Assembly (NCBI RefSeq): GCF_041916015.1 | Contig: NZ_JAYSAH010000019.1 | Coordinates: 353 to 64,352 of the forward strand | Origin: Sphingopyxis sp. | Lineage (GTDB): Bacteria > Pseudomonadota > Alphaproteobacteria > Sphingomonadales > Sphingomonadaceae | Direction of reading: 5' to 3' | DNA: 64,000 bases | In this document: in pieces, positions 1 to 64,000 of the stretch | Position numbering within the stretch: the first letter of the stretch is position 1 | Layout: each line of letters opens with the position of its first letter | The notes under the pieces: generated by a model | Told to the model about the DNA's origin: nothing | The model's input: only the letters and a program-made list of their open reading frames with translations | Database searches by the model: none | Position numbers and translations under genes: made by a program

Positions 1-2
1 AG

Positions 3-149
3 CGCCGCGCCGACTTGCTGCCGAGGCATGGCTACAGTTTAGTCGTTCTCAATGTGGATGAATTCGCGCACGATAGGGCCAAGCGCCTGCTCAGGACCCA
101 TCAAGATCAGGCCATTGTCAGCCGCCGCCTTGCAAGTTTTATCGGCTGA
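3..149 (+). CDS. 3' end of a CDS truncated by the window edge; hypothetical protein, possibly nuclease-like
   Basis: Open frame from base 3 to TGA at 147-149 (RRADLLPRHGYSLVVLNVDEFAHDRAKRLLRTHQDQAIVSRRLASFIG*), co-oriented with the next gene 28 bp downstream. Product not established. Confidence 0.45.
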   Translation, partial: RRADLLPRHGYSLVVLNVDEFAHDRAKRLLRTHQDQAIVSRRLASFIG

Positions 150-177
150 TTAATGGATATCAAGGCAATGGTGCAAA

Positions 178-954
178 ATGGCTAATGAACCTCGCACCCC
201 ACGGCTTGCTGTCTTGATTGACGCAGATAATGCATCCTCCCGGATCGCACCGCGCCTTTTTGAAGAGATTGCCAAGATCGGTGAGGCAAGTGTTCGCCGC
301 ATTTACGGCGATTTCTCCGGGACTAGGCTTAAATCATGGGCCGACGTTCTCGCCACGCATGCGATCAAGGCGCACCAGAACTTTGCGTACACCAGCGGCA
401 AGAATGCTTCGGATATCGCTTTGGTCATCGACGCGATGGATCTTTTGCATACCGGTCGGTTCGACGGGTTTTGCCTTGTCTCTTCCGACAGTGATTTTAC
501 CGGGCTGGCCTCGCGTATCCGTGAGCAGGGGATCGATGTCTACGGCTTCGGAGAGCAGAAAACTCCCGAGAGCTTCCGGCAAGCCTGTCGCCGTTTCATC
601 TACACCGAGAACCTACTGCCGGAGGCGCAAACGTCAGATGAACTTGGCCGACTGGATACCCGTCCGGCTAGCGTAAAGAAGTCGCCCACTGCTGCCGCAC
701 CCTTGATCCGAACTGCCATCTCACAGCTCGATGATGAAGGGGGCTGGGTGCCTCTAGGGCGGGTGGGCCAACGCCTCGCAGCGCTCGCCTCAGACTTTGA
801 CCCCCGAACTTATGGTGAAAGCAAGCTGAGCGACCTGGTCGAGAAGGCCGGCGGCTTTGACTCACGCAGAACGGAGACCGGGCATTTGCAAATCCGGGTC
901 TCTCCGTCTGGGAAGACGGGCCAACCTAAACCCCAAAAGGCAACAGCCGGATGA
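178..954 (+). CDS. NYN (LabA/DUF88, PIN-like) RNase with C-terminal OST-HTH/LOTUS domain
   Basis: Motifs LIDADN, RRIYGDF, GKNASDIALVID and SSDSDF; C-terminal GWVPLGRVG...FDPRTYGESKLSDLV is typical of OST-HTH. Confidence 0.9.
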   Translation: MANEPRTPRLAVLIDADNASSRIAPRLFEEIAKIGEASVRRIYGDFSGTRLKSWADVLATHAIKAHQNFAYTSGKNASDIALVIDAMDLLHTGRFDGFCLVSSDSDFTGLASRIREQGIDVYGFGEQKTPESFRQACRRFIYTENLLPEAQTSDELGRLDTRPASVKKSPTAAAPLIRTAISQLDDEGGWVPLGRVGQRLAALASDFDPRTYGESKLSDLVEKAGGFDSRRTETGHLQIRVSPSGKTGQPKPQKATAG

Positions 955-1007
955 AAGCCCGGCTGCCTCCTTGCGCTAACCAATACCTTTTCTGACGCCT
1001 TTGGGGC

Positions 1008-1028
1008 ATGCGACCGATAATGTCGTAC
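1008..1028. promoter_or_regulatory. Palindromic operator ATGCGAC-N7-GTCGTAC, DriD/WYL-box-like
   Basis: Perfect CGAC-N7-GTCG core ending 20 bp upstream of ATG 1049; 12/14 match to ATACGAC-N7-GTCGTAT, the Caulobacter DriD consensus as I recall it. Confidence 0.5.
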
Positions 1029-1048
1029 ATGGGTCATATCAAAGCGCG

Positions 1049-2512
1049 ATGAGCAGAAATATTCGAACAAGCACCACTGATCCGATCCAGATCCCTACAC
1101 TTCCGGCCGCATCAGGACGCATCGGCATATCCTTCTGTCCAGGAAAACAAGGGCCTGCGCTCGCTGGCTTTACCTGGAAGCGTGATCTTGCGACCGATCT
1201 AGACGCGGTGCGTGGGTGGGGGGCTGCCGCTGTCGTCTCTCTGATTGAGAAGCACGAGATGGAGCTGCTGGGGGTCGCAGACCTGGAGACTGCGGTTGCT
1301 GCGCGTGGGATGGAATGGTTTCATCTCCCAATCCCCGACGTCACCGCTCCTGGCGAGGAATTCGAGCAACGATGGCACACGGCCGGAGCCCGGCTGCGCA
1401 GTCTACTCACCGACGGGAAAAGCGTCTTTATCCATTGCCGGGGAGGGCTGGGCCGAGCCGGCACAGTGGCGGCGAGACTGCTCATCGAACTTGGCCTTGC
1501 TGACGCTAGTGGTGCAATCGCTCACGTTCGTGGCGTCAGGCCTGGCGCCATTGAGACGAAGGCACAAGAAGATCACTTGCGAGAGATCGAGCGTATCTAT
1601 GATTGCTCATATGGCTGTTTGGTTGGACTGGCGGTCGGAGATGCTGTGGGGGCGACGCTCGAGTTCAAGCCGCGCGACAGCTATGCCCACATCACGGACA
1701 TGGTCGGGGGAGGGCCATTCGGCTTGGATGCCGGGACCTGGACCGATGACACCTCCATGGCCCTTGCGCTGGGAGAAGCTCTGCTCGCCAGCGCGGCCAA
1801 GGGCTCGGCGTTTGAGCCGGGAGAAGCACAACGGCGCTTTGTCGATTGGTGGAGGAACGGCGCCTTCAGTCCCACGGGCAGTTGTTTTGATATCGGGATC
1901 GCAACCCGGCAGGCCCTTTCTCGGTTCGAGGAAACGGGCGACCCGATTGCCGGCTCGACCGATCCGTACTCAGCAGGCAACGGCTCACTAATGAGGCTCG
2001 CGCCAGTCGCGATCTGGGGGATACAGCAAGATCCCGCAGTAGTGACACGAGTAGCCCGCCTACAGAGCATGACCACGCACGCTGCAGATGCGTGCCTCGA
2101 GGCCTGTGAAGCGTATGCACTGGTCTTGCGGGCGGCTATCCTAGGTGCCGACTTTGAGGAAGCACTGGCGGTTCCCTCGGGCGAATATGGACCGGAGGTC
2201 GGTCCAATCATGGCCGGTAGCTGGCGCGGGAAAGCACGCGATCAGATTGCGAGCAGCGGATTCGTCGCGCACAGCCTCGAAGCAGCGATCTGGTCCGTGG
2301 CAAACACGACGAGCTTCGACGACGCAGTGCTGTTGGCAGCCAACCTCGGTGAGGATGCCGACACTACTGCCGCAATTGCCGGGCAGTTGGCTGGCGCAAT
2401 TTACGGCGCATCGTCGATCCGCCGATCATGGCTAGAAAAGCTGGCATGGCGCGACAAAATTGAGAATCTCGCGCGTAATCTGGCGTTCCCGGCAGTCGCG
2501 CTCTCAAACTAA
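1049..2512 (+). CDS. Fusion of a CX5R (CDKN3/dual-specificity-like) phosphatase and an ADP-ribosylglycohydrolase (ARH/DraG family)
   Basis: N-terminal HLPIPD loop and HCRGGLGR P-loop (1433-1456). C-terminal GDAVG, WTDDT (from 1739), GNGSLMR and GEDADTTAAIAG motifs. ATG 1049 preferred over TTG 1001. Confidence 0.9.
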   Translation: MSRNIRTSTTDPIQIPTLPAASGRIGISFCPGKQGPALAGFTWKRDLATDLDAVRGWGAAAVVSLIEKHEMELLGVADLETAVAARGMEWFHLPIPDVTAPGEEFEQRWHTAGARLRSLLTDGKSVFIHCRGGLGRAGTVAARLLIELGLADASGAIAHVRGVRPGAIETKAQEDHLREIERIYDCSYGCLVGLAVGDAVGATLEFKPRDSYAHITDMVGGGPFGLDAGTWTDDTSMALALGEALLASAAKGSAFEPGEAQRRFVDWWRNGAFSPTGSCFDIGIATRQALSRFEETGDPIAGSTDPYSAGNGSLMRLAPVAIWGIQQDPAVVTRVARLQSMTTHAADACLEACEAYALVLRAAILGADFEEALAVPSGEYGPEVGPIMAGSWRGKARDQIASSGFVAHSLEAAIWSVANTTSFDDAVLLAANLGEDADTTAAIAGQLAGAIYGASSIRRSWLEKLAWRDKIENLARNLAFPAVALSN

Positions 2513-2693
2513 CGTCGCGGCCGATACATGGCAGCGATCGGCGGCGTTGCTGTTCGGCCCGCATTGCTGCCCATGGGCACATAATGTGTCATGCTTGATG
2601 CCCTATCGGTGAATTAGCGGATAATGCGTCAGGTTCGACCCTTTACAGAAGGCCCCCGGCGGCGGGATCAGACGGCAGGCTTGGCCCAATTAC

Positions 2694-3818
2694 CTACAAC
2701 GGGATCTTGGTCCCAGAAATACGTGCGGGGTCCAAGCCTGCCTCCTCCGGCTGGAGGAACCGCGGTTTCGATTTGTCTGGATCAAACGAGGCGCCCGTCT
2801 TCCACATTGCCATCATGATCACAGCGAGCTTCCTTGCGACGGCAACGCGAGCCTTGAGAAATCCGATCTTTGTTGCCAGCCGGAGGCCCCAAGTACGCAA
2901 TGAACTTTCGGTTTTGATTGTGCGAAGCAGCACGGTGGCTGCCGTGATTAGGTGCGACCTGGTCAGCTTGTTTCCGTAACGGCTGATCCGGCCGCGGCGC
3001 GCGGTGGCGCCGGATTGATACAGATTGGGCGTTAGGCCGAGATAAGGCCCGACATCTTGATTGCTTCTAAAGCGGTACGGGTCTCCGACGGCGCTGTAAA
3101 ATGACAGCGCTGTAATTGTCCCAACGCCAGGAATCGTCTGAAATCTGGCGCAAACCGGGATGCTGGCGGCCATTGTGCGCATCTTTCGATCCATATCCCA
3201 GATATGAGAGCGCAGTTCTTCTCCCATCCTGACCAGGGGATCCAAATCGACGCGGATCGTCACGCCGTTGGTCCTCAAAAGCCTGAGTTGATTCGCGACT
3301 TCAGCTGCGAGCGATCCTCGCCCATGCAGGAGCTTGATACTGGCACCGTGCAATCTGAATATGGACTGGAGCAGCGCATCCGTCCTGGCTCGATGCTTTA
3401 GCAGGGTTCGACGGATGTTGATCATTATCCGGATGTCCTGGTGCTCCACCGGTTTGATGAAAACATGGGGACCGAAGGACTGCGCCAGTCGGCCAAGCTC
3501 AGCGAGACCTTTGGCATCATTCGCATCAGTCTTTTGACGTCGGATCGCCAGGAATTTGCTTGATTTGCGAACGTCGACGACTTGAACGGGAAACCCGAAT
3601 GAACGGAGATCCCGAACCATTTGAGTGCCGACACCGGCCTCGATCGTAATAGACTGGACAGGCTCAACGCCGAACCGTCGAAGGATATCTCTTATCGGAG
3701 CAGCGCGGGTCTCAGTCATTGCCTCGAAGAAAACGTGTCCTTCGACATCGACGAGGCAGACCGCAGTCTCCAAGTGGCCGGCGTCGAGGCCGACCCAGTA
3801 GCGCAGGTGCCGTGGCAT
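2694..3818 (-). CDS. IS110-family transposase/recombinase (DEDD RuvC-like domain plus Tnp serine domain)
   Basis: GLD12, IE60, KTD98ANDA (D101), TIPGVG, YLGLTPNLYQSG, ARKLAVIM; GGGAG RBS before the ATG. Confidence 0.9.
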   Translation of the reverse strand: MPRHLRYWVGLDAGHLETAVCLVDVEGHVFFEAMTETRAAPIRDILRRFGVEPVQSITIEAGVGTQMVRDLRSFGFPVQVVDVRKSSKFLAIRRQKTDANDAKGLAELGRLAQSFGPHVFIKPVEHQDIRIMINIRRTLLKHRARTDALLQSIFRLHGASIKLLHGRGSLAAEVANQLRLLRTNGVTIRVDLDPLVRMGEELRSHIWDMDRKMRTMAASIPVCARFQTIPGVGTITALSFYSAVGDPYRFRSNQDVGPYLGLTPNLYQSGATARRGRISRYGNKLTRSHLITAATVLLRTIKTESSLRTWGLRLATKIGFLKARVAVARKLAVIMMAMWKTGASFDPDKSKPRFLQPEEAGLDPARISGTKIPL

Positions 3819-3937
3819 TGTGCTCCCGTACGACGTTTGTTTCTTTCGCTTGCCCTACTGACCTTGTCGGGGCTGTCCGACTAGGATTCGTCCTCCGGCA
3901 TGTGATAGTGAGGTAGGAAATCGAAGGAGATGATAGG

Positions 3938-4549
3938 ATGGGGCCGCGGGAGGCGTTGGATGGCCTAATCAGCGAGCGAGGAGAGACCTACGCATCAATT
4001 TCGCGCCTCCTCGGGAGAAACTCGGCATACATCCAGCAGTTCATTAAACGAGGTTCTCCAGTCCGCCTTGACCAAAGCGATATAGCGCTGCTGGCATTGC
4101 ATTTTGACGTGCCCGTAGAGAAGCTCGGTGGAAAGGAGGGGCCGACGGTCGGGCAGCGTTCGATAGTCAAAGTCCCCTTGCTGAACGGGACAGGTAACGA
4201 TTCACGCTCACAATGGCGGCTGGTTGATGCGGCTTGGCTCGGTCGGCTGTGTGATCAGCCCGCCAGTGTCGCAATCTTGCCAATCGTTGGCGAGGCGATG
4301 GAGCCCACCCTCTGCAATGGCGACGAGGTTATGATTAGCCGAGTTCGCTTCCAGGAAAGCGTGCGTGAAGGCCTTTACGCCATCCGTGGGTCTTCTGAAA
4401 TCTTCGTAAGGCGAATAGCGATCGACCCAACGAAGAACCGTCTGACCGTTCTTACTGACCACCCTGCATATCCGAGCTGGCAGGGCATCCCGCGCAAGGG
4501 CGTCGATATTGTCGGCCGGGTGATCTGGATCGGAGCTCGGGTGACCTAG
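3938..4549 (+). CDS. HTH + S24-like (LexA/CI-type) transcriptional regulator with degenerate peptidase active site
   Basis: N-terminal HTH (TYASISRLLGRNSAYIQQFIKRGSP); S24 fold motifs VGEAMEPTL, GDEVMI, GLYAI, FVRRI, IVGRVIW. Confidence 0.8.
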   Translation: MGPREALDGLISERGETYASISRLLGRNSAYIQQFIKRGSPVRLDQSDIALLALHFDVPVEKLGGKEGPTVGQRSIVKVPLLNGTGNDSRSQWRLVDAAWLGRLCDQPASVAILPIVGEAMEPTLCNGDEVMISRVRFQESVREGLYAIRGSSEIFVRRIAIDPTKNRLTVLTDHPAYPSWQGIPRKGVDIVGRVIWIGARVT

Positions 4550-4759
4550 CTGTCATTATGACACCGCGCTGCCTGAGGCTCTAAGCGGCCATCCCAGCGT
4601 GCGATGCTGGTGCGGAGCAAGATGGGTAGCAGTCGCGCTGGCTGGGAGGTGAAACGACGACTCGCACAAGCGCAGTCGGACAAAGCGCAGGCCATGAATC
4701 TTTCACCGTGAACGCTGATGTGCGGAGGCTGAGCAGCCGCAGTGCCGAATTAGCGCGCT

Positions 4760-4780
4760 GCTACCTAGAGAGCTACCTAG
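4760..4780. repeat. Tandem direct repeat GCTACCTAG x2 (4760-4768, 4772-4780), possible integrase arm-type sites
   Basis: Exact 9-bp repeats with a 12-bp period, ~65 bp from the tRNA 3' end. Confidence 0.5.
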
Positions 4781-4845
4781 CACAAAAATGCTCTCAATCG
4801 CCCGATCCGGCGACCTTAGTATCTGATTGAAAAGTAGGGGGAAAA

Positions 4846-4921
<76 letters not shown>

Positions 4922-5033
4922 ACATGCCGGTTTCGGCATTCTTTGCGGGGCGGGGAAACTCCCTGTCTCGCGAAGAGAGCGCGCCGCTATCATGGGGTTG
5001 CGCGCTTGGCAATGCCCTTCGCGAAAATTTTTC

Positions 5034-6140
5034 TCAATGAAAGCGGCGGGTGCCGGTTTTACTGTCGTTTTCGACCGCCAGGATGATACCGACACAGGTC
5101 ATGATCGTCAGCATCGACGAGCCGCCATAGGAAAAGAGCGGCAGCGGGATACCGACCACCGGCGCCATGCCCATCACCATCGACAGGTTGATCGCGATGT
5201 AGAAGAAGATCGTCATCGTGAGGCCGGCCGCAGTGAGCTGACCGAAGCGGGTACGGGCGCGGAGCGCGACGCGCGTGCCCCAGCGGATCAGCAGGAAGAA
5301 GGCGAAGAGCAGGCCGAGCCCGCCGATCAGCCCCCATTCCTCGGCCATCGTTGCGAAGATGAAATCGGTGTGGCCCTCGGGCAGATAGTCGAGGTGGCTC
5401 TGCGACCCGTTGAGGAAGCCTTTGCCGCCGATCCCGCCCGATCCGATCGCGATCTTCGACTGGCTGATATGATAGCCGGCGCCGAGCGGATCGCTTTCGG
5501 GATCGAGGAAGATCAGCACGCGCTTCTGCTGATAGTCGTGGAGCATCGAGAAGAGTACCGGCAACGCCGCGGCGCCCGCGGCGCCGGCGCTGCCGAACCA
5601 CCAGAAGGGCAGGCCGGCGACAAACATCACCACCACGCCGCCGATGCAGATCGCGAGCGCGGTGCCGAGGTCGGGCTGGAGCATGACGAGCGCGGCGGGA
5701 ACGCCGATCGCCGCGAGCGCGGGCCAGAGCGCGGTGAAGGTACGCGTGTTGCCCGGCGGCAGCTGCGCGTAGAAGCGTGCAAGCGCAAGGACGATCGCGA
5801 CCTTCATCAGTTCTGACGGCTGAAGGTTCATGAAACCGAGGTTGAGCCATCGCTGGCTGCCGCCGCCGACGAACCCCAGCAATTCCACCGCGACGAGCAA
5901 CAGCAGCACGCCGAGATAGCCGAGATAGGAGAAGTCCTCGAATATCCGGAGCGGCATGCGGCTGATGCCCAGCATGATGGCGAGGAAGACGAGGAAACGC
6001 ACGCCCTGCTGCCATGCCCAGGGCGACCAGCTGCCGCCCGCCGCCGAATAGAGGACGAGGAGATCGAAGACGACGATCGAGCTCAGCAGCGCGATCAGCT
6101 TCCACGGGATGCGCTGGATGGCGGGCGGAACGGGGATCAT
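5034..6140 (-). CDS. rodA: Rod shape-determining SEDS protein RodA
   Basis: GGSQRWLNLGFMNLQPSELMK, QPDLGTA, SKIAIGSGG, LPEGHTDFIF, PLPLFSYGGSS; ATG 6140 overlaps the mrdA stop (ATGA). Confidence 0.95.
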   Translation of the reverse strand: MIPVPPAIQRIPWKLIALLSSIVVFDLLVLYSAAGGSWSPWAWQQGVRFLVFLAIMLGISRMPLRIFEDFSYLGYLGVLLLLVAVELLGFVGGGSQRWLNLGFMNLQPSELMKVAIVLALARFYAQLPPGNTRTFTALWPALAAIGVPAALVMLQPDLGTALAICIGGVVVMFVAGLPFWWFGSAGAAGAAALPVLFSMLHDYQQKRVLIFLDPESDPLGAGYHISQSKIAIGSGGIGGKGFLNGSQSHLDYLPEGHTDFIFATMAEEWGLIGGLGLLFAFFLLIRWGTRVALRARTRFGQLTAAGLTMTIFFYIAINLSMVMGMAPVVGIPLPLFSYGGSSMLTIMTCVGIILAVENDSKTGTRRFH

Positions 6141-8044
6141 TGCGCGAGCCCCGGATCGGGCGCTGCAATGCCGGCCTTCCACGCGGCATAGCTGCGGTCC
6201 ATGCGATCCTTGATCGTGCCGCCCCAGCCGGCCTCGAAGGTTTCGAGCGCCTCCATCCCCTTTTCGCGATCGTAGATGAAAGTGAAGATGTCCTTCGCGA
6301 CCGGCGCGGCGGCGCGGCTGCCGCCCATGCCGTGCTCGATGATGACCGATATGGCGTAGCGGGGATCGTCGACGGGCGCGAAGCCGATGAACAGGCCGTG
6401 GTCGCGAAATTTCCACGTCCCGCCCTTGCCGTTGCCGGTGTTGAGCCCGCGCACCTGCGCGGTGCCGGTCTTGCCCGCCATCGTAATCCCGTCGAGCGGC
6501 AGGCGGCTGCGCCCGGCGGTCCCTCCCGGCCCGTTGACCACGAGGTCCATGCCCAGCCGCGCGGTGGCGAGCGCCTCGGCGGAGAAGGGGAGGGGATCGT
6601 TCTTGAAGTGCCGGTTGACGAGGCGCGGATAGAGGCTGCGGCCCGAGGCGATGCGCGAGGCCATGACCGCGAGCTGGAGCGGATTCACGCTGACATAGCC
6701 TTGGCCGATCACGGCGTTCAGCGAATCCGACGCCGACCAGGGTTGGTGGTATTTCTTCATCTTCCACGCGCTGTCGGGGATCGTCCCGAACCGCTGGTTG
6801 CTGCCCGCAAGCTGGAATTCCTCGCCGAGCCCCATCAGGCGTGCGGTCGGTGCGATCGCGTCATAGCCCAGCCGGTCGGCAACCCAGTAGAAATAGCTGT
6901 TGCAACTCTTCATGATCGCATGCGGCATGTCGAGGCTGCCGTGCGTGCCGAGGCAGCGGAAGAAACGGTTACCGAGGCGGTAGCCGCCGATGCAGGTGTG
7001 GCGCTCGCTGGGATCGATGCCATGGCCGATCGCGGCGATCGCGGCCATCGGCTTCAGCGTCGATCCCGGCGGATAGAGGCCGCGCGTCGCCTTGTTGATC
7101 AGCGGCTGGTGATCGTCGGCGCGCAGCCAGCTATATTCCGAATTGCTGATCCCGTCCGAAAAGCTGTTCGGGTCGAAGCTCGGCATCGAAACGAAGGCGA
7201 GGATGTCGCCGGTCAGCGTGTCGATGACGATCGCCGCGCCGGATTCGGGGCCCATGCGCCGCGCGGCATATTCCTGCAGGTCGGCATCGATCGTCAGATG
7301 GACGGTCTTACCCTGCGTGTCGGGCTGGGTCGACAGTTCGCGCACCACCTTGCCGCGCGCGGTGACTTCGACGCGCTTGGCGCCGGGCTTGCCACGCAGC
7401 ATGGTCTGGAAATATTTCTCGAGCCCGTCCTTGCCGGTCTTGTAGCCGGGTGTGATGTAAAGCGGGTCCTTGACCTTCTCATATTCCTCGGCGGTCGGTG
7501 CGCCGACATAGCCGATCAGATGGCCGACCGCGGCGCCGGTCGGATAGTTGCGTGCAAAGCCGCGCTGCGGCGCGATGCCGGGAAGCTCGGGGAGGTGGAC
7601 GAGGATCGAGCTATATTCCTGCTCGGTCATGTCCTCGGCGACCGCGACCGGCTGAAAGCCCGATGCGGCTTTCAGGTCGCGCTCGATCCGCTCCATCGCG
7701 TCGCCGTCGAGCCGCAGCAGCGTCTTCAATTGCCCGAGCACCAGATCCTTGTTGTGGAGGCGGTCGGGAATGATGTCGACGCGCAGCGAAACGCGGTTGT
7801 TGGCGAGCGCCTTGCCGTGGCGGTCGACGATCCACCCGCGGCGCGGCGGAACGAGCGTCAGATTGACGCGATTGCTTTCCGACTGAAGCACATAGCGTTC
7901 GTTATCGACGACCGAGATATAGGCCATGCGCGCCGCGAGCGCGCCGAACAACGCTGTCTGCGCGCCGCCGACGACGATCGCGCGGCGGGTGAAGGTGATG
8001 CCCCTCCAGGCTTCGGTAATGGGTGGGCTCTTCTTGCCGAACAT
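6137..8044 (-). CDS. mrdA: Penicillin-binding protein 2
   Basis: PPGSTLK (SxxK), SCN (SxN) and GKTGTAQ (KTG) motifs; located in the mre operon. Confidence 0.95.
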   Translation of the reverse strand: MFGKKSPPITEAWRGITFTRRAIVVGGAQTALFGALAARMAYISVVDNERYVLQSESNRVNLTLVPPRRGWIVDRHGKALANNRVSLRVDIIPDRLHNKDLVLGQLKTLLRLDGDAMERIERDLKAASGFQPVAVAEDMTEQEYSSILVHLPELPGIAPQRGFARNYPTGAAVGHLIGYVGAPTAEEYEKVKDPLYITPGYKTGKDGLEKYFQTMLRGKPGAKRVEVTARGKVVRELSTQPDTQGKTVHLTIDADLQEYAARRMGPESGAAIVIDTLTGDILAFVSMPSFDPNSFSDGISNSEYSWLRADDHQPLINKATRGLYPPGSTLKPMAAIAAIGHGIDPSERHTCIGGYRLGNRFFRCLGTHGSLDMPHAIMKSCNSYFYWVADRLGYDAIAPTARLMGLGEEFQLAGSNQRFGTIPDSAWKMKKYHQPWSASDSLNAVIGQGYVSVNPLQLAVMASRIASGRSLYPRLVNRHFKNDPLPFSAEALATARLGMDLVVNGPGGTAGRSRLPLDGITMAGKTGTAQVRGLNTGNGKGGTWKFRDHGLFIGFAPVDDPRYAISVIIEHGMGGSRAAAPVAKDIFTFIYDREKGMEALETFEAGWGGTIKDRMDRSYAAWKAGIAAPDPGLAQ

Positions 8045-8053
8045 CGAGCGAAT

Positions 8054-8575
8054 TTATCTGCGTTTCAGGCGGAAATTGTCAAACTTCCCCGTCAAGCGAA
8101 GGAAGAGCGGAACGAGGAGGACCGAAACGATGATCTGCGGCGCGACGAGCCCCAGAACACGTCCCGTTGCGGCGTGGGGATGCGTGAGCAGCGCCGCGAG
8201 AGCCTGGATGATCGCGACAAGTAAAGCGCCAATCGCCCAGTCGTGAAAAAAACCGCGCCAATAGATGCGCTGCGAGAGATAGGCGATCGCGATGCTGGCG
8301 GCGGTCCACAGGAAGACCGCGGTGCCGATCGGCGCACCGCTGAACAGATCGTCCCACAGGCCGAGCGGCAGGCCGATCCACACCGGCCACATCTCGGTCC
8401 TGAGCAGTTGCCACGACAGGAAGAAGAGCAAGCCGAGCGGCGGCAGCACCGGCGAGCTTGCGACGAGCGGCAGCATCAGCGGCAGCGCCGAGGCGACCAT
8501 CACGCTCGCGATCGGCACGACAAGCATCCGCCAGCGCGAGGCCGGCTCGCCGAGGCGGGGTCCCTTCGGGGTCAT
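8054..8575 (-). CDS. mreD: Rod shape-determining protein MreD
   Basis: Hydrophobic 173-aa protein with GLWDDLFSGAPIG, between mreC and mrdA. Confidence 0.85.
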   Translation of the reverse strand: MTPKGPRLGEPASRWRMLVVPIASVMVASALPLMLPLVASSPVLPPLGLLFFLSWQLLRTEMWPVWIGLPLGLWDDLFSGAPIGTAVFLWTAASIAIAYLSQRIYWRGFFHDWAIGALLVAIIQALAALLTHPHAATGRVLGLVAPQIIVSVLLVPLFLRLTGKFDNFRLKRR

Positions 8576-9480
8576 GGCGCCTTCGGGACTTCGGGGATGG
8601 CGCCCGGCGCAGGCTTCAGCAACTGCGCTTCGGCGTCTTCCGGTGTATAAGGACGCAGCACCGACACCGCATCGACCTTTGCCGGGTCGGCGAGCGGGCG
8701 GGCGAGCGCGCCGTCATTCTGGCGGCGCACGACGATCGCGACCGGGATGTTGGGCGGATAGAGGCCGCCTGTACCTGAGGTGACGAGGATGTCGCCGGGC
8801 TTGAACGGATTGTTCGCGATATTGAGCGTGCGGACGTCGAGGTCGCCGTTGCCGCGGCCATAGGCAAGCGCGGGCAGGCCATCGCGCGCGCGGCGGACGG
8901 GGACGATCGTGTCGATGTCGGTGATCAGCAATACCTGCGACACCGATGGTCCCGACCCCAGCACGCGTCCGATCAGCCCGTCGGCACCGCGCACCGGCTG
9001 TCCGGCCGCGACGCCGAGATTGCGGCCGATGCTGAGCAGAGCGATGCGCTTGCTGCTCGTCGAGGTCGAGGTGAGGAGATAGCCGTTGGCGATCGCGCTC
9101 TTGTCGGTTTCCTGCAGCTTGAGCAGCGCCTTCAACTGGCGATTCTCTTCCTGCAGCGAGCTGGTCGCGACGAGCTGCCGCCGCGTCTCGGCGAGCTCCT
9201 TGCGCAGCCGCCGGTTCTGCGACCCCGCGCCGACATAGGCCGACACGGCATCGTCGATGCCGGAGATCGAGCCGATCACCGACCGGGTGGCGCGCGCTAC
9301 CGGCGCCGTCACCTCCTGGCTGGCGAGGCGAAGCTGGGCGAATCCGACGGGGTCAGCGACCGACAGGATCGCCAGCAGCAAGCCCGCCACCGCCCCGGTC
9401 ACCGCAATGACATAGGCAGCGAACAGGCTGTACTGAGCCTTTCGGGATTGCCCCGGACGCCGATGTGCCGGGCGGACCAT
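8572..9480 (-). CDS. mreC: Rod shape-determining protein MreC
   Basis: N-terminal TM, coiled coil (EENRQLKALL), GLIGRV, GDILVTSGTGGLYPPNIPVA. Confidence 0.92.
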   Translation of the reverse strand: MVRPAHRRPGQSRKAQYSLFAAYVIAVTGAVAGLLLAILSVADPVGFAQLRLASQEVTAPVARATRSVIGSISGIDDAVSAYVGAGSQNRRLRKELAETRRQLVATSSLQEENRQLKALLKLQETDKSAIANGYLLTSTSTSSKRIALLSIGRNLGVAAGQPVRGADGLIGRVLGSGPSVSQVLLITDIDTIVPVRRARDGLPALAYGRGNGDLDVRTLNIANNPFKPGDILVTSGTGGLYPPNIPVAIVVRRQNDGALARPLADPAKVDAVSVLRPYTPEDAEAQLLKPAPGAIPEVPKAP

Positions 9481-9497
9481 GAGTCAGAAGCCTTCGA

Positions 9498-10544
<1,047 letters not shown>

Positions 10545-10741
10545 CTACACTGTTTCCTGTCATCGGCGCCGCCGGCCCTGAATGGACCGCCGCCCCTGTC
10601 GCAATTATATCCGCGTGCCCGGCCGGCGACAGCTACAATCAGGGGGAGATTCCGGCTCGTCCGTCAGGAGTGGCTGGACAAAATGATGCGGGCTGTGCGG
10701 GTGGGTCGCGATTTGCGTCCGACTGCGCTAGGAGAGGCTTT

Positions 10742-12556
10742 ATGTCAATACGCCGCCTGCCGGAAAAGCTCGTAAATCGGATCGCAGCCGGTGAAGTGGT
10801 TGAAAGACCCGCCGCGGCGCTGAAAGAACTGGTTGAAAACGCCATCGACGCCGGTGCGACTCGCATTTCGGTGCGAATCGCCGAGGGCGGAATATCGCGG
10901 CTGGAGGTCGAGGATGACGGCTGCGGCATGACCGCCGCCGACATGGCGCTCGCGCTCGAACGCCACGCCACGTCGAAGCTGCCCGACGACGCGATCGAGG
11001 ATGTGACGACGCTGGGCTTCCGCGGCGAGGCGCTGCCCTCGATCGCCAGCGTCGCGCGGCTGACGCTCGAAAGTCGGGTGGCGGGCGGCGACGGGTGGAA
11101 GCGCGTCGTCGACAATGGCGCGGTCGCGGCCGAAGGACCGGCGGCGCTTGCGAAGGGCACCCGCGTCCTCGTCGAGGATCTGTTCGCGCGCGTTCCGGCG
11201 CGGCGCAAGTTTCTGCGCAGCGGGCGCAGCGAATATGCCGCCTGCCTCGACGTCGTGAAGCGGCTCGCGATGGCGCGGCCCGATATCGCCTTCGCCGTCG
11301 AACATGACGGGCGCCGCGTGCTCGACGTGCAGGGCGGGCAGGACCGGCTCGCGCGCGTCGCCGCGCTGACCCAGCGCGAACTCGCCGCGAACAGCATCGG
11401 CGTCGATCTCGACCGCGGCGAGGTGCATCTCGGCGGCGTGATCAGCCTGCCGACCTACAACCGCGGCATCGCCGATCATCAATATCTGTTCGTCAACGGC
11501 CGCCCGGTGAAAGACCGGCTGCTGGTGGGCGCCTTGCGCGGCGCATACGCCGACCTGCTCGCACGCGACCGCCATCCGGTCGTGGCGCTGTTCCTCGACA
11601 TTCCGACGAGCGAGGTCGACGTGAACGTCCATCCCGCGAAGACCGAAGTGCGTTTCCGCGACCCGCAGCTCATCCGCGGGATGATCGTGGGGGGGCTCCG
11701 CCGGGCGCTCGACGAGCATGGCTTCCGCAGCGTCCAGCGCCCCGCCGAGGCCGCGCTCGCCGCGTGGCAGCAGGAGCCGCTGCGCCCCCCTGAGCCCGCG
11801 ACCGGCTTCCTCTTCGGCCGCCGGACCGAGCCCGCGGTGCATCTGTTCGGCACCGACGCGCCGCCGCCGGGCGAGGATGTCGCGCGCGTCTATGACCGGC
11901 TGGTGCCGTTTGCCTCCGCCGCGCCGATCGCGGGGCGCGCCGAGGTGGCCGAAATCGCACCGCCGCAGGCCGACGAACATCCGCTCGGCATCGCGCGAGG
12001 GCAGATCGCGAAGACCTATATCGTCGCCGAAGCCGAGGACGGCCTCGTCATCGTCGATCAGCACGCCGCGCACGAACGCCTCGTGCTCGAACAGCTCCGC
12101 CGCGGCATGGGCGGACAGGCGGTGCAGTCACAGGGCTTGCTGCTGCCCGAGGTCGTCGAACTCGACGAGCCCGCGTGCGACCGGCTCGAAGCCGCGTCGC
12201 CGCAGCTTGCCGCGCTCGGCGTCGAACTCGAACGCTTCGGCCCCGCCGCGGTGATGGTGCGCGCGACCCCCGCGATGCTCGGGCCGATCGATTGCCACAA
12301 GCTCGTTACCGATATCGCCGATGATCTCGCGGGCTACGACGCGGCGCTCGGCCTGTCGGAAAAGCTCGAACTCGTCGCCGCGACGATGGCGTGCCACGGC
12401 TCGGTGCGCGCGGGGCGGACGCTGAACGTCGCCGAGATGAACGCGCTGCTTCGCCAGATGGAGGTCACGCCCCACTCGGGGCAGTGCAACCACGGGCGGC
12501 CGACGTGGGTGAAGTTGCAGATGGCGGACGTGGAGCGACTGTTCGGCCGTAAATGA
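10742..12556 (+). CDS. mutL: DNA mismatch repair endonuclease MutL
   Basis: NRIAAGEVVERP, HATSKL, GFRGEALPSI, DQHAAHER, MACHGS, CNHGRPT; start at ATG 10742. Confidence 0.97.
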   Translation: MSIRRLPEKLVNRIAAGEVVERPAAALKELVENAIDAGATRISVRIAEGGISRLEVEDDGCGMTAADMALALERHATSKLPDDAIEDVTTLGFRGEALPSIASVARLTLESRVAGGDGWKRVVDNGAVAAEGPAALAKGTRVLVEDLFARVPARRKFLRSGRSEYAACLDVVKRLAMARPDIAFAVEHDGRRVLDVQGGQDRLARVAALTQRELAANSIGVDLDRGEVHLGGVISLPTYNRGIADHQYLFVNGRPVKDRLLVGALRGAYADLLARDRHPVVALFLDIPTSEVDVNVHPAKTEVRFRDPQLIRGMIVGGLRRALDEHGFRSVQRPAEAALAAWQQEPLRPPEPATGFLFGRRTEPAVHLFGTDAPPPGEDVARVYDRLVPFASAAPIAGRAEVAEIAPPQADEHPLGIARGQIAKTYIVAEAEDGLVIVDQHAAHERLVLEQLRRGMGGQAVQSQGLLLPEVVELDEPACDRLEAASPQLAALGVELERFGPAAVMVRATPAMLGPIDCHKLVTDIADDLAGYDAALGLSEKLELVAATMACHGSVRAGRTLNVAEMNALLRQMEVTPHSGQCNHGRPTWVKLQMADVERLFGRK

Positions 12557-12655
12557 TGGAGCCAGGCCGCTGGCAATTTGGTCAATTGTCAGCGGTAGCT
12601 CGGGTGACCTTGGCTGCGGACCTCGGCGCTCCGCCGGACCCGATATTCGCAAGCG

Positions 12656-13552
12656 CTACTGTGCCCGGACCACCCTGTATCCCTCAGCCGCCAGCATCGC
12701 CGGCACGCCGTCGTCGCCCACCAGATGTCCGGCGCCCACCGCCATCAGCACGGTGCCGGGCCGGTCCATCCGCCGCTTCACCCACGCGGTCCAGCGCCCG
12801 TTGCGGTCGGTGATGATCGCCTTGCGCGCCGCAGGAACCTTATCGACGTCCTCGTTCACGACCTTCGCCAGTGCGTCGGCATCGCCGCGCGACCAGGCGG
12901 CGGTCATTGCGAGTACGTCGCTTTGGGCATGCGCCGCATTTTCAGCGGCCTGGACGAGCAAAGCGCGCTGGGTCGCGGGGTCGAGCGTCTCGAACAGCAT
13001 CAGCTGCGTCCGCGCGCTTTCGAGCCCGCTGATCGGCTTGCCGGCCTTTTGAAAGGCGGCGGTCAGCCCCGCCTCGACGCCGTCGGCGGGTGACAGTTCG
13101 GCGCGCTGCGCGACGCGCTGGCCCATCTGGACGAGGACCGCCCAGTCGTCGAGCGTGTCGCCGCCGAAGTCGCCATCGCCCTCGATCGCGCGATAGCCCG
13201 CGAGCGCCGGCCCCGACAGCCGCGCCTTCATCGCCAGCGGCGCGCTGCGCGGGGCGAGTTCCCGAAATATCTCGCCCGCGGCGGCGAGCTCGCGCGGCGA
13301 GAGTTCGAGCATCAGTTCGTCCGCCGCGCCGATCGCATCGGCGACCTTGCCGCGGTCCCAGTCGGTCCCCGCGGGCAGGGCGTGCATCGTGCCCAGCATA
13401 TAGATATGCGTGTCGGCATCTTCGACCAGCCACATCGCCGGCCGTGCCTCCACCTCCGGCTGCGTCTGGCATGCGGCGAGCAGCAACGGCAGAAGGGCCG
13501 CCGCAAGGCGGCGACCCTTCGTTTTGGGAATGGCGGTCCCGGCAGGCGTCAC
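12656..13552 (-). CDS. TraB/GumN (TIKI/TraB-like) family lipoprotein
   Basis: LLLAAC lipobox, YMLGTMH, GVE, GLES, DRN, AVGAGHL; GTG start overlaps the upstream stop (GTGA). Confidence 0.85.
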   Translation of the reverse strand: MTPAGTAIPKTKGRRLAAALLPLLLAACQTQPEVEARPAMWLVEDADTHIYMLGTMHALPAGTDWDRGKVADAIGAADELMLELSPRELAAAGEIFRELAPRSAPLAMKARLSGPALAGYRAIEGDGDFGGDTLDDWAVLVQMGQRVAQRAELSPADGVEAGLTAAFQKAGKPISGLESARTQLMLFETLDPATQRALLVQAAENAAHAQSDVLAMTAAWSRGDADALAKVVNEDVDKVPAARKAIITDRNGRWTAWVKRRMDRPGTVLMAVGAGHLVGDDGVPAMLAAEGYRVVRAQ

Positions 13553-14478
13553 TGGACCCGCGTCACTTTCAGGCCGCGTTCCTTCAGATAGTCCTGGACG
13601 CTCTTCTGGCCTGCGAGATGGCCTGCGCCGACCGCGACGAAGACCGTGCCGGGCTTGTCGAGCCGTGCCTTGATCTGGTCGGCCCAGCGCGCGTTGCGGT
13701 CCCAGAGCAGGATCTTGGTCAACTCGGGGGTCGCCGACATGCTCTCGTTCATCGTATTGGCGAGATTGACGGTGTCGCCCTTGCTCCACAAGGTCACCAT
13801 CGTGTCGAGCTGCGGACCCAGCTTGTCGACATCCTTCACCGTGGCATTGAGGAAGGCGATCTGGCCGTCCTCGGGAAGCGCGTCGAAGAAGCCGAGCTGC
13901 TCTTCGAGCGTCTCGAAGCCCGAAATCGGCTTGGTCGCTGTCTTGGCGGCGGCGGTGAGCTGCATCTCGGCGCCCTGCGTCGGATCATAGCCGAGCTTGG
14001 TCAGCGGCAGGACCGACAGGGTGACCGCGGCGAACCAGGGCTTGAAGGCATCGAATGCGGCGACCGGGACGCCGAGGCTGGTAAGCGCCGCCTGATAGGC
14101 CTTGAGCGCGTCGGGATCGAGCTTGGCCGACAGGGTCGTGCCGCTCTTGTCCATCGCGAGCGGCATGGTGACCTTCGCGGCCTCCGCCTGATCCTCGGGC
14201 AGCACCATTTCGAGCACCAGCTCGTCCGACTTGTCGAACGCCTTCTTCACGGCGCCGTCGAACCAGCCGAGGCCGGGCTTCAGCACATGCACGGTGCCGA
14301 AGAGATAGATGGTCGTGTCGGCGTCCTTGACCGTCCACATGCCGGGCTTCGCGGCGGCCATCGTTGTGGCCGCGGCCTCCGGCTCCTTGGCGAAGACGGT
14401 ATTGCCGGGCACCAGCGTGCAGGCCGCAAAGGGGATGACCGCGCTGCCGGCAACGAATGTCTTGAACCAGCTTTTCAT
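13549..14478 (-). CDS. TraB/GumN family exported protein
   Basis: Signal peptide, YLFGTVH, GFETLEEQL, DRNARW, AVGAGHL; GAAAGG RBS before ATG 14478. Confidence 0.88.
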   Translation of the reverse strand: MKSWFKTFVAGSAVIPFAACTLVPGNTVFAKEPEAAATTMAAAKPGMWTVKDADTTIYLFGTVHVLKPGLGWFDGAVKKAFDKSDELVLEMVLPEDQAEAAKVTMPLAMDKSGTTLSAKLDPDALKAYQAALTSLGVPVAAFDAFKPWFAAVTLSVLPLTKLGYDPTQGAEMQLTAAAKTATKPISGFETLEEQLGFFDALPEDGQIAFLNATVKDVDKLGPQLDTMVTLWSKGDTVNLANTMNESMSATPELTKILLWDRNARWADQIKARLDKPGTVFVAVGAGHLAGQKSVQDYLKERGLKVTRVQ

Positions 14479-14539
14479 CGAAAAACACCTTTCAGTCATG
14501 GCCTTATGGCCGGATTAAGCAGGGAAGGGGAGGGGAAAG

Positions 14540-14971
14540 TCAGCGGAATTTGAGCCAGAGATAGACCGCGAGGTTCACGGCCATCGACAGCAGGAACAGC
14601 AGCATGGCGTTGGGGCTGGGTGCCAGCGCGGCGCGGTGGAGCACCCACCATACCGGCGTGGTGAAGATGAAGGCATACCATCCCCAGGTACTCGCCCACA
14701 CCCACGCATGTTCTTCATGATCGTCGATCGAACGATGATAGAAGATCATCGCGATCGCCAGGCCGAGCGACCATGTGATCGCAGCGCCGATTGCGAAACC
14801 CGGCGTGAGGGCGCCATTGCTCAGTAACTCGATCGCTGCCCGATCGTGCGGTTGGTCCGCGGTCATCCATCCGCCGATGATGCCGCCGATCACCGCTGCA
14901 AAGCCGAGCGAGAACCAGTAGCGCTTCCGGCGCGGCGACATCGGCTGCTTGGCGGTCTTGCCGTCAGTCAT
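14540..14971 (-). CDS. Hypothetical integral membrane protein (about 4 TM)
   Basis: Four hydrophobic segments; start overlaps the end of the XRE gene. Confidence 0.75.
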   Translation of the reverse strand: MTDGKTAKQPMSPRRKRYWFSLGFAAVIGGIIGGWMTADQPHDRAAIELLSNGALTPGFAIGAAITWSLGLAIAMIFYHRSIDDHEEHAWVWASTWGWYAFIFTTPVWWVLHRAALAPSPNAMLLFLLSMAVNLAVYLWLKFR

Positions 14972-15176
14972 GGCCGTTTCCTTCAAAACCATCGTCGAAA
15001 ATCTCCTCAATCGGCATCTCGAAAAGCCGGGCGAGCTTGAAGGCGAGCGGCAGCGATGGGTCGTATTTGCCCGTTTCGATCGCATTCACTGCCTGCCGCG
15101 ATACGTCGAGCCGGTCGGCCAGTTCGGCCTGGCTCCAGTTCCGCATCGCCCGAAGCACCTTCAGCCGGTTCTCCAT
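14964..15176 (-). CDS. XRE/Cro-C1 family HTH regulator
   Basis: NRLKVLR...WSQAELADRLDVSRQAVNAIETGKYDPSLPLAFKL. Confidence 0.93.
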   Translation of the reverse strand: MENRLKVLRAMRNWSQAELADRLDVSRQAVNAIETGKYDPSLPLAFKLARLFEMPIEEIFDDGFEGNGHD

Positions 15177-15200
15177 GCATCACCTCTGGTCATCAAAGCA

Positions 15201-15279
15201 TGACATTGTGTCAGCTGTTATTGACTAAATGACATGATTCGTTGACTATGTCAATAACGCTTTCCATTTTGCAATGGAA
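15201..15279. promoter_or_regulatory. Operator array upstream of the XRE gene
   Basis: TGACA-N3-TGTCA (15201-15213); TTGAC-N3-GTCAA (15242-15254); 9-bp inverted repeat GTTATTGAC/GTCAATAAC (15217-15225, 15250-15258); TTCCATT-N4-AATGGAA (15262-15279). Confidence 0.55.
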
Positions 15280-15393
15280 GGATGACACGGATGTGAGGCG
15301 GGCGCGCCATATCGACGCAGCGGTCCTTGACCACGCGGCGCCGCTGCGCCAAGGGCGGCAGAGATTGTTGCACCTGCGAAAGACGGGGAAAAG

Positions 15394-16317
15394 GTGACCG
15401 AAAGGGCGGAAAAGAAAGTCCTCAGCTTTCAGGACATGATCCTGACGCTGCATGCCTATTGGAGCGCGCGCGGCTGTGCGATTCTTCAGCCTTATGACAT
15501 GCGCGTCGGGGCGGGCACCTTTCACCCCGCGACGACGCTGCGCAGCCTTGGTCCCGAGCCGTGGAACGTCGCCTATGTCCAGCCGAGCCGCCGCCCGACC
15601 GACGGCCGCTATGGTGAGAACCCGAACCGGCTCCAGCATTATTACCAGTATCAAGTGATCCTGAAGCCGTCGCCCGCCGACCTGCAGGAGCAGTATCTGG
15701 GCAGCCTCGCCGCGATCGGCATCGACCCGCTGCTCCACGATATCCGCTTCGTCGAGGACGATTGGGAATCGCCGACGCTCGGCGCGTGGGGCCTGGGCTG
15801 GGAAGTCTGGTGCGACGGGATGGAAGTCACCCAGTTCACTTACTTTCAGCAGATGGGCGGCTTCGACTGCAAGCCCGTCGCGGGCGAGCTCACCTACGGG
15901 CTCGAGCGCCTCGCCATGTATATCCAGAACGTCGACAATGTGTACGACCTGCGCTTTTCCGACGCGGTCGGCGACGTTGCGGCGCTGAGCTATGGCGACG
16001 TGTATCTGGAAAACGAACGGCAATTCTCGAAATGGAATTTCGAGGTTGCCGACACCGACACGCTATTTGCGGGTTTCAAGGCGGCCGAGGCCGAATGCCA
16101 GCGCGCGATCGCGGCGGGCGTGCCGCTCGCGGCCTATGATCAGGCGATCGAGGCGAGCCACCTGTTCAACCTGCTGCAGGCGCGCGGCGTAATCAGTGTG
16201 CAGGAACGCGCCAACTACATGGCGCGCGTCCGCGACCTCGCCAAGGGCAGCTGCAAGGCGTGGATCGACAGCCAGTCCGAAAACTGGACCGCAAAATATC
16301 CGGGGTGGACGCTGTGA
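15394..16317 (+). CDS. glyQ: Glycine--tRNA ligase alpha subunit
   Basis: [46 protein letters not shown]. Confidence 0.98.
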
Positions 16318-18533
16318 CCGACTTTCTTCTCGAACTGCGCAGCGAGGAAATTCCGGCACGGATGCAGGCCGGTGCGCGCGCCGAGCTGGAAAAATTGTTC
16401 CGCGCGCAATTGAGCGCTGCCGGGCTAGAAACGGGCGACCTCACCATCTGGTCGACCCCACGCCGCCTCGCGCTGATCGCCAAGGGTTTGCCCGAAGCGA
16501 CTGCAGCGGTCAGCGAGGAACTCAAGGGCCCGCGCAGCAGCGCGCCGCCGCAGGCACTCGAAGGCTTCCTCCGCAAGACGGGCCTGACTCAGGACCAGCT
16601 CGAAGACCGCGACGGCGTGTACTTCGCCGTGATCGACAAGCCTGGCCGCGCGACCGCCGAGGTGCTCGCCGAGGCGATCCCCGCGATCGTCCGCGGCTTT
16701 TCGTGGCCCAAGTCGATGCGCTGGGGCAAGGCCAGCGCGAGTAGCGAAAGCCTGCGCTGGGTGCGCCCGCTGTCGGGCATCGTCGCGATCTTCGGCGAAG
16801 ACTTGGTTGCGTGTGAAGTTAGCGGGATTTCCGCGGGTTTCGTGACGCGCGGCCACCGCTTTCACTGCCCGGGCGAGATTACGATCGGATCGGCGGCCGA
16901 CTATGCCGAAAAGCTGCGTGCGTGCCACGTCATCGTCGACCATGAGGAGCGGCAGGCGATCGTCCGCGACGGTGCCGCGAAAGCCGCAGCTGACGCCGGG
17001 CTGACGCTCGTCGAGGATGAGGGGCTGGTGATCGAGAATGCCGGACTCACCGAATGGCCGGTGCCCTTGCTCGGCCGCTTCGACGAAGTCTTCCTCGAAG
17101 TGCCGCCCGAGGTCATCCAGCTCACCGCCCGCGTGAACCAGAAATATTTCGTCGTGAACGGCGCCGACGGCAAGCTCGCCAACGGCTTTGTCTGCACCGC
17201 GAACATCGACGCGAAGGACGGCGGCGCGGAGATCGTCGCGGGCAACCGCAAGGTCCTCGCCGCGCGCCTCTCCGATGCGCGCTTTTTCTGGGAACAGGAC
17301 CAGAAGAAGACGCTCGCGCAGCATGCGGAGAAGCTGGCGAACATTACCTTCCACGAAAAGCTTGGCACCGTCGCCGACAAGGTCGAGCGCGTCGCGAAGC
17401 TTGCCGAATGGCTTGCGAGCGAAGGCATCGTCCCGAACTGCGACCCCGCGCTCGCGCGGCAGGCGGCCGAGCTCGCAAAGGCCGACCTCGTCACCGAAAT
17501 GGTCGGCGAATTCCCCGAGCTACAGGGCCTGATGGGCGGTTATTACGCCCGCGCCGAAGGCCTGCCCGATGCCGTCGCCGACGCGATCCGCGACCATTAC
17601 AAGCCGGTCGGGCAGGGCGATGACGTCCCGATCGCGCCGGTGACGGTGGCTGTGGCGCTGGCGGATAAGCTGGATACGGTCGTTTGCTTCTTTGCTATCG
17701 GGGAAAAGCCAACGGGATCGAAAGATCCGTTTGCCCTGCGGCGCGCGGCTCTTGGTATCCTGCGCACGCTAGAAACTTCCGGTCTTTCGTTGGGTATGGT
17801 TGAAGCTATCGAGAAGGCGCATCTGCTGTACATTGAGAGACTTGCGGTCGGCATCAGTTTCTCTGATCTTCCCAAACCAGCTGATGGCAATAAGGGCGGC
17901 TTTTCATTTAGATCATCAGCCGATGCCACGGCCATCTACATTGGCGAAAAATTGGTCGTTACGGTTCCGACGCCCGAGGCAGGCACTTTTAAGCGTTACC
18001 TTGAGGCTAAGCAAAGCCCTGATGTACTCGAGCTACTCAACTTCTTCGCAGACCGCCTCAAAGTTCAGCAACGCGAAGCCGGTGTCCGTCATGACCTGAT
18101 CGACGCAGTTTTCGCGCTCGGGGGCGAAGATGATCTTGTTCGCCTGCTCGACCGCGTGAAGGCGCTGCAGGCGTTCATGGCGACCGAGGACGGCACCAAT
18201 CTGCTCGCGGGCTACAAGCGAGCGGCGAATATCCTGAAGCAGGCGGGCGAGGTGAGCGGTACTGCTGCCGCGGCGGCGCCGACCGACGCCGATGCCGCGT
18301 TGCTCGCCGCGCTCGACACCGCCGAACCCGCGGCCTCCGCCGCCGTCACCGAAGAACGCTTCACCGACGCGATGGCGGCGCTCGCCAGCCTGCGCGCGCC
18401 GATCGACGCCTTTTTCGAGGGCGTGATGGTCAACGATCCCGACGAAGCGGTGCGCGCCTATCGCCTCGGCCTGCTCGCGCGATTTACCGGCGCGGTGCAT
18501 GGCGTCGCGGATTTCTCGAAGATCGAGGGCTGA
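16314..18533 (+). CDS. glyS: Glycine--tRNA ligase beta subunit, with an internal low-GC insertion
   Basis: [46 protein letters not shown]; GTG 16314 overlaps the glyQ stop. Confidence 0.97.
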
Positions 18534-18645
18534 CGCGGGCGTTATGTGCCGCAGCTTATAACGAACGAAGTAATTCTGAATCGACCAAACACGATTGCAT
18601 ACCTACCCAGCCGCAACCTCCTCCCCGGGGCAGCAGGAGCATGAC

Positions 18646-21303
18646 ATGACGAAGATGGTGCATTTGTTCGGCGGAGCGGCCACGACGGCCGAACGCTCGA
18701 AGGAATTGCTCGGCGGTAAAGGTTCGAACCTTGCCGAAATGGCCTCGATCGGCCTGCCGGTGCCCCCGGGCTTTACGATCACCACCGACGTCTGCACCGC
18801 CTACTATGCCAATGGCGAGCAATTCCCGGCGGGTCTGGTCGAGGATGTCGCTGCGGGTATCGCGCATATCGAGGAGATCACCGGCAAGCGCTTCGGCGAC
18901 GCCGCCGATCCTTTGCTCGTCTCGGTGCGTTCGGGCGCGCGCGTGTCGATGCCGGGGATGATGGATACCGTCCTCAACCTCGGGCTCAACGACAAGACGG
19001 TCGTCGGCCTGTCCGAAGCTTCGGGCGACCCGCGCTTCGCGTGGGACAGCTATCGCCGCTTCGTCCAGATGTACGCCGACGTGGTGATGGGGCTCGACCA
19101 TGCCGAGTTCGAGGAAGCGCTGGAGATCGCGAAGGAAGACAAGGGCTTCTACCTCGACACGGAGATGACCGCCGAGGATTGGCAGGCGCTGGTCAAGGAA
19201 TATCAGGCGATCGTCGAGCGCGAAACCGGCGCGCCGTTCCCGCAGGAACCGAACGACCAGCTGTGGGGCGCCGTCGGCGCGGTCTTCGCGAGCTGGGAAA
19301 GCGACCGCGCGAAGGTCTATCGCCGCCTGAATTCGATCCCCGGCGAATGGGGCACCGCGGTCAATGTGCAGGCGATGGTGTTCGGCAATATGGGCGACAC
19401 CTCGGCGACCGGCGTCGCCTTCACGCGCGATCCTGCCACGGGCGAGCGCGCCTGGTACGGCGAATGGCTGATCAATGCCCAAGGCGAAGATGTTGTTGCG
19501 GGCATCCGAACCCCGCAATATTTGACGAAGATCGCGCGCGAAAAGGCGGGCGCCAAGCCGCTGTCGATGGAAGAGGCGATGCCCGAAACCTTCGGCGAGC
19601 TCGGCCGCGTCTTCGACACGCTCGAAACGCATTATCGCGACATGCAGGACATCGAGTTCACCGTCGAACGCGGGACGCTCTGGATGCTTCAGACTCGCTC
19701 GGGCAAGCGCACCGCCAAAGCGGCGCTGCGCATCGCTGTCGAGATGGCCGCCGAAGGGCTGATCACCGAAGAGGAAGCCGTCGGCCGCGTCGATCCGGGC
19801 GCGCTCGACCAGCTTCTCCACCCGACGCTCGACCCGAAGGCGCCGCGCGACGTGCTGACGAAGGGGCTGCCCGCCAGCCCCGGGGCCGCGTCGGGCAAGA
19901 TCATGTTCGATGCCGACAGCGCCGAAAAGGCCGCCGGCATGGGCGAGGCGGTGATCCTCGTCCGCGTCGAAACGTCGCCCGAGGATATCCACGGCATGCA
20001 CGCGGCGAAGGGCATTTTGACCGCGCGCGGCGGGATGACCAGCCACGCGGCGGTCGTCGCGCGCGGCATGGGCCGCCCCTGCGTTTCGGGCGCGGGCGGG
20101 CTGGCGATCGACGGCAACGCGCGCGTGCTGCGCGTCGCGGGGCGCGAACTGCGCGAAGGCGACATCCTGACCCTCGACGGTTCGACCGGCGAGGTGATGG
20201 CGGGCGAGGTTCCGACCCTGCTGCCCGAACTGGTCGGCGATTTCGGCACGCTGATGGGCTGGGCCGACAAGGTCCGCCGCATGAAGGTGCGCACCAACGC
20301 CGAAACCCCCGCCGACGCGCAGGTCGCGCGCGATTTCGGTGCCGAGGGCATCGGCCTTTGCCGCACCGAACATATGTTCTTCGATGCCGCGCGCATCACC
20401 GCGGTGCGCGAGATGATCCTCGCCGACAGCGAGGACGGCCGCCGCGCCGCGCTCGCCAAGCTGCTGCCCGAACAGCGCGGCGACTTCGCCGAGATCTTCC
20501 GCGTAATGGCCGGGCTGCCCGTGACCATTCGCCTGCTCGATCCGCCGCTCCACGAATTCCTGCCGACGCGCGAGGAGGATTTCGCCGATGTTGCCGCCGC
20601 CGCGGGCGTCGGGATCGAGGCGCTCAAGGCGCGCGCCAACGAGCTTCACGAATTCAACCCGATGCTCGGCCACCGCGGCTGCCGCCTCGGTGTCACCTAT
20701 CCCGAAATCTATGAGATGCAGGCGCGCGCGATCTTCGAGGCGGCGTGCGACGTCGCCGCCGAAACCGGCGCCGCGCCGATCCCCGAGGTGATGATCCCGC
20801 TGGTCGCGACGCGCCGCGAGTTCGACCTGATGAAGGCGGTCGTCGATGCGCAGGCCAAGGCGGTGTTCGCCGAAAAGGGCCGCGAGATCGCCTATCTCGT
20901 CGGCACGATGATCGAACTGCCGCGCGCCGCGCTGATGGCGGGCGAGATCGCCGAAACGGCCGAATTCTTCTCCTTCGGCACCAACGACCTCACCCAAACG
21001 ACGATCGGCATCAGCCGCGACGATGCGGGCCGCTTCCTGACGCAATATGTCGACAAGGGCATTTTCGTCACCGACCCCTTCGTCAGCCTTGATGTCGAGG
21101 GTGTCGGCCAACTCATCGAACTTGCCGCAGCGCGCGGTCGCGGCACGCGGGCGGGCATCAAGCTCGGCATCTGCGGCGAGCATGGCGGCGATGCGCCGAG
21201 CATTCATTTCTGCGAGAAAACGGGGCTCGATTACGTCAGCGCCTCGCCTTACCGCGTGCCGATCGCGCGGCTTGCGGCGGCGCAGGCGGCCCTCAGAAAA
21301 TAA
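18646..21303 (+). CDS. ppdK: Pyruvate, phosphate dikinase
   Basis: LLGGKG, SVRSGARVSMPGMMDT, GGMTSHAAVVARGMG, FSFGTNDLTQ, GICGEHGGD; GGAG RBS. Confidence 0.98.
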   Translation: MTKMVHLFGGAATTAERSKELLGGKGSNLAEMASIGLPVPPGFTITTDVCTAYYANGEQFPAGLVEDVAAGIAHIEEITGKRFGDAADPLLVSVRSGARVSMPGMMDTVLNLGLNDKTVVGLSEASGDPRFAWDSYRRFVQMYADVVMGLDHAEFEEALEIAKEDKGFYLDTEMTAEDWQALVKEYQAIVERETGAPFPQEPNDQLWGAVGAVFASWESDRAKVYRRLNSIPGEWGTAVNVQAMVFGNMGDTSATGVAFTRDPATGERAWYGEWLINAQGEDVVAGIRTPQYLTKIAREKAGAKPLSMEEAMPETFGELGRVFDTLETHYRDMQDIEFTVERGTLWMLQTRSGKRTAKAALRIAVEMAAEGLITEEEAVGRVDPGALDQLLHPTLDPKAPRDVLTKGLPASPGAASGKIMFDADSAEKAAGMGEAVILVRVETSPEDIHGMHAAKGILTARGGMTSHAAVVARGMGRPCVSGAGGLAIDGNARVLRVAGRELREGDILTLDGSTGEVMAGEVPTLLPELVGDFGTLMGWADKVRRMKVRTNAETPADAQVARDFGAEGIGLCRTEHMFFDAARITAVREMILADSEDGRRAALAKLLPEQRGDFAEIFRVMAGLPVTIRLLDPPLHEFLPTREEDFADVAAAAGVGIEALKARANELHEFNPMLGHRGCRLGVTYPEIYEMQARAIFEAACDVAAETGAAPIPEVMIPLVATRREFDLMKAVVDAQAKAVFAEKGREIAYLVGTMIELPRAALMAGEIAETAEFFSFGTNDLTQTTIGISRDDAGRFLTQYVDKGIFVTDPFVSLDVEGVGQLIELAAARGRGTRAGIKLGICGEHGGDAPSIHFCEKTGLDYVSASPYRVPIARLAAAQAALRK

Positions 21304-21310
21304 TCGCGCA

Positions 21311-21341
21311 AAGGGGGTTGCGCGACTCCGCGCAGCCCCTT
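21311..21341. terminator. Hairpin after ppdK, overlapping the likely tRNA promoter
   Basis: AAGGGGGTTGCGCG-ACTC-CGCGCAGCCCCTT stem-loop; contains TTGCGC followed by TAAAGG and a GC-rich discriminator. Confidence 0.5.
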
Positions 21342-21357
21342 AAAGGCGCGTCTCCAC

Positions 21358-21434
21358 GCACCCGTAGCTCAGCTGGATAGAGCACCAGACTACGAATCTG
21401 GGGGTCGGACGTTCGAATCGTTCCGGGTGCGCCA
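21358..21434 (+). tRNA. tRNA-Arg(ACG)
   Basis: GCACCCGTAGCTCAGCTGGATAGAGCACCAGACTACGAATCTGGGGGTCGGACGTTCGAATCGTTCCGGGTGCGCCA: 77 nt, anticodon ACG, encoded CCA. Confidence 0.97.
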
Positions 21435-21562
21435 TTCCCCTTCTATCGGCGAAAATTCTGGCGCGAGGTCGCGCCCGCGCATAGCTATGCGCTGTTGCAT
21501 CGCCGCTGCGCGTGCGACATTCCGGCGCCGACCCGGCTGCAACGGACCGGCAAGGGAGAGTC

Positions 21563-22534
21563 ATGAGCGAAGCCATTGTCACGGTCGATATCGGCGGCAC
21601 CCACGCGCGCTTCGCGATTGCGGATGTCGAGGCGGGGCGGGTCGTCTCGCTCGGCCCCGAAACGACGCTCCACACGAAAGATCATGCGAGCTTCCAGACC
21701 GCCTGGCAGGAATTCGAGCGTCAGCAGGGCGGGGCGCTGCCGCGCGCGGTCGCGATCGCGATCGCCGGCCCGACGCGCGGCGAGATCATCCGATTCACCA
21801 ACAATCCCTGGATCATCCGTCCGGCGCTGATCGGCGAGAAGCTGAATGTCGATCGCTATGCGCTCGTCAATGATTTCGAGGCGGTGGGACACGCGGTGGC
21901 GCAGGCCGAGGCGCGCTATTTCGAGCGGCTGACCGGACCCGACGCGCCGCTTCCCGCGAAGGGCACGATCAGCGTCATCGGCCCCGGCACCGGGCTCGGG
22001 GTCGCGCATGTCTGGCGCGACGACACCGGCTATCGCGTCCAGGCGACCGAGGGCGGGCATATCGACTTTGCGCCGCTCGACAGCATTGAGGATGCGATCC
22101 TCGCCCGCCTGAGAAAGCGCCACCGCCGCGTGTCGATCGAGCGTATCGTGTCGGGCCCCGGGATCGTCGATATTTACGAAACATTGGCGAGCATGGAGGG
22201 ACGCGCGATCACGCCGCAGGGCGACCGCACCATCTGGACGGCGGCGATGAGCGGCGAGGATGCGCTGGCCGCTGCCGCCGCCGATCGTTTCTGCCTGTCG
22301 CTCGGCAGCGTCGCGGGCGACCTTGCGCTCGCGCAGGGGGCGAGCGGCGTCGTGATCGCGGGCGGCCTTGGCCTCCGCATCCGCGACCAGCTCGTCCGTT
22401 CGGGCTTTCCTGAGCGTTTCGTCGCCAAGGGCCGGTTCGAGAATTTCATGGCGGCGCTGCCCGTCAAGCTGATCACCCATCCCCAGCCGGGATTGTTCGG
22501 CGCGGCCGCGGCCTTCGCGCGCCAGCGCGGCTGA
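21563..22534 (+). CDS. glk: Glucokinase
   Basis: DIGGTHARF, LVNDFEA, GPGTGLGVA, EGGHIDF, SIERIVSGPG; GGGAG RBS. Confidence 0.95.
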   Translation: MSEAIVTVDIGGTHARFAIADVEAGRVVSLGPETTLHTKDHASFQTAWQEFERQQGGALPRAVAIAIAGPTRGEIIRFTNNPWIIRPALIGEKLNVDRYALVNDFEAVGHAVAQAEARYFERLTGPDAPLPAKGTISVIGPGTGLGVAHVWRDDTGYRVQATEGGHIDFAPLDSIEDAILARLRKRHRRVSIERIVSGPGIVDIYETLASMEGRAITPQGDRTIWTAAMSGEDALAAAAADRFCLSLGSVAGDLALAQGASGVVIAGGLGLRIRDQLVRSGFPERFVAKGRFENFMAALPVKLITHPQPGLFGAAAAFARQRG

Positions 22535-22577
22535 AATTCCGCTGGCGCACGCCGACGAAAATCGGCAGCAAGGGGGC

Positions 22578-23318
22578 ATGTCCTCGCGCCCCGTCCTCGG
22601 TATTATCGCCTGCAACCGCACGGTCGGGAGCGAGGTCGCGCAGGTGGTGATCAACCGCTATGCGACCGCTGCAATGCGACACGCCGATTGCGCGGCGCTG
22701 ATCATCCCGTCGCTTCCCGATTATATGAAGGCGAGCGAGGTCGCGGGGCGGCTCGACGGCGTGCTGCTGACCGGCACCCCCTCCAATGTCGAGCCGGCGC
22801 GCTATGGCGACCCGGCGGCGGGGGAGGGGCCGTTCGATCCCGACCGCGACTGCATGATGCTTGAATTGGTCGAAGCGGTGATTGAGGCGCAGCGGCCCTT
22901 GTTCGGTATCTGCCGCGGCTTTCAGGAAATCAACGTCGCGCTGGGCGGGACGCTGCGGCGCGACACGTCGGCGAACGAGCATCTGCTGCATCACCATGCC
23001 GCCGGCGGCGTGGCGTTCGATGCGATGTTCGACCATCATCACAAGGTCGATCTGGTCGAGGGCGGGCTGCTCGCGGAGGCCTATGAAGTACCATCGCTCG
23101 ACGTGAACTCGGTGCATTATCAGGGCATCGGCCAGCTTGCCGACGGGCTGATTGTCGAGGCGCGGGCACCCGATGGGCTCGTCGAGGCGTACAGCGCGCG
23201 TCCGAACGGCGCGCCCTTGCTTGCAGTGCAATGGCATCCCGAATGGGCGGCGGACGATCATGAGCAGAGCCAGACCTATTTCCGCCTGCTCGGGCGGGCC
23301 CTGCGGGGCGCGTTATGA
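22578..23318 (+). CDS. puuD: Gamma-glutamyl-gamma-aminobutyrate hydrolase (peptidase C26)
   Basis: LDGVLLTG, FGICRGFQEINVALGG, VNSVHYQ, AVQWHPE; lies in the polyamine cluster. Confidence 0.85.
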   Translation: MSSRPVLGIIACNRTVGSEVAQVVINRYATAAMRHADCAALIIPSLPDYMKASEVAGRLDGVLLTGTPSNVEPARYGDPAAGEGPFDPDRDCMMLELVEAVIEAQRPLFGICRGFQEINVALGGTLRRDTSANEHLLHHHAAGGVAFDAMFDHHHKVDLVEGGLLAEAYEVPSLDVNSVHYQGIGQLADGLIVEARAPDGLVEAYSARPNGAPLLAVQWHPEWAADDHEQSQTYFRLLGRALRGAL

Positions 23319-23396
23319 ACCGCTGCGTTACCCGCTATAACCGCTACCTCGCACGGCTCGGATTTTCGCCCTGACCGGAAAGCCAGCTTCTCGTCT

Positions 23397-23478
23397 CCGT
23401 TCGTGTCGAGCGAAGTCGAGATACCCATCGTCGTGGCGCAGGGTCGAGGGACATCTCCACCGCGCCCGATGCGAACGG
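23397..23478. repeat. Degenerate palindromic REP-like element (CCGTTCGTGTCGAGCGAAGTCGAGA ... GCGAACGG)
   Basis: Terminal arms CCGTTCG/CGAACGG; the left arm is intact and the right arm decayed. Confidence 0.55.
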
Positions 23479-23501
23479 ACTTCTGGATCAGGAACAAATA
23501 T

Positions 23502-24875
23502 ATGCCCCGCAATCATGACATCGCCGAACTGCGCCGCCTCGACATCGCGCACCATCTGCCCGCGCAGGCCGACTGGGCCGAGATCGAAAGGCTAGGCGGC
23601 AGCCGCATCATCACCCATGCCGAGGGCGCGTACATCACCGATGGCGACGGCCACCGCATCCTCGACGGCATGGCGGGCCTCTGGTGCGTCAACGTCGGCT
23701 ATGGCCGCGAGGAGTTGGTCGAGGCGGCGGCGGCGCAGATGCGCGAGCTGCCCTTCTACAACACTTTCTTCAAGACCGCGACGCCGCCGACGGTGACGCT
23801 CGCGGCAAAGGTCGCCGAACTCACGGGCCAGCGCCTGCCGCATATTTTCTTCAATGCGTCGGGCAGCGAGGCGAACGATACCGTCTTTCGCATGGTGCGC
23901 CACTATTGGAAACTGAAGGGCGAGCCGAAGCGCACGGTCTTCATCAGCCGCTGGAACGCCTATCATGGATCGACCGTCGCTGGCGTCTCGCTCGGCGGGA
24001 TGAAAGCCATGCACGCGCAGGGCGACCTGCCGATCCCCGGTGTCGAACATGTCCGCCAGCCGTATTTCTATGGCGAAGGGCAGGGGATGAGCGAGGAGGA
24101 TTTCTGCAACGCCTGCGTGAAGGCGATCGAGGACAGGATCCTCGAGGTCGGTCCCGAAAATTGCGCCGCCTTCATCGGCGAGCCGGTGCAGGGCGCGGGC
24201 GGCGTGATCATCCCGCCGAAGGGCTATTGGCCGAAGGTCGAGGCGGTCGTCCGCAAATATGGCCTGCTGCTGGTGTCCGACGAGGTGATTTGCGGCTTCG
24301 GGCGTACCGGCAAGATGTGGGGGCACGAGACGATGGGCTTTACCCCCGACCTGATGCCGATGGCGAAAGGGCTGTCGTCGGGTTACCTCCCGATATCCGC
24401 CACCGCGGTCGCTAGCCATGTCGTCGATGTGCTGAAGACCGGCGGCGATTTCGTCCATGGCTTCACTTACTCGGGGCATCCGGTCTGCGCCGCCGTGGCG
24501 CTCAAGAATATCGAGATCATCGAACGTGAGGGACTCGTCGAACGCACCGGCAGCGTCACTGGCCCGCATCTGGCGAAGGCGCTCGCGACGCTGAACGATC
24601 ACCCGCTCGTCGGGGAAACGCGCTCGATCGGCCTGCTCGGCGCGCTTGAGATCGTCGCCGACAAGGAAAGCCGCGCGCGCTTTGGTGGCGCCGAAGGAAC
24701 GGCGGGACCGCTGGCGCGTGACGCCTGCATCGCGAACGGGCTGATGGTGCGCGGCATCCGCGACACGCTGGTCATGTGCCCGCCGCTGATCATCACGACC
24801 GAACAAATCGACGAGATGGTTGCCATCATCCGCAAATCTCTCGATGAGATCGAACCCAGACTCCGCGCACTCTAA
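23502..24875 (+). CDS. Class III PLP aminotransferase (putrescine/polyamine-pyruvate, SpuC-like)
   Basis: LDGMAGLWCVNVGYG, SGSEAND, EPVQGAGG, DEVICGFGRTG, MAKGLSSGY, HGFTYSGHP. Confidence 0.9.
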   Translation: MPRNHDIAELRRLDIAHHLPAQADWAEIERLGGSRIITHAEGAYITDGDGHRILDGMAGLWCVNVGYGREELVEAAAAQMRELPFYNTFFKTATPPTVTLAAKVAELTGQRLPHIFFNASGSEANDTVFRMVRHYWKLKGEPKRTVFISRWNAYHGSTVAGVSLGGMKAMHAQGDLPIPGVEHVRQPYFYGEGQGMSEEDFCNACVKAIEDRILEVGPENCAAFIGEPVQGAGGVIIPPKGYWPKVEAVVRKYGLLLVSDEVICGFGRTGKMWGHETMGFTPDLMPMAKGLSSGYLPISATAVASHVVDVLKTGGDFVHGFTYSGHPVCAAVALKNIEIIEREGLVERTGSVTGPHLAKALATLNDHPLVGETRSIGLLGALEIVADKESRARFGGAEGTAGPLARDACIANGLMVRGIRDTLVMCPPLIITTEQIDEMVAIIRKSLDEIEPRLRAL

Positions 24876-24895
24876 AGAGGAAAGTTCAAACCTTT

Positions 24896-25834
24896 ATGCC
24901 ATCCGGCCTTTTTGCCCTGCTCGACGACGTTGCCACCATCGCCAAGGTCGCAGCTTCGAGCATCGACGATATCGGTGCCGCGGCGTCGAAGGCCGGGGCC
25001 AAGGCGGCGGGGGTCGTGGTCGACGATACCGCGGTGACGCCGCGCTATGTGACCGGCTTTACCCCCGACCGCGAACTGCCGATCATCTGGCGGATCACCA
25101 AGGGATCGCTGTTCAACAAGCTGGTGCTGATCCTGCCGGCGCTGCTGCTGCTCTCGACCTTCCTGCCGTGGGCGATCACGCCGCTCCTGATGGTTGGCGG
25201 CGCCTATCTCTGCTTCGAGGGCGCCGAGAAGGTCATCCATTCGCTCCAGGAGGACAAGACGAGCCTCGCCGAGGATGCCGAGATCGTCGCCGACAAGAAT
25301 CACGAAGAGACGATGGTGAAGGGCGCGGTGCGTACCGATTTCATCCTGTCGGCGGAGATCATGGTGATCGCGCTGAACGAAGTGCTCGACGAGCATCTGG
25401 TGATGCGCGGCGCGACGCTCGCGCTCGTCGCGGTCATCATCACCGTCGCGGTCTATGGCGTCGTCGGGCTGATCGTTAAGATGGACGACATCGGCCTTCA
25501 CATGGCGAAGGAAGGCAATAAGGCGCGCCGCGCGGTCGGGCGCGGTTTGGTCGATTTCATGCCGAAGCTGCTCGCCGCGCTCGCGACGATCGGCACCGCG
25601 GCGATGCTGTGGGTCGGCGGTCAGATCGTGCTGCACGGGCTTCACGAATATCATATCGGCGGCATTGCCGAAGCGCTGGAAGCGCTGGCGCATTCCGTCG
25701 CGGGAGGCCTGCCGCTTGAAGGGCTTTGGACCTGGCTGATCAAGGCCGCCGGCGACGGCATCTTCGGGCTGTTGCTGGGCGGGGTGATCGTCGGGGTTTT
25801 GCACGTCCTGCCGGGCAAGAAAGCGGCGCATTGA
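24896..25834 (+). CDS. DUF808 (YedI-like) inner membrane protein
   Basis: GLFALLDDVA, GVVVDDTAVTP, RELPIIWRI, AVRTDFILSAEIM, VKMDDIGL. Confidence 0.9.
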   Translation: MPSGLFALLDDVATIAKVAASSIDDIGAAASKAGAKAAGVVVDDTAVTPRYVTGFTPDRELPIIWRITKGSLFNKLVLILPALLLLSTFLPWAITPLLMVGGAYLCFEGAEKVIHSLQEDKTSLAEDAEIVADKNHEETMVKGAVRTDFILSAEIMVIALNEVLDEHLVMRGATLALVAVIITVAVYGVVGLIVKMDDIGLHMAKEGNKARRAVGRGLVDFMPKLLAALATIGTAAMLWVGGQIVLHGLHEYHIGGIAEALEALAHSVAGGLPLEGLWTWLIKAAGDGIFGLLLGGVIVGVLHVLPGKKAAH

Positions 25835-26069
25835 CCTTTTGATCTCACTGGGAGCCTCAAAAAAGCCTCGCATACGTACATATGATTCGTGTCTTTTGTG
25901 GCTTTAAGGCGACAAAGGATACGTATGGGCGCGTCGGAAATGTCTCCTTTGTCGCTTTAAGCCCTGCGGCTTCAGGCGAACGACATCGAATGCCATGCGA
26001 CGGAGAGAAAGAGCCGAAGATCGGGCTCGCACATTAAAATAATGTAGGAAAGTTTTTTCGGGATGGGCG

Positions 26070-27200
26070 TCAGCCCAGCAACACGACGGGGCTGTCCGCG
26101 CGCCAGTGCATGCTGACCTTGTCGTCCCAGGTGAAATCCTCCTGGTCGTGGCGCGACAGGTTCGGACGGGAGACGCGCAGACGGGCGCCCGATTCGAGCT
26201 CGATCTCGAACAGGGTGATGTCGCCGAGATAGCTCATGCCCTTGATGACCCCGCGTGCGAAATTATGGCCGTCGGGGGCGTCCTGTGCCGCTGCGCGCAC
26301 GGCTTTTCCTTCGCCTGGAACGTGGAGATAGATTTTCTCGGGCCGCAGTGCGATCCAGACATCTGCGCCGTGCGGGCCGGTGACGCCATGATTGAGATAG
26401 ACCTTGCCGAGTCCCGGGCAGTCGACCGCGGCCTTGTCGGGTTCGTCGAGGATCAGCTTGCCCTCGAAGATATTTACCGACCCGACGAAATCGGCAACGA
26501 AGCGATTGGCCGGATATTCGTAAAGGTCGGATGGAGTGGCGAGCTGCGCGACCTCGCCCTTGTTGATCACGCCGATACGGCACGCCATCGACAGCGCTTC
26601 GTCCTGATCGTGGGTAACGGTGACGAAGGTGATGCCGACCTTTTCCTGCAATTCCGAAAGCTCGAACTGCATCTGCGCGCGCAGCTTGGCATCCAGTGCC
26701 GACAGCGGTTCGTCGAGCAGCAGCACCTTCGGCCGCATGACGAGGCTGCGCGCGAGCGCGACGCGCTGGCGCTGGCCGCCCGACATCTGGTCGGGCATGC
26801 GGCTCTCGAACCCGCCGAGCTTGACGAGATCGAGCGCCTCGGCAACGCGGTCGCGAGTCTCACCGCCCTTCACGCCGGCGATCTTCAGGCCGTAGGCGAC
26901 ATTGTCGGCAACGCTCATGTGCGGGAAGACGGCATAGCTCTGGAACACCATGTTCACCGGCCGCCTGTTCGGCGGGATGCCCGCCATATCCTGCCCGTCG
27001 ATCAGGATGCTGCCCTCCGTCGGCAGTTCGAAGCCCGCGATCATGCGGAGCAAGGTCGTCTTGCCGCAGCCCGACGGACCGAGCAGCACGAAGAATTCCC
27101 CCGCGAGAATGTCGAGGCTGACATTATCGACCGCCGCGACCTTGCCGAAGCGTTTGGTGACATTCCGAATCTGGATGATCGGTTGTTTGGCGTCGGTCAT
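26070..27200 (-). CDS. Polyamine ABC transporter ATP-binding protein (PotA/PotG family)
   Basis: GPSGCGKT, MSGGQRQRVALAR, LLLDEP, VTHDQDEA, TOBE domain. Confidence 0.93.
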   Translation of the reverse strand: MTDAKQPIIQIRNVTKRFGKVAAVDNVSLDILAGEFFVLLGPSGCGKTTLLRMIAGFELPTEGSILIDGQDMAGIPPNRRPVNMVFQSYAVFPHMSVADNVAYGLKIAGVKGGETRDRVAEALDLVKLGGFESRMPDQMSGGQRQRVALARSLVMRPKVLLLDEPLSALDAKLRAQMQFELSELQEKVGITFVTVTHDQDEALSMACRIGVINKGEVAQLATPSDLYEYPANRFVADFVGSVNIFEGKLILDEPDKAAVDCPGLGKVYLNHGVTGPHGADVWIALRPEKIYLHVPGEGKAVRAAAQDAPDGHNFARGVIKGMSYLGDITLFEIELESGARLRVSRPNLSRHDQEDFTWDDKVSMHWRADSPVVLLG

Positions 27201-27202
27201 GA

Positions 27203-28048
27203 TCAGTGGGTTTCCGCGATGGCCTTCACGCCCTGAAGCTTCAGCGCGATGGCGGTCAGGACGATGGTCAGGATGATGAGGATGGTCGAGGCCGCATTGA
27301 CCTCCGGCGTCACCGAGAAGCGGAGCATCGAATAGACCTTCACCGGGAAGGTCACGGTGTCGGGGCCGCTGGTGAAATAGGTGATGACGAAATCGTCGAG
27401 GCTGAGCGTGAAGGAGAGCAGCGCGCCCGCGACGAGCGCCGGGCGCATGTGCGGGATCAGCACGTCGCGGAACATCTGCCACTCGCCCGCGCCGAGGTCC
27501 TTTGCGGCCTCCTCCTGCTCGCGGTTGAAGCTTGCGAGGCGCGATCGCACGACCATGGTGACGAAGGGGAAGCAGAAGGTGATGTGCGCGATGGTGATCG
27601 CGCCCAGATTAAGCGGCCAGACGAGATCGGTCGGCCAGTGGAGCCCTTTGGCGAAGAAGATCAGGAAAGCGACGCCCATGCAGATTTCGGGAACGATGAT
27701 CGGTAGCGAGATCGTTCCATCGACCGCGCCCTTGAACGGGAAACGGAAGCGCCAGAGCATCACCGCGGCAATGGCGCCGAGAATCAGACTGAAGATCGTC
27801 GCGAGCGCGGCGATGGTCAGCGAATTGATCAGCGCTTCGATCAGCGAGTCGTTGTTCAGTGCCTTGTCGTAATATTTGAGCGTGAAGCCGCGCCAGACGA
27901 CGTTGCGCTTGCTGTCGTTGAAGCTGAAGATCATCAGCACGATGAGCGGCGCATAAAGGAAGACCATGACCGTGCCGACCCAGAGCCGCATCCACAGGGT
28001 GCGGCTATATTCGAGCGGCGCTACGGGCGAGCGGGAGAAAAGTGCCAT
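27203..28048 (-). CDS. Polyamine ABC transporter permease (PotC/PotI family)
   Basis: FLYAPLIVLMIFSFN, EEAAKDLGA, LSLDDFVITYF, PEVNAAST. Confidence 0.92.
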   Translation of the reverse strand: MALFSRSPVAPLEYSRTLWMRLWVGTVMVFLYAPLIVLMIFSFNDSKRNVVWRGFTLKYYDKALNNDSLIEALINSLTIAALATIFSLILGAIAAVMLWRFRFPFKGAVDGTISLPIIVPEICMGVAFLIFFAKGLHWPTDLVWPLNLGAITIAHITFCFPFVTMVVRSRLASFNREQEEAAKDLGAGEWQMFRDVLIPHMRPALVAGALLSFTLSLDDFVITYFTSGPDTVTFPVKVYSMLRFSVTPEVNAASTILIILTIVLTAIALKLQGVKAIAETH

Positions 28049-28953
28049 CAGCCGGCCTCCGGCACTTTCCGGCGCAGCGATTGCAGCGCGATCAGGATGA
28101 ACATCGCATAGATGAGGATGAAGGACAGCGCCGATCCGAAAGGCCAGTCGTTCGCCTTCTTGAACTGCCGTTCGATGACGTTCGCGATCATCTGGCTGTC
28201 GGTCCCACCCATCAGGTCGGGGGTGAGATAGGCGCCGAGCGCCGGGATCAATGTGATCATCACCCCCGCGACGATCCCCGGCGCGGCGAGCGGCACGACG
28301 ATCCGCATGATCGTGCGGAAATGGCCGGCGCCGAGATCGAGGCTCGCCTCGATCAGGCTGCGGTCGAGCCGGTCGAGCGCCGCGTAGAGGGGGAGAACCA
28401 TGAAGGGCAGGTGGACATAGACGAGCCCGAAGACGACCGCGAAATTGTTGAAGAGGAGTTGCACCGGCTCCCATGTCGGCAGTGGCTGGAGCCCGGCCAG
28501 CGTCTTCACCCAACTCGCGCCGCCCCACAGCATCCCGAGTCCCTTGTTGGCATAGCCCTGCTGCCCGAGCAGGATCATCAGCGCATAGGTGCGGACGAGG
28601 AGGTTGGTCCAGAAAGGCAGCATGATGCCGAGGAGCAGCCAGGGCCGCCATTTGTCGCTGGCGAAGGTGATCGCCATCGCGACGGGAAAGCCGACGATCA
28701 GGCAGATCAGGGTGACGAGCGCGGCGACCGCGAAGCTCTTGCCGAAGATACTGAGGTAGAGCCACTCGGTCGCGCGCTTGTAATTGTCGAGCGTGCCCGA
28801 AATGCGGATGTCGTTGAGTCCGGCATTGTGGCCGAAACTATAGGCCCAGACGATCGCCATCGGGACGACGAAAAACGCGATCGTCCAGAGCAGGGTCGGC
28901 AGCGACACCGCCGCGAACACCCTTTTGTTGGCTTTCCAGTCCTGCTCGGCCAT
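28048..28953 (-). CDS. Polyamine ABC transporter permease (PotB/PotH family)
   Basis: LPFWTNLLVRTYA, LPFMVLPLYAAL, EASLDLGA, NDWPFGSA. Confidence 0.92.
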   Translation of the reverse strand: MAEQDWKANKRVFAAVSLPTLLWTIAFFVVPMAIVWAYSFGHNAGLNDIRISGTLDNYKRATEWLYLSIFGKSFAVAALVTLICLIVGFPVAMAITFASDKWRPWLLLGIMLPFWTNLLVRTYALMILLGQQGYANKGLGMLWGGASWVKTLAGLQPLPTWEPVQLLFNNFAVVFGLVYVHLPFMVLPLYAALDRLDRSLIEASLDLGAGHFRTIMRIVVPLAAPGIVAGVMITLIPALGAYLTPDLMGGTDSQMIANVIERQFKKANDWPFGSALSFILIYAMFILIALQSLRRKVPEAG

Positions 28954-28998
28954 CCCCCCGATGCCTCCAGACTATAATGTGTTTGCGATATTACACTC

Positions 28999-29081
28999 CG
29001 TCATTGCGAGCGAAGCGAAGCAATCCAGGGTGATTTGCACCCGCTCTGGATTGCCGCGGGCCTTCGGCCCCCGCAATGACG
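28999..29081. repeat. Palindromic repeat family A, copy 1 (CGTCATTGCG...GCAATCC...GGATTGC...CGCAATGACG)
   Basis: Nested inverted repeats shared with the copies at 34488 and 62455; extra terminal CGCAATGACGA at 29085-29095. Confidence 0.8.
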
Positions 29082-29117
29082 AGGCGCAATGACGAAGCTG
29101 TTGAACGCGCCCACGGC

Positions 29118-30224
29118 TTACGCCGCCCGCACCTTGGTGAAGGCTTCCTCGTAAAGCGGTTGCAGCTTTTCGTTGAACTTCGCATATTCGCAGCGCGCGA
29201 GGACGTCGGCGGGCGGATAAATGACGGGATTGTTCTTGTAGCTGTCGGGCATCAGCGCCTTCGCCGCGGCATTGGGGGTCGGGAAGAGGATCGTCTCGGT
29301 GATCTTCTTGTCGACCTCGGCATCGAGCATATAGTTGATGAAGGCGTGTGCGTTCTTCGGGTGCGGAGCCCCCTTCGGGATGCACAAGGTGTCCGAATTG
29401 AACTGGCTGCCTTCCTTGGGCACGACGAAATCGAGGTCGTCGTCCTCGGTCATCACCTGCGCGATGTCGCCATTATATTCGAGGACGACGTCGCAGTCGC
29501 CCTTCATCAGCAGATCCTGCCCGTCGTCCTCGTGGAATTTCTTCACATAGGGCTTTTGCTTGATCATCATCGCCGAGATCGTCTCGATATCGGCGGGGGT
29601 CAGCGCGTTGACCGACTTGCCGAGATATTTGCCGTAGAGACGGTACATGTCGCCGGCCTCGGACAGCCAGGCGATGCGGTCCTTATATTCGTCGCTGTCG
29701 AACAGCACCTTCCAGCTGTCGGGCTTCGTCTTCACCTTCGACTTGCGATAGCCGATGCCGAGCACCAGCCAGGTATAGGGCATCGAGAATTTGCGGCCCG
29801 GGTCGTAATCGACGTTGATGAAGCTCGGGTCGATATTCTTGATGTTCGGAATCTGTGCATGGTCGAGCGGCTGGAGCATGTCGGCGCGGATCATGCGCTC
29901 GACGAAATCGTTCGACGGGACGATCACGTCATAGCCGGGATTGCCCGCCTTGAACTTCGCGAACAGCGTGTCGTTGCTGTCGAACAGGTCCATCGTGACC
30001 TCGACGCCGGTCGCGCTCTTGAAATCGTCGAGCGTCGTCTCGCCGATATAGGTGTCCCAGTTGTAGAAGTTGAGCTTGGCTTCCTCGCCGTTCGCGAGCT
30101 TCTTGCCTTCGCCCTTGCCGCACGCCGCGAGGCCGCCGAAGCTGATCCCGACCGCGGCGACGCCCATGGCCTGAAGCAACGAACGACGGCCCCGGCTTTG
30201 CCCGAGAAACTCTTTCAGATCCAT
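29118..30224 (-). CDS. Polyamine ABC transporter substrate-binding protein (PotD/PotF family), Tat-type leader
   Basis: RRSLL leader, NFYNWDTYI, YDVIVPSND, PKEGS, AHAFINYML. Confidence 0.92.
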   Translation of the reverse strand: MDLKEFLGQSRGRRSLLQAMGVAAVGISFGGLAACGKGEGKKLANGEEAKLNFYNWDTYIGETTLDDFKSATGVEVTMDLFDSNDTLFAKFKAGNPGYDVIVPSNDFVERMIRADMLQPLDHAQIPNIKNIDPSFINVDYDPGRKFSMPYTWLVLGIGYRKSKVKTKPDSWKVLFDSDEYKDRIAWLSEAGDMYRLYGKYLGKSVNALTPADIETISAMMIKQKPYVKKFHEDDGQDLLMKGDCDVVLEYNGDIAQVMTEDDDLDFVVPKEGSQFNSDTLCIPKGAPHPKNAHAFINYMLDAEVDKKITETILFPTPNAAAKALMPDSYKNNPVIYPPADVLARCEYAKFNEKLQPLYEEAFTKVRAA

Positions 30225-30328
30225 GGCCGGCCTCCCTGTTTGTTTCGCGAAGCTGACTCAATAATCGCGGCTTGGAAAGAGGCTTTTTTGCGCTGCAGCA
30301 GAAATCTTTGGAAGATAGTTGCTTCGTT

Positions 30329-31720
30329 TCAGGCGTTCCGCAGATACCAGTCGTAATCGAGGGTCGGGACGACGCTGAAATAATTGTCCTGCTCGACGCG
30401 CTTGACGATGCTGAACATGTCGACGAAGCGGGTGCCGAGGTAGTCGCGCATCAACTGCGAATTGTGGAAGCGATCGACCGCGGCGAACCAGTTCGACGGC
30501 GGCTTGTCGTCGCCCGAAGCGTCGCGATCATAGCCATTGCCGACCACCGCGGCGCCCGGATCGGTCTTGGATGCCATGCCGTGATGCATCCCCGCCAAGA
30601 CGGCGGCGACCGCGAGATAGGGGTTCGCATCGGCGCCGCAGGCGCGATGCTCGACATGGCGGCTCGCGGGCGGCCCGGCCGGGATGCGAAAGGAAACGGT
30701 GCGGTTGTTGACGCCCCACGTTGGCGCGACCGGGGCGTAGCTGTTCGCCTTGAAGCGGCGATAGCTGTTCGCATGCGGCGCAAAGAGCGCGAAGCCGTCG
30801 CCGACGCTGGCGATCATGCCGCCGATCGCGTGGCGCAGCGCGGGCGTCCCTTCGGGATCGTCGCTCGCGAAGATGTTGGCGCCTGCCGTGTCGTCGACCG
30901 ACACATGGATATGCATCCCGCTGCCCGCCTGATCGGCGAAGGGTTTCGCCATGAAGGTCGCCTCCAGCCCGTGCGCCTGCGCGATCGCCTTTACGAGGCG
31001 CTTGTACATGATCGCATCGTCGCAGGCGCGCAGGGCGTCCGGCTTGTGGCGCAGCGTCAGCTCGAACTGGCCCGGCGCGAATTCGGAGATCGCGCTTTCG
31101 AGCGGCAGGCCCTGCGCATCGGCCGCGGCATAAAGCGCGTCGAAGAAGGGCCGGAAATCGTCGAGCTCGCGCAGGCCATAGACCTCGACATTGCGCGGCG
31201 TGTCGCGGCTGTAGGCGGGCCGGGCGGGGCGGATGCGCCCATCGCGCGCGCGGCGCGGATCGACGAGATAGAATTCGAGTTCGACCGCGAGCACCGGGGT
31301 CAGGCCGTCGGCCGCGAAGCGATCGAGAACGCGCCCGAGGACATGGCGCGGGTCGAGGTCGTGCGGGGTGCCGTCGAGCTCGTAGAAGCTGGTCAGGAAC
31401 TGCGCGGTCTGCTCGCCGCCCCACGGGGTACGGACGAGGGTGCCGGGAACGGGCTTCATCGAGCGGTCGGCGTCGCCATCCTCCCACACGAGGCCGGTCT
31501 CGACCGTATCCTGCCCCGTGATATCGACGACAGTGATCGAGCCGGGGAACATGCGGCCGCTGTCATAGACCGCGAGCACCTCGTGCCGGCGCAGCCGCTT
31601 GCCCCGCGGAACGCCGCCCATGTCGGTGTAGATCATCTCGATCGAATCGACGTCGGGATTGGCCTTGAAAAAGGCCTCCGCCTCCGACCGCGGGGCGATC
31701 ACGCCCGATGATTTCGACAT
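30329..31720 (-). CDS. Glutamine synthetase family protein (gamma-glutamylputrescine synthetase, PuuA-like)
   Basis: RGKRL, AVELEFYL, SEFAPGQFE, FMAKP, GSGMHIH, EHRACGADANPY. Confidence 0.88.
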   Translation of the reverse strand: MSKSSGVIAPRSEAEAFFKANPDVDSIEMIYTDMGGVPRGKRLRRHEVLAVYDSGRMFPGSITVVDITGQDTVETGLVWEDGDADRSMKPVPGTLVRTPWGGEQTAQFLTSFYELDGTPHDLDPRHVLGRVLDRFAADGLTPVLAVELEFYLVDPRRARDGRIRPARPAYSRDTPRNVEVYGLRELDDFRPFFDALYAAADAQGLPLESAISEFAPGQFELTLRHKPDALRACDDAIMYKRLVKAIAQAHGLEATFMAKPFADQAGSGMHIHVSVDDTAGANIFASDDPEGTPALRHAIGGMIASVGDGFALFAPHANSYRRFKANSYAPVAPTWGVNNRTVSFRIPAGPPASRHVEHRACGADANPYLAVAAVLAGMHHGMASKTDPGAAVVGNGYDRDASGDDKPPSNWFAAVDRFHNSQLMRDYLGTRFVDMFSIVKRVEQDNYFSVVPTLDYDWYLRNA

Positions 31721-31733
31721 TATGTTTCGCTCC

Positions 31734-33002
31734 TTACCCCAATCGGTCGCGCAGCGCATACCAGAGCAATCCGAGCGTGGCGAGCGGTCGGCGCAGCCAT
31801 TTCCCGCCGGGGAAGGGCTGCGACGGCAGGCTGGCGAGAATGTCGAACCGCTCGGCGGTTCCCGCCATCGCCTCGGCGATCAACTCGCCTGCGAGCGTCG
31901 TCACCAGCGCGCCATGCCCCGAAAAGCCGTGCGCGAAAAAGACGTTCCCGCGCCGCCCGATATGCGGCAGCCGGTTCCGTGTCACCGCGACCGCGCCGCC
32001 CCAGCCATAGTCGATCTTCGCATTAGCGATCTGCGGAAAGACCTCCGCCATGAACGGCCGCACGAAGGCCGCGATGTCGCGCGGCGGCGTTTGCGAATAG
32101 CGCTCGCCGCCGCCGAAGATCAGGCGCTTGTCGGCCGAGAGGCGGAAATAGTTGAGCACGAACCGGCTGTCGGCGACCGCGGCGTTGCTGGGCAGCAGTT
32201 CATCGGCGTTCGCGAGCGGTTCGGTCGCGATATTATAGTTCATGATCGGCACCGTGTAGCGGCCGAGATCGGGTTCAAGATCGCCGATCCAGCTATCGGT
32301 CGCATCGATCACATAGCGGGCGCCGATGATTGTTCGTTCGGTGATGAGTTCGATAGGGTCGCAACAGGATCGATCGATTACATGTACCCGATCATTTTCC
32401 CGAATGCGGACGCCCGCTGCCTCCGCGGCTTTTGCCAGGCCGACGGCATAGTTCAGCGGATGAAAATGCCCGCCTTGCGGATCGTAAATGCCGCCGTGGT
32501 ATAATGGGCTCGCGATATGCGCGGGCATGTCAGCCTTTTCGACAGTTTGGCTGTCATAACCGAACCGTCTCGCCAGACAGTCCGCTTCTTGCTGCATCGC
32601 GTCAAAATCCTTGGGCGTCCATGCCGCCTCCAGATGTCCGGCCTTCAGGTCGCAGGCGATGCCGTATTTTGCGATTCTCGCCTTCACCCGGTTGTCGCGC
32701 CAGCAGAGGTCGAACAGCGCATCGGCGCGCTCGCTGCCGAATTCCGCTTCCAGTTCCGAAGCCGACCAGCGCAGGCCGGGTATCAATTGCCCGCCGTTGC
32801 GTCCCGATGCTCCGAAACCGATTCGTTCGGCTTCGACGAGAATGACCGAAAAACCCCGCTCTGCACAGGCGAGCGCCGCGCTGAGTCCCGTAAAGCCGCC
32901 GCCGATGACCGCAACATCGCAACGGTCGTCGCCCTGGTCGGGGCGCGGGTGCCATGCGTGCGCGGTCGCCGCATAATAGCTATGGCTCAGCGGATCGGTC
33001 AT
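31734..33002 (-). CDS. FAD-dependent oxidoreductase (gamma-glutamylputrescine oxidase, PuuB-like)
   Basis: IGGGFTGLSAA, GASGRNGG, HPLNYA, NYFRLS, GFSGHG. Confidence 0.88.
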   Translation of the reverse strand: MTDPLSHSYYAATAHAWHPRPDQGDDRCDVAVIGGGFTGLSAALACAERGFSVILVEAERIGFGASGRNGGQLIPGLRWSASELEAEFGSERADALFDLCWRDNRVKARIAKYGIACDLKAGHLEAAWTPKDFDAMQQEADCLARRFGYDSQTVEKADMPAHIASPLYHGGIYDPQGGHFHPLNYAVGLAKAAEAAGVRIRENDRVHVIDRSCCDPIELITERTIIGARYVIDATDSWIGDLEPDLGRYTVPIMNYNIATEPLANADELLPSNAAVADSRFVLNYFRLSADKRLIFGGGERYSQTPPRDIAAFVRPFMAEVFPQIANAKIDYGWGGAVAVTRNRLPHIGRRGNVFFAHGFSGHGALVTTLAGELIAEAMAGTAERFDILASLPSQPFPGGKWLRRPLATLGLLWYALRDRLG

Positions 33003-33015
33003 GGCCGTAGGCGGA

Positions 33016-34362
33016 TCAAACCCGCATCAGCAGATGTTCGCGTTCCCAGCTCGACACCACCGATTGATAGTTGAACAGCTCATAGTCCTTTACCGCGAAG
33101 AAGATTTCAAAGAAATCGTCGCCGAGCAGATTGCGGACCTTCTTGCACGAGGCGAAGCGGTCGAGCGCTGCCTCCAGCGTGCGCGGCAGGGTCCGCGCGC
33201 GGTTGTATGCGCTGCCGGTGATCGGTTTCGGCGGCACCATGCGGTCGACCATCCCGATATAGCCGCAGACGAGCGACGCCGCGATCGCCAGATAGGGATT
33301 GCTGTCGGCACCCGGCAGGCGGTTCTCGACGCGGCGGTTGTGGCGGTCCGACACCGGCACGCGGAACCCGCACGAGCGATTGTCGACGCCCCATTGCACG
33401 TTGATCGGCGCCGCGCTGTCGGGGCGCATCCGGCGGAAGCTGTTCACATTGGGCGCCCACATCGGCGAGATTTGCGGCATGAAGCGGATGAGGCCGGCGA
33501 CATAGGAACGGAAGGCCGCGCTGTCGCGCCCGTTCGCGGTCGCGAAAAGATTGCGCCCGGTCTCGGCATCGACAATCGACTGATGGATGTGCATCGCGCT
33601 GCCCGGCTGGCCCGCCATCGGGTTCGCCATGAAAGTCGCATAGACATCGTGCTGCTTCGCGACGTTGCGAACGACGCGCTTGAATAGAAAGACCTCGTCG
33701 GCGAGGCGCAGCGGGTCGCCGTGGATGAAATTCACCTCGAGCTGCGCCGCGCCCATTTCGTGGATCATCGTGTCGATATCGAGCCCCATCAGCTCGCAAT
33801 CGTCATAGATATGATCGATGATGTCCTCATATTCGTTCATCGCCTCCAGCCCGTATGGCTGACTCGCGGTCTCGCTGCGTCCCGACTGGCCGACGGGGGG
33901 CGTCAGGGGGAAATCGGGGTCGGCGTTCTGCGAGACGAGATAGAATTCGACCTCGGGCGCGATGATCGGCTTCCAGCCCTTGTCGGCATAGAGGGCGAGC
34001 ACCCTCTTCAGGATCGTGCGTGGTGCGATGTCCACCTCGGTCCCGTCGCCGTTATACGCATCGGCGATCACGAAGGCGGTCGGCGAGGTGAAGCCCGGCG
34101 CGACGCAAATCGTGTCGGGGTCGGCGAGCAATATCTTGTCGGGGTCCTTGTCCCAGATGTCGTCGATATCCTCCGGATAATGACCGTCGATGGTGCAGAT
34201 GAAGACGCTGCCCGGAATGCGCAGCGACTTGTCCTTGACCGAGGAGAGGAACTTCCTGGCGGGCAGAACCTTGCCGCGCTGGACCCCGTTGATGTCGGGG
34301 ACGATACATTCGACTTCGTCGATCTTGTGGTCGCTGATCCATTGTTCCAGATTGACTGACAT
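33016..34362 (-). CDS. Glutamine synthetase family protein (second PuuA/PauA-like paralogue)
   Basis: VPDINGVQRGK, APEVEFYL, HEMGAAQLE, GSAMHIHQS, ENRLPGADSNPY. Confidence 0.9.
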   Translation of the reverse strand: MSVNLEQWISDHKIDEVECIVPDINGVQRGKVLPARKFLSSVKDKSLRIPGSVFICTIDGHYPEDIDDIWDKDPDKILLADPDTICVAPGFTSPTAFVIADAYNGDGTEVDIAPRTILKRVLALYADKGWKPIIAPEVEFYLVSQNADPDFPLTPPVGQSGRSETASQPYGLEAMNEYEDIIDHIYDDCELMGLDIDTMIHEMGAAQLEVNFIHGDPLRLADEVFLFKRVVRNVAKQHDVYATFMANPMAGQPGSAMHIHQSIVDAETGRNLFATANGRDSAAFRSYVAGLIRFMPQISPMWAPNVNSFRRMRPDSAAPINVQWGVDNRSCGFRVPVSDRHNRRVENRLPGADSNPYLAIAASLVCGYIGMVDRMVPPKPITGSAYNRARTLPRTLEAALDRFASCKKVRNLLGDDFFEIFFAVKDYELFNYQSVVSSWEREHLLMRV

Positions 34363-34487
34363 GCGCCCCCGATTGGGCCGAGAAGCCGACCCGGTTGTGG
34401 ATGCGCGCAGCCTATCGCGAAGTCGGACGGAGCGCCAGAGGGCGGGTTTTGGGCATTGCCAGAGCAGCCGCCTGGCGTCAGATTAAG

Positions 34488-34589
34488 CATCGTCATTGCG
34501 ACCCCGGCGAGAGCCAGGGGAAGCAATCCCGAGCGGTTCGCGCACGCCCTGGATTGCCGCGCCGCCTTCGGCTCCTCGCAATGACGATG
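34488..34589. repeat. Palindromic repeat family A, copy 2
   Basis: CATCGTCATTGCG/CGCAATGACGATG 13-bp terminal inverted repeat with internal hairpins. Confidence 0.8.
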
Positions 34590-34610
34590 TTTGGGAAGAG
34601 GAGCATCGCG

Positions 34611-35924
34611 GTGAAGGGTGACAATGACGTTCTGGCTTCCTTCTGGATGCCCTTTACCGCCAACCGCGCGTACAAGGCGAACCCGCGCCAACTCGTGTCG
34701 GCGAGCGGGATGCACTATCAGTCGGCCGACGGGCGCACGATCCTTGACGGCACCGCGGGCCTCTGGTGCTGCAATGCCGGGCATTGCCGGCCCGAGATCG
34801 CCGAGGCGATCGCAAAGGCCGCGACGACGCTCGATTTCGCGCCGACCTTTCAACTCGGTCACCCGCTGCCATTCGAGCTCGCGCAGCGGGTCGCGGCGCT
34901 GATGCCTGCGGGGCTCGACCGCATTTTCTTCACCAACAGCGGGTCGGAGTCGGTCGATACCGCGCTCAAGATCGCGCTCGCCGTCCAGCGCGCGAAGGGG
35001 CAGGGGACGCGCACCCGGCTGATCGGGCGCGAGCGCGGTTATCATGGCGTCGGCTTCGGCGGGATCAGCGTCGGCGGGATCGTCGGCAATCGCCGCACGT
35101 GGCAGGGGCTGCCGGGCACCGATCATCTTCGGCACACGCACGACCTCGCGCGCAACGCTTTCACGCGCGGTTTTCCGCAGTATGGCGCCGAACTCGCCGA
35201 CGATCTTCAGCGCCTCGTCGATCTGCACGGAGCCGAGACGATTGCGGCGGTGATCGTCGAGCCGATGGCGGGCTCGACGGGCGTCCTCATTCCGCCGGTC
35301 GGCTATCTCCAGCGGCTACGCGAGATTTGCGACCGGCACGGCATCCTCCTGATCTTCGACGAGGTGATCACCGCCTTCGGGCGCGTCGGCGCTGCGACTG
35401 CGGCGGAGGCGTGGGGCGTCACCCCCGACATCATCACCATGGCGAAGGGGCTCACCAACGCCGCGGTGCCGATGGGCGCGGTCGCGGTGAAGCGCGAACT
35501 GCACGACGCGGTGATCGAGAGCGTTGCCGGCGGGATCGAGCTGGCGCACGGCTATACTTATTCCGGCCATCCGCTCGCGAGCGCGGCGGGGCTCGCGACG
35601 CTCGACCTCTATGCGCGCGAGGGGCTGTTCGAGCGCGCGAACGAACTGGCCGCTTATTGGGAGGATGCGGCCTTCAGCCTGAAAGGCCGGAGGCACATCA
35701 TCGACATCCGCACGACCGGACTCGTCGCGGGCATCGAGCTCGAACCGCGCCCCGGCGCGCCGACGGCGCGCGCAATGGAATTGTTCCACGCCTGTTTCGA
35801 CAACGGTCTGCTCGTCCGCGCGACCGGCGACATCATCGCGCTGTCGCCGCCGCTGATCGTCGAAAAGGGCGAGATCGACGAGATGTTCGGAAAGATCGGC
35901 GACCTGCTGAACACGATCGGCTGA
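34611..35924 (+). CDS. Class III PLP aminotransferase (omega-amino acid-pyruvate type)
   Basis: FWMPFTANR, LDGTAGLWC, NSGSESVDTA, EPMAGSTG, DEVITAFGR, MAKGLT; GAGGAG RBS before GTG 34611. Confidence 0.9.
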   Translation: MKGDNDVLASFWMPFTANRAYKANPRQLVSASGMHYQSADGRTILDGTAGLWCCNAGHCRPEIAEAIAKAATTLDFAPTFQLGHPLPFELAQRVAALMPAGLDRIFFTNSGSESVDTALKIALAVQRAKGQGTRTRLIGRERGYHGVGFGGISVGGIVGNRRTWQGLPGTDHLRHTHDLARNAFTRGFPQYGAELADDLQRLVDLHGAETIAAVIVEPMAGSTGVLIPPVGYLQRLREICDRHGILLIFDEVITAFGRVGAATAAEAWGVTPDIITMAKGLTNAAVPMGAVAVKRELHDAVIESVAGGIELAHGYTYSGHPLASAAGLATLDLYAREGLFERANELAAYWEDAAFSLKGRRHIIDIRTTGLVAGIELEPRPGAPTARAMELFHACFDNGLLVRATGDIIALSPPLIVEKGEIDEMFGKIGDLLNTIG

Positions 35925-36053
35925 TACCGCCGCAGATTTGCCACGGCCTGCGGAATGAAAGGATCGGCTGTGCCGGAACGGGACAAGCCTGATATGGTCA
36001 ATGCGGGCGAAATGCAGTAGGGGGCCGAAACGCCGGAACAGGCGAATCCCCCA

Positions 36054-37163
36054 TTGAAACAGGTTTTTACCGTGCCCTTTGCCTTTCGTTACCTCGCCCC
36101 GGCGGTCGTCGCGGCGTCGCTCGCGGCCTTGCCCGCTCTTGCCCAGTCGGCATCGCCGGTCACCGGCATCGATGCGCTCAAGGAATGGAATCTCGTCGTC
36201 CTCGGCAATCTCGAATCCTCGTCCGAGGTCGAGGGACGAACGTTCGTCGGCGGGAACCTCACGGGCAATTCGTCCAATTACAACATTCGCGGCGGCGCGC
36301 CCTCGGCCAACGGCCAAGCTGGGCTGACCGTCGTCGGCGATGTCACCGGCGGGCACAAGAATCTCAACAACGGATCGGGCGCCGTTGTTGGCGGCAATGT
36401 CAGCAGCGGTTTCAATCTCAACGGCGCACCCCAGACGGTGAAGGTCGGCGGGACGATCAGCAACACCAACGTCAACCAGAACACCGTCGTCTCGAACCTC
36501 GGCGCCACGGACCCTGCCTTCACGGTTCAGCTCCAGCAGCAGAAGACCCGGCTCGCCGACAGCATGGGCAGCCTGTCGTTCGCGATGGGCACGCTCGCGA
36601 CGAACAGCCAGTTCAGCGTCCAAGGCAATCGCGGCGTCTTCACCGCGCAGCCCGATGCGAAGGGGATGGCGGTGTTCAACATCACCGCCGCCGACCTCGA
36701 CAAGATCGGCGAGATCCAGTTCAACCTGAACGGCGCCGACACCGCGATCGTCAATGTCAGCGGGCGCTCGATCACCCTCAACGACAATTTCCTCGGCGGC
36801 ACGAACAATCTTGGCGAGCATGTGATCTGGAATTTCCCCGATGCCGAGGATTTGAAGCTCACGACCGCGTGGGGCGGGTCGGTGCTTGCGCCGCTCGCCG
36901 ATGCCGAGACGCGCAATTACATCCAGGGATCGGGCGTGTTCGGCAGCCTCAAGCAGAATGGCGAGATGCACGTCGGCACCTATGCGGGCCATTATTCGCC
37001 GCCGCCGGCGGGCGGTTCCTCGTCGGGCGGATCGTCCGGCGGGTCGAGTTCGGGCGGCGATCCCGTTCCGGTGCCCGAACCGGGCATGGTCGGCCTGTTC
37101 GGGCTGAGCGTCGCGGGGCTGATCTATCTGCGCCGTCGCCGCGCGAGGCGCGACGGCGAGTAG
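36054..37163 (+). CDS. Secreted choice-of-anchor A-like surface protein with PEP-CTERM sorting signal
   Basis: Signal peptide (ALPALA-Q), EVEGRTFVGGN, VIWNFPDA, GSVLAP, Gly/Ser linker, then VPVPEPGMVGLFGLSVAGLIYLRRRR. Confidence 0.8.
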   Translation: MKQVFTVPFAFRYLAPAVVAASLAALPALAQSASPVTGIDALKEWNLVVLGNLESSSEVEGRTFVGGNLTGNSSNYNIRGGAPSANGQAGLTVVGDVTGGHKNLNNGSGAVVGGNVSSGFNLNGAPQTVKVGGTISNTNVNQNTVVSNLGATDPAFTVQLQQQKTRLADSMGSLSFAMGTLATNSQFSVQGNRGVFTAQPDAKGMAVFNITAADLDKIGEIQFNLNGADTAIVNVSGRSITLNDNFLGGTNNLGEHVIWNFPDAEDLKLTTAWGGSVLAPLADAETRNYIQGSGVFGSLKQNGEMHVGTYAGHYSPPPAGGSSSGGSSGGSSSGGDPVPVPEPGMVGLFGLSVAGLIYLRRRRARRDGE

Positions 37164-37167
37164 GGGC

Positions 37168-38400
37168 TCAGGCCTCGCCGCTTAGCGGGAAGGTCACCGA
37201 CACGCGGGTGCCCTTGCCCAGCTCGCTTGCGATGTCGAGCTGCCCCTGGTGGCGCTCGCTGATGTGCTTGACGATCGCGAGGCCGAGCCCGGTGCCGCCG
37301 ACCGATCGGCTGCGCGCTTCGTCGACGCGGTAGAAGCGCTCGGTCAGGCGCGGCAGATGGTCGGGGGCGATGCCGTCGCCCTCGTCGGTCACCGACAGAC
37401 GCACGCGCTTGCCCTCGCGTGCCAGTTCGACCGTGACCGGGGTGCCGGGTCGGCCGTATTTCATCGCGTTCGAGATGATGTTGTGCGCGAGCTGAGCGAG
37501 CTGCGCCTCGTCCCCCAGCATTGGCTGGCGGGCGTCGTCGATTCGCGTGACGACGTCCCTTGGGCGGGCCTGTTCGCTGTCGCGGAGCTGGCCGACGGTG
37601 CTCCGCACGATCGCGGCGAGATCGACCGGCGTCGTCGGACGCCGGAAACGGTCGGCCTCGACGCGCGAAATCGACAGGAGGTCGATGACGAGTTGCTGCA
37701 TCCGCCGGGCTTCGCGCTCGATGATCGACAGGAAGCGGTGGCGGGTCGGCGGGTCGGCGTCGCCGTTCATGTCCTGCAGCGTTTCGACATAGCCGAGGAT
37801 CGCCGCCAGCGGCGTGCGAAGCTCGTGGCTCGCGTTGGCGACGAAATCGGACCGCATCCGGTCGGCCGCGTCGATCGCCGAGCGGTCGGACAGAAAGATG
37901 ATCCGGTCGCCGCCGGATAAGGCCGCGATGCGCATCGTCCAATGCTGGCCGGGGCGCGGAAAGTCGACGAGGTTGAGCGTTTCGGCCGGCCCGTCGCCGT
38001 GCGCCTGCGACAGCCATTCGGTCGCGGCGGGGTGACGGATCGCGGTGCGGATGTCGGCGCCGACGATATGGCGGCCGAGCAGGCGGACCGCGGCGTCATT
38101 GGCGATCGTCACGATCTTGTCGGCGGTGCCGATCAGCGGCTCCTTTTCCTGATCGACCCATTGTGCGAAATCGGGATGGCGGAGCAGCGAGATCCGGGCC
38201 GGTTCGGGGGGAGGCGAATGGTCAGCGATGACGGCCGGCGCGGCGGGGGCGATCGCAGTATAAACGGTCACGGCCCCGATGCCCCCCGCCAGGGCCAGAA
38301 TCGCGATCGATAGCGCGTCCCCACCCGCGAGTGAGGCGAATATGATCGCCACGACGATCAGCGTCAGCGCGACGGCAAGACTCGACAGGCGATCGAACAT
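37168..38400 (-). CDS. phoR: Sensor histidine kinase, PhoR-like
   Basis: DFVANASHELRTPL, NIISNAMKY, DEGDGI, RFYRVDEARSRSVGGTGLGLAIVKH. No cognate regulator adjacent. Confidence 0.7.
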   Translation of the reverse strand: MFDRLSSLAVALTLIVVAIIFASLAGGDALSIAILALAGGIGAVTVYTAIAPAAPAVIADHSPPPEPARISLLRHPDFAQWVDQEKEPLIGTADKIVTIANDAAVRLLGRHIVGADIRTAIRHPAATEWLSQAHGDGPAETLNLVDFPRPGQHWTMRIAALSGGDRIIFLSDRSAIDAADRMRSDFVANASHELRTPLAAILGYVETLQDMNGDADPPTRHRFLSIIEREARRMQQLVIDLLSISRVEADRFRRPTTPVDLAAIVRSTVGQLRDSEQARPRDVVTRIDDARQPMLGDEAQLAQLAHNIISNAMKYGRPGTPVTVELAREGKRVRLSVTDEGDGIAPDHLPRLTERFYRVDEARSRSVGGTGLGLAIVKHISERHQGQLDIASELGKGTRVSVTFPLSGEA

Positions 38401-38550
38401 CCCGGTGCGCCTCGCACGAAGCGGAGCTTCGTGGCAAGGCCGTTCGCGGCGGTTACGCTTTTCCGCGGCGGTGTCTCAAAGCGGGATGGCGCGGCGAGAC
38501 GGAACGGTCTTCGCTTTTCCTCACCGCCTCATTGGGTTATGCGCGAGGTC

Positions 38551-38964
38551 ATGGAAAACAGCGACATTCCGCCCGAAAGCACCCTGTCTGGCGACGAGGC
38601 CGTTCCCTCGCGGCGCAAGATGCTGGCGCTCGGCGCGGCCGGCGTCTCTGCGGCGCTGACGATCCGTCCCGCCTTCGCGCAGACCGCGGTCTCGGTGATG
38701 AACTGCCAGATTCCCGTGCCGGGGCCGTCGGGCGCCGGAAAATATATCGATGCGTCGGGCAAGCTGGTGCCTGCGGGGACCAAGGGCGCCTTTCCGGGCT
38801 CGCCGCGCCCCTTCACCGGCGAAGAGGTCAAGCGCGCGTTCCGCGGCCAGACGCTGCCGGGCGCGACCTACAACCAGTCGCAGGCCTATCTGCAATATAT
38901 CCGGCGCTTGCAGGCGGGGCAGAGCGGCTTTACCTGTTTCGCTTCCATCCAGATGCCGCGCTGA
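38551..38964 (+). CDS. Hypothetical Tat-exported protein
   Basis: SRRKML twin-arginine motif, hydrophobic core, AFA-Q cleavage site; codon usage as in host genes. Confidence 0.7.
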   Translation: MENSDIPPESTLSGDEAVPSRRKMLALGAAGVSAALTIRPAFAQTAVSVMNCQIPVPGPSGAGKYIDASGKLVPAGTKGAFPGSPRPFTGEEVKRAFRGQTLPGATYNQSQAYLQYIRRLQAGQSGFTCFASIQMPR

Positions 38965-39022
38965 CCATCGCTTCCCTGTCTGCGATGGCGGCGCGGTCGC
39001 ATCGCAGACAAAAGGGATTGAT

Positions 39023-40024
39023 GTGAAACTTGCTTCGCTCAAGCATGGCCGCGACGGACGGCTTGTCGTCGTTTCTGACGACCTCGCCTGGTATGCCGAC
39101 GCCGGCCAGATCGCGCCGACGCTGCAGGCGGCGCTCGACGATTGGGCCGAAGCGGCACCGCGGCTCGCCGCGCTCGCCGAGGACCTCAATCACGACGCGA
39201 TTCCGAAAGAGCGGTTTCACGAGCATGAGGCAGCCTCGCCGTTGCCGCGCGCCTATCAATGGGCCGACGGTAGCGCCTATGTGAACCATGTCGCGCTGGT
39301 GCGGCAGGCGCGCGGTGCGGAAATGCCCGACAGTTTCTGGCACGACCCGCTGATGTATCAGGGCGGCAGCGATGCCTTTCTGGCGCCGCGCGACCCGATT
39401 CCGCTCGGCGATCCGGCGTGGGGTTGCGACATGGAGGCCGAGGTGGTCGTCGTGACCGGCGACGTGCCAGCGGGGATCGATGCGGTCGCGGCGCGCGAGT
39501 ACGTCCTGCTCGTCGGGCTGACCAACGACGTGTCGCTGCGCGGGCTGATCCCGCCCGAACTCGCCAAGGGCTTCGGTTTTTTCCAGTCGAAACCGTCGAG
39601 CGCGATGTCGCCGGTGTTCGTGACCCCGGAGGCGCTCGGCGCGCGCTGGCAGGACGGCAAGCTGCACGGGACGCTGTGCGTCGATCTCAACGGCCAGCCG
39701 CTCGGCCGCGCCGATGCCGGTATCGACATGACCTTCGATTTCGGTCAGCTGATCGCGCACGCCGCGAAGACGCGCAATCTGGGCGCGGGGACGATCATCG
39801 GGTCGGGTACGGTCTCGAACCGCGACGCGGACGGCGGGCCGGGCAAACCGATCGGCGAGGGCGGGCTGGGCTATAGCTGCCTTGCCGAAGTCCGCACCGT
39901 CGAAACCATCCTGCAGGGGGAGGCGAAGACCCCGTTCATGCAGAAGGGCGACACGGTCCGCATCTGGATGGACGACGATCGCCACCACAGCATCTTCGGC
40001 GCGATCGAGCAGACGGTGGGATGA
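39023..40024 (+). CDS. Fumarylacetoacetate hydrolase family protein
   Basis: MKLASLKHGRDG, PLPRAYQWADGSAY, DMEAE, NDVSLR, GFFQSKP, GSGTVSN. Confidence 0.92.
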   Translation: MKLASLKHGRDGRLVVVSDDLAWYADAGQIAPTLQAALDDWAEAAPRLAALAEDLNHDAIPKERFHEHEAASPLPRAYQWADGSAYVNHVALVRQARGAEMPDSFWHDPLMYQGGSDAFLAPRDPIPLGDPAWGCDMEAEVVVVTGDVPAGIDAVAAREYVLLVGLTNDVSLRGLIPPELAKGFGFFQSKPSSAMSPVFVTPEALGARWQDGKLHGTLCVDLNGQPLGRADAGIDMTFDFGQLIAHAAKTRNLGAGTIIGSGTVSNRDADGGPGKPIGEGGLGYSCLAEVRTVETILQGEAKTPFMQKGDTVRIWMDDDRHHSIFGAIEQTVG

Positions 40025-40028
40025 AACG

Positions 40029-40057
40029 AAAAAGGGGCGGGAAAATCCCGCCCCTTT
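40029..40057. terminator. Bidirectional intrinsic terminator between the FAH gene and tadC
   Basis: AAAGGGGCGGGA-aaa-TCCCGCCCCTTT, a perfect 12-bp stem with A/T tails between convergent genes. Confidence 0.85.
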
Positions 40058-40082
40058 GCATCGGGCCGGACTGGCCTTTGCG

Positions 40083-41114
40083 TCAGCCCATGACGCCGCC
40101 TAGCGCATCCTTGAGCGAACAGGCCGCCGGGCCGAGAATGACGATGAACAGCACCGGCAGAATGAAAAGGATCAGCGGCACCGTCATGATGGCGGGAAGG
40201 CGCGCGGCCTTTTCCTCGGCGCGCATCATGCGTTCGTTGCGGAACTCGGCTGACAGGACGCGAAGCGCGCTGGCGAGCGGCGTACCATATTTCTCGGTCT
40301 GGATCATCGTCGTGACGACGCCCTTCACCGATTCGAGATTGACGCGGTAAGCGAGATTCTCGAACGCTTGGCGGCGTTCGGTCAGAAAGCCGAGTTCGAT
40401 CGAGGTCAGCGCGAATTCTTCGCCAAGCTCGGGATAAGCGCGGCCCAATTCCCGCGATACGCGCGAGAAGGCGGCATCGACGGTCAGCCCGGCCTCGGCA
40501 CAGATGACGAGCAGATCGAGCGCGTCGGGAAGGCCCTTGCGGATCGCGTCGGTGCGCTTCTGCCGCTTGTTATCGACGAACAGGTCGGGCGCCTTATAGC
40601 CGAGAAGCAGCGCGGCCATGGTGAAGCCGGCGCGCTTGAACGGCGTCATGTCGGGCCACATATCCAGCCAATAGATCAGGATGAAGGCGGTCGCGCCGAA
40701 CAGGATCGGCAGCACGAGGCGGCCGAAAATGACGGTGACCGCCAGATCCTTGGACCGGATGCCGGCCTGGGCCAGCTTTTGCTGGACTTCCTTGATCTGA
40801 GCTTCCTGCAGGACCTGCAGGCGGCCGAGGAAGGTCCGCATCTTGTCGGCGGTCTGGTTCTTGCGGACCAGCTTCGCCCGGCGCTTCGCGGTCGAAGCGG
40901 TGATGCCCGCCTTCAGCTGTTCGCGGCGATCGTTCAGCGCCTTGACGCGCTTCGCCATCGGATTGCGGACGGTCAGCGCGCCATAGATGGCGAAGAGTAC
41001 CGCGCCGACGCCGACTGCCGCCAGCATCGTCGCGGCCCAGACGACATCGACGCCCATCAGCGTCGGGCCCTGCTGCGCTCCCGAAAAGGCGGAAAGAAGA
41101 AGATTGCTGTTCAT
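40083..41114 (-). CDS. tadC: Tad pilus inner membrane platform protein TadC
   Basis: LPDALDLLVICAEAGL, QTEKYGTP, AEEKAARLP. Confidence 0.93.
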   Translation of the reverse strand: MNSNLLLSAFSGAQQGPTLMGVDVVWAATMLAAVGVGAVLFAIYGALTVRNPMAKRVKALNDRREQLKAGITASTAKRRAKLVRKNQTADKMRTFLGRLQVLQEAQIKEVQQKLAQAGIRSKDLAVTVIFGRLVLPILFGATAFILIYWLDMWPDMTPFKRAGFTMAALLLGYKAPDLFVDNKRQKRTDAIRKGLPDALDLLVICAEAGLTVDAAFSRVSRELGRAYPELGEEFALTSIELGFLTERRQAFENLAYRVNLESVKGVVTTMIQTEKYGTPLASALRVLSAEFRNERMMRAEEKAARLPAIMTVPLILFILPVLFIVILGPAACSLKDALGGVMG

Positions 41115-41123
41115 CGTCCGCCC

Positions 41124-42101
41124 TCAGATCTCGAAACTGATCATTTTTTTCATGATGAACGCACCGATGCTCATCCAGACGAGTCCGCCGAGGCCGGTGA
41201 TCATCAGACGCTGCTCTGAAAAGAAACCCGCAAGATATTCGGGGTTCATGGACCAAACGATGCCGAACACGAAGAAAGGCAGGGCGCCGACGATATAGGC
41301 GGACGCCTTGGCTTCCGACGACATCGCCTTGATCTTCAGCTTCATCTGGGCGCGCTTGCGGAGCACATCCGACAGATTCGCGAGTGTTTCGGCGAGATTG
41401 CCACCCGTTTCGCGCTGGATCGCAATGGTGATGCAAAAGAATTGGAATTCAGCCGTGTCGAGCATTTCGGCCGATTCCTGGAGCGCCGCCTCCATCGTGT
41501 TACCGATGCGGATGCGTTCGACGACGGCCCTGAATTCCTCGCCGACCGGTCCCGGCAGTTCGTGGCTGACGACCTGGAAGGTTTCGGTGACCGGAAGGCC
41601 CGATTTCAAACCGCGAACGAGCAGGTCGATCGCGTCCGGAAAGCGGCTGGTGAATGCGTTGACCCTTTTCTTGATGAGCCGCCCGACAAGCATGTGCGGC
41701 AGGCCAATCCCGACCATCAGGCCCGCCATCACCGCGAGCAGGAAAGGCGTGCGCAAGACGAGCAGCCCGCCGGCCGCCGCGACGAATACGCCCATGCACC
41801 AGAACATATATTGGGTGATGTGCCAGTTCTTGCCGGTGCGGCGCAGACGCTTTTCCATCAGCTCGCGGCGCGGCATCAGGTTGGAGAGGGTGGTCCCCGT
41901 TTGTCCGCCGACTGCCTGGACCGTCTTTCGCATCTGCGCGGCGACGACGGCTTCGGTCGATGCGGCGTGCCGGTCGCGAACCGACGCCAGGCGGCGGCTC
42001 TTGGCCTTGCCCGCCGAGGGGCCGGCAAAAGCGAGGACGAGCATCGCAAGCGCCACGACAGCGGCGGCGATGGTCAGAATCATGGGCAGATCGAGGTTCA
42101 T
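41124..42101 (-). CDS. tadB: Tad pilus inner membrane platform protein TadB
   Basis: FPDAIDLLVRGLKSGLP, IQRETGGNLAETL, KAMSSEAKASA. Confidence 0.93.
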   Translation of the reverse strand: MNLDLPMILTIAAAVVALAMLVLAFAGPSAGKAKSRRLASVRDRHAASTEAVVAAQMRKTVQAVGGQTGTTLSNLMPRRELMEKRLRRTGKNWHITQYMFWCMGVFVAAAGGLLVLRTPFLLAVMAGLMVGIGLPHMLVGRLIKKRVNAFTSRFPDAIDLLVRGLKSGLPVTETFQVVSHELPGPVGEEFRAVVERIRIGNTMEAALQESAEMLDTAEFQFFCITIAIQRETGGNLAETLANLSDVLRKRAQMKLKIKAMSSEAKASAYIVGALPFFVFGIVWSMNPEYLAGFFSEQRLMITGLGGLVWMSIGAFIMKKMISFEI

Positions 42102-42170
42102 GATGGCCCTTTATCGGCTTCCAGCTTCAGGGTGTGCGGCGATCCGGCGTTCCGGAGTGCCGCGGTGCCC

Positions 42171-43445
42171 TTATTTTGCGCCCTTTTTCGCGACCAGCGT
42201 CCCAAGACCGCCGAGCTTGCCGAGCAGCGAGCCGCCGTTCGGTTTCGCCTTTGCGACGGCTGCGTCCTCGGCGCTTTCGTCGGCGCCATCGACGATGGTC
42301 CGCATCAGGCTCGTCCACGGCTGCGACGCCTTGGTTCCCTTGCACAGTTCGGCATAGGATTTGCCGAGTTTCGCGGCCTGGCTGACCAGTTTGGGATCGA
42401 ACGGAATGACGATGTCGATCGGACGCTCGATCGACGATTCGAAGTCCTTGCGTGAAAGTTCGCCGATCGCGGTCTGAAACTTGTTCGCAACAAGAACCAC
42501 GCGCGCGCCCGGAACATTCTGCTTGAACCAGGACAGCAGACGGATCGTGTCGCGCGCGCCCGCCAGGGTTACATCGCTGACGAGCAGGATCGTGCCGGCT
42601 TCCTGCACCAGGTGCGGGAAAGGGATCAGGACATGGCGCGGGATGTCGACAATCGTCATCTCGAAGGCATTGCGCAGTTCCTCTTCCAGCTGGAAGAAGG
42701 CCGAACCATCGGTCATCACCGGCTGATGGATCGGCGCTTCGGCCGACAGCAGGCTGAGCTTGTCCGATGCGCGGACCATCGCGCGCTCGATGAACAGGCC
42801 ATCGATGCGGCTGGGATTGTCGATCGCGTCGATCAGGCCGCGCCCCGGCTCGAGGTCGAGCGTGAGCGCGCCGGTCCCGAAATGCACGTCGAGATCGAGC
42901 AGCGCGGTCTGGCGATCGCCCTGTTCGCTCATCACCCACGCCAGCGAGGTCGATACGAGCGACGCGCCGACACCGCCGCGCACGCCGACGACCGCCATCA
43001 TGTGATGCGGCTTGTCGTCGTGGATGTCGGCATGCTTCGGCGCCGACAGCATGGCCTGCGCCATGGTGAAGCTTTCGCGGACCTGGTCGAGCGACAGCGG
43101 CTTCAGCAGATAATCCTGGATGCCGCTCGACAGAAGGTCGCGGTACAGACGCACGTCGTTCACCTGACCCGCCGCGATCACCACGGTGCCGGGCTCGCAG
43201 ACTTCGGCCAGTGCGTTGATGTCGTTGATCGGATCTCCCGATTCCGACATGTCGACGAACAGGATGTTCGGGCTCGCCGACACCGAGAGCGACTGGACGG
43301 CGTTGCGAAGGCCGCCCTTGTTGCACTTCTCGATCGGCCAGCCCATGTCGGCCGATGCGACGCGGATCAGCTCCAGCGTGTCGTCGTCACAGACGAAGGC
43401 ATTGAAGGGATCACGCAGCCCGGCTGCTTTGAAAGGAGCGTTCAC
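42171..43445 (-). CDS. cpaE: Pilus assembly ATPase-like protein CpaE/TadZ
   Basis: Receiver-like N-terminus, GVRGGVGAS, LLDLDVHFG; GTG 43445 overlaps the cpaD stop. Confidence 0.9.
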   Translation of the reverse strand: MNAPFKAAGLRDPFNAFVCDDDTLELIRVASADMGWPIEKCNKGGLRNAVQSLSVSASPNILFVDMSESGDPINDINALAEVCEPGTVVIAAGQVNDVRLYRDLLSSGIQDYLLKPLSLDQVRESFTMAQAMLSAPKHADIHDDKPHHMMAVVGVRGGVGASLVSTSLAWVMSEQGDRQTALLDLDVHFGTGALTLDLEPGRGLIDAIDNPSRIDGLFIERAMVRASDKLSLLSAEAPIHQPVMTDGSAFFQLEEELRNAFEMTIVDIPRHVLIPFPHLVQEAGTILLVSDVTLAGARDTIRLLSWFKQNVPGARVVLVANKFQTAIGELSRKDFESSIERPIDIVIPFDPKLVSQAAKLGKSYAELCKGTKASQPWTSLMRTIVDGADESAEDAAVAKAKPNGGSLLGKLGGLGTLVAKKGAK

Positions 43446-44089
43446 TTGCCGCCTCCGCTGTTGCTGGTTGCCGTATCCTTGAGTTCGCCGGCGCCCGTCT
43501 GGGGCTTTTCGCGATAGGTCTTGATGGCCCGCGTTGCCGAGTTCGGATCGTTGACCGTTGCCCGGTTGCCCTTGATCAGGTCGTTGGGATCCGCGACCAT
43601 CGCGGCAAGATTGCTGTTCGTCGCGCAGCCGTAGTTGGACGAGGTCGCATTGTTGAAATTGATCGACGACTTGCTCGACCAGTCCGGACAGCCTGGCACC
43701 TGGGCCGACGCGCGGGTCACAACCACGCGAACATATCCCGAAGGAATCGCGCCCGTCGTGACCGGAACATCCTGGCTCAGCAGCAGGCCGCGGCGTTCGA
43801 CCAGCGTGCGGATCGTCGATTGCGCTTCGCCCGCGCCATAGACCGACGGATCCTCGATCGCGACCCGGTCGCCATAGCGAACGCCCATCGCGTCGAGCCA
43901 TCCCTGCAGACGGCCCTGCTCGCTGGGGGCGAGGTCGCCGCTGCCGACCGCGACGTCGAACTGATAGATGGTGTTGCGGACGACCGGCTGGTGGACCGAG
44001 TCCAGGCTTCGGTTGCTGTTGGCGGTCCCCGTACAGCCCGCCAGCGATGTTGCCAGGGCGAGGGCGGTCCAAGTTGCGATTGTCTTCAT
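43442..44089 (-). CDS. cpaD: Pilus assembly lipoprotein CpaD
   Basis: LAGC lipobox, SVHQPVV, PGCPDWS, NYGCATNSNLAAMVADPNDL. Confidence 0.9.
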   Translation of the reverse strand: MKTIATWTALALATSLAGCTGTANSNRSLDSVHQPVVRNTIYQFDVAVGSGDLAPSEQGRLQGWLDAMGVRYGDRVAIEDPSVYGAGEAQSTIRTLVERRGLLLSQDVPVTTGAIPSGYVRVVVTRASAQVPGCPDWSSKSSINFNNATSSNYGCATNSNLAAMVADPNDLIKGNRATVNDPNSATRAIKTYREKPQTGAGELKDTATSNSGGGK

Positions 44090-44114
44090 CACTCTGCTCC
44101 CCAAAACCACCACG

Positions 44115-45680
44115 TCACTTCTTGTTCAGGCTGAAGCCGGGTGCGGCTTCGCCGCCGCCGCCGCGCGTGCGATCGGCATCCCCGACCGTCGTGTCGAGCG
44201 ACGGCTTCGGCCGTTCGCCGCCGGTTACGCCGTCGCTGGTCTGGTTCGTCAGCAGGCGAGCGAGGTCGTTGGCATCCCGATAGGCATCGGTCGGCAGCTT
44301 GATCTCGTTCGCCGAAACCGGCTGGACCAGATATGGCGTGACGACGATGACAAGCTCGGTCTCGCCGCGGCGGAAGCTGTCCGACTTGAACAGCGTGCCG
44401 AGGATCGGCACGTCGCCAAGCCCGGGCATCTTGTCGATCGCGCCGATCGAGCGGTTGTTCATCAGGCCGGCGATCATGAAGCTTTCGCCCGAGCCCAGCT
44501 CGACCGTCGTCTCCGCGCGGCGGATCGTCAGCGCCGGGATCTGGAACCCCTGCATTTCGATCGCGCCTTCGGTCGACAGTTCCGACACTTCGGGCCGCAC
44601 GCGCAGGCTGATGCGGCCGTTCGACAGCACCGTCGGCGTATAGGCCAGGCTGACACCATATTTGCGATATTCGATCGTCGTGCCCGCGAAATTGCCGGGG
44701 ATCGGGATCGGGAATTCGCCGCCCGCGAGGAAATCGGCGGTTTCACCCGAAATTGCGGTCAGGTTCGGCTGCGCCAGCGTCGCCACGAGCCCCGAACGTT
44801 CGCCCATGTCGAGCGAAGCCATCAGGTCGAGGCCGAACAGGCGGCCTGCGCCGGCAAGGCTGCGGGTGCCCGACGGAGTGGTGAACTGGTAGCTGGTGCC
44901 CAGATACTGGCTGTTGATCGGCTGGCCGGTAACCGGGTTATAGGGTCGCGGGACCGAGCTGCCCGGGAAAACGGCGGTAGGCGCCTGAATGTCGGAGATC
45001 GTGCCGGGCGTGCGACCGCCGAACACACCGCCGAGAAATCCGTTTCCGAGCGGGCCGTCGCGGTCGCGGGTCAGCAGGTTGCCGCTGATTTCCTTGACAA
45101 GCGAGCGGTTCACCTCGGCGATGCGGACCTGCAGGTTGACCTGCAGCGGCGTCGCGGTGCGGAGGCGCGAGAGCACCTTGGTCTGTTCGCCGACGAACGC
45201 CTGTACCAGCCGTTCGGCTTCGGCCGCGTCGTCGGGCGACGCCACGGTGCCGGTGAGGAGGACGAAGCCGTTCATCGTGTTCGAGTTGATCTTCGCATCG
45301 GGCATCGCCAGCGTCAGCATCTGGTCGATCGTCTCGATATTGTTGCCGACGCGGGCGACGGTCGAATAGACCACCCGGCCGCTGGCGTCGGTCGCGTAGA
45401 TGCTCGTTTCGCCCGGCGTCTTGCCGAAGACATAGAGCTGGCGGCCCGAGCGGACCTGGACGTCGGCGACCTTGTCGTCGGCGACGAAGACGTCGGTCAT
45501 CGGCGCCGACAGGCTCACCAGGCGGCCGCGGCCGACCGACAGGTCGATGCTGCTGCTGGCATTCTGCGTCGCCTGAGCCGAAGCCTGCTGCGCCGGGGCC
45601 GACACGAGGGTCGCCGCGACGAGGCCGATGGCCAGGGTGCGGGCGAGCGCGGCCGCCTTGAAGTGGAGTTTGCTGGTCAT
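44115..45680 (-). CDS. cpaC: Pilus secretin CpaC/RcpA
   Basis: QVNLQVRIAEV, LAQPNLTAISGETADFLAGGEFPIP, ETTVELGSGESF, ETELVIVVTPYLV. Confidence 0.95.
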   Translation of the reverse strand: MTSKLHFKAAALARTLAIGLVAATLVSAPAQQASAQATQNASSSIDLSVGRGRLVSLSAPMTDVFVADDKVADVQVRSGRQLYVFGKTPGETSIYATDASGRVVYSTVARVGNNIETIDQMLTLAMPDAKINSNTMNGFVLLTGTVASPDDAAEAERLVQAFVGEQTKVLSRLRTATPLQVNLQVRIAEVNRSLVKEISGNLLTRDRDGPLGNGFLGGVFGGRTPGTISDIQAPTAVFPGSSVPRPYNPVTGQPINSQYLGTSYQFTTPSGTRSLAGAGRLFGLDLMASLDMGERSGLVATLAQPNLTAISGETADFLAGGEFPIPIPGNFAGTTIEYRKYGVSLAYTPTVLSNGRISLRVRPEVSELSTEGAIEMQGFQIPALTIRRAETTVELGSGESFMIAGLMNNRSIGAIDKMPGLGDVPILGTLFKSDSFRRGETELVIVVTPYLVQPVSANEIKLPTDAYRDANDLARLLTNQTSDGVTGGERPKPSLDTTVGDADRTRGGGGEAAPGFSLNKK

Positions 45681-45681
45681 C

Positions 45682-46722
45682 TTACTTACCCCCAACCGGA
45701 ACTTCGGTCATCTTGTCGCCGCGCGTCACGCGGACCACCGGGCCCTGCACGACAGGTGCTCCCATCCGCGCGGGCGATCCGCCGCCGGCATAAGCCTGCT
45801 GCGGCTGCGGTTGCTGCCGCGGAGCCGACACGCGGCCGCTCACGGGTATCCAGAAGCGCGAAACGTCGCCGCCCGTCGTTGCCGAACCCTTGCTCGCGGT
45901 CGGCCGCGCGGCGGCTTCGGCCAGCATCTTCTTTTCGGCTGCGGTGCCGCCGCCAGCGGGAACATTGACTGCACCCGACGCGATCGCGGCTTCCAGGTCG
46001 CCGCTGCTGTCCGCGAGCGGACGAAGCGAGAGCGACAGCTTGCCCATGTCCTGCGCAACGGCGATCTTTTCCGCGATCTCCGGCGTCGCCTCGAGCGTCA
46101 CGGTTCCGAAGGTGCGGACCGGCGTCTTGCCGGTTTCGTCTTCGGCGTCGTAGCGCTGGTCGGTCGCGAGCACGCGGACGTTGCGGACGATCGTTTCGGC
46201 GGTGTAGAGTTCGTCGTCGGGATAGGCACTGCCTTCCTTGACCGAAATCTTCTGCGCCAGAACCACATCGACGCGGTCGCCCGGAAAGACGAAGCCGGCG
46301 ACGCCCTGTTCCTGCGACACGCGTACCGTTACGGCGCGCATGCCCGGGCCGAGCGCCGCGGCGAGGAAGCCGCGGTCGTCGGGATGGACGAGCGCGCCCT
46401 GCGTCAGCGGCTGGCCCGCGGTGATCGGATAGCGCACGACCGTACCGACCAGATTCTGGACGTCGGTCTTGTCCTTCAGGAAATAGGCCTTTTCGACCAA
46501 TTCCTTCGGCCAGGGCTGAAAGCGGAAGCTGTCCGGGCCGATGATGGTCCCCGATGGCAGCTGCCGGGTTGCGACAAGGATCATCGGGCCGTTGATGTCC
46601 GGCGCAGCCGCTGCGCGAGCGGCCGGTGCCGACGAACCGCGCATCATCTGGTTGACCCCGAACGCCGCGCCGATGGCGATCACCAGCGCGCCGACGATCA
46701 GCATTATTTTTCGCGTATCCAC
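45682..46722 (-). CDS. cpaB: Flp pilus assembly protein CpaB/RcpC (SAF domain)
   Basis: LGPGMRAVT, GVAGFVFPGDRVDV, NVRVLATDQ, VTLEATP. Confidence 0.93.
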   Translation of the reverse strand: MDTRKIMLIVGALVIAIGAAFGVNQMMRGSSAPAARAAAAPDINGPMILVATRQLPSGTIIGPDSFRFQPWPKELVEKAYFLKDKTDVQNLVGTVVRYPITAGQPLTQGALVHPDDRGFLAAALGPGMRAVTVRVSQEQGVAGFVFPGDRVDVVLAQKISVKEGSAYPDDELYTAETIVRNVRVLATDQRYDAEDETGKTPVRTFGTVTLEATPEIAEKIAVAQDMGKLSLSLRPLADSSGDLEAAIASGAVNVPAGGGTAAEKKMLAEAAARPTASKGSATTGGDVSRFWIPVSGRVSAPRQQPQPQQAYAGGGSPARMGAPVVQGPVVRVTRGDKMTEVPVGGK

Positions 46723-46766
46723 GATTTTCGCCTCCTAACGCCAGCCAGAGGTGGTGGCGCTTGCCC

Positions 46767-47255
46767 TCAACTCGATGCGATAAACTGAAAGTGGTTAAGA
46801 TATTGTTGGTGAAGCGCCCAAAGCCCCGCAATTGCGATCGCGACCCCATAGGGAACCTCTATCGCCTTGTCGGAAGGGCGGATTTTCGACCGGACCAGCA
46901 TCACGGCGGACAGGATTCCGCCCCCGATCGCCATGATTGTCAGCGCCGGAACGATCAGCGGCAGCGGAATCCATAACATTACCGCGCCGATCATCTTCAC
47001 ATCGCCGCCGCCCATCGCGCCGATCGCGAAGAGGCCGGCGAAGAGCAGGAAGACCGCGAAAGCGGCGCCGAACTGCAGCGGAATATCGGGCCAGATCGAC
47101 CATCCCGCGGCGAACCAGAAAGGGATCGCGAGCAGCGCCATCGCGGCATTGAGTCCGTTGGAGATGGTGCGCGACCTGAGGTCGCTAACCGCCGCGGCGA
47201 TCATCAGCACGCCGAGCAGGGCCATCAGGCCAAGGGAGACAAAGCCGCTTTGCAT
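46767..47255 (-). CDS. cpaA: Prepilin peptidase CpaA/TadV (A24)
   Basis: SDLRSRTISN, MGGGDVK, VPYGVAIA. Confidence 0.9.
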   Translation of the reverse strand: MQSGFVSLGLMALLGVLMIAAAVSDLRSRTISNGLNAAMALLAIPFWFAAGWSIWPDIPLQFGAAFAVFLLFAGLFAIGAMGGGDVKMIGAVMLWIPLPLIVPALTIMAIGGGILSAVMLVRSKIRPSDKAIEVPYGVAIAIAGLWALHQQYLNHFQFIASS

Positions 47256-47349
47256 CGGCTTTCCTCTACGCAATATGGCTTACCAAAGAGTAACCATCTT
47301 CGCCGTGCAGCGGGTTGCATTCCCGCGTGCAGCCGATATGCGGCGGCGC

Positions 47350-48480
47350 ATGACCCACCTGCCGCCATCCTCTACCGACGTGCTGATCGTCGGCGCGGGT
47401 ATCGCAGGCGCCAGCCTGGCCGCCGCGCTGGCTCCCTATCGCCGGGTGCTGCTGGTCGAGGCCGAGGATGCGCCCGGCTATCATGCGACGGGACGGTCGG
47501 CGGCCTTCTGGCACGAAACCTATGGCGGGGCTGGGGTGCAGCCGCTGTCGGTCGCCTCCTTCGCGATGCTGAACGATCCGCCGCGCTTATTTTCGGATCG
47601 CGGGTTCCTGTCGCCGCGCACGGCGCTCAATCTCGCGCGGCGCGAGGATGCGGCGGCGGTGGATGCGTTCACTGCGCGTTTTGCGGCGCAGGGCGTCCCC
47701 GTCGAGCGGATGGCGGGCGCCGCGATTGAGCGCCTCGTTCCGGGCCTTCGGCCCGAGTGGAGCGAGGCCGCTTATGAGCCTGCGTGCAGCGACATCGACG
47801 TCGGCGCGCTGCACGCCGCCTATCTGCGCGCGGCGGCGCGCGGCGGTGCGGTACTCGCGACGCGCGCCCGGCTCGACGGTGCGCGGCGGACGGGTGCGGG
47901 GTGGGAGGTCCGGCTGGGCACCTCGGTGGTCCACGCCGACGCCATCGTCAACGCGGCGGGCGCCTGGGCGGATCGCGTCGCCGAAGCCTGCAGCGCCGCG
48001 CCGATCGGTATCAGGCCCTATCGCCGGACGGTGGCGCAGGTGCGGCTGGGCGTACCCATTCCCGCCAGCCTTCCGCTGGTCGTCCATCTCGGCGGCGATT
48101 TCTATTTCAAGGGCACGGGCGAGGGACGTATCTGGCTGAGCCCGCACGACGAGACGCCCTCTGAACCGTGCGACGCGGCGCCTGAGGAACTCGATGTCGC
48201 GCTCGCGATCGACCGCCTGCAGCAGGTCGTCGACTGGCCGGTCGCCGCGGTCGAGCGCAAATGGGCGGGGCTGAGAAGCTTCGCCCCTGATCGCCTGCCG
48301 GTGTTCGGCGCCGATCCGCATGCCGCCGGCTTTTACTGGTGCGCGGGGCAGGGCGGTTTCGGAATTCAAACCTCGCCCGCGATCGCAGGACTGCTCGCGG
48401 CGGAACTCGGCGCGCCTGCGCCGGACCGGGTGATCGCGGCGGTTGATGCTGCGCCCTTTGCGCCCTCGCGTTTCTTTTGA
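47350..48480 (+). CDS. FAD-dependent oxidoreductase (DAO/DadA-like family)
   Basis: VGAGIAGAS, HATGRSAA, NAAGAWAD, WAGLRSF, GQGGFGIQTSPA. Confidence 0.88.
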   Translation: MTHLPPSSTDVLIVGAGIAGASLAAALAPYRRVLLVEAEDAPGYHATGRSAAFWHETYGGAGVQPLSVASFAMLNDPPRLFSDRGFLSPRTALNLARREDAAAVDAFTARFAAQGVPVERMAGAAIERLVPGLRPEWSEAAYEPACSDIDVGALHAAYLRAAARGGAVLATRARLDGARRTGAGWEVRLGTSVVHADAIVNAAGAWADRVAEACSAAPIGIRPYRRTVAQVRLGVPIPASLPLVVHLGGDFYFKGTGEGRIWLSPHDETPSEPCDAAPEELDVALAIDRLQQVVDWPVAAVERKWAGLRSFAPDRLPVFGADPHAAGFYWCAGQGGFGIQTSPAIAGLLAAELGAPAPDRVIAAVDAAPFAPSRFF

Positions 48481-48569
48481 TCGTCTAGCGGCTTGCGCGG
48501 CGAAACGGGCGGATTACCATGAGCTTGGCCGCGCCATCCCCGGCGCGGCCTGACCTTGTGGAGGATGGC

Positions 48570-48746
48570 ATGGCCCATTATTTCGAGATCAAGAAGAACA
48601 AGAAGGGCGAATTTGTCGCCTATTTCAAATATAATAGCGAAACGATCTTCTGGACCGAGGGCTATAGCAGCAAGGCTTCCGCCAAGAACGCCATCGAGTC
48701 GATCAAGAAAAATGGTCCTCCGGCCGAAACGCGCGAAGCCGAATGA
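48570..48746 (+). CDS. DUF1508 (YegP-like) small protein
   Basis: FEIKKNKKGEF...NSETIFWTEGYSSKASAKNAIESIKKN; GGAGG RBS. Confidence 0.85.
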   Translation: MAHYFEIKKNKKGEFVAYFKYNSETIFWTEGYSSKASAKNAIESIKKNGPPAETREAE

Positions 48747-48764
48747 CGAATGAAGCGCGGGCGT

Positions 48765-49217
48765 TCAGCGCGCCCGCGCAACCTCCAGCGCCGCGTCGCT
48801 CGCGAGCTTGTCGGCCAGTTCATTGTCGCGGTGCCCGGCATGGCCCTTGACCCACAGCCATTCGATCGTGTGCCGTTTCGCCTCGGCGATCAGGCGCTGC
48901 CACAGATCGGCGTTGGCGACCGGCTTTTTCGCGGCGGTCTTCCAGCCGTTCCTCTGCCAGCCGTGGACCCATTTGGTGATGCCGTCACGGACATAGACGC
49001 TGTCGGTCGACAGTTCGACGTTGCACGACCGTTTCAGCGCCGCAAGCGCCTCGATCGCCGCCAGCAGTTCCATGCGGTTGTTCGTCGTGTCGGGCTCGCC
49101 GCCCGAAAGCGTTTTCACGACATCGCCCCAGCGCAGCACCGCGCCCCAGCCTCCGGGTCCGGGGTTGCCCTTGCACGCGCCGTCGGTGACGACGATCACC
49201 GTCCGTCCCTCGCTCAT
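48765..49217 (-). CDS. rnhA: Ribonuclease HI
   Basis: [42 protein letters not shown]. Confidence 0.97.
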
Positions 49218-50176
49218 GCGGTCGTGAACAGGCTTGCAGCGTCGGCGGCCTGATAGCGGCGCAGGCGGTTGAGGAAGGGCGCCGGGTCCTTGCGCGTGAC
49301 GAGCGCGTCGGCGGGGGTATGTACCCAGTCGTGGGCGCGGGTCAGCAGGAAGCGCAGCGAGGCGCCGCGCGCGAGCAGCGGCAGCGCGGCGATTTCCTCG
49401 GGCAGCAGCGCTATTTCGCGGGCATAGCCGCGCATCAGCGCATGGGCGCGGTCGGCATCGCAGCGGCTGCCATCGGTCGAAAAGGCCCAGGAGGCATGGG
49501 TGACCGCGACATCATAGGCGCGATAGTCGGTCGCCGCGAAATAGAAATCGATCAATCCCGTCACCGTTTCGCCGAGCATCAGCACATTGTCGGGAAAAAG
49601 GTCGGCATGGATGACATGCGCGGGAAGATCGGCGGGCCAGTTCGCGTCGAGGAAGGCCAGTTCCGCATCGACGGCCGCCTGCAAGCCGGGAATCACCGTA
49701 TCGAGGTCGCCCGCCGCTTCGGCCACGCCGCGCCAGTAGCGACGCCCCATGCTGTTCTCACGCGCGCCGCTGAAATCGGCGACGGCGCGGTGCATTGTGC
49801 CGAGCGCCGCCCCGGCAGCTTGGCACTGGCCCGCCGTGGGCTTGGTCAGCGAGATGCCGGGCAGGAACTGGATGATGCAGGCGGCGCGGCCCGCGATCTG
49901 CTGGATGGCGGTGCCGTCGCGGTCGCGGATCATCGCGGGAACCGGGCAGCCCCTGGCCGCGAGGTGGCCGAGCAGATCGACGAAGAAAGGAAGGTCGCCC
50001 ACCTGAACGCGCTTTTCGTAGAGCGTCAGGATGAAGCGGCCGCCGGTCGTTTCGAGCAGGAAATTGCTGTTCTCGACCCCCTCGGCGATCCCCTTGCACG
50101 AGATCACCGTTCCGATGTCGTAGCGGGCGACGAGCCCGGCGAGGTCGTCGGGATCGACGTGCGTGTAAACGGCCAT
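49214..50176 (-). CDS. thrB: Homoserine kinase (type II)
   Basis: [40 protein letters not shown]. Confidence 0.95.
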
Positions 50177-51174
50177 TACGCGTTCGCCGGATCGAGCCCG
50201 CGCGGGAGCTTGAAGACCATATTTTCCTCGGCGGTTACGACGACATCCTCGACGATGCGCCGGTGCGCCGCGACTGCATCGATCACTTCGCGGACGAGCG
50301 TTTCGGGCGCGCTCGCGCCCGCGGTGACGCCGAGCGTGCCGATGTCGGCCAGCCAGGCGGGATCGATGTCGCTGCCGCGCTGGACGAGATGCGCGGGGGT
50401 ACCAAGCCGCTCGGCGACCTCGACAAGGCGCAGGCTGTTCGAGCTGTTCGGCGCGCCGATCACGATCATCCGGTCGCAGCCGCCGGCGATCGCCTTCACC
50501 GCATCCTGCCGGTTCGAGGTCGCATAGCAGATATCCTCGCCGCGCGGGCCCGCGATCGACGGGAAGCGATGCTGCAGCGCGGCGACAATATCGCGCGTGT
50601 CGTCGACCGACAGCGTCGTCTGGGTCAGGAAAGACAGCATGTCCGGGTCGGCGGGCGCGAGCCCTGTGACATCGTCGACCGATTCGACCAAGGTCATCGC
50701 GCCTTCGGGCAACTGGCCGAGCGTCCCGATCACCTCGGGATGGCCGGCATGGCCGATGAAGATGATGTGCCGCCCGCCCTCATGCGCGCGTTCGGCCTGG
50801 CGATGAACCTTCGACACCAGCGGGCAGGTCGCGTCGATATAGTCGAGCCCGCGCGCCTCGGCCTTGGCGGGGACCGCCTTGGGCACACCGTGCGCGCTGA
50901 ACACGACCGGAACGCCGTCGGGAACCTGATCGAGCGATTCGACGAAAATCGCGCCCTTGGCCTTCAGCGATTCCACGACATAGCGGTTGTGGACGATTTC
51001 GTGGCGGACATAGACCGGCGCGCCGAAACGGACGAGCGCCAGCTCGACGATGCGGATCGCGCGGTCGACCCCGGCGCAAAAGCCGCGCGGCGCCGCGATC
51101 AAAACCCTCAGTTCCGGGGCTTGTTCCGTGCTTTCGCCGCCTTCGGGGCGCGCCAGGACATGGGGTGCGTTCAT
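50176..51174 (-). CDS. ispH: 4-hydroxy-3-methylbut-2-enyl diphosphate reductase
   Basis: [44 protein letters not shown]. Confidence 0.97.
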
Positions 51175-51333
51175 GATGCGCGCGCTCTAGCGCAGCACGG
51201 CCTGTCGGGTAAAGCGGCTTCGTCCTGTTGCGCCTCGTTCATCGCACCGATAAGAAGCGGCGCGCATGGAGCTTCGAACAATCGGTTCGTCGAGCCTGCC
51301 CGAGATTTGGAAAGCCCGGTTTCTATGATGTTC

Positions 51334-51999
51334 ATGCCCTCTTCGCCCCGAAAGATCATCGCCGTGCTGTGCGGAACCGCGGCCATGGCGACGGCGGCCG
51401 GCTGCGCGAAGGACAATGACATCGACGTGTCGGGCGGCGGCGCGGGCATCACCGCGACGCGTAGCACCTGCCCCGCGGTCGCGGTTCCGGCCTATACCGG
51501 GGATATCACCCTTTTTGACCCCGCGGCGAGCCGCGATGCGCGCGCGATCGACGTGGTGGCGACAATCACCAACCTCACGCCGCAGTGCAACGATCAGGGC
51601 GAAAAAGTCTATCAGCTCGCCGATTTCGACGTGATGGCGACCCGCCGCGACGCCGGGCCTGCGCGCACGGTGACCTTGCCCTATTTCTCGACCGTCGTGC
51701 AGGGCGGCACCGCCGTCGTCGCGAAGCGGATCGGCCAGGTGACGGTGAGCTTTGCCGAAGGGCAGGTGCGCGGCACCGGGCACGGCCAGGCGTCGGCCTA
51801 TGTCGACCGCGCGGCGGCGACGTTGCCCGCCGACATTCAGGAGCGCATCACGCGCCGCCGCAAGGCGGGCGAGGAAGATGCCGCGATCGACCCGCTGAGC
51901 GTTCCCGAGGTCCGCGCCGCGGTGCAGCGCGCGAGCTTCGAACTGCTCGTCGGTTTCCAGCTCACGCAGGACCAGCTCGAATATAACGTCCGACGATAG
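51334..51999 (+). CDS. Hypothetical lipoprotein
   Basis: AAGC lipobox after a hydrophobic leader; conserved-looking CPAVAVP and ELLVGFQLT; host codon usage. Confidence 0.75.
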   Translation: MPSSPRKIIAVLCGTAAMATAAGCAKDNDIDVSGGGAGITATRSTCPAVAVPAYTGDITLFDPAASRDARAIDVVATITNLTPQCNDQGEKVYQLADFDVMATRRDAGPARTVTLPYFSTVVQGGTAVVAKRIGQVTVSFAEGQVRGTGHGQASAYVDRAAATLPADIQERITRRRKAGEEDAAIDPLSVPEVRAAVQRASFELLVGFQLTQDQLEYNVRR

Positions 52000-52147
52000 G
52001 ACGGGCGGCGGCGCAGTCGCGCCGTTCGCTTTCGCTTGTGCCCTGCCGCGCTGAGGCAGGGCTTTTCGCGTGCCTCTGGCTGGATTAGGGCGCTCGCGAT
52101 AGTTCCATATAGACGGATTGTTCCGTCAAACTGAGGATAGGCCCGCC

Positions 52148-53875
52148 GTGACCCTGTTCAGCCGTTTCTCCGATCATATCGACACCGCGCTCGATGCGCT
52201 CGTCGCCCGTGATGCGCTTCCCGCCGGGCTCGACCGTAGCCCGATCAGCGTCGAGCCGCCGCGCGATCCGTCGCACGGCGATGTCGCGACCAACGCCGCG
52301 ATGGTGCTCGCCAAGCCCGCGGGGACCAATCCGCGCGCGCTCGCCGAGCTGCTCGTCGCCGAACTCGGCGCGCTCGACGAGGTGACCGAGGCGAGCGTCG
52401 CGGGGCCGGGCTTCATCAATCTGCGGCTCGCCGATGATAGCTGGCGCGACGAACTGGCGCTGATCCACGCCGAGGGCGGCGATTACGGCCGCTCGGCGAT
52501 GGGCAAGGGGCTGCGCGTCAATGTCGAATATGTCTCGGCCAACCCGACCGGCCCGATGCACGTCGGCCATTGCCGCGGCGCGGTCGTCGGCGACGCGCTC
52601 GCCGCGCTGCTCGAATATGCGGGGCACAAGGTCATCCGCGAATATTATGTCAACGACGCGGGCGCGCAGGTCGACGTGCTCGCGCGCTCGGTGCACGTGC
52701 GCTACCGCGAGGCGCTGGGCGAGGAGATCGGCGCGATCCCCGAGGGGCTCTATCCCGGCGATTATCTGAAGCCCGTCGCCGAGAAGCTCGCGGCCGAATA
52801 TGGCGACCTTTATGTCGGCGCGCCCGAGAGCGCGTGGCTCGGCCTGTTCCGTGCCGAGGCGGTCAGCGCGATGATGGACATGATCCGCGCCGACCTCGCC
52901 AAGCTCGGCATCCACCACGACCTCTTCTCGTCGGAAGCCGAATTGCAGGCCGAGGGCAAGCCCGCCGCCGCCGAAAAGTGGCTGCGCGACCATGGCCTCG
53001 TCTATGATGGTCAGCTCGAGGCACCCAAAGGCGAGACTCCCGAGGATTGGGAGCCGGTCGAGTTGCCGCTGTTCCGCTCGACCGAATTCGGTGACGATCA
53101 GGACCGTCCGATCAAGAAGTCGGACGGCAGCTGGACCTATTTCGGGGCCGACCTTGCTTATCATTTCCAGAAAAGCCGGGACGCCGACGAACTCATTGAC
53201 ATCTGGGGCGCCGACCATGCGGGCACCGTCAAGCGGATCAAGGCGGCGGTCGCGGCGCTGACCGGTGGCAAGACGCGGTTCGACGTCAAGCTGGTCCAGA
53301 TGGTCCGGCTGCTCAAGAATGGCGAGCCGTTCAAGATGTCGAAGCGCGCGGGCAATTTCGTCACGCTCGCCGACATCGTCGACGAGGTCGGCAAGGATGC
53401 GGTGCGCTTCACGATGCTGACGCGCAAGGCCGACGCGCAGATGGACTTTGACTTCGCCAAGGTCGTCGAGGCGTCGCGCGACAATCCGGTCTTCTATGTC
53501 CAATATGCCCATGCGCGGATCGCGTCGCTGAAGCGCAAGCTCGCCGAGGCAGGCGTCGATGCGGCGGCTCCCGATACCGCACGGCTCGACGACTATGAGC
53601 TCGGGCTGGTCAAGCTGCTCGCGCAATTCCCGCGGATCGTCGAGGCTGCGGCGTCGGCGCGCGAGCCGCATCGCATCGCTTTCTTCCTCGGCGAGGTCGC
53701 TGCGGCGTTCCACGCGTGGTGGAACATGGGTAACGATCGCCCCGAGGCGCGTGTCATTTTGGCAAACGATCCCGAACTGACCGCGACGCGGCTTTATTTG
53801 GCCGACGGAATCGGGCAGGTTATCCGAAACGGGCTCCACCTGATGGGAGTGGAAGCCCTTGAGGAGATGAGCTGA
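52148..53875 (+). CDS. argS: Arginine--tRNA ligase
   Basis: EYVSANPTGPMHVGH (HIGH-like), REYYVND, WGADH, MSKRAG, QYAHARI. Confidence 0.98.
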   Translation: MTLFSRFSDHIDTALDALVARDALPAGLDRSPISVEPPRDPSHGDVATNAAMVLAKPAGTNPRALAELLVAELGALDEVTEASVAGPGFINLRLADDSWRDELALIHAEGGDYGRSAMGKGLRVNVEYVSANPTGPMHVGHCRGAVVGDALAALLEYAGHKVIREYYVNDAGAQVDVLARSVHVRYREALGEEIGAIPEGLYPGDYLKPVAEKLAAEYGDLYVGAPESAWLGLFRAEAVSAMMDMIRADLAKLGIHHDLFSSEAELQAEGKPAAAEKWLRDHGLVYDGQLEAPKGETPEDWEPVELPLFRSTEFGDDQDRPIKKSDGSWTYFGADLAYHFQKSRDADELIDIWGADHAGTVKRIKAAVAALTGGKTRFDVKLVQMVRLLKNGEPFKMSKRAGNFVTLADIVDEVGKDAVRFTMLTRKADAQMDFDFAKVVEASRDNPVFYVQYAHARIASLKRKLAEAGVDAAAPDTARLDDYELGLVKLLAQFPRIVEAAASAREPHRIAFFLGEVAAAFHAWWNMGNDRPEARVILANDPELTATRLYLADGIGQVIRNGLHLMGVEALEEMS

Positions 53876-54708
53876 TGGCGGGGAATGACGCGGATCAGGA
53901 CGGCGCTGGCCGGAATGAAGGGGGCCAGAACGACGGCGGCCAGAACGATGGCGGTTTGGGGCTGGAAGGCGAGGACCGGCTGCCCTGGCTCGAAGCCGCC
54001 GACGATTATGACGAGGATGGCGAGGTTTCGCCCGTCCGCCTGCTGGTGATGGTGCTCGGCGGCCTGCTGCTGATCGGCGCCGTGCTGGGCGGCCTCTGGT
54101 GGCTCCAGAACGGCGGTGCGCGCGGGCAAGGCGAACTTATCGCAGCGCAGAAAGGCAATTATAAGGTCGCCCCGAAGAGCGATGGCGCGAAGACGTTCGA
54201 GGGCGAGGGCGATGCGAGCTTCGCCGCGACCGAGGGCGCCGCGCCCGGTGGTAAGGTCGATCCGACGCGGATGCCCGAGGAGCCGGCGGTGACGCCGGCT
54301 GAGCGTGAAGCCGCCGCCAAGGCCGAAAAAGCCAAGGCGGATGGCGAGAAAGCGGCAGCGGCGAAGGCCGAAGCCGCGCGCATCGCGGCGGCCGACAAAG
54401 GCAAGCCCAAGCCGGCTGCGATGTCGGTCAAGACGGCCGAAGCCGGCGCGAAAGACGCTGCACCGGCGGGCGGAACGGGGATGATCCAGCTTGGAGCGTT
54501 CAGCAGCGAAGCCGCGGCGAGCAGCGCCTGGACGAACCTGTCGAAGCGCTTTCCCTATCTCGCGAGCCTCGGCAAGTCGGTGTCGCCCGCGAAGGCCGGC
54601 GACAAGACCGTCTATCGCTTGCGCGCCTCGGCGGGATCGGCCGCCAATGCCGCATCGCTGTGCGGAAAATTGCGCGTTGCGGGTGAAAATTGCGTCGTCG
54701 TCCGCTGA
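53875..54708 (+). CDS. SPOR-domain cell division protein (FtsN-like)
   Basis: DRLPWLE N-terminus, one TM, Ala/Lys-rich linker, IQLGAFSS...YRLR SPOR domain; follows argS. Confidence 0.85.
   Translation: MAGNDADQDGAGRNEGGQNDGGQNDGGLGLEGEDRLPWLEAADDYDEDGEVSPVRLLVMVLGGLLLIGAVLGGLWWLQNGGARGQGELIAAQKGNYKVAPKSDGAKTFEGEGDASFAATEGAAPGGKVDPTRMPEEPAVTPAEREAAAKAEKAKADGEKAAAAKAEAARIAAADKGKPKPAAMSVKTAEAGAKDAAPAGGTGMIQLGAFSSEAAASSAWTNLSKRFPYLASLGKSVSPAKAGDKTVYRLRASAGSAANAASLCGKLRVAGENCVVVR
53908..53952 (+). repeat. In-frame 15-bp tandem repeat, 3 units (GRNEG/GQNDG/GQNDG)
   Basis: GGCCGGAATGAAGGG, GGCCAGAACGACGGC, GGCCAGAACGATGGC. Confidence 0.75.
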
Positions 54709-54802
54709 TTCGGCCCGTTTGGCCGCACCGGACATTGGTTCGCCTCTTTCGCCGTGCCATGTTGGGTCCGAGGGGGCGCCGGCCTATGGAGGTTGACGCA
54801 CG

Positions 54803-55810
54803 ATGATACCCGCGATTTTCGGGCTTTCGGGCCTGACCCTGACCGATGACGAGCGCGCCTTTTTTCGCGACAGCGAGCCTGCGGGCTATATTCTCTTCGG
54901 TCGCAATATCGAGAACCGCGAGCAGTTGCGGCGTTTGACCGACGATCTGCGCAGCCTCGACGGGCGCACTAACCTGCCGATCCTGATCGATCAGGAAGGC
55001 GGCCGGGTCGCGCGGATGAAGGCGCCCGAATGGCCCGATTTCCCGAGTGGCGCGGCGTTCGATGCGCTCTATGAGCGCGCGCCCGCGAGCGCGATCGAGG
55101 CGGCGCGGCTCAACGCGATGGCGCTGGCGTCGATGCTTTCGGAAGTCGGGATCACCGTCGATTGCTTGCCGCTGCTCGACGTGCGCCAACCGGGCGCCAG
55201 CGACGTGATCGGCGACCGCGCGCTCGGCAGCGAGCCGATGCGCGTCGCCGCGCTCGGCCGCGCGATCCTGAGCGGGCTGCAAGATGGCGGCGTCGTCGGC
55301 GTCGTCAAGCATATCCCCGGCCATGGCCGCGCGATGCTGGACACGCACGAGGCGCTGCCGACGGTCACCGCCTCGGATCATGATCTGCAAAGCGATCTCG
55401 CCCCCTTCGCGGCGCTCCGCGACGCGGCGATGGCGATGACCTGCCATGTCATTTTCGACGTATGGGATGCCGAGCGCCCTGCGACGCTGTCGCCGGTGGT
55501 GATCGACAGCATCATCCGCCAGCGCGTCGGGTTCCACGGCCTGCTGATGACCGACGACCTCGACATGAAGGCACTGTCGGGCGATGTTCCGTCGCGCGCC
55601 GCCGATGCGATCGCCGCCGGGTGCGACATCGCGCTCAATTGCTGGGCAAAGATGGACGACATGATCGGGATCGCCAAGGCGCTCGATCCGATCAGCACGC
55701 TCTCTCTCGCACGGCTCGAAGGCGCGATGGACCGCATCGTCGGCGACTCCGATCCGCGGCAGTTTGCGGTGCTCGTCGATCAGCGCGACGCTCTGCTGGC
55801 GCTGACCTGA
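54803..55810 (+). CDS. nagZ: Beta-N-acetylhexosaminidase (GH3)
   Basis: LIDQEGGRVAR, KHIPGHG, DTH, MTDDLDMKAL. Confidence 0.95.
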   Translation: MIPAIFGLSGLTLTDDERAFFRDSEPAGYILFGRNIENREQLRRLTDDLRSLDGRTNLPILIDQEGGRVARMKAPEWPDFPSGAAFDALYERAPASAIEAARLNAMALASMLSEVGITVDCLPLLDVRQPGASDVIGDRALGSEPMRVAALGRAILSGLQDGGVVGVVKHIPGHGRAMLDTHEALPTVTASDHDLQSDLAPFAALRDAAMAMTCHVIFDVWDAERPATLSPVVIDSIIRQRVGFHGLLMTDDLDMKALSGDVPSRAADAIAAGCDIALNCWAKMDDMIGIAKALDPISTLSLARLEGAMDRIVGDSDPRQFAVLVDQRDALLALT

Positions 55811-56580
55811 TGGAAGAGCTGCCGCTCGCCTTCGACCTGGCTCCGGCGGCGGCAGAGCGCGAGGATGCGTTGCAGCTCAATCTCGACAGCTGGGAGGGGC
55901 CGCTCGACCTGCTGCTGACGCTCGCGCGCAGCCAGAAGGTCGATCTCCGGCAGATCTCGATCCTCCAACTCGTCGAGCAATATCTCGCCTTCATCGCCGA
56001 AATGCGCGCGAAGCTGGAGGTCGCGGCCGATTATCTGGTGATGGCGGCGTGGCTGGCCTATTTGAAATCGGCGCTGCTGCTGCCAAAGGACCCGCTCGAG
56101 GAGCCGTCGCCCGACGAGCTGGCGCTGCGGCTGCAATTGCGGCTCCAGCGGCTCGCAGCAATGCGCGAGGCGGCGGCGCGGCTGCTGGCGCGCGACCGGG
56201 TCGGGCGCGACGTCTTCCTGCGTGCCAAGCCCGAAGGGCTGCGCGACGTCAAGGTACGGCGCTGGGATGCGAGCCTTTACGATCTTCTGTCGGCCTATGG
56301 GCAGGTCAAACTCAGGACCGAGCCCGTCGTGCATATGGTGGCGCGGCGCCCGGTGATCACGCTCGACGCCGCGCTCCAGCATCTCGAACGGATGATCGGG
56401 GTGCGGCTCGACTGGGCCGAGCTTTCCGATTTCCTGCCATCCGACTATCAGGGGCCGCTGCGGCGGTCGGCGATCGCATCGAGCTTCGTGGCGGCGCTCG
56501 AACTGGCGCGGCAGGGCCGGGTCGATCTCAAGCAGAACGGCGCGTTCGAGCCGCTTTATCTGAAGGCAGCCGGAGCATGA
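55810..56580 (+). CDS. scpA: Segregation and condensation protein A
   Basis: WEGPLDLLLTLAR, ADYLVMAAWLAYLKS, SSFVAALELARQG. Confidence 0.95.
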   Translation: MEELPLAFDLAPAAAEREDALQLNLDSWEGPLDLLLTLARSQKVDLRQISILQLVEQYLAFIAEMRAKLEVAADYLVMAAWLAYLKSALLLPKDPLEEPSPDELALRLQLRLQRLAAMREAAARLLARDRVGRDVFLRAKPEGLRDVKVRRWDASLYDLLSAYGQVKLRTEPVVHMVARRPVITLDAALQHLERMIGVRLDWAELSDFLPSDYQGPLRRSAIASSFVAALELARQGRVDLKQNGAFEPLYLKAAGA

Positions 56581-57170
56581 TCGACGATCTGGAACGCGCG
56601 ATAGAGGCGATGCTGTTCGCGAGCGACGAACCGCTCGATGCGCGGCAGGTAGCGGGACGACTTGGCGACGAAATGACGCCAGGCGCGGTGCGCGCGATCA
56701 TCGTGGCGATCGCCGAACGTCACGCCGGCAGCGGGATCGAACTCGTCGAGCGCGGCGGTCACTGGCATTTCCAGACGCCCGCCGACCTCGCCCATCTGCT
56801 CCGCCGCGAGCGTGACGACCCGCGCAAGCTGTCGCGCGCGGCGGCCGAGGTGCTGGCGATCGTCGCCTATCACGAGCCGGTCAGCCGCGCCGAGATCGAG
56901 GCGATCCGCGGCGTCCAGACGTCGAAAGGCACACTCGACGTGCTGATGGAAGCCGAGTGGATCGCCCCAGCCGGGCGCCGCGAGGTTCCGGGGCGGCCGC
57001 TGATTTACAGGACGACCGACGCTTTCCTGCAGCATTTCGGCCTCGCCAGCCGCAAGGACCTGCCGGGAATCGAGGATTTGCGCGCAGCGGGCCTGCTCGA
57101 TCCCGTCGATCTCGCCTTCGAGGAGGCGATGGGCGAACTGGACCTAGTAAAAGATGGGGAAGAGGCCTAG
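56577..57170 (+). CDS. scpB: Segregation and condensation protein B
   Basis: IEAMLFASDEPL, LSRAAAEVLAIVAYHEPVSRAEIEAIRGV, FLQHFGL. Confidence 0.95.
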   Translation: MIDDLERAIEAMLFASDEPLDARQVAGRLGDEMTPGAVRAIIVAIAERHAGSGIELVERGGHWHFQTPADLAHLLRRERDDPRKLSRAAAEVLAIVAYHEPVSRAEIEAIRGVQTSKGTLDVLMEAEWIAPAGRREVPGRPLIYRTTDAFLQHFGLASRKDLPGIEDLRAAGLLDPVDLAFEEAMGELDLVKDGEEA

Positions 57171-57195
57171 ATAAAGGCCTCAAGGAGAATTCAAG

Positions 57196-57423
57196 ATGGG
57201 TAGCTTTAGTCTCGTTCATTGGCTTGTCCTGGGCCTGATCATCCTGCTGTTGTTCGGCAAGGGACGCTTCTCGGACATGATGGGCGACGTCGCCAAGGGT
57301 CTGAAGAGCTTCAAGAAGGGCATGGCCGACGACGACACGCCGCCGCCCGCGCCGCGCCAGATCGACGGCCAGCGGGCGCCCGACGCGACCCCGACGCCGA
57401 CCGCGGAAACCGAAATCCGCTGA
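57196..57423 (+). CDS. tatA: Twin-arginine translocase TatA
   Basis: MGSFSLVHW...[25 protein letters not shown]. Confidence 0.95.
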
Positions 57424-57455
57424 CCGCGGTCCGTTCGCGGGGGAAAGTTTAGTTC

Positions 57456-57848
57456 ATGTTCGACGTCGCGCCCACCGAGTTGCTGCTCGTCGTGGTGGTG
57501 GCCTTGGTCGTCATCGGCCCCAAGGACCTTCCCAAGGCGATGCGTTTTGTCGGCAAATGGGTCGGCAAGGCGCGCGGCATGGCGCGCCATTTCCGCTCGG
57601 GGCTCGACACGATGATGCGCGAGGCCGAGCTCGAAGAACTCGAAAAGCAATGGCGCGCGCAGAACGACGCGATCATGCGCGAATTTCCGCGGGTCGATGA
57701 GGCGGGGGCAGGGACGCCGCCCTTGCTGCCCGCCGGGGACACGAGCGCGCCGACGACCGAAGCGCCGCCCGAAAATCCCGATTTCGCCGCAGCGGCGACC
57801 AAGCCCGAAACCCACGAAATACCGCCGCGGGACGGACCGCTGCCATGA
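57456..57848 (+). CDS. tatB: Twin-arginine translocase TatB
   Basis: MFDVAPTELLL...VIGPKDLP. Confidence 0.95.
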   Translation: MFDVAPTELLLVVVVALVVIGPKDLPKAMRFVGKWVGKARGMARHFRSGLDTMMREAELEELEKQWRAQNDAIMREFPRVDEAGAGTPPLLPAGDTSAPTTEAPPENPDFAAAATKPETHEIPPRDGPLP

Positions 57849-58651
57849 CGGTGGAAACGCCGGTTACGGCTGACGAGGATGGCGCCGGCGGCAAGATGCC
57901 GCTGCTTGACCATCTGATCGAGCTCCGCTCGCGCCTGCTCAAATCGCTGCTCGCGATCGGGGCGGCCTTTCTGCTCTGCCTCTATTTCGCGCGCGCCATT
58001 CTGACTGTGCTCGTTCACCCGCTTACCGAGGCGGGGCTAAAGAAGCTCATCTATACCAAGCCGACCGAAGCCTTTTTCGTCGAGATGAAGGTCGCGCTGT
58101 TCGCCGCGATCATGCTGGCCTTTCCGGTGATCGCGAACCAGCTGTGGAAATTCGTTGCGCCGGGTCTCTATCGCAAGGAAAAGCGCGCGCTGCTGCCCTT
58201 CCTGTTCGCGACGCCGATCCTGTTCGCGACGGGGGCCTGCTTCGCCTATTTCGTCACCATCCCAACCGCGCTGCACTTCCTGTTCGGATTCCAGCGCGAC
58301 CTGGGGGGCGTGACGCAGGAGGCGCTGCCCGCGACCGGCGAGTATATCTCGTTCATCATGCAGTTTCTGATGGCGTTCGGCATCGCCTTCCTGTTGCCGA
58401 TCCTGCTGATGCTGATCGAGCGCGCCGGGCTGGTCACGCGCGAGCAGCTGATCGGCGCCCGCCGCTACATGATCGTCGGGGCCTTCGCGATCGCCGCGGT
58501 CTTCACGCCGCCCGACGTGCTGAGCCAGCTGTTGCTCGCGATCCCGCTGGTGCTTCTCTATGAGCTGTCGATCGTCGCGATATGGTTCACCCAGCGCCGA
58601 CGCAAAACAGGCGCCGAAGCGGCGCCTGTCGAGCCTCTCGAAGAGGCTTAG
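57845..58651 (+). CDS. tatC: Twin-arginine translocase TatC
   Basis: MPLLDHLIELR, FVAPGLYRKE, AVFTPPD. Confidence 0.96.
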   Translation: MTVETPVTADEDGAGGKMPLLDHLIELRSRLLKSLLAIGAAFLLCLYFARAILTVLVHPLTEAGLKKLIYTKPTEAFFVEMKVALFAAIMLAFPVIANQLWKFVAPGLYRKEKRALLPFLFATPILFATGACFAYFVTIPTALHFLFGFQRDLGGVTQEALPATGEYISFIMQFLMAFGIAFLLPILLMLIERAGLVTREQLIGARRYMIVGAFAIAAVFTPPDVLSQLLLAIPLVLLYELSIVAIWFTQRRRKTGAEAAPVEPLEEA

Positions 58652-58671
58652 GGTAAGCGGGCAACGCCCGA

Positions 58672-58800
58672 TCAGTGGATGGCGTCGCTACCCGCCTGGC
58701 CGACCGATTCGATATCGCGGCCAGCACCCTTCACCGTATTGCAGCCAGCGACCAGAAAGCTGGCGAGCAGGGTGAGGAGGATTACACGGACACTCGTCAT
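58672..58800 (-). CDS. Entericidin A/B family small lipoprotein (below the ORF-track length cut-off)
   Basis: MTSVRVILLTLLASFLVAGCNTVKGAGRDIESVGQAGSDAIH*: lipobox VAGC, signature CNTxxGxGxD, GAGGTG RBS. Confidence 0.88.
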   Translation of the reverse strand: MTSVRVILLTLLASFLVAGCNTVKGAGRDIESVGQAGSDAIH

Positions 58801-59022
58801 ATTCTTCACCTCTCAGGAACTGGTGCAAAATGGCCCGGCACGCTTTCGAGGGGGGGGGAGGGAATGCGGGCCGGGCCAATGTTGCTGAGCAGCGCTGCGG
58901 GGGGGCGATGACCGCTGCTCGAATGGGAAACGACCGGCGCGGCGGATAAGTTCCCGAAAAAAATTGCGGCGATGAATTTTTTTTCGCGATTCTTTTGAAT
59001 CGCTTGAATCTCAAGGTTTTGA

Positions 59023-60483
59023 TCAACTCATCGCAGTGAGGCCGCTCAGGACCGCGAGCCCCAGGAACGAGAAAAAGCCCATGATGTCGGTCAACGTGGT
59101 CACGAAAACCGCCGACGAAACCGCGGGGTCGATGTCGAACCGGTCGAGCGTCACCGGAACCAAGATGCCCGCAAGCCCCGCGACCAGATTGTTAATCAGC
59201 ATCGCCGAGGCGATGACGATGCCGAGCAGCGGATTGCCGAAGATCAACGCGGTTCCGGTGCCGATCAGCACGCCGAGCGACAGGCCGTTGACCGTCGCGA
59301 TGCGGAATTCGCGGAAGATCATGCGCAGCGTGTTCGATGCGGTCAGCTGATTGGTCGCGATCGCGCGCACGGTGACCGCCAGCGTCTGCGTGCCCGCATT
59401 GCCGCCCATGCCCGAGACGATCGGCATCAGCACCGCGAGCAGCGCGAATTTGGCGATCGCACCCTCGAAGAAGCCGACGACCGATGCGGCCAGCATTGCG
59501 GTGCCGAGATTGACGACCAGCCAGCTCAGCCGGGTGCGGATCGTCATGGCGATCGGTTCGTTGATGTCGCCGTCGCCCGCGCCGGACAGGCGAAGGATGT
59601 CCTCGCCAGCCTCTTCCTGAATGATGTGGACGATATCGTCGACGGTGATCATGCCGACGAGGCGCCCGGCCTTGTCGACGACCGCCGCGGAGATCAGCGC
59701 ATATTTCTGAAAGCGCAGCGCGACCTCTTCCTGGTCCATATCGACCGGGATCAGCGTCTGTTCGCGTTTCATCAGGTCGCTGATCGCAATGGTGCGCGGC
59801 GCGCGCAAGATCCAGCTGAGCTGACAGGTGCCGACCGGGCGGTGCATCGGATCGACGACGAAGATTTCCCAGAAATCGGTGGCGAGATCGACATCCTCGC
59901 GGAGGCGGTCGATCACGTCGCCGACGGTCACATGCTCGGGCACCGCGACATATTCGCGCTGCATCAGGCGCCCGGCGGTTTCCTCGGGATAGGAGAGGGC
60001 GTCCTCGATCGCGGCGCGATCCTCGGGCTCCATCGCCTGGAGGACGGCCTGCTGCTCGTCCTCCTCCATGTCCTCGATGATCGCGACGGCGTCGTCGGTA
60101 TCGAGTTCGGACGCGATTTCGGCCACTTGCTCCGGCGCGAGCAGATCGATCAGCCGCTCGCGCACATGGTCGTTCATCTCCGCGAGCACGTCGGGCGAGA
60201 CCATGTCGCCGAGGACATGTGCGAGCAGCGGACGATCCTCGTCCGAGACGAGCTCGAACAGGTCGGCGATGTCGGCGGGGTGGAGACGGCCGACGCGATC
60301 ACGCGCCGCCTCGACCTCGCCGGCTTCGGCAAGGTCGATCACGTCGCGGACGAAGGCCGGCTTCAGCCGGTCGTCCTCGTCGAGTTCGGTTTCAGCCTCG
60401 CGCTGCGCCGGGTCGCGATCGATCTCGCGATCGTCGGTGATGATCGCGTCGTCAGGGGGCAGGGATTCTTCGCGTTTGTCCAT
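59023..60483 (-). CDS. mgtE: Magnesium transporter MgtE
   Basis: LHPADIA, ETAGRLM, CBS pair, MPIVSGMGGNAGTQ, DPAVSSAVFVTTLTD. Confidence 0.95.
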   Translation of the reverse strand: MDKREESLPPDDAIITDDREIDRDPAQREAETELDEDDRLKPAFVRDVIDLAEAGEVEAARDRVGRLHPADIADLFELVSDEDRPLLAHVLGDMVSPDVLAEMNDHVRERLIDLLAPEQVAEIASELDTDDAVAIIEDMEEDEQQAVLQAMEPEDRAAIEDALSYPEETAGRLMQREYVAVPEHVTVGDVIDRLREDVDLATDFWEIFVVDPMHRPVGTCQLSWILRAPRTIAISDLMKREQTLIPVDMDQEEVALRFQKYALISAAVVDKAGRLVGMITVDDIVHIIQEEAGEDILRLSGAGDGDINEPIAMTIRTRLSWLVVNLGTAMLAASVVGFFEGAIAKFALLAVLMPIVSGMGGNAGTQTLAVTVRAIATNQLTASNTLRMIFREFRIATVNGLSLGVLIGTGTALIFGNPLLGIVIASAMLINNLVAGLAGILVPVTLDRFDIDPAVSSAVFVTTLTDIMGFFSFLGLAVLSGLTAMS

Positions 60484-60652
60484 CGCGCGGTCCTCCCTGG
60501 AATGTGCGGCGTGTGATGTGGCTTCCGGCTTCCCCCTAGTCCCGCCGCCGCATGATGGCAACGCCGCGGAGCATGCTTTTTGTGCAATTAGGGCGTGGCT
60601 TTGCGGCGCGGCGCGGCTATGGGTCCGGCAAATCCCAAGCAAGGAGCAAATC

Positions 60653-61105
60653 ATGTCCGACCAGACGCTCACCCTTTCGCTGTCGACCGGCGATGTCGTC
60701 ATCCGCCTGCGCCCCGATCTCGCGCCGCAGCATGTCGAGCGGATCACGACGCTTGCCAAGGAAGGCTTTTACGACGGCGTCGTCTTTCACCGCGTGATCC
60801 CCGGCTTCATGGCGCAGGGCGGCGACCCGACGGGCACCGGCATGGGTGGCAGCAAGCTGCCCGATCTGCCGCAGGAATTCAGCAGCGAGCCGCATGTCCG
60901 CGGCGTCTGCTCGATGGCGCGCGCGCAGAACCCGAACAGCGCGAACAGCCAGTTTTTCATCTGCTTCGAGGACGCGCGCTTCCTCGACAATCAATATACC
61001 GTCTGGGGCGAAGTGATTGAAGGCATGGAAAATGTCGACGCGCTGCCCAAGGGCGAGCCGCCGCGCGAGCCGGGCAAGATCGTCAAGGCGACGGTTTCGG
61101 AATAA
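60653..61105 (+). CDS. Cyclophilin-type peptidyl-prolyl isomerase
   Basis: FYDGVVFHRVIPGFMAQGGDPTGTG, SMARAQNPNSANSQFFI; AAGGAG RBS. Confidence 0.95.
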   Translation: MSDQTLTLSLSTGDVVIRLRPDLAPQHVERITTLAKEGFYDGVVFHRVIPGFMAQGGDPTGTGMGGSKLPDLPQEFSSEPHVRGVCSMARAQNPNSANSQFFICFEDARFLDNQYTVWGEVIEGMENVDALPKGEPPREPGKIVKATVSE

Positions 61106-61184
61106 TCTCCCTTTCGCTCTTTTTGTGCGAGCGGCGGTGAGTTCGCTTGCGCGTCAGGAGCGCGATCGGGGAATTATATGGCTG

Positions 61185-61270
61185 CGTGCTCCCGCGAAGG
61201 CGGGAGCCCATCTCCGGCAGGATCTGTTTCGAACCGCCGGATGATGGGTCCCCGCCTTCGCGGGGACACG
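61185..61270. repeat. REP-like doublet (CCCGC-GAAG-GCGGG hairpins) between convergent genes
   Basis: 28-bp inverted arms 61185-61212 and 61243-61270 (24/28 match), each folding into its own hairpin. Confidence 0.85.
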
Positions 61271-61296
61271 CGTGCGCTCTATCGGGATGATTTTTC

Positions 61297-62430
61297 TTAC
61301 TCTCCCACGAACCCGTTCAGCCGTTCGCAGGCGGCGATCCAGTCTTCCTTGAACGCCTGCACGACCTGTCCGGCGCCCATCGCCTCGTTCATCAGGCCCA
61401 CGCCCTGGCCGACCCAATAGGTCGCGAGCGCCTTGGCGCCTTCGTGGCCGCCCTCCGACAATTTGTCGATCTTGCGGAGCGCGGGTTCGCTAACCAGTGA
61501 TTGCAGCGGCATGGGAAGCGGCTTGGGCGCGCCTTCGGCTTCCCACGCGTCGGTCCATGGCGAGCGGAGCTGGCGCGAGGGCTTGCCCGTGCGACTCTTC
61601 GACCGCACCGTGTCGCGCGAGGTCGCGGCGAGCATCTTTTCCTTCACGACCGGATTGGTTTCGGCCTCGGCCGTGGTCAGCCACACCGATCCGGTCCAGG
61701 CGCCATGCGCGCCCATCGCCATCGCCGCTGCCATCTGGCGTCCGGTGACGATGCCGCCCGCCGCGAGGATCGGCGTGGTCGCGCCGACCGCCTCGACCGC
61801 TGCCGCGACCTCGGGCACCAGCACCATCGTCGCGACCTCGCCGCAATGGCCGCCCGCCTCGCCGCCCGCGACGACGAGGATATCGACCCCGGCGCGGACC
61901 TGCGCCAGCGCATGATCGCGGGTGCCGACGAGTGCGGCGACCGGAACGCCGTGCCGCTTGCCGAGGTCGAGCATCAGTTGCGGCGGCACCCCGAGCGCGT
62001 TGGCGATGAGCTTGATCGGGTGGCGGAAGGCGACTTCGAGCAGCTTGGCCGCGCCATCCTCGCGCAGATTCTCGCCGAAGCTCTGCCGCGCCTCCGCCGC
62101 AGCGTCGAGCCCGGCGGCATCGACGTCGAACTTGCCGAGCAACTCGGCGGCGAACTGCTTGTGGCTGTCGGGCACCTTGGGCAGCGCCGAGGGCGCCTCG
62201 CCCTTGCCCGCGAAGCTGTTCGGCACGATCAGGTCGACGCCATAGGGCAGGCCGCCGATATGCGCGTCGATCCATGCCAATTCCTCTTCGAGCCGCTCGG
62301 GCGGCAGCGAGGCAGCGCCGAACACGCCCATGCCGCCCGCCTTCGACACCGCGACGACGACGTCGCGGCAGTGCGAGAAGGCGAGCAGCGGAAATTCGAT
62401 TCCGAGCATCGTGCAGATGGGGGATTGCAA
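61297..62430 (-). CDS. Nitronate monooxygenase / 2-nitropropane dioxygenase-like flavoenzyme
   Basis: FPLLAFSHC, GGEAGGHCG, LAAGGIVTGRQ, GSVWL, YWVGQGVGL; TTG 62430 with GGGAG RBS. Confidence 0.88.
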   Translation of the reverse strand: MQSPICTMLGIEFPLLAFSHCRDVVVAVSKAGGMGVFGAASLPPERLEEELAWIDAHIGGLPYGVDLIVPNSFAGKGEAPSALPKVPDSHKQFAAELLGKFDVDAAGLDAAAEARQSFGENLREDGAAKLLEVAFRHPIKLIANALGVPPQLMLDLGKRHGVPVAALVGTRDHALAQVRAGVDILVVAGGEAGGHCGEVATMVLVPEVAAAVEAVGATTPILAAGGIVTGRQMAAAMAMGAHGAWTGSVWLTTAEAETNPVVKEKMLAATSRDTVRSKSRTGKPSRQLRSPWTDAWEAEGAPKPLPMPLQSLVSEPALRKIDKLSEGGHEGAKALATYWVGQGVGLMNEAMGAGQVVQAFKEDWIAACERLNGFVGE

Positions 62431-62454
62431 TTTTCTTCTCCCGATTACCCCACG

Positions 62455-62549
62455 CGTCATTGCGAACCCGGTGCAGCCGGGTGACGCAATCCAGGGCGGT
62501 TCGCGCCGATTCTGGATTGCCGCGTCGCCTTCGGCTCCTCGCAATGACG
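62455..62549. repeat. Palindromic repeat family A, copy 3
   Basis: CGTCATTGCGA/TCGCAATGACG termini; shares CTGGATTGCCGCGyCGCCTTCGGCTCCTCGCAATGACG with copy 2. Confidence 0.8.
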
Positions 62550-62637
62550 GAGTGGGCTTGGCTATTGGCATCTATGTCAGCGACAGTTGACGTAAACGTC
62601 AAGTTGATTTGCTACGCGAGCCGATTATCGCGGGCTT

Positions 62638-63483
62638 ATGACCCAATTTTCTCTCCCCGGTTTCGACCTCGACGCTTTCGTCCGCAGCACGCTGGCCGAA
62701 GATCTCGGTTCGGGCGGCGACATCACCTCGATGGCGACCATCCCTGCCGATGCGCGCTTTTCAGGCGTGATGGACAGCCGCGATGCGATCACCGTCGCGG
62801 GATTGCCGATCGCCGAGCGATTCTTTCGCGCGCTCGACCCGGCGATGGAGATCGAGATATTGGTCGAGGAGGGCGAGAGCGTACCCGCGGGTAGCGACCT
62901 GATGCGGCTGTCGGGCAATGCGCGCGCGATGCTGACCGCCGAACGCTCGGCGCTCAACACGGTGCAGCACCTGTCGGGAATCGCGACGATGACGCGCACC
63001 TATGTCGATGCGCTGGCCGGGGGAGCGACACTGCTCGACACGCGCAAGACGATTCCCGGCCTGCGGGTGCTGGAGAAATATGCGACGCGGATGGGCGGCG
63101 CGACGAATCACCGCATGGGCCTCTGGGACGCGGCGATGATCAAGGACAATCATGTCGCGGTCGCCGGATCGGTCGAGGAGGCGGTGCGGCGCGCGGTCGC
63201 GGCGGGGATCGAGAACATCATCGTCGAGGTCGACCGGGTAGATCAAGTCGAGCCGGCGCTGAAGGCCGGGGCAACGCACCTGCTGCTCGACAATATGGGG
63301 CTCGACGCACTGCGGGAGGCGGTCGGACAAGTCGGCGGCCGGGTGCCGACCGAAGCGTCGGGGGGCGTGCGGCTCGACACGATCGGCGCGATCGGGGCGA
63401 CAGGGGTGACCTATGTCTCCGTGGGCCGCCTCACGCAGTCGGCGCCGGCGGCGGACATCGGGCTCGACTTTGCGCTGGCTTAG
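62638..63483 (+). CDS. nadC: Nicotinate-nucleotide diphosphorylase (quinolinate phosphoribosyltransferase)
   Basis: LAEDLG, AERSALN, LDTRKTIPGLR, NHRMGLWDAAMIKDNH, LLDNM, EASGG. Confidence 0.97.
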   Translation: MTQFSLPGFDLDAFVRSTLAEDLGSGGDITSMATIPADARFSGVMDSRDAITVAGLPIAERFFRALDPAMEIEILVEEGESVPAGSDLMRLSGNARAMLTAERSALNTVQHLSGIATMTRTYVDALAGGATLLDTRKTIPGLRVLEKYATRMGGATNHRMGLWDAAMIKDNHVAVAGSVEEAVRRAVAAGIENIIVEVDRVDQVEPALKAGATHLLLDNMGLDALREAVGQVGGRVPTEASGGVRLDTIGAIGATGVTYVSVGRLTQSAPAADIGLDFALA

Positions 63484-64000
63484 CGCCGCCGCGCTTGCGC
63501 TGGTCCCGGTCGCGGCGCAGGCGCAATCGCTTGCCTGCTCCGCGCCCGACCGCATTCCCGTCCCGCGCCTCGAACAGCCGCGCCGCGGCGAACCCGTTCG
63601 CAAGCCGCCGGTCGCAGGCTATCTGCTGACATTGAGCTGGTCGCCGCAGCATTGCGCGGGGGTTCGCAGCGCCAGGGACGCGCGCGACCGCTTCCAATGC
63701 TCGGGCGAGAGTGGCCGCTTCGGTTGGGTGCTGCACGGGCTGTGGCCCGAGGCCGACAATCCGGGCTATCCGCAATGGTGCCGTCCGGCAAAGATCGTCC
63801 CGCAGCCAGTGCTGCGCCGGCATATGTGCATGACGCCTTCGGCGCAGCTGCTCCAGCATGAATGGGCCAAGCACGGGACCTGCATGAGTCCTCACCCCGC
63901 AGCCTATTTTCGCGCCGCCGAGATATTGTTCCGTACCGTGCGCTTCCCCGACATGAAGCGGCTCGCCGCAGCGCCGCAGACCGCCGGTAGCATCCGCCGC
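63470..64000 (+). CDS. Secreted ribonuclease T2 family protein (runs off the window end)
   Basis: TTG start overlapping the nadC end; signal peptide MRWLSAAALALVPVAAQA; LSWSPQHC, CAS I LHGLWP (from 63731), CAS II HEWAKHGTC. Confidence 0.9.
   Translation, partial: MRWLSAAALALVPVAAQAQSLACSAPDRIPVPRLEQPRRGEPVRKPPVAGYLLTLSWSPQHCAGVRSARDARDRFQCSGESGRFGWVLHGLWPEADNPGYPQWCRPAKIVPQPVLRRHMCMTPSAQLLQHEWAKHGTCMSPHPAAYFRAAEILFRTVRFPDMKRLAAAPQTAGSIRR

Follow-up and report, generated by a model that had tools for sequence, protein, structure and literature searches.

ICE6 of Sphingopyxis granuli TFA is an 81-kb element that lies beside tRNA-Lys, encodes an S24 protease and WYL regulators, and carries Hachiman and BREX as defence cargo (bioRxiv 10.64898/2025.12.11.693706). 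The island analysed here, compared with it by description only, resembles ICE6 in its genus, its tRNA-Lys site and its S24 gene. However, the preprint makes no mention of an NYN protein, of a fusion of phosphatase and ADP_ribosyl_GH domains (PTP-ARH) or of an insertion sequence (IS), and flanking repeats were not found there (10.64898/2025.12.11.693706).

Other described systems resemble single genes of this island. The IS110/IS1111 insertion sequences are guided by bridge RNAs (Durrant et al. 2024, PMC11208160). Repressors of the CI/SetR/LexA type combine an HTH with an S24 fold. Small Cys phosphatases (SsoPTP, Tk-PTP, ShufPTP and human DUSP23/VHZ) resemble one half of PTP-ARH, and two further proteins resemble the other: DraG, the dinitrogenase reductase-activating glycohydrolase, and Tri1 of Serratia proteamaculans, which comes from a T6SS locus and confers immunity to the T6SS ADP-ribosyltransferase Tre1. 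Tri1 homologues are said, in work by Ting et al. in 2018, to give protection from non-cognate toxins through enzymatic reversal. The NYN nuclease plus OST-HTH/LOTUS architecture recalls MARF1-type proteins and the bacterial LabA/DUF88 NYN proteins; we know of no characterised bacterial NYN + LOTUS member.

A mobile island end at tRNA-Lys(CTT)

The window (the whole stretch of DNA analysed, 64,000 nucleotides) opens with a block, positions 1–4845, whose GC content of 0.583 compares with 0.655 in the rest of the window (58% vs 65.5%). The block abuts tRNA-Lys(CTT), and the rodA-mrdA-mreDCB core genes come next. Its features are as follows.

1–149, plus strand: 3´ end of u218, its final 49 codons, read from base 3 (window 3–149); the full 218-aa ORF is found in contig L001
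178–954, plus strand: NYN + OST-HTH/LOTUS protein, 258 aa (Pfam NYN 2e-36, OST-HTH/LOTUS 8e-13)
937–972, plus strand: imperfect hairpin with 14-nt arms over the NYN stop codon, the sole such feature upstream of the fusion
992–1021, plus strand: promoter-like match CTGACG-18-GATAAT preceding the fusion gene, a consensus match only and not above shuffles
1049–2512, plus strand: PTP-ARH fusion, 487 aa (DSP/PTP + ADP_ribosyl_GH domains)
about 2520–3894, minus strand: IS110-family insertion sequence, ~1.37 kb; its ends are estimates, the one facing S24 to within about ±35 nt
2694–3818, minus strand: IS110 recombinase CDS, 374 aa (NCBIfam NF033542, 194 bits, cut-off 140)
3938–4549, plus strand: HTH + S24 (LexA/CI-like) regulator, 203 aa (phrog_4 repressor, 2e-19)
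4550–4845, no strand: non-coding arm from the S24 gene to the att core, kept with the island in all copies
4846–4921, minus strand: tRNA-Lys(CTT), the integration target, 3´ end towards the block
4846–4890, minus strand: att core, island-borne, covering the final 45 nt of tRNA-Lys (3´ side), anticodon loop through CCA

A mobile genomic island that spreads among Sphingomonadales has its tRNA-side end in this block. In three contigs (L001, L110 and L112), which have three differing right-hand neighbours, each of them another island, identity to the window ends at 4890, 45 nt into the tRNA. L001 is 99.9% identical over 1–4890 and continues into ABC/RND genes, and the other two break off at that same base, where copper-resistance genes follow. 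Island copies at tRNA-Lys/rodA in several genera are 88–99.9% identical, while the core genes there reach ~70%; the same holds for L109, L111 and L113 (93–96% for the island vs ~70% for the adjoining core genes). Protein clusters of S24 and PTP-ARH cover Croceicoccus, Blastomonas, Sphingobium, Novosphingobium, Porphyrobacter and Erythrobacter. Sphingomonadales genera share S24 proteins at 95–99% identity and PTP-ARH at 90% or more, and the distribution of PTP-ARH is patchy.

The first base of the window is already within the island, and ~10 kb of leftward sequence was examined; over this span, neither an integrase nor a left att copy nor transfer genes were seen for this exact copy. No tyrosine integrase was found within 10 kb of the block; an anticodon-loop crossover with a 45-nt copy of the tRNA 3´ end is, reportedly after Williams in 2002, the classic signature of such an integrase. 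The non-coding arm contains a tandem 9-mer (GCTACCTAG twice, 4760–4780), which may be a recombinase or RDF arm site. In L109, T4CP and TrwC relaxase genes lie 2–8 kb left of PTP-ARH, the relaxase 2 kb from the fusion.

Sibling islands L088 and L090 harbour full ZacA (DUF6361), ZacB and ZacC, the Azaca system, immediately upstream of the cargo block, and AddAB-like helicase-nuclease genes also occur just upstream of it in sibling copies; the corresponding trio in L001 gives only weak Zac matches. Azaca lies in sibling islands, outside the window, and not among the block's own genes. The sequence-only reading had placed a lower-GC block at the end of a tRNA-Lys island and expected defence genes in it. 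The near-identical copies across genera and the att boundary at 4890 bear out the island end, the composition agrees, and the variable region is a hotspot of conflict genes. The genes then listed (a truncated gene, NYN, phosphatase-ARH, IS110 and S24) are all right, but the palindromic operator attributed to the fusion is not: only the imperfect hairpin at 937–972 is present, and the short inverted repeats past the fusion stop (2516–2571) fall within the right end of the IS.

The IS110-family element and the S24 regulator

The IS shares with the IS110/IS1111 group the DEDD_Tnp_IS110 and Transposase_20 domains, a size of ~1.35 kb and an insertion site that is here highly specific and recurrent. 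It differs by the lack of a recognisable bridge RNA and by its unusual fidelity to a single position ahead of an ICE regulator, kept across 52–59% divergence. Its ends were set from two alignments (A3 and A4) and from the identity drop in L115 and L118, leaving non-coding flanks of ~174 nt (3´) and ~76 nt (5´) around the recombinase CDS. Neither a bridge-RNA-like structure nor guide complementarity was found around the IS. The element behaves as a discrete unit: a 1345-bp segment is common to L124 and L126, whose contexts differ, and in L115 and L118 this site is taken by a more divergent variant, between flanks that are 95–97% identical. In L113 the recombinase is pseudogenised and the island is still there. 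This site-specific IS110-family IS would have inserted where it now lies, 44 nt ahead of the S24 gene. The recombinase called from sequence is real (its NF033542 score exceeds the cut-off), but these exchanges show an inserted IS rather than a component of a module.

The S24 regulator, like CI, SetR and LexA, has an HTH + S24 fold, and its gene is the last one of an integrated element, beside att. The difference lies in self-cleavage and in the IS within its upstream region. The catalytic dyad is lost (LexA Ser119 to Ala in GEAMEP, Lys156 to Arg in VRRI), and the replacement is kept in relatives 87% and 53% identical (3/3 aligned family members). Since the protein has neither the Ser/Lys dyad nor the Ala-Gly site, it is, as judged from its residues, a pseudo-protease that cannot self-cleave, as previously proposed. 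Damage-sensing is thereby left unsupported. Neither the window nor the adjoining 10 kb on its left contains a WYL gene, and among the siblings only L111 has one; in this copy, the proposed response to damage or ssDNA has nothing to rest on. Non-cleavable prophage repressors exist, for example in Gifsy phages, and antirepressors inactivate them. The protein would act as the island's own CI/SetR-like regulator, RecA activation would not trigger its self-cleavage, and induction, if it occurs at all, would need a partner such as an antirepressor. No motif was found in common between the S24 upstream region and those of NYN or the fusion. The expression evidence consists of low-depth metatranscriptome contigs, which may include DNA.

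The NYN-LOTUS cassette and the PTP-ARH fusion

The gene u218, whole in L001 (9316–9972), accompanies the NYN gene in sphingomonad islands, and the gene that precedes NYN in Sphingobium cloacae shares 74% identity with it; u218 has no match in Pfam, PADLOC or the PDB. The NYN-LOTUS protein retains both acidic motifs (LIDADN and SSDSD) and matches phrog_37744 (2e-55). It has more than 8000 homologues, with 75–94% identity across classes, and is found as a stand-alone gene on 387 plasmids, conjugative elements and chromosomes, in contexts as different as the end of a Trb ICE, the vicinity of repABC, a T4CP operon and a core-like chromosomal site. In contrast to the MARF1-type and LabA/DUF88 proteins, it is short, single-LOTUS, bacterial and mobile-element-borne, and it appears in no defence-system catalogue. 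The cassette is predicted to encode an RNA nuclease with an RNA- or partner-binding LOTUS domain, as an accessory gene of plasmids and ICEs.

PTP-ARH starts at ATG 1049 (the sequence-only reading had taken the ORF from TTG 1001). It comprises an SsoPTP/DUSP23-like Cys phosphatase (~20–185), a long linker helix (171–202) and the ARH domain (~195–487). The phosphatase has an invariant HCxGGxGR loop. Residues 60–183 find their best PDB sequence matches in the small archaeal-type Cys phosphatases and DUSP23/VHZ (5e-18 to 2e-08), with which they have an HCxxGxxR P-loop and a putative general-acid Asp (PIPD) in common; here, however, the domain is joined to an ARH, and its Pfam families are the conflict-associated PTP-SAK and Tc-R-P. 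The ARH domain (ADP_ribosyl_GH, 5e-68) has intact WTDDT and DADTT motifs. Its best PDB matches in sequence and fold are Tre1–Tri1 (6DRE/6DRH) and the Listeria ART-ARH immunity pair (8ZA7), and the top Foldseek matches of the AF2 model (pLDDT 92.7, pTM 0.92) are 6DRE/6DRH, with 44% identity and an rmsd of 1.4–1.9 Å.

The fusion has more than 8000 relatives and is kept at ~55% identity over thousands of proteins, both active sites being invariant, and on a Roseomonas plasmid the two domains are separate overlapping genes. The pTM of the model indicates a fixed inter-domain arrangement, which, together with the conserved fusion and the split overlapping genes, argues for cooperation of the two activities. 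Distant homologues adjoin a large serine recombinase with DUF2924 (7 loci) or a ParB-methylase with DUF5681 (4 loci).

The ARH domain is 44% identical to Tri1 and has its metal- and ribose-binding motifs intact, but PTP-ARH scores below the NCBIfam equivalog cut-off (NF041672, 330 bits vs 490), lies on an ICE-like island, has no adjacent toxin gene and bears the Cys phosphatase where Tri1 has its toxin-occluding N-terminal extension (model positions 1–60). DraG has the ARH fold and the Arg-ADP-ribose chemistry in common with it, but the match is far weaker (TIGR02662, 141 bits, cut-off 337) and DraT or nif context is absent. No cognate ADP-ribosyltransferase was found. Since the closest solved relatives of the ARH domain are immunity proteins against ADP-ribosylating toxins, which agrees with its earlier description as a conflict domain, PTP-ARH most likely belongs to the island's cargo as an orphan antidote (immunity enzyme); Tri1 cross-protection offers a precedent. 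Substrates and antidote role, like the targets of S24 and the other functions named here, are predicted by homology.

One unit or separate pieces

It had been proposed that these genes form one inducible unit. Homologues do not co-occur outside one island lineage: NYN is near PTP-ARH in 1 of ~28 full-length genomic loci, with three nuclease genes between them there, and partners vary. Within the lineage, NYN immediately precedes PTP-ARH in most copies (~12 of 18 informative contexts); the two are 2.7–5.4 kb apart in L008 and L092, PTP-ARH occurs without NYN in L090, L109 and L114, and both are replaced in L108, L116 and L123, which keep the IS and S24. Breakpoints are intergenic. Homology of the u218-NYN cassette ends on its right at 962 (L008) or 918 (L092), an edge marked by the hairpin at 937–972, and that of the PTP-ARH cassette begins at 997 (L109) or 1009 (L008, L092), within the promoter-like match. 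None of the four proteins (NYN, PTP-ARH, IS110, S24) matches a PADLOC defence model. Of the earlier interpretation, the horizontally spread tRNA-Lys island and the conflict hotspot are supported, and the single unit and the ssDNA or damage response are not.

A single (counter-)defence module, in which u218/NYN cuts RNA, PTP-ARH erases ADP-ribose and phosphate, and S24 represses the whole, is improbable. In its favour, these genes are all on the plus strand of one lower-GC block in a defence hotspot beside Azaca, NYN adjoins the fusion in most copies of the lineage, and part-sets recur beside a 59%-identical IS (L124–L127): ARH, S24 and IS side by side in L124, and IS, NYN-LOTUS and a different DSP-type phosphatase in L126, with relatives only 41–59% identical. 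Such recurrence may be due to selection that brings these genes together and not to common ancestry. Independent loss of each gene and the breakpoints between them speak against a module, as do the IS standing between PTP-ARH and S24, the absence of a shared operator motif, of a PADLOC match and of WYL, and a non-cleavable S24. Even less credible is that the IS110 recombinase and the divergent S24 gene integrate, excise and control the island as a giant bridge-recombinase element. The recombinase does adjoin S24 in all ~24 contexts where the upstream side of S24 is visible, the pair is always beside att/tRNA-Lys in the close family and persists at 59%/52% identity in L124, the recombinase gene of L108 overlaps the downstream operon, and no tyrosine integrase lies within 10 kb. 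However, the discrete unit in unrelated contexts, its exchange independently of its flanks, the pseudogene in L113, the missing bridge RNA and the tyrosine-integrase signature at the tRNA all argue otherwise.

Two further readings concern PTP-ARH. An anti-defence or establishment function, possibly with NYN-LOTUS, that undoes DarT-like or ART-based ADP-ribosylation by the recipient on entry is unlikely, though the least so of the alternatives. Orphan ADP-ribose-removing enzymes of phages neutralise DarTG1 (10.1101/2024.07.11.602962), jumbo phages have ARH-only homologues with 45–47% identity, prophage-like elements have homologues of the fusion at their recombinase ends, and the relaxase of L109 is close by; but the characterised proteins nearest to it are immunity proteins of the protein-arginine hydrolase type rather than DNA-ADP-ribose hydrolases, and the full-length fusion is found in 0 of 50,697 phage records. 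A housekeeping role, with DraG-like reversal of endogenous ADP-ribosylation and phosphorylation and an incidental island location, is very doubtful. DraG belongs to the same superfamily, and some homologues are chromosomal in many phyla and annotated at source as DraG-like, but the Tri1 score is far above the DraG score, the gene is patchy and horizontally transferred, and mobile-element genes predominate in its surroundings, where neither an ART nor a nitrogenase nor any other metabolic partner is conserved.

The block is probably a mosaic of independently mobile, independently working pieces, and not one new defence system. The element carrying it would be integrative, and conjugative in at least one sibling, and would reside in the Sphingopyxis tRNA-Lys(CTT) beside rodA. 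As part of its cargo, the Tri1-like ARH would strip ADP-ribose, most likely from arginine, and the rigidly joined SsoPTP/DUSP23-type phosphatase would take phosphate off the same or a related target, so that PTP-ARH would undo marks left by the ADP-ribosylating toxins of competitors, as Tri1 does against Tre1, or by other conflict systems.

Boundary, spread and cargo of the tRNA-Lys island

ORF listing, tRNA search and composition analysis confirmed the genes and the tRNA that a sequence-only reading had placed at window 1-4845, a block with a GC content of 0.583, compared with 0.655 in the remainder of the window.

Features of the block and of the adjoining tRNA gene
3-149: 3' end of u218, a 218-aa gene cut by the window start; last 49 residues (translation)
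178-954: NYN-LOTUS, a 258-aa protein with NYN and OST-HTH/LOTUS domains (Pfam)
1049-2512: PTP-ARH, a 487-aa fusion of a Cys phosphatase and a Tri1-like ADP-ribosylhydrolase (Pfam PTP-SAK, Tc-R-P, DSPc and ADP-ribosylglycohydrolase, 5e-68)
2694-3818, minus strand: IS110-family recombinase (NCBIfam NF033542, 194 bits vs a cut-off of 140; Pfam PF01548 and PF02371)
3938-4549: S24, an HTH + S24 protein (Pfam Peptidase_S24, residues 104-196; phrog_4 'transcriptional repressor', residues 11-199)
4846-4921, minus strand: tRNA-Lys(CTT) (tRNA search)

The u218 gene is complete (218 aa) in L001, a 103-kb metagenomic contig that is 99.9% identical to window 1-4890. An Rfam match antisense to the tRNA-Lys ('Plastid-ycf2 5'UTR', 4848-4921, plus strand) was discarded as a sub-threshold artefact of tRNA-like structure (33.9 vs 65.7 bits). 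Metatranscriptome contigs cover all four genes at a depth of 3-25, a weak indication of expression from contig-level data that may include DNA and are silent on operons.

The end of the island was located by comparison with L001, which matches the window as far as base 4890 and so takes in the 3' 45 nt of the tRNA (from the anticodon loop to CCA). Beyond that base it continues with ABC-2/RND/TetR genes instead of the tRNA 5' half and rodA. The identity of loci L110 and L112 to the window also ends at base 4890, with a copper-resistance cluster beyond. The finding of three different right-hand neighbours at one base defines an att boundary at 4890 and demonstrates the tandem stacking of islands at tRNA-Lys. 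The 45-nt att sequence of the island is TGGTGGACGCACTAGGGCTCGAACCTAGGACCCGCTGATTAAGAG, and the three loci display the arrangement of an integrated island or ICE, with insertion in the 3' part of the tRNA gene and the displaced segment supplied by the element. Their stacked islands are a tandem accretion at a single att site. The intact tRNA is separated from the 45-nt tRNA fragment by an ABC-2/RND/TetR efflux island in L001 (14714-20777) and by a MerR/Cu-ATPase/CopCD/multicopper oxidase island in L110 (7200-14856) and L112 (4737-12393).

Horizontal spread and atypical composition are apparent from the identity of island and core, from the GC content (0.58 vs 0.655) and from protein clusters that span several genera. 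Between the window and L109, L111 and L113, identity is 93-96% in the block, compared with ~70% in the adjacent rodA-mrdA. Copies of the S24 and PTP-ARH proteins with 90-99% identity occur in Croceicoccus, Blastomonas, Sphingobium, Novosphingobium, Porphyrobacter and Erythrobacter, and the core genes of the window cluster with Sphingopyxis. Among the complete genomes with the island are those of Croceicoccus sp. YJ47 (CP067087.1, S24 near 3.099 Mb) and Sphingobium sp. RSMS.

The window start falls within the island. As seen in L001, a near-identical copy, no integrase was found in the ~10 kb to the left of this point, nor any conjugation genes (relaxase, T4CP, T4SS) within 10 kb. Genes for a TraG-like coupling protein (T4CP) and a TrwC relaxase lie 2-8 kb left of the block in L109, so that at least this sibling island appears, judged from its genes, to be conjugative. 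An 81-kb element beside tRNA-Lys, ICE6, carrying defence cargo and regulators of the S24 and WYL types, has been described in Sphingopyxis granuli TFA (bioRxiv 10.64898/2025.12.11.693706). ICE6 and the window island probably belong to one family. The block itself is probably a mosaic, the cargo end of a tRNA-Lys island that has spread widely.

The proposal that the tRNA-linked island is rich in conflict genes is borne out by the att boundary, the horizontal spread and the presence of Azaca in siblings. To the left of the window start, L001 carries AddB-like and AddA-like (UvrD + PD-(D/E)XK) genes, two unknown genes and an SNF2-type helicase gene, all with island-like GC. In the corresponding position of siblings L088 and L090, a full Azaca is found (ZacA 3e-69, ZacB up to 3e-177, ZacC 3e-203 and below); DUF6361 is ZacA, according to two preprints. 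Complete, with E values down to 0, Azaca stands directly upstream of the cargo block (L088 1-5124, L090 3180-9270), preceded by an AddB-like/AddA-like pair. The Azaca position of L001 (3626-9189) holds a much more divergent trio (ZacB 3e-07, ZacC 2e-15, no match for ZacA).

Gene associations and regulation in the block

The sequence-only reading took the block for a single inducible module. On present evidence this is wrong, and the independent loss or separation of the pieces in siblings, the homology breakpoints and the varied contexts of homologues indicate separable cassettes. Among 80 genomic loci, ~28 of them full-length, NYN-LOTUS lies near PTP-ARH only in L008 (Novosphingobium), where T5orf172, CoiA-like and REase-ARP nuclease genes occupy the 2.7-kb gap between them and none of the remaining neighbours recurs at other PTP-ARH loci. 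The gap is 5.4 kb in L092, including a Ser/Thr-kinase-TPR gene. In the island family table, four loci (L090, L091, L109 and L114) have PTP-ARH without NYN, and three others (L108, L116 and L123) have the IS and S24 without NYN or PTP-ARH. Homology breaks at 918-962, directly past the NYN stop hairpin, and at 997-1009, directly ahead of the promoter-like site of the fusion. The commonest arrangement in the close family is NYN followed by PTP-ARH, which is a caveat on independence.

The neighbourhoods of the homologues likewise fail to support a unit. At 28 PTP-ARH loci only mobile-element genes recur (DUF2924 with a large serine recombinase at 7 loci, ParB-methylase with DUF5681 at 4), and the NYN contexts vary. 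In L090, where NYN, IS and S24 are all absent, PTP-ARH is followed by a 407-aa gene and then by tRNA-Leu(GAG), whose position points to a related island that uses another tRNA and has an unrecognised gene at its end. Islands without IS and S24 have a 407-420-aa minus-strand gene after PTP-ARH (L090 11504-13269, L008 11501-12763), with no match in Pfam or PADLOC.

NYN-LOTUS, presumably an RNA nuclease, retains its acidic motifs, and its identity between classes is 75-94%. The settings of the gene include the end of a Trb-type ICE, an island of Sphingobium cloacae and a core-like Phenylobacterium site. Plasmids with the gene number 387, where its neighbours are repABC, rep genes or a T4CP operon, and a few phage or phage-plasmid records have it too. 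The S. cloacae copy also follows a u218 homologue (74% identical); u218 has no match in Pfam, PDB or PADLOC, and no relatives of known function were detected. Besides the u218 homologue and NYN-LOTUS, the S. cloacae island (L093 1-10484, AP017655.1) contains a tyrosine integrase, a UvrD-Zn-ribbon helicase, a RES-Xre toxin-antitoxin pair and a Bub-type ubiquitin-like cluster (BubE, ThiF/DUF6791, Multi_ubiq), with Trb transfer genes after these.

The S24 protein combines an N-terminal DNA-binding part with a C-terminal S24 fold. Alignment with E. coli LexA and UmuD revealed that the catalytic Ser is replaced by Ala and the Lys by Arg, as in relatives 87% and 53% identical to it, and that the Ala-Gly cleavage site is absent at the aligned position. 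Its description as a non-cleavable LexA-like repressor was therefore correct. Without self-cleavage, a direct RecA/ssDNA response is not expected, and the proposed sensing of damage or ssDNA is not upheld, the only WYL gene seen near the block being that of sibling L111. There, a WYL + WCX regulator gene (125-1117) precedes, by two genes, an ARH remnant truncated by a transposase. From its sequence, S24 is best read as the CI/SetR-like regulator of the element; an exact look-up of the protein gave no record.

The 'palindromic operator' did not withstand analysis, as the promoter regions of S24, NYN and the fusion have no motif in common and only weak hairpins, and the promoter and terminator counts are no higher than expected from shuffles. 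The 296-nt arm between S24 and att contains a perfect tandem 9-mer, GCTACCTAG, in two copies 12 nt apart (4760-4780), 65-85 nt from the att core, which is a possible site for a recombination protein. This repeat is similar to CTACCT, the core of the motif that adjoins the IS end (window 3913-3920). An IS66-family element (TnpA/TnpB/TnpC and a PRiA4_ORF3 gene) is inserted in the S24-att spacer of L108 (8850-11916) and L111 (5982-9048), at an identical point equivalent to window ~4665.

A looser association of the genes has also been considered. Locus L124 holds an ARH-only gene (58%), an S24 homologue (52%), an IS 59% identical to that of the window and AbiE; L126 has the same 59%-identical IS, an NYN-LOTUS gene (41%) and a different HCxxGxxR phosphatase. 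Since parts of the set reappear in different orders, 41-59% identical and beside a related IS (L124-L127), it could be argued that NYN-LOTUS, Cys phosphatase, Tri1-like ARH and dyad-less S24 form a selected loose 'guild' on mobile elements and not merely inherited company, a reading that is judged improbable. If it were true, PTP-ARH would act as a broad-spectrum eraser with two activities, directed at protein marks that toxins or defences install, with NYN-LOTUS as the partner RNA nuclease; the pseudo-protease repressor would govern both, and its promoter region would be a dedicated landing site of a bridge-recombinase IS. The reading preferred here is that of separable cassettes. NYN-LOTUS, PTP-ARH, IS110, S24 and u218 have no match among the anti-phage defence models of PADLOC-DB v2. 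On present evidence, the supposed new defence system consists of familiar parts at the cargo end of a tRNA-integrated island and is not countable as new.

The IS110-family element

The nature of the IS was clarified by L124 and L126, which have in common only a 1345-bp unit with the recombinase gene (83% nucleotide identity), their surroundings being different. The presence of this unit, a relative 59% identical to the window IS, in two unlike contexts indicates a discrete mobile element. After this comparison, the view that the IS serves as the integrase of the island was rejected as the main reading. Upstream-side alignment places one end of the window IS near 3894, 44 nt before the start codon of S24 and adjoining a conserved TCCT.C..TTTCCTA motif. 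The other end lies near 2520, 7-9 nt past the stop codon of the fusion, according to the 3'-side alignment with L123 (recombinase 82% identical).

Wherever S24 is visible together with its upstream side, the IS is present as well, although it is degraded in L113, and L119 and L120 have truncated copies. The ~2500-3900 interval of L115 and L118 is only 77-90% identical to the window and both flanks are 95-97% identical, so a different IS variant occupies the same site. This exchange of variants is consistent with site-specific targeting, for which the IS110/IS1111 family is known (PMC11208160). No second insertion site of the window IS was seen, with no other copy within the window and none in PLSDB by blastn. 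The search for a bridge RNA gave no Rfam family besides tRNA; the 3' flank of the IS folds no better than shuffles (z = +1.08), and RNAalifold of six IS variants gave four compensatory pairs with a positive (penalising) covariation term, that is, weak covariation. No guide match of at least 8 nt was found, and the 8-mers common to the IS ends and flanks revealed nothing consistent.

In L108 (2525-7881), the final ~13 codons of the IS110 recombinase differ, and its gene has a 4-nt overlap with an AAA_22 / 237-aa / DEAD-helicase operon, found here in place of PTP-ARH. The breakpoint (window 2732) falls within one arm of a 14-nt inverted repeat across the recombinase stop (window 2674-2687 / 2729-2742).

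The PTP-ARH fusion and the significance of the island

Both halves of the fusion retain their active-site residues. In an alignment of 18 homologues, the HCxGGxGR loop (H129-C130-R-G-G-L-G-R136) and the PIPD aspartate (D97), that is, the HCx5R P-loop and the general acid of the phosphatase, are invariant, and the Pfam PTP-SAK and Tc-R-P scores exceed their cut-offs. Equally invariant are the ARH motifs GDAxG, WTDDT, GNGSLMR and DADTT, with the catalytic and metal residues D198, D233, D234, T235, D436 and D438 and their neighbours. The AlphaFold model is confident (pLDDT 92.7, pTM 0.92), and its top Foldseek matches are the Tre1-Tri1 entries 6DRE/6DRH (probability 1.0, 44% identity, rmsd 1.4-1.9 A), which are also the top PDB sequence matches of the ARH domain (1e-69). 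Further fold matches include a Thermus ARH and the Listeria ART-ARH immunity pair 8ZA7, and the phosphatase domain is nearest to SsoPTP, Tk-PTP, ShufPTP and DUSP23.

Despite this resemblance, the fusion differs from Tri1. The ARH domain scores 330.6 bits with the NCBIfam Tri1 model NF041672, below the equivalog cut-off of 490 for the full model (DraG, 141 bits), and the match covers only positions 61-355 of 361, so the N-terminal toxin-binding part of Tri1 (60 positions) is absent. Moreover, no Tre1-like ART toxin gene adjoins PTP-ARH: Pfam scans of its neighbours found no ART domain, the adjacent genes being NYN-LOTUS and the IS.

More than 8000 relatives of PTP-ARH exist, and the architecture is preserved over its full length, at ~55% identity, in many Alphaproteobacteria, Acidobacteria, Gemmatimonadota and others. 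A scan of species-representative genomes returned at least 600 rows, and the absence of close homologues among the matches listed is not to be read as rarity. ARH-only homologues are present in jumbo phages; the full-length fusion was not found among phage records. On a Roseomonas haemaphysalidis plasmid (p546-4, NZ_CP061181.1; L194 5965-7487), ARH and a CDKN3-like PTP are separate genes with a 4-nt overlap, in reversed order with respect to the fusion, and adjoin an SOS-response-associated peptidase and a uracil-DNA glycosylase family gene. This overlapping gene pair, together with the conservation of the fusion and the high pTM, leads to the prediction that the two domains act together. In L092, NYN-LOTUS and PTP-ARH have between them a 1026-aa Ser/Thr protein kinase with TPR repeats (4696-7776), and a HipA-like kinase fragment follows the DSP phosphatase in L126, so kinases recur near these phosphatases. 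The DSPc-rve-HipA_C ORF of L126 is probably a read-through of fragments, and only its N-terminal HCxxGxxR domain was used.

We know of no experimental study of a PTP + Tri1-like ARH fusion; the solved structures nearest to it are those of immunity proteins that counter ADP-ribosylating toxins. The best reading is that PTP-ARH may be an orphan antidote carried as island cargo, which would erase ADP-ribose and phosphate from proteins modified by the toxins of competitors or by other conflict systems. The main alternative is an anti-defence function serving the element itself. This uncharacterised yet very common fusion is the most interesting component of the block, and one that can be tested cheaply as a candidate mobile antidote, independent of a toxin and endowed with two erasing activities.

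The IS110-family element, returning to a single spot upstream of a repressor gene, is a natural case of target fidelity, which is what makes bridge recombinases of interest. Finally, a single island family, always at tRNA-Lys beside rodA, is nearly identical in at least six Sphingomonadales genera. Its tandem stacking with metal-resistance and efflux islands and its Azaca cargo make this family useful for tracing gene flow in environmental bacteria.

Follow-up and report, generated by a model that had tools for sequence, protein, structure and literature searches.

The locus analyzed here raises the question of what controls the gene for PTP-ARH, a fusion of a phosphatase and an ADP-ribosylglycohydrolase, and in particular what role is played by the DriD-type palindrome directly upstream of its start codon. 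The window, which is the whole 64,000-nucleotide stretch of DNA that was analyzed, has the gene and the palindrome close to one end. We consider it likely that the palindrome is the activator operator of an island-encoded DriD-family wHTH-WYL-WCX regulator and that it serves a leaderless promoter of PTP-ARH.

The features of the window around the promoter are:

178-954, plus strand: NYN ribonuclease-like gene with an OST-HTH/LOTUS domain; upstream cargo, a separate unit
992-1021, plus strand: sigma-70-like match CTGACG-18-GATAAT; 9 of 12 matches, with its -10 in the box spacer
1008-1028, plus strand: 21-bp DriD-type box, made up of ATGCGAC, CGATAAT and GTCGTAC; -41 to -21 relative to the predicted +1
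1037-1042, plus strand: predicted -10 element TATCAA; only TA at 1037-1038 (-12/-11) is invariant among orthologous promoters
1049, plus strand: predicted transcription start, the A of the ATG, of a putative leaderless mRNA
1049-2512, plus strand: PTP-ARH, a 487-aa phosphatase and ADP-ribosylglycohydrolase fusion; Pfam PTP-SAK (1.6e-11) and ADP_ribosyl_GH (4.6e-68)

The box in the PTP-ARH spacer and its conservation

The letters at 1008-1028 of the window are ATGCGACCGATAATGTCGTAC. Direct reading places the half-site cores at 1011-1014 (CGAC) and 1022-1025 (GTCG), and the box spacer CGATAAT at 1015-1021, with five of its seven bases A or T. The box lies in the 94-bp intergenic spacer between the end of the NYN/OST-HTH open reading frame at 954 and the PTP-ARH ATG at 1049, and 20 nt separate the end of the box from that ATG. 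These readings confirm what the initial annotation had reported, namely, a palindrome at 1008-1028 located 20 bp before the ATG in a 94-bp spacer. That annotation had also compared the site with the DriD consensus and had counted differences at 2 of 14 positions. The consensus is printed in the same form, ATACGAC(X)7GTCGTAT (PMC10853764), and the count was correct, with 12 of 14 positions equal and identity at all eight core positions. The conserved features of DriD sites are a CGxC(X)7GxCG core and an AT-rich spacer (PMC10853764).

One site with no more than two mismatches to the consensus was found in the 64-kb window, versus 0.07 expected. The window alone is suggestive only, because hits with two or fewer mismatches were present (at least one) in 6 of 100 shuffles. 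When up to three mismatches are allowed, the expectation rises to 1.04 per 64-kb window. The bare core CGAC-N7-GTCG occurs eight times in the window versus 4.2 expected, and among these eight copies only the one at 1008-1028 is intergenic with an AT-rich spacer. A PWM built from 15 distinct boxes of the analyzed islands scored the box at 33.2 bits, and the next best site in the 64-kb window scored 14.3 bits.

A second box-like sequence, TTGCGACCGATCTAGACGCGG, is located at 1188-1208 within the PTP-ARH coding region. It reaches fewer than 12 bits with the PWM and is common to very close relatives only; it was therefore rejected as a second box and is probably a chance occurrence. A LexA (SOS) box was also considered as the control element of the PTP-ARH spacer and was discarded. 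No match to the alphaproteobacterial type of LexA box, GTTC-N7-GTTC, was found at 955-1048 with up to one mismatch, and in the whole window the number of matches to this type of box (43 versus 45.9 expected) was at the level of chance.

Loci for comparison came from looking up homologues by exact protein, from a scan of species-representative genomes, and from a scan of metagenomes. The orthologue set comprised 23 loci in which PTP-ARH is 72-93% identical to the window protein. A CGxC-N7-GxCG box ends exactly 20 nt before the ATG in all 23 of these loci (at least 72% identity), which represent at least 11 unrelated upstream contexts. For example, the gene that precedes PTP-ARH varies by locus and may be an NYN gene, a 197-aa gene, ZacC, a 331-aa gene, T5orf172, or a 246-aa gene. 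Eleven promoters were taken as independent in that their -100 to -42 regions are less than 60% alike. The mean pairwise identity of these 11 promoters is 0.26 in the flank, 0.76 in the box, 0.40 from -20 to -1, and 0.71 in the first 30 coding bases. Their invariant box pattern is ..GCGaCC..T..TGtCG.A., and from the box to the ATG nothing else is invariant except a TA at positions 9 and 10 after the box, which is present in 11 of 11. Core changes among the orthologues are at third positions (CGGC, GACG, GCCG), which vary among DriD sites too (PMC10853764); the sole other core change is in the first base of the left core at one locus (TGGC, in L097).

More distant fusions differ in this respect. 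In species-representative genomes, no box was found within 250 bp of the fusion at 21 of 21 loci with 56% identity or less, and the box is also absent before the fusions of L109 (53%), L122 (58%), and L127 (61%). At a further locus (L123, 56%) there is no box upstream of the fusion, yet boxes precede other genes there. The absence of the box at identities of 61% or less indicates that the wiring is specific to one island-borne clade and does not extend to the whole fusion family. The initial annotation had named a missing motif upstream of orthologues as grounds for refutation; with the motif present at every orthologue of at least 72% identity, its proposal is not refuted.

It might be argued that the palindrome arose by chance, or that it has a structural or recombinational function, for instance as the boundary of a cassette or as a hairpin, and does not affect transcription. 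The frequency of comparable sites in shuffles of a single window would agree with the former, and the location of boxes at the borders of variable cargo cassettes would agree with the latter. However, the position of the box is kept at every orthologous locus across unrelated flanks, the spacing between box and start codon is constant from gene to gene, and island boxes have the bases C8, T11, T14, and A20 in common with activating Caulobacter sites. The box is far beyond chance because of these comparative data across orthologous loci, and an explanation without a role in transcription is extremely improbable.

Promoter geometry and activation versus repression

When the invariant TA is taken as -12/-11 of a -10 hexamer, position 21 after the box, the A of the ATG, becomes +1. 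Transcription would therefore start on A1049. A leaderless start is predicted because the distance between the box and the ATG is fixed at 20 nt, because of the position of the -10 element, and because no consistent Shine-Dalgarno sequence precedes the ATG across the orthologous promoters. Direct reading of the window at -35 to -30 gives CCGATA, which matches TTGACA at two of six positions. Judged by sequence, the box takes up the -35 position, where no -35 hexamer is present, and its spacing to the TA is constant.

A 2026 cryo-EM study of DriD-RNAP-promoter complexes reported one fixed spacing between DriD sites and the -10 element, with the sites overlapping the -35 position, and an absence of -35 hexamers from DriD-regulated promoters (PMC13004042). 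In the same study DriD was assigned to a "type IV" class of activator that is bound on both sides of the -35 position (PMC13004042). When applied to the three promoter oligonucleotides of the cryo-EM study (sequences from PMC13004042), the PWM of island boxes picked out the known DriD site in each, oriented for activation. Each of these three C. crescentus promoter oligonucleotides has cAA at positions 9-11 after the site; the Caulobacter -10 position is our own reading of the published oligonucleotide sequences (PMC13004042). The four bases that are common to island boxes and activating Caulobacter sites (C8, T11, T14, and A20) are specific to orientation. As far as can be read from the DNA, the geometry of the box matches the activation layout that cryo-EM defined for DriD, and it predicts a leaderless mRNA.

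These features suggest a mechanism in which the island WYL protein would bind to the box and would activate rather than repress. By analogy with C. crescentus DriD, a ligand-bound dimer on the box, which is centered at -31 in place of the absent -35 hexamer, would be positioned opposite sigma region 4. The dimer would recruit RNA polymerase to an otherwise weak promoter, with a minimal TAnnnn -10 element 8 nt downstream of the box and the A of the ATG at +1. The ligand would probably be ssDNA that results from DNA damage or from the replication or processing of foreign DNA, and transcription would yield a leaderless mRNA that encodes the phosphatase-ADP-ribosylhydrolase.

For window positions 600-2800, biofilm metatranscriptomes X25-X28 contain low-depth, fragmentary contigs of NYN/PTP-ARH variants that are 90-99% identical, so that these RNA libraries include either the genes or contaminating DNA. 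One metatranscriptome contig spans the promoter (944-1098) and is therefore attributed to read-through or DNA contamination, so that a 5' end is unreadable there.

Another possibility is that the box is a repressor operator, at which the WYL protein blocks an overlapping sigma-70 promoter until ssDNA or another signal releases it, as with BrxR and CapW. The transcript would then start near 1028 and would have a 20-nt leader. The sigma-70-like match at 992-1021 could be such a promoter, since a match of this quality is expected only 0.1 times and the -10 hexamer (GATAAT) is located in the spacer of the box variant found in the window. Repression would also be in accordance with the finding that the characterized WYL regulators of defense islands, BrxR and CapW, are repressors (PMC9122601, PMC11662680), with the defense-type cargo of the island, which includes ZacABC and GmrSD, and with the suggestion of negative autoregulation for a start-codon-proximal box in the 2022 DriD paper. 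However, the -35 half of the sigma-70-like match is in the flanking DNA that is unrelated across islands, and A2 and T6 of the spacer hexamer are kept in some variants only, and not in ACTAAT, GCTAAT, or ATTTTT. The 20-nt leader would be without a consistent Shine-Dalgarno sequence, and a repressor would leave unexplained both the invariant TA at +9/+10 from the box and the fixed 20 nt to the ATG. Furthermore, the start-proximal DriD box in Caulobacter, which is located between driD and CCNA_03891, activates the divergent operon and not driD (PMC13004042). The family of the regulator, described below, is DriD-like and is not matched by BrxR or CapW at E values of 1 or less. Based on these considerations, repression from the box is unlikely. 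A BrxR/CapW repressor operator in the strict sense was rejected as a candidate, as the regulator is DriD-like and the site is 9.3 kb from the regulator gene, before another gene.

The probable regulator and other boxes of the island

A tblastn search found no WYL protein within the 64-kb window. Looking up the fusion by exact protein gave three contigs, one of which is L001 (GCA_918741285.1). L001 and a second contig, L002, are 99.7% identical to positions 1-4549 of the window and reach 9 kb further upstream; their right-hand flanks differ from that of the window. Both have a gene for a 330-aa wHTH-WYL-WCX protein 9.3 kb upstream of the box. From these near-identical contigs we infer that the WYL gene is probably present in the source genome as well. 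A WYL gene is within reach at 5 of the approximately 18 orthologous loci that have 10 kb of upstream DNA, and 5 more of these loci end inside the adjacent AddA/AddB-like genes.

The island WYL protein aligns over its full length (residues 8-321) with the DriD structures 8tp8 and 9pfq (E value of 1.5e-51). A profile of 24 members of this WYL family matched DriD with an E value of 6e-79 and PafBC with one of about 1e-6, and the search with this profile returned no match to BrxR or CapW at E values of 1 or less. On this evidence the 330-aa protein is a full-length DriD homologue, and because it is only about 38% identical to DriD, it is regarded as a paralogue. Residues R38, R39, T40, E42, R43, and R45 are invariant across the 24 family members and align with R36, R37, T38, E40, R41, and R43 of DriD, whose base-reading residues include Arg37 and Arg41 (PMC10853764). 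Conservation is less complete among the seven residues with which DriD contacts ssDNA. Y168, R178, and Y192 are kept in the island family (3/7 invariant), whereas S172, K202, and R204 are not kept, and W206 is replaced by F. The ssDNA pocket is thus conserved in part only, and therefore the ligand could differ. ssDNA may be the signal for the island regulator, but this is uncertain.

It is also conceivable that the host chromosomal DriD reads the box instead of, or in addition to, the island paralogue, in which case PTP-ARH would belong to an SOS-independent damage regulon. In favor of this reading, the match of the box to the Caulobacter consensus is nearly as good as its match to the island consensus. 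In addition, DriD homologues accompanied by boxes have been reported throughout the alphaproteobacteria (68 of 69; PMC10853764), and several orthologous loci are without a WYL gene within 10 kb. However, the 64-kb window has no other strong box, not even before mutL or other core genes, and boxes cluster in islands beside the island-encoded regulator. Control by the host protein is therefore quite improbable. The initial annotation had named both an island WYL protein and the host DriD orthologue as candidates. The island option is favored by the DriD homologue and the additional boxes in L001 and L002, although the regulator gene itself is outside the window.

L001 has three boxes that share TGCGAC-N7(AT-rich)-GTCGTA, versus 0.00 expected in shuffles:

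L001 box 1: between the AAA-ATPase and WYL genes
L001 box 2: across the WYL stop codon; the AddB-like gene follows 57 nt later
L001 box 3: upstream of PTP-ARH, the site studied here

Boxes located 20 or 21 nt from an ATG were also found before a 215-aa gene (L004, L088, L089, L096, L100, L102, and L103), before a 246-aa gene (L096 and L100), and before the AAA ATPase gene (L001, L123, and L124). Since this cassette also precedes other island genes, PTP-ARH is probably one of several targets of a DriD-type regulon that extends over the island. Notable aspects of this regulon are its mobile context, its defense-type and ADP-ribose-related targets, and the predicted leaderless architecture of its cassettes.

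The WYL-adjacent box faces the divergent AAA-ATPase gene (L001, 593-613 and 571, minus strand; L123, 4015-4057; L124, 9867-9846, minus strand). It is 20-21 nt from an in-frame ATG, which in L001 and L124 is upstream of the called AAA-ATPase start. The AAA ATPase resembles the anti-phage ATPase IteA, with a score below the threshold.

The closest known system is the DriD regulon of Caulobacter crescentus, which includes the promoters of didA, bapE, CCNA_03891/01149, recA, recJ, and dnaG. The two systems share a protein family over its full length, the same base-reading residues, CGxC-N7-GxCG boxes with AT-rich spacers, and sites placed over -35 with a constant spacing to a weak -10 element, in promoters that have no -35 hexamer. 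In addition, the regulator-proximal box appears to drive a divergent gene in both cases, the AAA ATPase here and CCNA_03891 in Caulobacter. In contrast to DriD, the island regulator is encoded within a low-GC island, whose boundary in the window is a tRNA-Lys gene, and 3 or 4 of its 7 ssDNA-contact residues differ. Its targets are island cargo (PTP-ARH, an AddAB-like helicase-nuclease, the AAA ATPase, and small proteins) rather than the core repair and division genes controlled by DriD, and the island promoters, unlike those of DriD, are predicted to be leaderless with +1 on the ATG.

BrxR and CapW resemble the island system in their wHTH-WYL-WCX domain order, their location in defense islands, and their palindromic operators, and CapW senses ssDNA. 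However, they are repressors mainly of their own operons, whereas the box sequence and the -10 geometry at the island promoters are DriD-like. PafBC of mycobacteria is likewise a WYL activator of a LexA-independent damage regulon that is triggered by ssDNA and acts at promoters without a functional -35. PafBC differs in that it is a heterodimer, recognizes the RecA-NDp motif, which is not palindromic, and binds DNA only with the help of RNAP, and its similarity to the island family is distant (E value of 1e-6, in the WYL-WCX region only).

PTP-ARH, its island, and the meaning of the proposed DriD-type control

The phosphatase part of PTP-ARH is of the DSP/PTP type (approximately residues 43-182; Pfam PTP-SAK, Tc-R-P, and DSPc), with an HCxGGLGR P-loop at residues 129-136. 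The ADP-ribosylglycohydrolase part comprises residues 189-458. Alignment A1 shows no variation in the catalytic motifs HCxGGLGR, DDT, and DxD. The C-terminal ARH fold, with its invariant metal-binding Asp/Thr motifs, resembles Tri1 and DraG. The best NCBIfam match is the Tri1 ADP-ribosylarginine hydrolase, but the score of 331 bits is below the 490-bit equivalog cut-off, and PTP-ARH further differs from Tri1 and DraG in its fusion to a PTP-SAK-type DSP/PTP phosphatase. PADLOC returned no match for PTP-ARH, the NYN protein, the 218-aa protein, or the AddB-like protein, and therefore PTP-ARH is not called a defense gene.

One distant relative has a different setting. In L127 (6687-11437) a 61%-identical PTP-ARH is the last gene of an operon of NrtR, NadM/Nudix, and NAMPT genes with start/stop overlap, on a contig that also has a MobA/MobL relaxase gene. 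This operon connects the fusion family with the salvage or reconstitution of NAD, and not with control by DriD. Because distant orthologues are found in an NrtR-NadM/Nudix-NAMPT operon, the substrate of PTP-ARH may be a nucleotide and not a protein.

To the right of PTP-ARH the island continues as follows:

2694-3818, minus strand: IS110-family (DEDD) transposase-like gene; syntenic with PTP-ARH in most islands
3938-4549, plus strand: S24-peptidase (LexA/CI-like) gene; syntenic with the IS110-like gene
4846-4921, minus strand: tRNA-Lys(CTT); right-hand boundary of the low-GC island

Across islands, identities are 68-100% for the IS110-like protein (tblastn) and 64-100% for the S24 peptidase, and both fall in step with PTP-ARH. 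Therefore, these two genes look like a conserved module and not like a random IS insertion; possibly, they provide integration/excision and a repressor. Homology with the L001 island stops at 4890, within the 3' part of the tRNA-Lys gene, as expected for the att site of a tRNA-integrated element. The GC content from position 1 to approximately 4890 is 57-61%, versus 65-72%. A megablast search of window positions 1-4600 against the PLSDB plasmids returned no match, which ruled out a catalogued plasmid as the carrier of the island.

The gene order in L001 is AAA ATPase (divergent), 330-aa WYL+WCX protein, 904-aa PDDEXK_1 (AddB-like) protein, UvrD-type helicase, helicase C-terminal fragment, 218-aa protein, NYN/OST-HTH, PTP-ARH, IS110-like, and S24 peptidase. 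Other islands have ZacABC, a PADLOC candidate defense system, between the AddAB-like genes and PTP-ARH (ZacA, 3e-69; ZacB, 1.5e-98; ZacC, 3e-203), and elsewhere GmrSD, type III R-M, and OLD-family genes adjoin the regulator. At L086, for example, ZacABC cargo is located at 3180-9270, between an AddA-like gene and PTP-ARH. In L001 (4433-8318), genes for a 755-aa UvrD-type protein and a 551-aa "Helicase_C" protein together resemble the N-terminal part of AddA fused with the C-terminal part of ZacC, and the pair would be a deletion derivative. Extra transposase genes at 13501-17111 of L001 are absent from the window.

Two further observations concern the window. A hairpin with a 7-bp stem (CAGCCGG...CCGGCTG, 944-950/959-965) encloses the NYN/OST-HTH stop codon. 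The hairpin at 944-965 was left unscored by the terminator scan because it has no T-run, and it could mark the end of the upstream transcription unit. At 42127-43326 (minus strand), a 399-aa open reading frame beside two T2SSF (tad/pilus-type) genes has a GC3 of 0.43, versus 0.6-0.9, and may be in the wrong frame or foreign DNA.

A broader proposal, which we offer tentatively and with clear reservations, is that a DriD-family activator is the master switch of a mobile Sphingomonadales defense island and acts via cassettes of a box, a minimal -10 element, and a leaderless ATG that are turned on by ssDNA. If so, the box-controlled AddAB-like helicase-nuclease may itself produce the activating ssDNA, and the modular promoter cassette would travel with its cargo genes, making ZacABC-linked operons, the AAA ATPase, small proteins, and PTP-ARH interchangeable. 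The cassettes would give fast expression of defense or self-protection functions that is independent of a ribosome-binding site, and PTP-ARH would reverse ADP-ribosylation or recycle NAD-derived products after the response. This would also be the first WYL control of a defense island that is of the activator rather than the repressor type.

To our knowledge, DriD has so far been a single-organism (Caulobacter) paradigm for SOS-independent, ssDNA-triggered activation of transcription. The DriD operator, reading head, and promoter geometry recur on mobile sphingomonad islands, before genes that are not classical repair genes, namely, the ADP-ribosylhydrolase-phosphatase fusion, AddAB-like genes, and cargo located beside defense systems. 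The recurrence suggests that WYL control of defense islands is not always repression, and it predicts a compact, portable, activator-dependent leaderless promoter. For the PTP-ARH enzyme family, the DriD-type box provides a testable physiological cue. Even if the island system proves to be an ordinary paralogous regulon, it would offer more than 20 natural operator variants for the study of DriD-family specificity.

Follow-up and report, generated by a model that had tools for sequence, protein, structure and literature searches.

Elements of the IS1111 group combine a short left end with a long right one; they carry a seekRNA of 82-96 nt downstream of tnp and sub-terminal inverted repeats of 7-17 bp (PMC11187229). 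Their transposases carry a GL-P----S/TG motif (PMC11187229, Siddiquee et al. 2024), and 93% of IS1111 elements have a predicted bridge RNA in their right end (PMC11208160, Durrant et al. 2024). In IS621 and the IS110 group, the bridge RNA has two loops and lies in the left end (8WT6 and others). RNA-guided IS110 and IS1111 recombinases are in development as genome-writing tools, and natural variants reveal how guide RNAs are built and controlled.

The IS110-family gene described here lies in a 64,000-nt stretch of DNA from Sphingopyxis sp. (hereafter the window; Table 1). The first-pass annotation had proposed that the 181-bp tract 2513-2693 is structured and encodes a guide RNA. The gene layout that it gave is correct: the tract is flanked on one side by the ARH gene, which is convergent and stops at 2512, and on the other by the IS110-family ORF, whose stop lies at 2694.

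Table 1 Features of the locus, in window coordinates.
Feature	Position	Strand	Basis or remark
Phosphatase-ADP-ribosylglycohydrolase (ARH) gene	1001-2512	+	convergent with recombinase
Flank outside the unit, ARH gene 3' region, with palindrome and CAGCGA/TTGCTG stem	2513..2580	.	shared with ARH loci
CAGCGA/TTGCTG stem	2532-2552		in ARH 3' flank
Perfect 12-bp palindrome TGCCCATGGGCA	2568-2579		in ARH 3' flank
CACAT-A-ATGTG	2578-2588		straddles unit end 2581
GGGCA...TGCCC stem	in tract	-	motif check
Right end ...GACACATTAT	2581-2590	-	divergence point of near-identical copies
Lineage-specific tail: linker, H4, H6, right end	2581..2673	-	copy divergence, lineage comparison
Predicted small hairpin H6	2588-2599	-	consensus of window, L021, type-A lineages
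Predicted hairpin H4 (GUAAAG...CAUUAU)	2621-2646	-	consensus of window, L021, type-A lineages
Predicted stem P2, 14 bp (2728-2742 with 2674-2687), encloses internal loop and P3	2674..2742	-	RNAalifold, pair counts
Internal loop 3' strand UUGUAGGUAAUU, candidate guide segment	2688..2699	-	alignment A2
Predicted hairpin P3 (UGGGA-loop-UCCCG), caps internal loop	2700..2715	-	RNAalifold, pair counts
Internal loop 5' strand CGCACGUAUUUC, candidate guide segment	2716..2727	-	alignment A2
Predicted hairpin P1 (UCCUC-CAGCCG-GAGGA)	2743..2758	-	RNAalifold consensus
IS110-family ORF, 374 aa	2694-3818	-	Pfam DEDD_Tnp_IS110 + Transposase_20 (PF01548, PF02371)
Conserved recombinase core, ~aa 1-343 of the 374-aa ORF	2790..3818	-	NF033542 coverage, relatives' length
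Divergent control region with repeated (T)TCCTA boxes	3819..3937	.	lineage alignment
HTH + S24-like regulator, 203 aa, divergent partner	3938..4549	+	Pfam Peptidase_S24
tRNA-Lys(CTT), island attachment point	4846..4921	-	ARAGORN

The recombinase matches the NCBIfam model NF033542 ("IS110 family RNA-guided transposase") with 194 bits against a cut-off of 140, and aa 8-343 of the protein align to positions 1-342 of the 343 in the model. It has the N-terminal DEDD RuvC-like domain and the C-terminal Transposase_20 domain with conserved S/T-G that define the IS110 family, and its C-terminal domain aligns to those of IS621 and ISCro4 (E ~1e-9). The IS1111-type motif GL-P----SG is present as GLTPNLYQSG at aa 261-270. 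Scans of species-representative genomes and metagenomes returned about 50 loci, whose lineages are distinguished here by protein identity: the window type (83-99%), type A (~70%), the L027-L031 and L098 types (57-59%) and L034 (50%). Many of these relatives are 349 aa long (range 347-351 aa) and cover 91% of the query; together with the motif, this length agrees with the 330-350 aa of IS1111 transposases. The window ORF is 374 aa long because it reads through a conserved block at its 3' end.

This block, identified in an alignment of the downstream regions, comprises ~100 nt of the recombinase strand (window 2668-2768) and is near-invariant across all lineages. Under translation table 11, the final 26 codons of the ORF as annotated overlap it. 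Between lineages the block is 72-92% identical, the recombinase coding core of the same lineages 61-81%, and the 98 nt after the block just 26-52%. In the 349-aa relatives the ORF ends ahead of the block, leaving it non-coding. As these relatives stop earlier and NF033542 ends at residue 343, the last 26 codons represent read-through of a non-coding element; the stop codon of the window ORF (TAG, 2694-2696) falls inside the 3' strand of the internal loop described below. To judge from these comparisons, the selective constraint on the block acts at the level of nucleic acid and not of protein. The right ends of pairwise matches cluster at +20 to +30 from the anchor, and the block closes the part common to all lineages. 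The unit-specific non-coding DNA after the conserved core amounts to ~190 nt (2581-2768) and the upstream gap is 119 bp, the figure given in the first-pass annotation: a long downstream non-coding region with a short left end, as in IS1111 elements.

A consensus fold of the block was predicted with RNAalifold from 35 sequences (alignment A2), and pairs were counted on the same set. The predicted elements are, in order, the hairpin P1, the 14-bp stem P2, a 12x12-nt internal loop and the capping hairpin P3. Three of the five pairs of P1 are changed on both sides, for example from CG to GC in L019 and L097. P2 is paired in 99.5% of cells; its pair 37-92 is UA in 23 sequences and CG in seven, and two more of its pairs show changes from GC to GU. 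P3 is 100% paired: pair 61-69 is AU in 18 sequences, GC in 10 and GU in three, pair 59-71 is GC in 18 and GU in 13, and the loop bases vary freely. Over the whole block, 98% of the cells of the 24 pairs are paired, with changes on both sides at five pairs and in 24 cells. The covariation score is 0.164, compared with 0.114 ± 0.007 in 500 shuffles, none of which attains it; it is also well above that of every version in which the partners were slid. The changes from GC to GU, seen at four pairs, fit an RNA of the recombinase strand, and the covariance model of the block scores 115 bits on this strand and 19.7 on the opposite one. The non-coding end thus holds a conserved secondary structure on the recombinase strand, as the ends that encode seekRNAs and bridge RNAs do.

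In the internal loop, the 5' strand consists of about six variable bases, which differ between lineages, followed by a conserved UUUCU. The 3' strand is near-invariant in the 35 sequences, a set in which recombinase identity falls as low as 57%. L034, with a recombinase identity of 50%, matches the block model at 31 bits. It keeps all three helices through compensating changes, with P2 rebuilt as GCGGGCCGG/CCGGCCCGC, while its loop strands, the 3' strand included, differ from those of the other lineages. Helices that are kept around loops that change are the pattern expected of programmable loops.

The block is followed by a lineage-specific tail. Its hairpin H4 has the 5' arm GUAAAG or AUAAUG and the 3' arm CAUUAU. 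Pairing in the tail hairpins reaches 85%, and a single pair is clearly compensated (UA in 10 sequences, GC in eight). This structure was derived from the very sequences used to score it and is weakly supported. Copies of the unit part ways within the tail: L017, L019 and L036, whose gene is 96% identical, have an unrelated tail from ~2650 onward, and L018 diverges from ~2598. The type-A copies in three genera (G166, G147 and G122) are 96-97% identical over 2.1-2.2 kb alone, and their flanks are unlike over 10 kb on either side. Their common stretch runs from TGGTAGCGGAGGAGGGATCCACCAA to ...GACACATTA, and its right end corresponds to window position 2581, which is where the unit ends according to this comparison.

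At the other end, the type-A left end (L133, L134, L135), TGGTAGCGGAGGAGGGATCCACCA, starts like a tRNA D-arm (TGGTAG) and ends in TCCACCA like the 3' end of tRNA-Lys; it may be a collapsed tRNA remnant. A displaced 3' half of tRNA-Lys was not found at the right end. Two further candidates were discarded: the inverted repeat 2506-2517 / 3831-3842, considered as a pair of sub-terminal repeats, has one arm outside the unit and is not conserved, and a circle-junction promoter formed from the TTGACA in the right end would find no -10 box in the left end (by eye).

We infer that the block 2668-2768 is the core of an IS1111-like guide RNA, transcribed with the recombinase mRNA and continued by a tail to 2581, and put the probability of this at roughly 0.58. 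The block is read as the seekRNA-type guide of this clade because of its IS1111 parallels, the GLTPNLYQSG motif, its size and its build of stem, loop and hairpin. As for the seekRNA or right-end bridge RNA of ISEc11, ISPa11 and ISKpn4, the putative RNA lies directly downstream of a DEDD recombinase with GL-P----SG and on the same strand, and no separate RNA promoter was detected here. Its core of ~90-100 nt is similar in size to the 82-96-nt peak of the seekRNAs; stem, internal loop and hairpin follow one another in the same way, in a non-coding region of ~190 nt that ends near the right end. The predicted fold also resembles a binding loop of the IS621 bridge RNA, in which two guide strands lie between a stem and a distal hairpin, and the proteins belong to the same family. 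It differs in that the window RNA would lie downstream of the gene and not upstream, and in that the block has one large conserved internal loop, the second half being lineage-specific and without a comparable loop.

In the mechanism that we propose, the ~190-nt non-coding region would start inside the annotated ORF near 2768, and the block would be transcribed as part of the recombinase mRNA. P1 and P2 would form a fixed scaffold for the protein. P3 would keep the internal loop open, and the two loop strands, 12 nt each, would base-pair with the DNA of the recombination site. The block would in this manner serve the recombinase as a guide RNA, like a seekRNA or one binding loop of a bridge RNA.

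Several observations do not sit easily with a guide. Unlike IS1111 elements, the window unit yielded neither sub-terminal inverted repeats nor a match between loop and target. Among six copies, no inverted repeat of at least 8 nt was found at a consistent position between the right-end region and the candidate left ends; imperfect or 7-nt repeats could escape this threshold. No consistent match of at least 8 nt, in either sense, was found between the loop strands and putative targets or element ends. A search for empty target sites, made with the right flank of the G166 copy and with ARH homologues, found none, the relatives matching inside genes only. The left-end region is not more like the RNA region than shuffles are. 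An Rfam 15 scan of 2300-4100 with E up to 10 returned two chance-level snoRNA matches and nothing else. We count the lack of 8-nt sub-terminal repeats, the lack of an Rfam 15 match and the single-copy state of the unit (see below) against the guide reading. The one signal of this kind comes from the DNA immediately outside the type-A left end, which in four of seven contexts is similar to the 5' loop strand, read in the same sense (empirical p < 0.0003, 0.004, 0.014 and 0.049). This likeness does not fit the published pairing scheme simply. A further difference from IS1111 seekRNAs also counts against a guide: one loop strand of this clade, the 3' strand, is invariant across deep lineages that occupy different contexts, which is odd for a programmable guide.

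In L101 and L118, a sequence identical to the window-type 5' loop strand, ACGTATTTCTG, is present ~27 nt to the left of an IS1-like break point. The loop of L101 itself is of type A, and the flanking copy may be the remnant of a block-like or target-like sequence.

The block could instead be a cis-acting structure without any guide role, such as an mRNA 3' end or terminator-stabiliser, a device for translational control at the stop codon, or a DNA site or right-end structure bound by the recombinase. The block is the last segment that all lineages have in common, which would suit such a structure, as would the long, GC-rich and terminator-like stem P2, loop strands that are near-invariant as in a protein-binding site, and the failure to match guide to target. 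However, P2 is not followed by a U-tract and the scan found no terminator-like site, and a simple terminator would work without a 12x12 internal loop that is conserved and capped by a hairpin. The tolerance of G-U pairs and the strand asymmetry favour RNA over a site in duplex DNA, and L034 retains the helices while its loops differ. We therefore consider a purely cis-acting role unlikely.

The putative guide RNA and its recombinase are accompanied by a regulator gene, which adjoins the recombinase gene divergently in relatives down to 50% recombinase identity. Regulator and recombinase diverge together, with regulator identities of 65, 53 and 38%. The copies that apparently have no regulator proved to be disrupted by IS1-like, IS21 or IS3 elements, with L104/L116 as the exception. 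In an alignment of the window regulator with those of L005, L021, L027, L028, L029 and L098, the catalytic Ser and Lys of the S24 domain are replaced in all seven lineages, which have G(E/D)AM (GEAM in the window) and VRR at these positions. The loss of self-cleavage is thus old and has been maintained. Three to four (T)TCCTA boxes are kept in the control region of all lineages, the rest of which is 39-67% identical, and these boxes are likely a set of operators. One box overlaps the start codon of the regulator.

The unit is single-copy in the genome of the window and in every genome examined, which gives no hint of recent intragenomic transposition. Among 401 genomes sampled from the family, nine have the block, each in one copy. 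The block pattern was not found in viral contigs, a search of plasmid DNA gave no match, and the closest IS110-family proteins encoded on plasmids do not exceed 42% identity; next to two of their genes, the covariance model of the block had no match. Together with a length of 2.2 kb, a second gene for a regulator and, in this lineage, an ORF that reads through the RNA, the single-copy state sets the unit apart from IS1111 elements. It exceeds a minimal IS in size, abuts variable DNA on its borders and has borders at alternative positions, and in this it is similar to the expanded, cargo-carrying IS110 elements (Hu et al. 2026, preprint, 10.64898/2026.08.14.744561) and the modular circles of ISPpu9 (PMC12288879); unlike in these, the extra gene is a co-diverging regulator and not plasmid-derived or resistance cargo.

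The surroundings of the unit are those of genomic islands. The 3' 40 nt of the tRNA-Lys gene recur 81-95 kb away in relatives. In G046 (C1:3007231-3099971; L129, L132), repeats of this 40-nt part bound a 92.7-kb island, with the unit at the tRNA-proximal end and a tyrosine integrase of the P4 type at the opposite one; similar tRNA-Lys islands of 81 and 95 kb are present in G201 and G204. Type-A copies border defence-type genes (Schlafen-like helicase, ARH, REase-ARP). The recombinase gene adjoins each ARH homologue that is at least 80% identical, whereas the 52-59% identical homologues from the family scan are without it.

A direct repeat, CTAGGTAGC-n3-CTAGGTAGC, lies at 4760-4780 on the minus strand, ~70 bp from the 3' end of the tRNA-Lys gene. 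It also stands beside tRNA-Lys in L099 and G243, kept in a second lineage despite different surroundings. TAGGTA occurs both in this repeat and in the invariant 3' strand of the internal loop. The repeat may be an arm site of an integrase or a target of the recombinase. The pair of NYN and ARH genes (window 178-2512) is linked to the recombinase gene in several lineages in varying arrangements, as seen when L027, L031, L096, L104 and L111 are compared with the window. In the window type, both genes are convergent with and downstream of the recombinase gene; in L031 and L104, NYN is downstream in the same orientation as the recombinase gene, and in L027, L031 and L111, ARH is on the far side of the regulator.

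We wondered whether recombinase, RNA and regulator form a domesticated module that resides in islands and works at one fixed site, as opposed to a transposing IS. Such a module might insert or excise DNA, invert it, or take up cargo where it borders a tRNA-Lys or defence island. The single copies in just nine of 401 genomes of the family would be explained, as would the pairing with a regulator down to 50% identity and the joint divergence of the two proteins, the constant position of the unit at an island edge, and the invariant 3' loop strand. The cargo differs directly after the RNA region, and in the L027 and L031 lineages NYN-ARH faces the opposite way or lies on the other side, both of which also agree with domestication. 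Yet the tRNA-Lys islands have a tyrosine integrase of the P4 type and direct repeats of 40 nt, which explain integration without a DEDD enzyme, and a 2.2-kb unit that is 96-97% identical in unrelated contexts of three genera looks like the product of autonomous movement. On balance, we find domestication quite unlikely.

The unit could alternatively represent a distinct two-gene RNA-guided module, with a one-loop guide whose 3' strand is fixed and a non-self-cleaving LexA/CI-like repressor, present as a single copy at the edge of tRNA-Lys and defence islands and acting at one fixed site. This is a tentative and rather unlikely proposal. If true, the module would move itself, or would swap, invert or capture adjacent cargo such as NYN-ARH, and it would be a regulated use of a bridge-type recombinase in the service of islands, not a selfish IS.

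What, then, of the tract 2513-2693? All four motifs reported there (Table 1) are present, but as evidence of a guide RNA the palindromes fail, since they occur at chance frequency, are not conserved and lie mostly outside the recombinase unit. Perfect 12-bp palindromes number 27 in the window, and block shuffles average 29. Compared with dinucleotide shuffles, the fold of the 181-nt tract has z = +0.88 for the recombinase strand and z = -1.06 for the + strand; it therefore folds no better than shuffled sequence. In L020, L097 and L117, CCCATGGG reads CCCACGGG and CAGCGA is changed to CATCGA with no compensation in its partner, and neither conservation nor compensated changes were found in any of the four motifs among the relatives. 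Type-A copies (70% identical) have unrelated sequence where the motifs stand, and three of the four lie past or straddle 2581, the point at which related copies diverge. As the type-A right end corresponds to 2581, segment 2513-2580, with the palindrome and the CAGCGA/TTGCTG stem, is outside the unit; its sequence is common only to loci that also carry the ARH gene. By this comparison the tract is a composite of the unit tail (2581-2693) and the ARH 3' flank (2513-2580). It is highly improbable that the whole tract is a guide RNA or a mere spacer with terminator hairpins: hairpins are present and a position between convergent genes suits terminators, but the palindromes and the fold are at the level of chance, conservation and compensation are lacking, and the covarying structure is elsewhere. 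In particular, no GC-rich hairpin with a T-run was found on either strand of the tract, which speaks against the terminators that the first-pass annotation had named as its own alternative, and no sigma-70-like promoter was found in it.

The original observation is thus real but ordinary, and its interpretation right in kind and wrong in place. Part of the tract (2581-2693) does belong to the unit, but the core of the candidate RNA is ~90 bases nearer the gene. The covariation across homologous loci that had been proposed as a check is absent from the noted motifs and present in the block. A downstream non-coding RNA is in keeping with the conserved, covarying structure after the gene core and with the IS1111 motif, while its role as a guide stays a proposal.

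Taken as a guide RNA of the IS1111 type, a class that 2581-2768 probably joins as a further candidate, the clade offers a compact, predicted one-loop RNA with well-defined helices and an unusual overlap, in which an ORF reads through the RNA gene. For annotation, the locus illustrates that the guide RNA of such elements can hide inside a called ORF, and that striking palindromes beside a gene can mislead. The consistent coupling of the recombinase to a repressor-like partner points to natural regulation of an RNA-guided recombinase.

Follow-up and report, generated by a model that had tools for sequence, protein, structure and literature searches.

An IS110-family recombinase, a divergent S24-domain regulator and a candidate guide RNA form a single-copy block at tRNA-Lys islands of sphingomonads

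Among the insertion sequences of the IS110 family, a seekRNA has been described for the IS1111-type (3′-NCR) members ISEc11, ISKpn4 and ISPa11 (Siddiquee et al. 2024, PMC11187229). The bridge RNA of IS621 lies 5′ of the gene, is about 177 nt long and contains two binding loops (Durrant et al. 2024; Hiraizumi et al. 2024, PMC11208158). Furthermore, the DEDD invertases of the Piv/MooV type are relatives of the IS110 transposases and are used by their hosts for site-specific inversion (PMC11187229). Bridge- and seek-RNA recombinases are intensely studied as programmable genome editors, whereas little is known about their natural regulation and about roles outside transposons.

We analysed an IS110-type gene and its surroundings in a 64,000-nucleotide stretch of DNA from Sphingopyxis sp. 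(hereafter the window). The features discussed below are, in window coordinates:

1001..2512, plus strand: fusion of a PTP-phosphatase and an ADP-ribosylglycohydrolase (PTP-ARH), convergent with the recombinase gene (Pfam)
2513..2672, minus strand: tract between the RNA and the PTP-ARH stop codon, with a variable hairpin and two motifs of ~26 bp
2673..2764, minus strand: structured RNA of ~90 nt, a candidate guide of the seek/bridge type (fold, covariation, covariance-model matches)
2694-3818, minus strand: ORF of an IS110-family DEDD/Ser recombinase, 374 aa
2775..3818, minus strand: recombinase core, codons 1-348 of the 374-codon ORF (Pfam and NCBIfam matches, invariant catalytic residues, dN/dS)
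2694..2774, minus strand: C-terminal tail of this ORF, codons 349-374, overlapping the RNA element (variable stop, dN/dS of the tail)
3819..3937, no strand: divergent control region of 119 bp; TAGGA(A/T)T-type boxes, both conserved, at 3881-3889 and 3913-3921
3938..4549, plus strand: S24-domain regulator, 203 aa, with a dead catalytic dyad (Ala120, Arg158) (Pfam Peptidase_S24)
4550..4845, no strand: island arm adjoining the attachment site, with GCTACCTAG at 4760-4768 and 4772-4780
4846..4921, minus strand: tRNA-Lys(CTT) (ARAGORN and Rfam)
4846-4890, minus strand: attachment (att) repeat, the 3′ 45 nt of the tRNA; in about 25 loci the module is flanked by an exact copy of all 45 nt

We consider it somewhat better than even, at a probability of roughly 55%, that repressor, recombinase and ~90-nt RNA constitute a three-part, single-copy, island-resident module that was once a 3′-NCR IS110-family element. 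From the comparisons below, the module is best read as behaving like an island gene that is resident and regulated, as opposed to an insertion sequence that jumps. The initial annotation had similarly proposed a regulated, island-resident, RNA-guided recombinase in place of a freely mobile IS. Single copy number, conserved synteny, purifying selection and a guide-type RNA bear this out; the repression is a prediction.

The recombinase matches DEDD_Tnp_IS110 (PF01548) over residues 9-153 (E = 2e-11) and Transposase_20 (PF02371) over residues 224-300 (E = 1e-21) in Pfam, and it scores 194 bits against the NCBIfam model NF033542 'IS110 family RNA-guided transposase' (cut-off 140). Its N-terminal part is the RuvC-like DEDD domain, with all four acidic residues present. 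The catalytic residues D12, E60, D98 and D101 and the serine had been reported as intact in the window; in an alignment of 15 sequences they proved to be invariant down to 49% identity, with Q268, S269 and G270 all conserved throughout. In addition, the GLTP..YQSG serine motif can be aligned with the solved IS621 and ISCro4 transposases. By both the DEDD and the catalytic-serine domain criteria, the gene product is therefore classified as an IS110-family RNA-guided transposase protein.

For codons 1-348, dN/dS (Nei-Gojobori) was 0.10-0.14 at dS values of 0.2-0.8, and this value of about 0.1 indicates that the recombinase gene is under purifying selection. The last 26 codons gave a dN/dS of 0.5-2.1 at low dS. 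The position of the stop codon differs by clade, resulting in proteins of 349, 370 or 374 aa, and in the 349-aa forms the DNA of the tail is non-coding and still conserved. Because the stop is variable and the dN/dS of the tail is this high, the tail appears to be constrained as nucleic acid and not as protein, and as a protein segment it is probably unselected.

The RNA at 2673-2764 folds with a minimum free energy of −47.8 kcal/mol (z = −5.5) into a hairpin H1, a 14-bp stem H2 enclosing an internal loop of 12 + 13 nt, and a hairpin H3. Among 19 distinct sequences the consensus pairing held in 98.4% of cells, with compensatory changes at four pairs, compared to 25-55% of cells paired in slid controls. 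The RNA is conserved far above the coding sequence, and this conservation ends exactly at the RNA 3′ end (..GCCUGCCG). A covariance model (R1) built from the module RNA sequences scored 83-93 bits on S24-linked loci outside the training set and 28-40 bits (E = 2e-7 to 1.5e-4) on four relatives of about 42% identity that lack S24. In these S24-less relatives the RNA lies no more than about 110 nt beyond the transposase stop; its stems covary and its internal-loop sequences differ. Among S24-linked recombinases of 57% to 100% protein identity the loop does not vary on its 3′ side; in the 50% lineage (L064) it is different. An element-encoded structured RNA with variable loops, a trait of IS110/IS1111 elements, is thus present here as judged by structure and covariation. 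A common scaffold combined with lineage-specific loops is the pattern expected of an IS110-family guide (seek or bridge) RNA, which makes 2673-2764 a candidate guide RNA in the 3′ position known from the IS1111 type (PMC11187229). When positions 2300-5000 were searched with Rfam, the tRNA alone was recognised and no family matched the ~90-nt RNA.

The locus therefore resembles ISEc11, ISKpn4 and ISPa11 in having a DEDD and serine transposase with a non-coding RNA downstream of its gene. The RNA, about 90 nt here and 82 nt in ISEc11 (PMC11187229), is probably processed from the transposase transcript like the seekRNA of IS1111-type elements, and as in those elements the scaffold is conserved while the loops vary between lineages. 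In contrast to seekRNA elements, the module has no sub-terminal inverted repeats, is found in one copy per genome at a fixed island location, has an obligate divergent repressor gene, and its loops stay the same in a clade whose proteins have diverged to 57% identity. With IS621 the module shares a logic of RNA-guided recombination, predicted for the module, and a C-terminal catalytic domain that can be aligned (E about 1e-9) including the catalytic serine motif. The N-terminal domain of the recombinase, however, is only weakly similar to that of IS621, and the RNA differs in its 3′ position, its length of about 90 nt and its one large internal loop. The Piv/MooV-type enzymes provide a precedent for a single-copy, non-transposing recombinase of the IS110 type. 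Neither an invertible segment nor inverted recombination sites as in Piv/MooV were found at the locus. To our knowledge, no repressor paired with Piv has been reported.

A repeat search of the locus found no inverted repeats, terminal or sub-terminal, that bracket the recombinase gene, in agreement with what had first been noted. In the sole strong inverted repeat, formed by 2674-2687 and 2729-2742, both arms lie at the gene's 3′ end; it is an RNA stem. Of the traits of the IS1111 subgroup, the ~12 bp sub-terminal inverted repeats were absent in this repeat search of the locus, and the longer non-coding region downstream of the transposase gene is present, with the RNA at the 3′ end. One relative of ~40% identity (G125) is an IS of 1716 bp with 163 bp of non-coding DNA 5′ and 458 bp 3′. 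In two S24-less relatives (L159 and L157) the IS runs about 170 bp past the RNA, which is the same length as the tract 2513-2672. Because of this match in length, the tract may be the old right end, as a remnant or retained end of the ancestral IS. The initial description of a gene with no evident IS ends thus holds for bracketing repeats, but is partly explained by the layout with a 3′ non-coding region and by the length match of 2513-2672. On the left, no end of the element was definable, and none of the between-clade comparisons revealed a conserved terminal sequence past the S24 stop. The palindrome TGTCATTATGACA (4551-4563) at the S24 stop was considered and rejected, as it is unconserved even within the 90% clade.

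DNA and protein searches of the 3.19-Mb draft genome (111 contigs) found the recombinase in a single copy. Among 300 genomes of the order, three contained relatives with at least 56% identity, one copy each, and relatives at about 40% identity were found in two copies in each of two genomes. Mobility would be recognised by several copies or sites and by definable ends; the module has one copy per genome and its synteny is fixed. In a plasmid collection the module was absent, and att and tRNA matches alone were found. A dead, grounded and decaying IS would likewise be single-copy with no recognisable ends, and the island of the window is indeed a remnant cut by an IS21 copy. We nevertheless find this hardly credible, as dN/dS stays near 0.1 over saturated dS, none of the catalytic residues varies and the RNA shows covariation.

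The S24 gene was found head-to-head with the recombinase in 54 of the 55 fetched loci whose recombinase is at least 50% identical and whose upstream flank is at least 750 bp. This count overstates independence, as many loci are near-identical, but at least six well-separated lineages agree. In the single exception (L032), an IS3 insertion is found 149 bp upstream of the recombinase. None of the 70 loci with a recombinase of at most 43% identity had the S24 gene. The identities of recombinase and S24 drop together, with pairs of 99/99.5, 82/85, 72/66, 70/65, 58/53, 57/50 and 50/38%. The 119-bp head-to-head region described for the window (3819-3937) was confirmed; the spacer measures 119-120 bp in 44 loci, 125-136 bp in ten more and 181-200 bp in nine. 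This conservation of synteny across recombinases from 50 to 100% identity shows that the pairing is obligate and old. As the co-divergence extends down to 50/38%, it points to one ancient association and not to repeated retargeting.

Moreover, the recombinase was present in all ten contexts of a 95% S24 variant. In the 300 genomes of the order, S24 homologues of at least 50% identity either accompanied the recombinase or came from loci disrupted by other elements, namely G007 (IS256) and G020 (truncated). No clean empty-site S24 allele was found in relatives of the genus, in the 300 genomes or in the ten variant contexts; S24 genes that lacked the recombinase came from IS-broken loci alone. 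Because these searches revealed neither a second copy nor an empty-site S24 allele, the two signs named in the initial annotation, an ordinary recent IS insertion is excluded.

The same data bear on a variant of that explanation, in which an ordinary IS of about 1.3-1.4 kb (2513 to about 3930) would have an RNA-specified target just upstream of S24, and the fixed site and single copy would result from each genome offering one target. The size would be typical for the family, and wherever S24 is on the left the RNA has the same internal loops. In addition, inspection of the sequence shows that 8 of the 9 nt in one loop stretch agree with box A (3913-3921). We rejected this match, however, as box A differs from clade to clade and the loop is constant, so that the two do not covary. 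Moreover, no unoccupied S24 of the clade was found (the copies without recombinase, G007, G020 and L032, are IS-broken), and the co-divergence to 50/38% implies a single ancient association. An IS targeted to S24 is therefore unlikely. We also searched the locus and the whole genome by k-mer and pattern for DNA that matches the RNA loops and obtained nothing above controls. Comparing the loops to flanking DNA gave no convincing match; that neither a recombination product nor a target or donor site was identified speaks against the resident module.

The S24 regulator resembles SetR of the SXT/R391 ICEs, lambda CI and LexA in combining a putative HTH with an S24 fold and in its divergent promoter arrangement. 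The HTH is suggested by eye: no Pfam HTH model matched at E = 1e-3, and the conserved N-terminal 60 residues look HTH-like. Like SetR, the regulator is located at the island end opposite the integrase. In contrast to SetR, CI and LexA, the catalytic serine and lysine are replaced clade-wide, which excludes RecA-stimulated self-cleavage, and the presumably regulated neighbour is a recombinase instead of a lytic or transfer operon. In all IS110-linked S24 homologues the serine is changed to Ala or Val and the lysine to Arg; the linked sequences read G-[E/D/H]-A-M (V in L064) and [V/I/A]-R-R. The genome's own S24 paralogue (contig C22) retains the dyad with GDSM and VKR, where the window regulator has GEAM and VRR. 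S24 paralogues at 35-48% identity are abundant in the 300 genomes of the order and form a separate, catalytically intact family. With the catalytic residues replaced in all linked homologues, self-cleavage is excluded throughout the clade, and the regulator is not an SOS-cleavable switch of the phage type. The phage-style switch suggested at first can therefore not be one that works by SOS or autocleavage.

The S24 gene itself has a dN/dS of 0.06-0.13 (Nei-Gojobori, pairs with dS of at least 0.17), and this value of about 0.1 indicates purifying selection. In an alignment of the control region, the TAGGA(A/T)T-type boxes were conserved across clades and are putative operators. A simple sigma-70 scan of the 119-bp region did not find a consensus promoter.

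In at least six of about 20 genomes, the recombinase gene is interrupted by a different IS or cut off at a contig break that runs into foreign IS sequence. The positions of the breaks differ (residues about 117, 132, 143, 221, 240 and 278), and in one metagenome copy (L149) the recombinase is frameshifted. The S24 gene is intact in all loci with a broken or frameshifted recombinase. Such frequent breakage means that the recombinase is dispensable to the host and to the resident island. The combination of purifying selection and frequent local loss fits mobility or element-level genes better than a host function, and the domestication considered in the initial annotation is unproven.

This pattern, which is typical of mobility genes, is also what one would expect if the block were still a selfish, passenger-carrying IS of ~2 kb, composed of S24, transposase, guide RNA and a right end, that rarely moves, and then into the ends of islands or ICEs alone, and whose own repressor holds its copy number at one. 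The segment common to the clades has exactly the S24 stop and the RNA 3′ end as its limits (window 2672-4547 compared to L028; L043 3219-5141 compared to L057), the guide RNA is retained, and different clades have the pair in unrelated contexts. For instance, distant pairs of 50-72% identity are located beside Tn7-like tniQ, a DUF6946 gene, hipBA or Sbn/ParB genes, from which it follows that the pair has relocated at times. On the other hand, conserved terminal sequence past the S24 stop is lacking in the between-clade comparisons, no genome has two copies, and synteny with tRNA-Lys and ARH is preserved between 70% and 100% identity. Since each of the two sharp borders falls at the end of a constrained feature, neither has to mark the end of a transposon. 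We regard the selfish IS as a serious competitor, but as clearly less probable than a resident module.

The resident module is part of an island at a tRNA gene. Comparison of 24 genomes of the genus showed that core DNA common to the whole genus begins at about 4843, and therefore everything to the left of this position is island DNA at the tRNA 3′ end. At least eight sphingomonad genera (Sphingobium, Altererythrobacter, Porphyrobacter, Rhizorhapis, Novosphingobium, Croceicoccus, Blastomonas and Erythrobacter) contain the block from about 2644 to 4890 with a DNA identity of 90-99.7%. It is also present on many metagenome contigs, and without exception it lies beside the 45-nt tRNA-Lys att. Strains in which both island and module are intact are Altererythrobacter fulvus KACC 19119, Novosphingobium taihuense CGMCC 1.3432 and Sphingobium sp. 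CECT 9361. The distal att repeat is 95 kb away in A. fulvus (G042; a 48-nt repeat) and 81 kb away in N. taihuense (G044); both islands are bounded by direct copies of the tRNA 3′ end, one of which has an integrase next to it, as is typical of tRNA-integrating islands. In five genomes, a P4-type tyrosine integrase of about 425 aa with an arm-binding domain lies ~0.8 kb from the distal repeat. After the island integrase come genes for SLT, primase-like, Strawberry-notch helicase and ParB-like proteins, and in L020 conjugation genes come next after the module. In the window's genome about 5 kb of the island is assembled, as a remnant with one att copy and no assembled homologue of the island tyrosine integrase, and the contig begins inside an IstB-like fragment.

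A location at the tRNA-proximal end is frequent for integrases, and the missing tyrosine integrase in the window's genome could suggest that the recombinase itself acts as the island integrase or excisionase at the tRNA-Lys att. This is very improbable. Complete islands have the P4-type tyrosine integrase about 0.8 kb from the distal att, 45-nt tRNA repeats are a signature of tyrosine integrases, and the pair also occurs away from tRNA-Lys. Furthermore, the att arm is common to islands that lack the module: its att-proximal 90-230 bp (4617/4755-4845) recur in module-less, S24-less tRNA-Lys islands, with matches of 76-80% in L135, L136 and L137. The GCTACCTAG repeats within the arm are putative integrase arm sites. 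With a tyrosine integrase beside the distal att, the recombinase is not needed to explain island integration, and the recombinase-S24 block is assigned as an accessory module at the island end opposite the conventional integration system. A different boundary, that of a 2.2-kb mini-island between the tRNA-Lys att and a degenerate att′ at the junction with the cargo, was tried and rejected; local alignments gave p values of about 0.01-0.04 in few loci, and the window was non-significant.

In the scheme that we infer for repression, RNA loading and the reaction catalysed, the ancestor would have been an IS110-family insertion sequence with a 3′ non-coding region that no longer acts as one. The non-cleavable repressor would bind the boxes in the 119-bp region and keep both the recombinase and itself off, until some non-SOS signal relieves repression. 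The recombinase would then load the RNA derived from its own 3′-UTR and carry out site-specific recombination, with a specificity that is probably fixed across most of the clade because the RNA loops are invariant. The likeliest substrate would be the module's own borders or adjacent island DNA, and the outcome would be rare relocation or exchange within islands as opposed to genome-wide transposition.

More tentatively, and with less confidence than we give the selfish IS, a transposase lineage may have been turned into a repressor-gated, fixed-specificity recombinase that serves islands, with a LexA-fold protein that responds to another input as its dedicated switch. Such a converted recombinase might exchange or capture defence cargo downstream of the guide RNA, or act on competitors for the same tRNA site. 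The clade offers a dedicated natural regulator, in the form of a predicted non-cleavable LexA/CI-fold repressor that co-evolved with the recombinase, and an RNA scaffold that is compact (about 90 nt), has a single loop and covaries clearly. It also points to a recombinase that was long kept functional without proliferating. The recruitment of IS110-type enzymes by larger mobile elements, and their restraint, can be tested through this clade.

The cargo next to the RNA is of two main types. The tract 2513-2672 is replaced from about 2650 in SMC-type loci, and in some loci an SMC/AAA_15 and SIR2 set is found instead of the tract and the ARH gene. In a tree of the module, the SMC/SIR2 type arises at at least three separate places among ARH-type loci, and cargo swaps have therefore recurred. 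Integron integrases are LexA-controlled recombinases beside varying cargo, and the differing cargo (ARH-type or SMC/SIR2-type) beside otherwise near-identical modules resembles that arrangement. In contrast to integrons, the enzyme belongs to another family, no attC-like repeats were found around the cargo, and the cargo is of two main types. Both homologous exchange between islands and site-specific recombination are possible causes of the swaps, and the former explains them equally well.

Within the tract, the ~26-bp motif of the GTCAAAnnTGACgCATTAT type is present in two copies, at about 2617-2643 and 2575-2603. The motifs are kept in the 70-100% clades, whereas the sequence between them diverges. 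A consensus RNA fold was not obtained for the motifs or for the tract 2513-2672, and a REP-type genome-wide repeat was considered and dismissed, as the motif has no other occurrence in the genome.

The PTP-ARH fusion is syntenic with the recombinase-S24 pair in the 70-100% clades, and its protein is 77-87% identical in L154, L125, L153, L025 and L051. L154, a 3-Mb metagenome contig of the 70% clade, is colinear with window positions 1008-4543 at 68% DNA identity, and the order tRNA-Lys, S24, recombinase and ARH is the same in both. Across this divergence the element has therefore stayed in place with respect to its neighbours.

The pair formed by the S24 regulator gene and the IS110-family recombinase gene is accompanied by a gene encoding a PTP/ADP-ribosylglycohydrolase (ARH) fusion protein. 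The fusion and its ARH-domain counterparts are located as follows:

window 1001-2512, + strand: PTP/ARH fusion, convergent with the recombinase gene
L154, 4299-5795: fusion or ARH-domain counterpart at a second locus
L057, 4280-5152: fusion or ARH-domain counterpart at a third locus

In the clades whose recombinases are 70-100% identical to that of the window, the fusion gene lies tail-to-tail with the recombinase gene. At 77-87% amino acid identity across these clades, the fusion protein is better conserved than the recombinase. The 58% clade differs in that a gene with an ARH domain lies on the S24 side of the pair and not on the recombinase side. A functional link between the fusion and the S24-recombinase pair is possible.

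Other genes can also adjoin the module:

L012, 5201-9125, and L146: alternative cargo comprising an 818-aa SMC_N/AAA_15 protein, a 195-aa protein and a SIR2_2 protein

This cargo looks like a defence system. The island of A. fulvus harbours at its integrase end (L139:7730-8653 and 9357-10328) a gene for a cNMP-binding and TIR protein, an effector of the CAP12/Pycsar type, along with a gene encoding a RES-domain protein. Its module-proximal end (L138) carries a WYL/WCX regulator and a UvrD and PD-(D/E)XK pair.

Furthermore, several copies of the module are broken or altered. The recombinase gene is interrupted in L054/L068, L056/L067, L065, L055, L062/L066, L063 and L149 by other IS elements, contig breaks or a frameshift, at positions that differ between genomes, and the S24 gene next to these interrupted genes is intact. 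In genome G007, it is the S24 gene that is truncated, by an IS256-family element amid a pile of IS copies. In Sphingobium sp. CECT 9361, a 3.6-kb insertion (L045:1657-5269) is located at the S24 stop codon, with the equivalent of window positions 4545-4549 on either side; its cargo includes a separate IS110-family gene (32% identical). Metagenome contigs (L013-L016) encode an S24 variant of 224 aa with an unrelated C-terminus from codon 157 on, followed after 38 bp by a tyrosine integrase gene and by an SLT gene. Neither the attachment repeat (att, the 45-nt 3′ part of tRNA-Lys) nor the adjoining island arm lies between the variant and these genes, and the arrangement looks like two fused island ends.

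Tandem islands separated by 45-nt partial tRNA copies were found at tRNA-Lys in L011 (G007:C1:1006000-1020000) and L137 (G046:C2:94500-108000). The inner island of G007 contains copper-resistance genes (MerR, P-type ATPase and CopD). The att-adjacent arm carries two direct repeats:

window 4760-4768: GCTACCTAG, first copy
window 4772-4780: GCTACCTAG, second copy

These repeats are conserved in tRNA-Lys islands both with and without the module, and are probably integrase arm sites.

The remaining island, including the integrase and the distal att, is absent from the assembly of the window's genome. Read by eye, the contig opens (L003:1-130, 352 bp ahead of the window) within a fragment that encodes an IstB-like protein, the helper ATPase of IS21, so the island is probably cut by a multi-copy IS21. 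Elsewhere, this genome has an S24 paralogue of its own:

G000:C22:13172-13816: S24 paralogue, 41% identical to the S24 protein of the module

The paralogue retains the catalytic GDSM and VKR motifs, and its family was found in 150 of the 174 sampled genomes of the taxonomic family.
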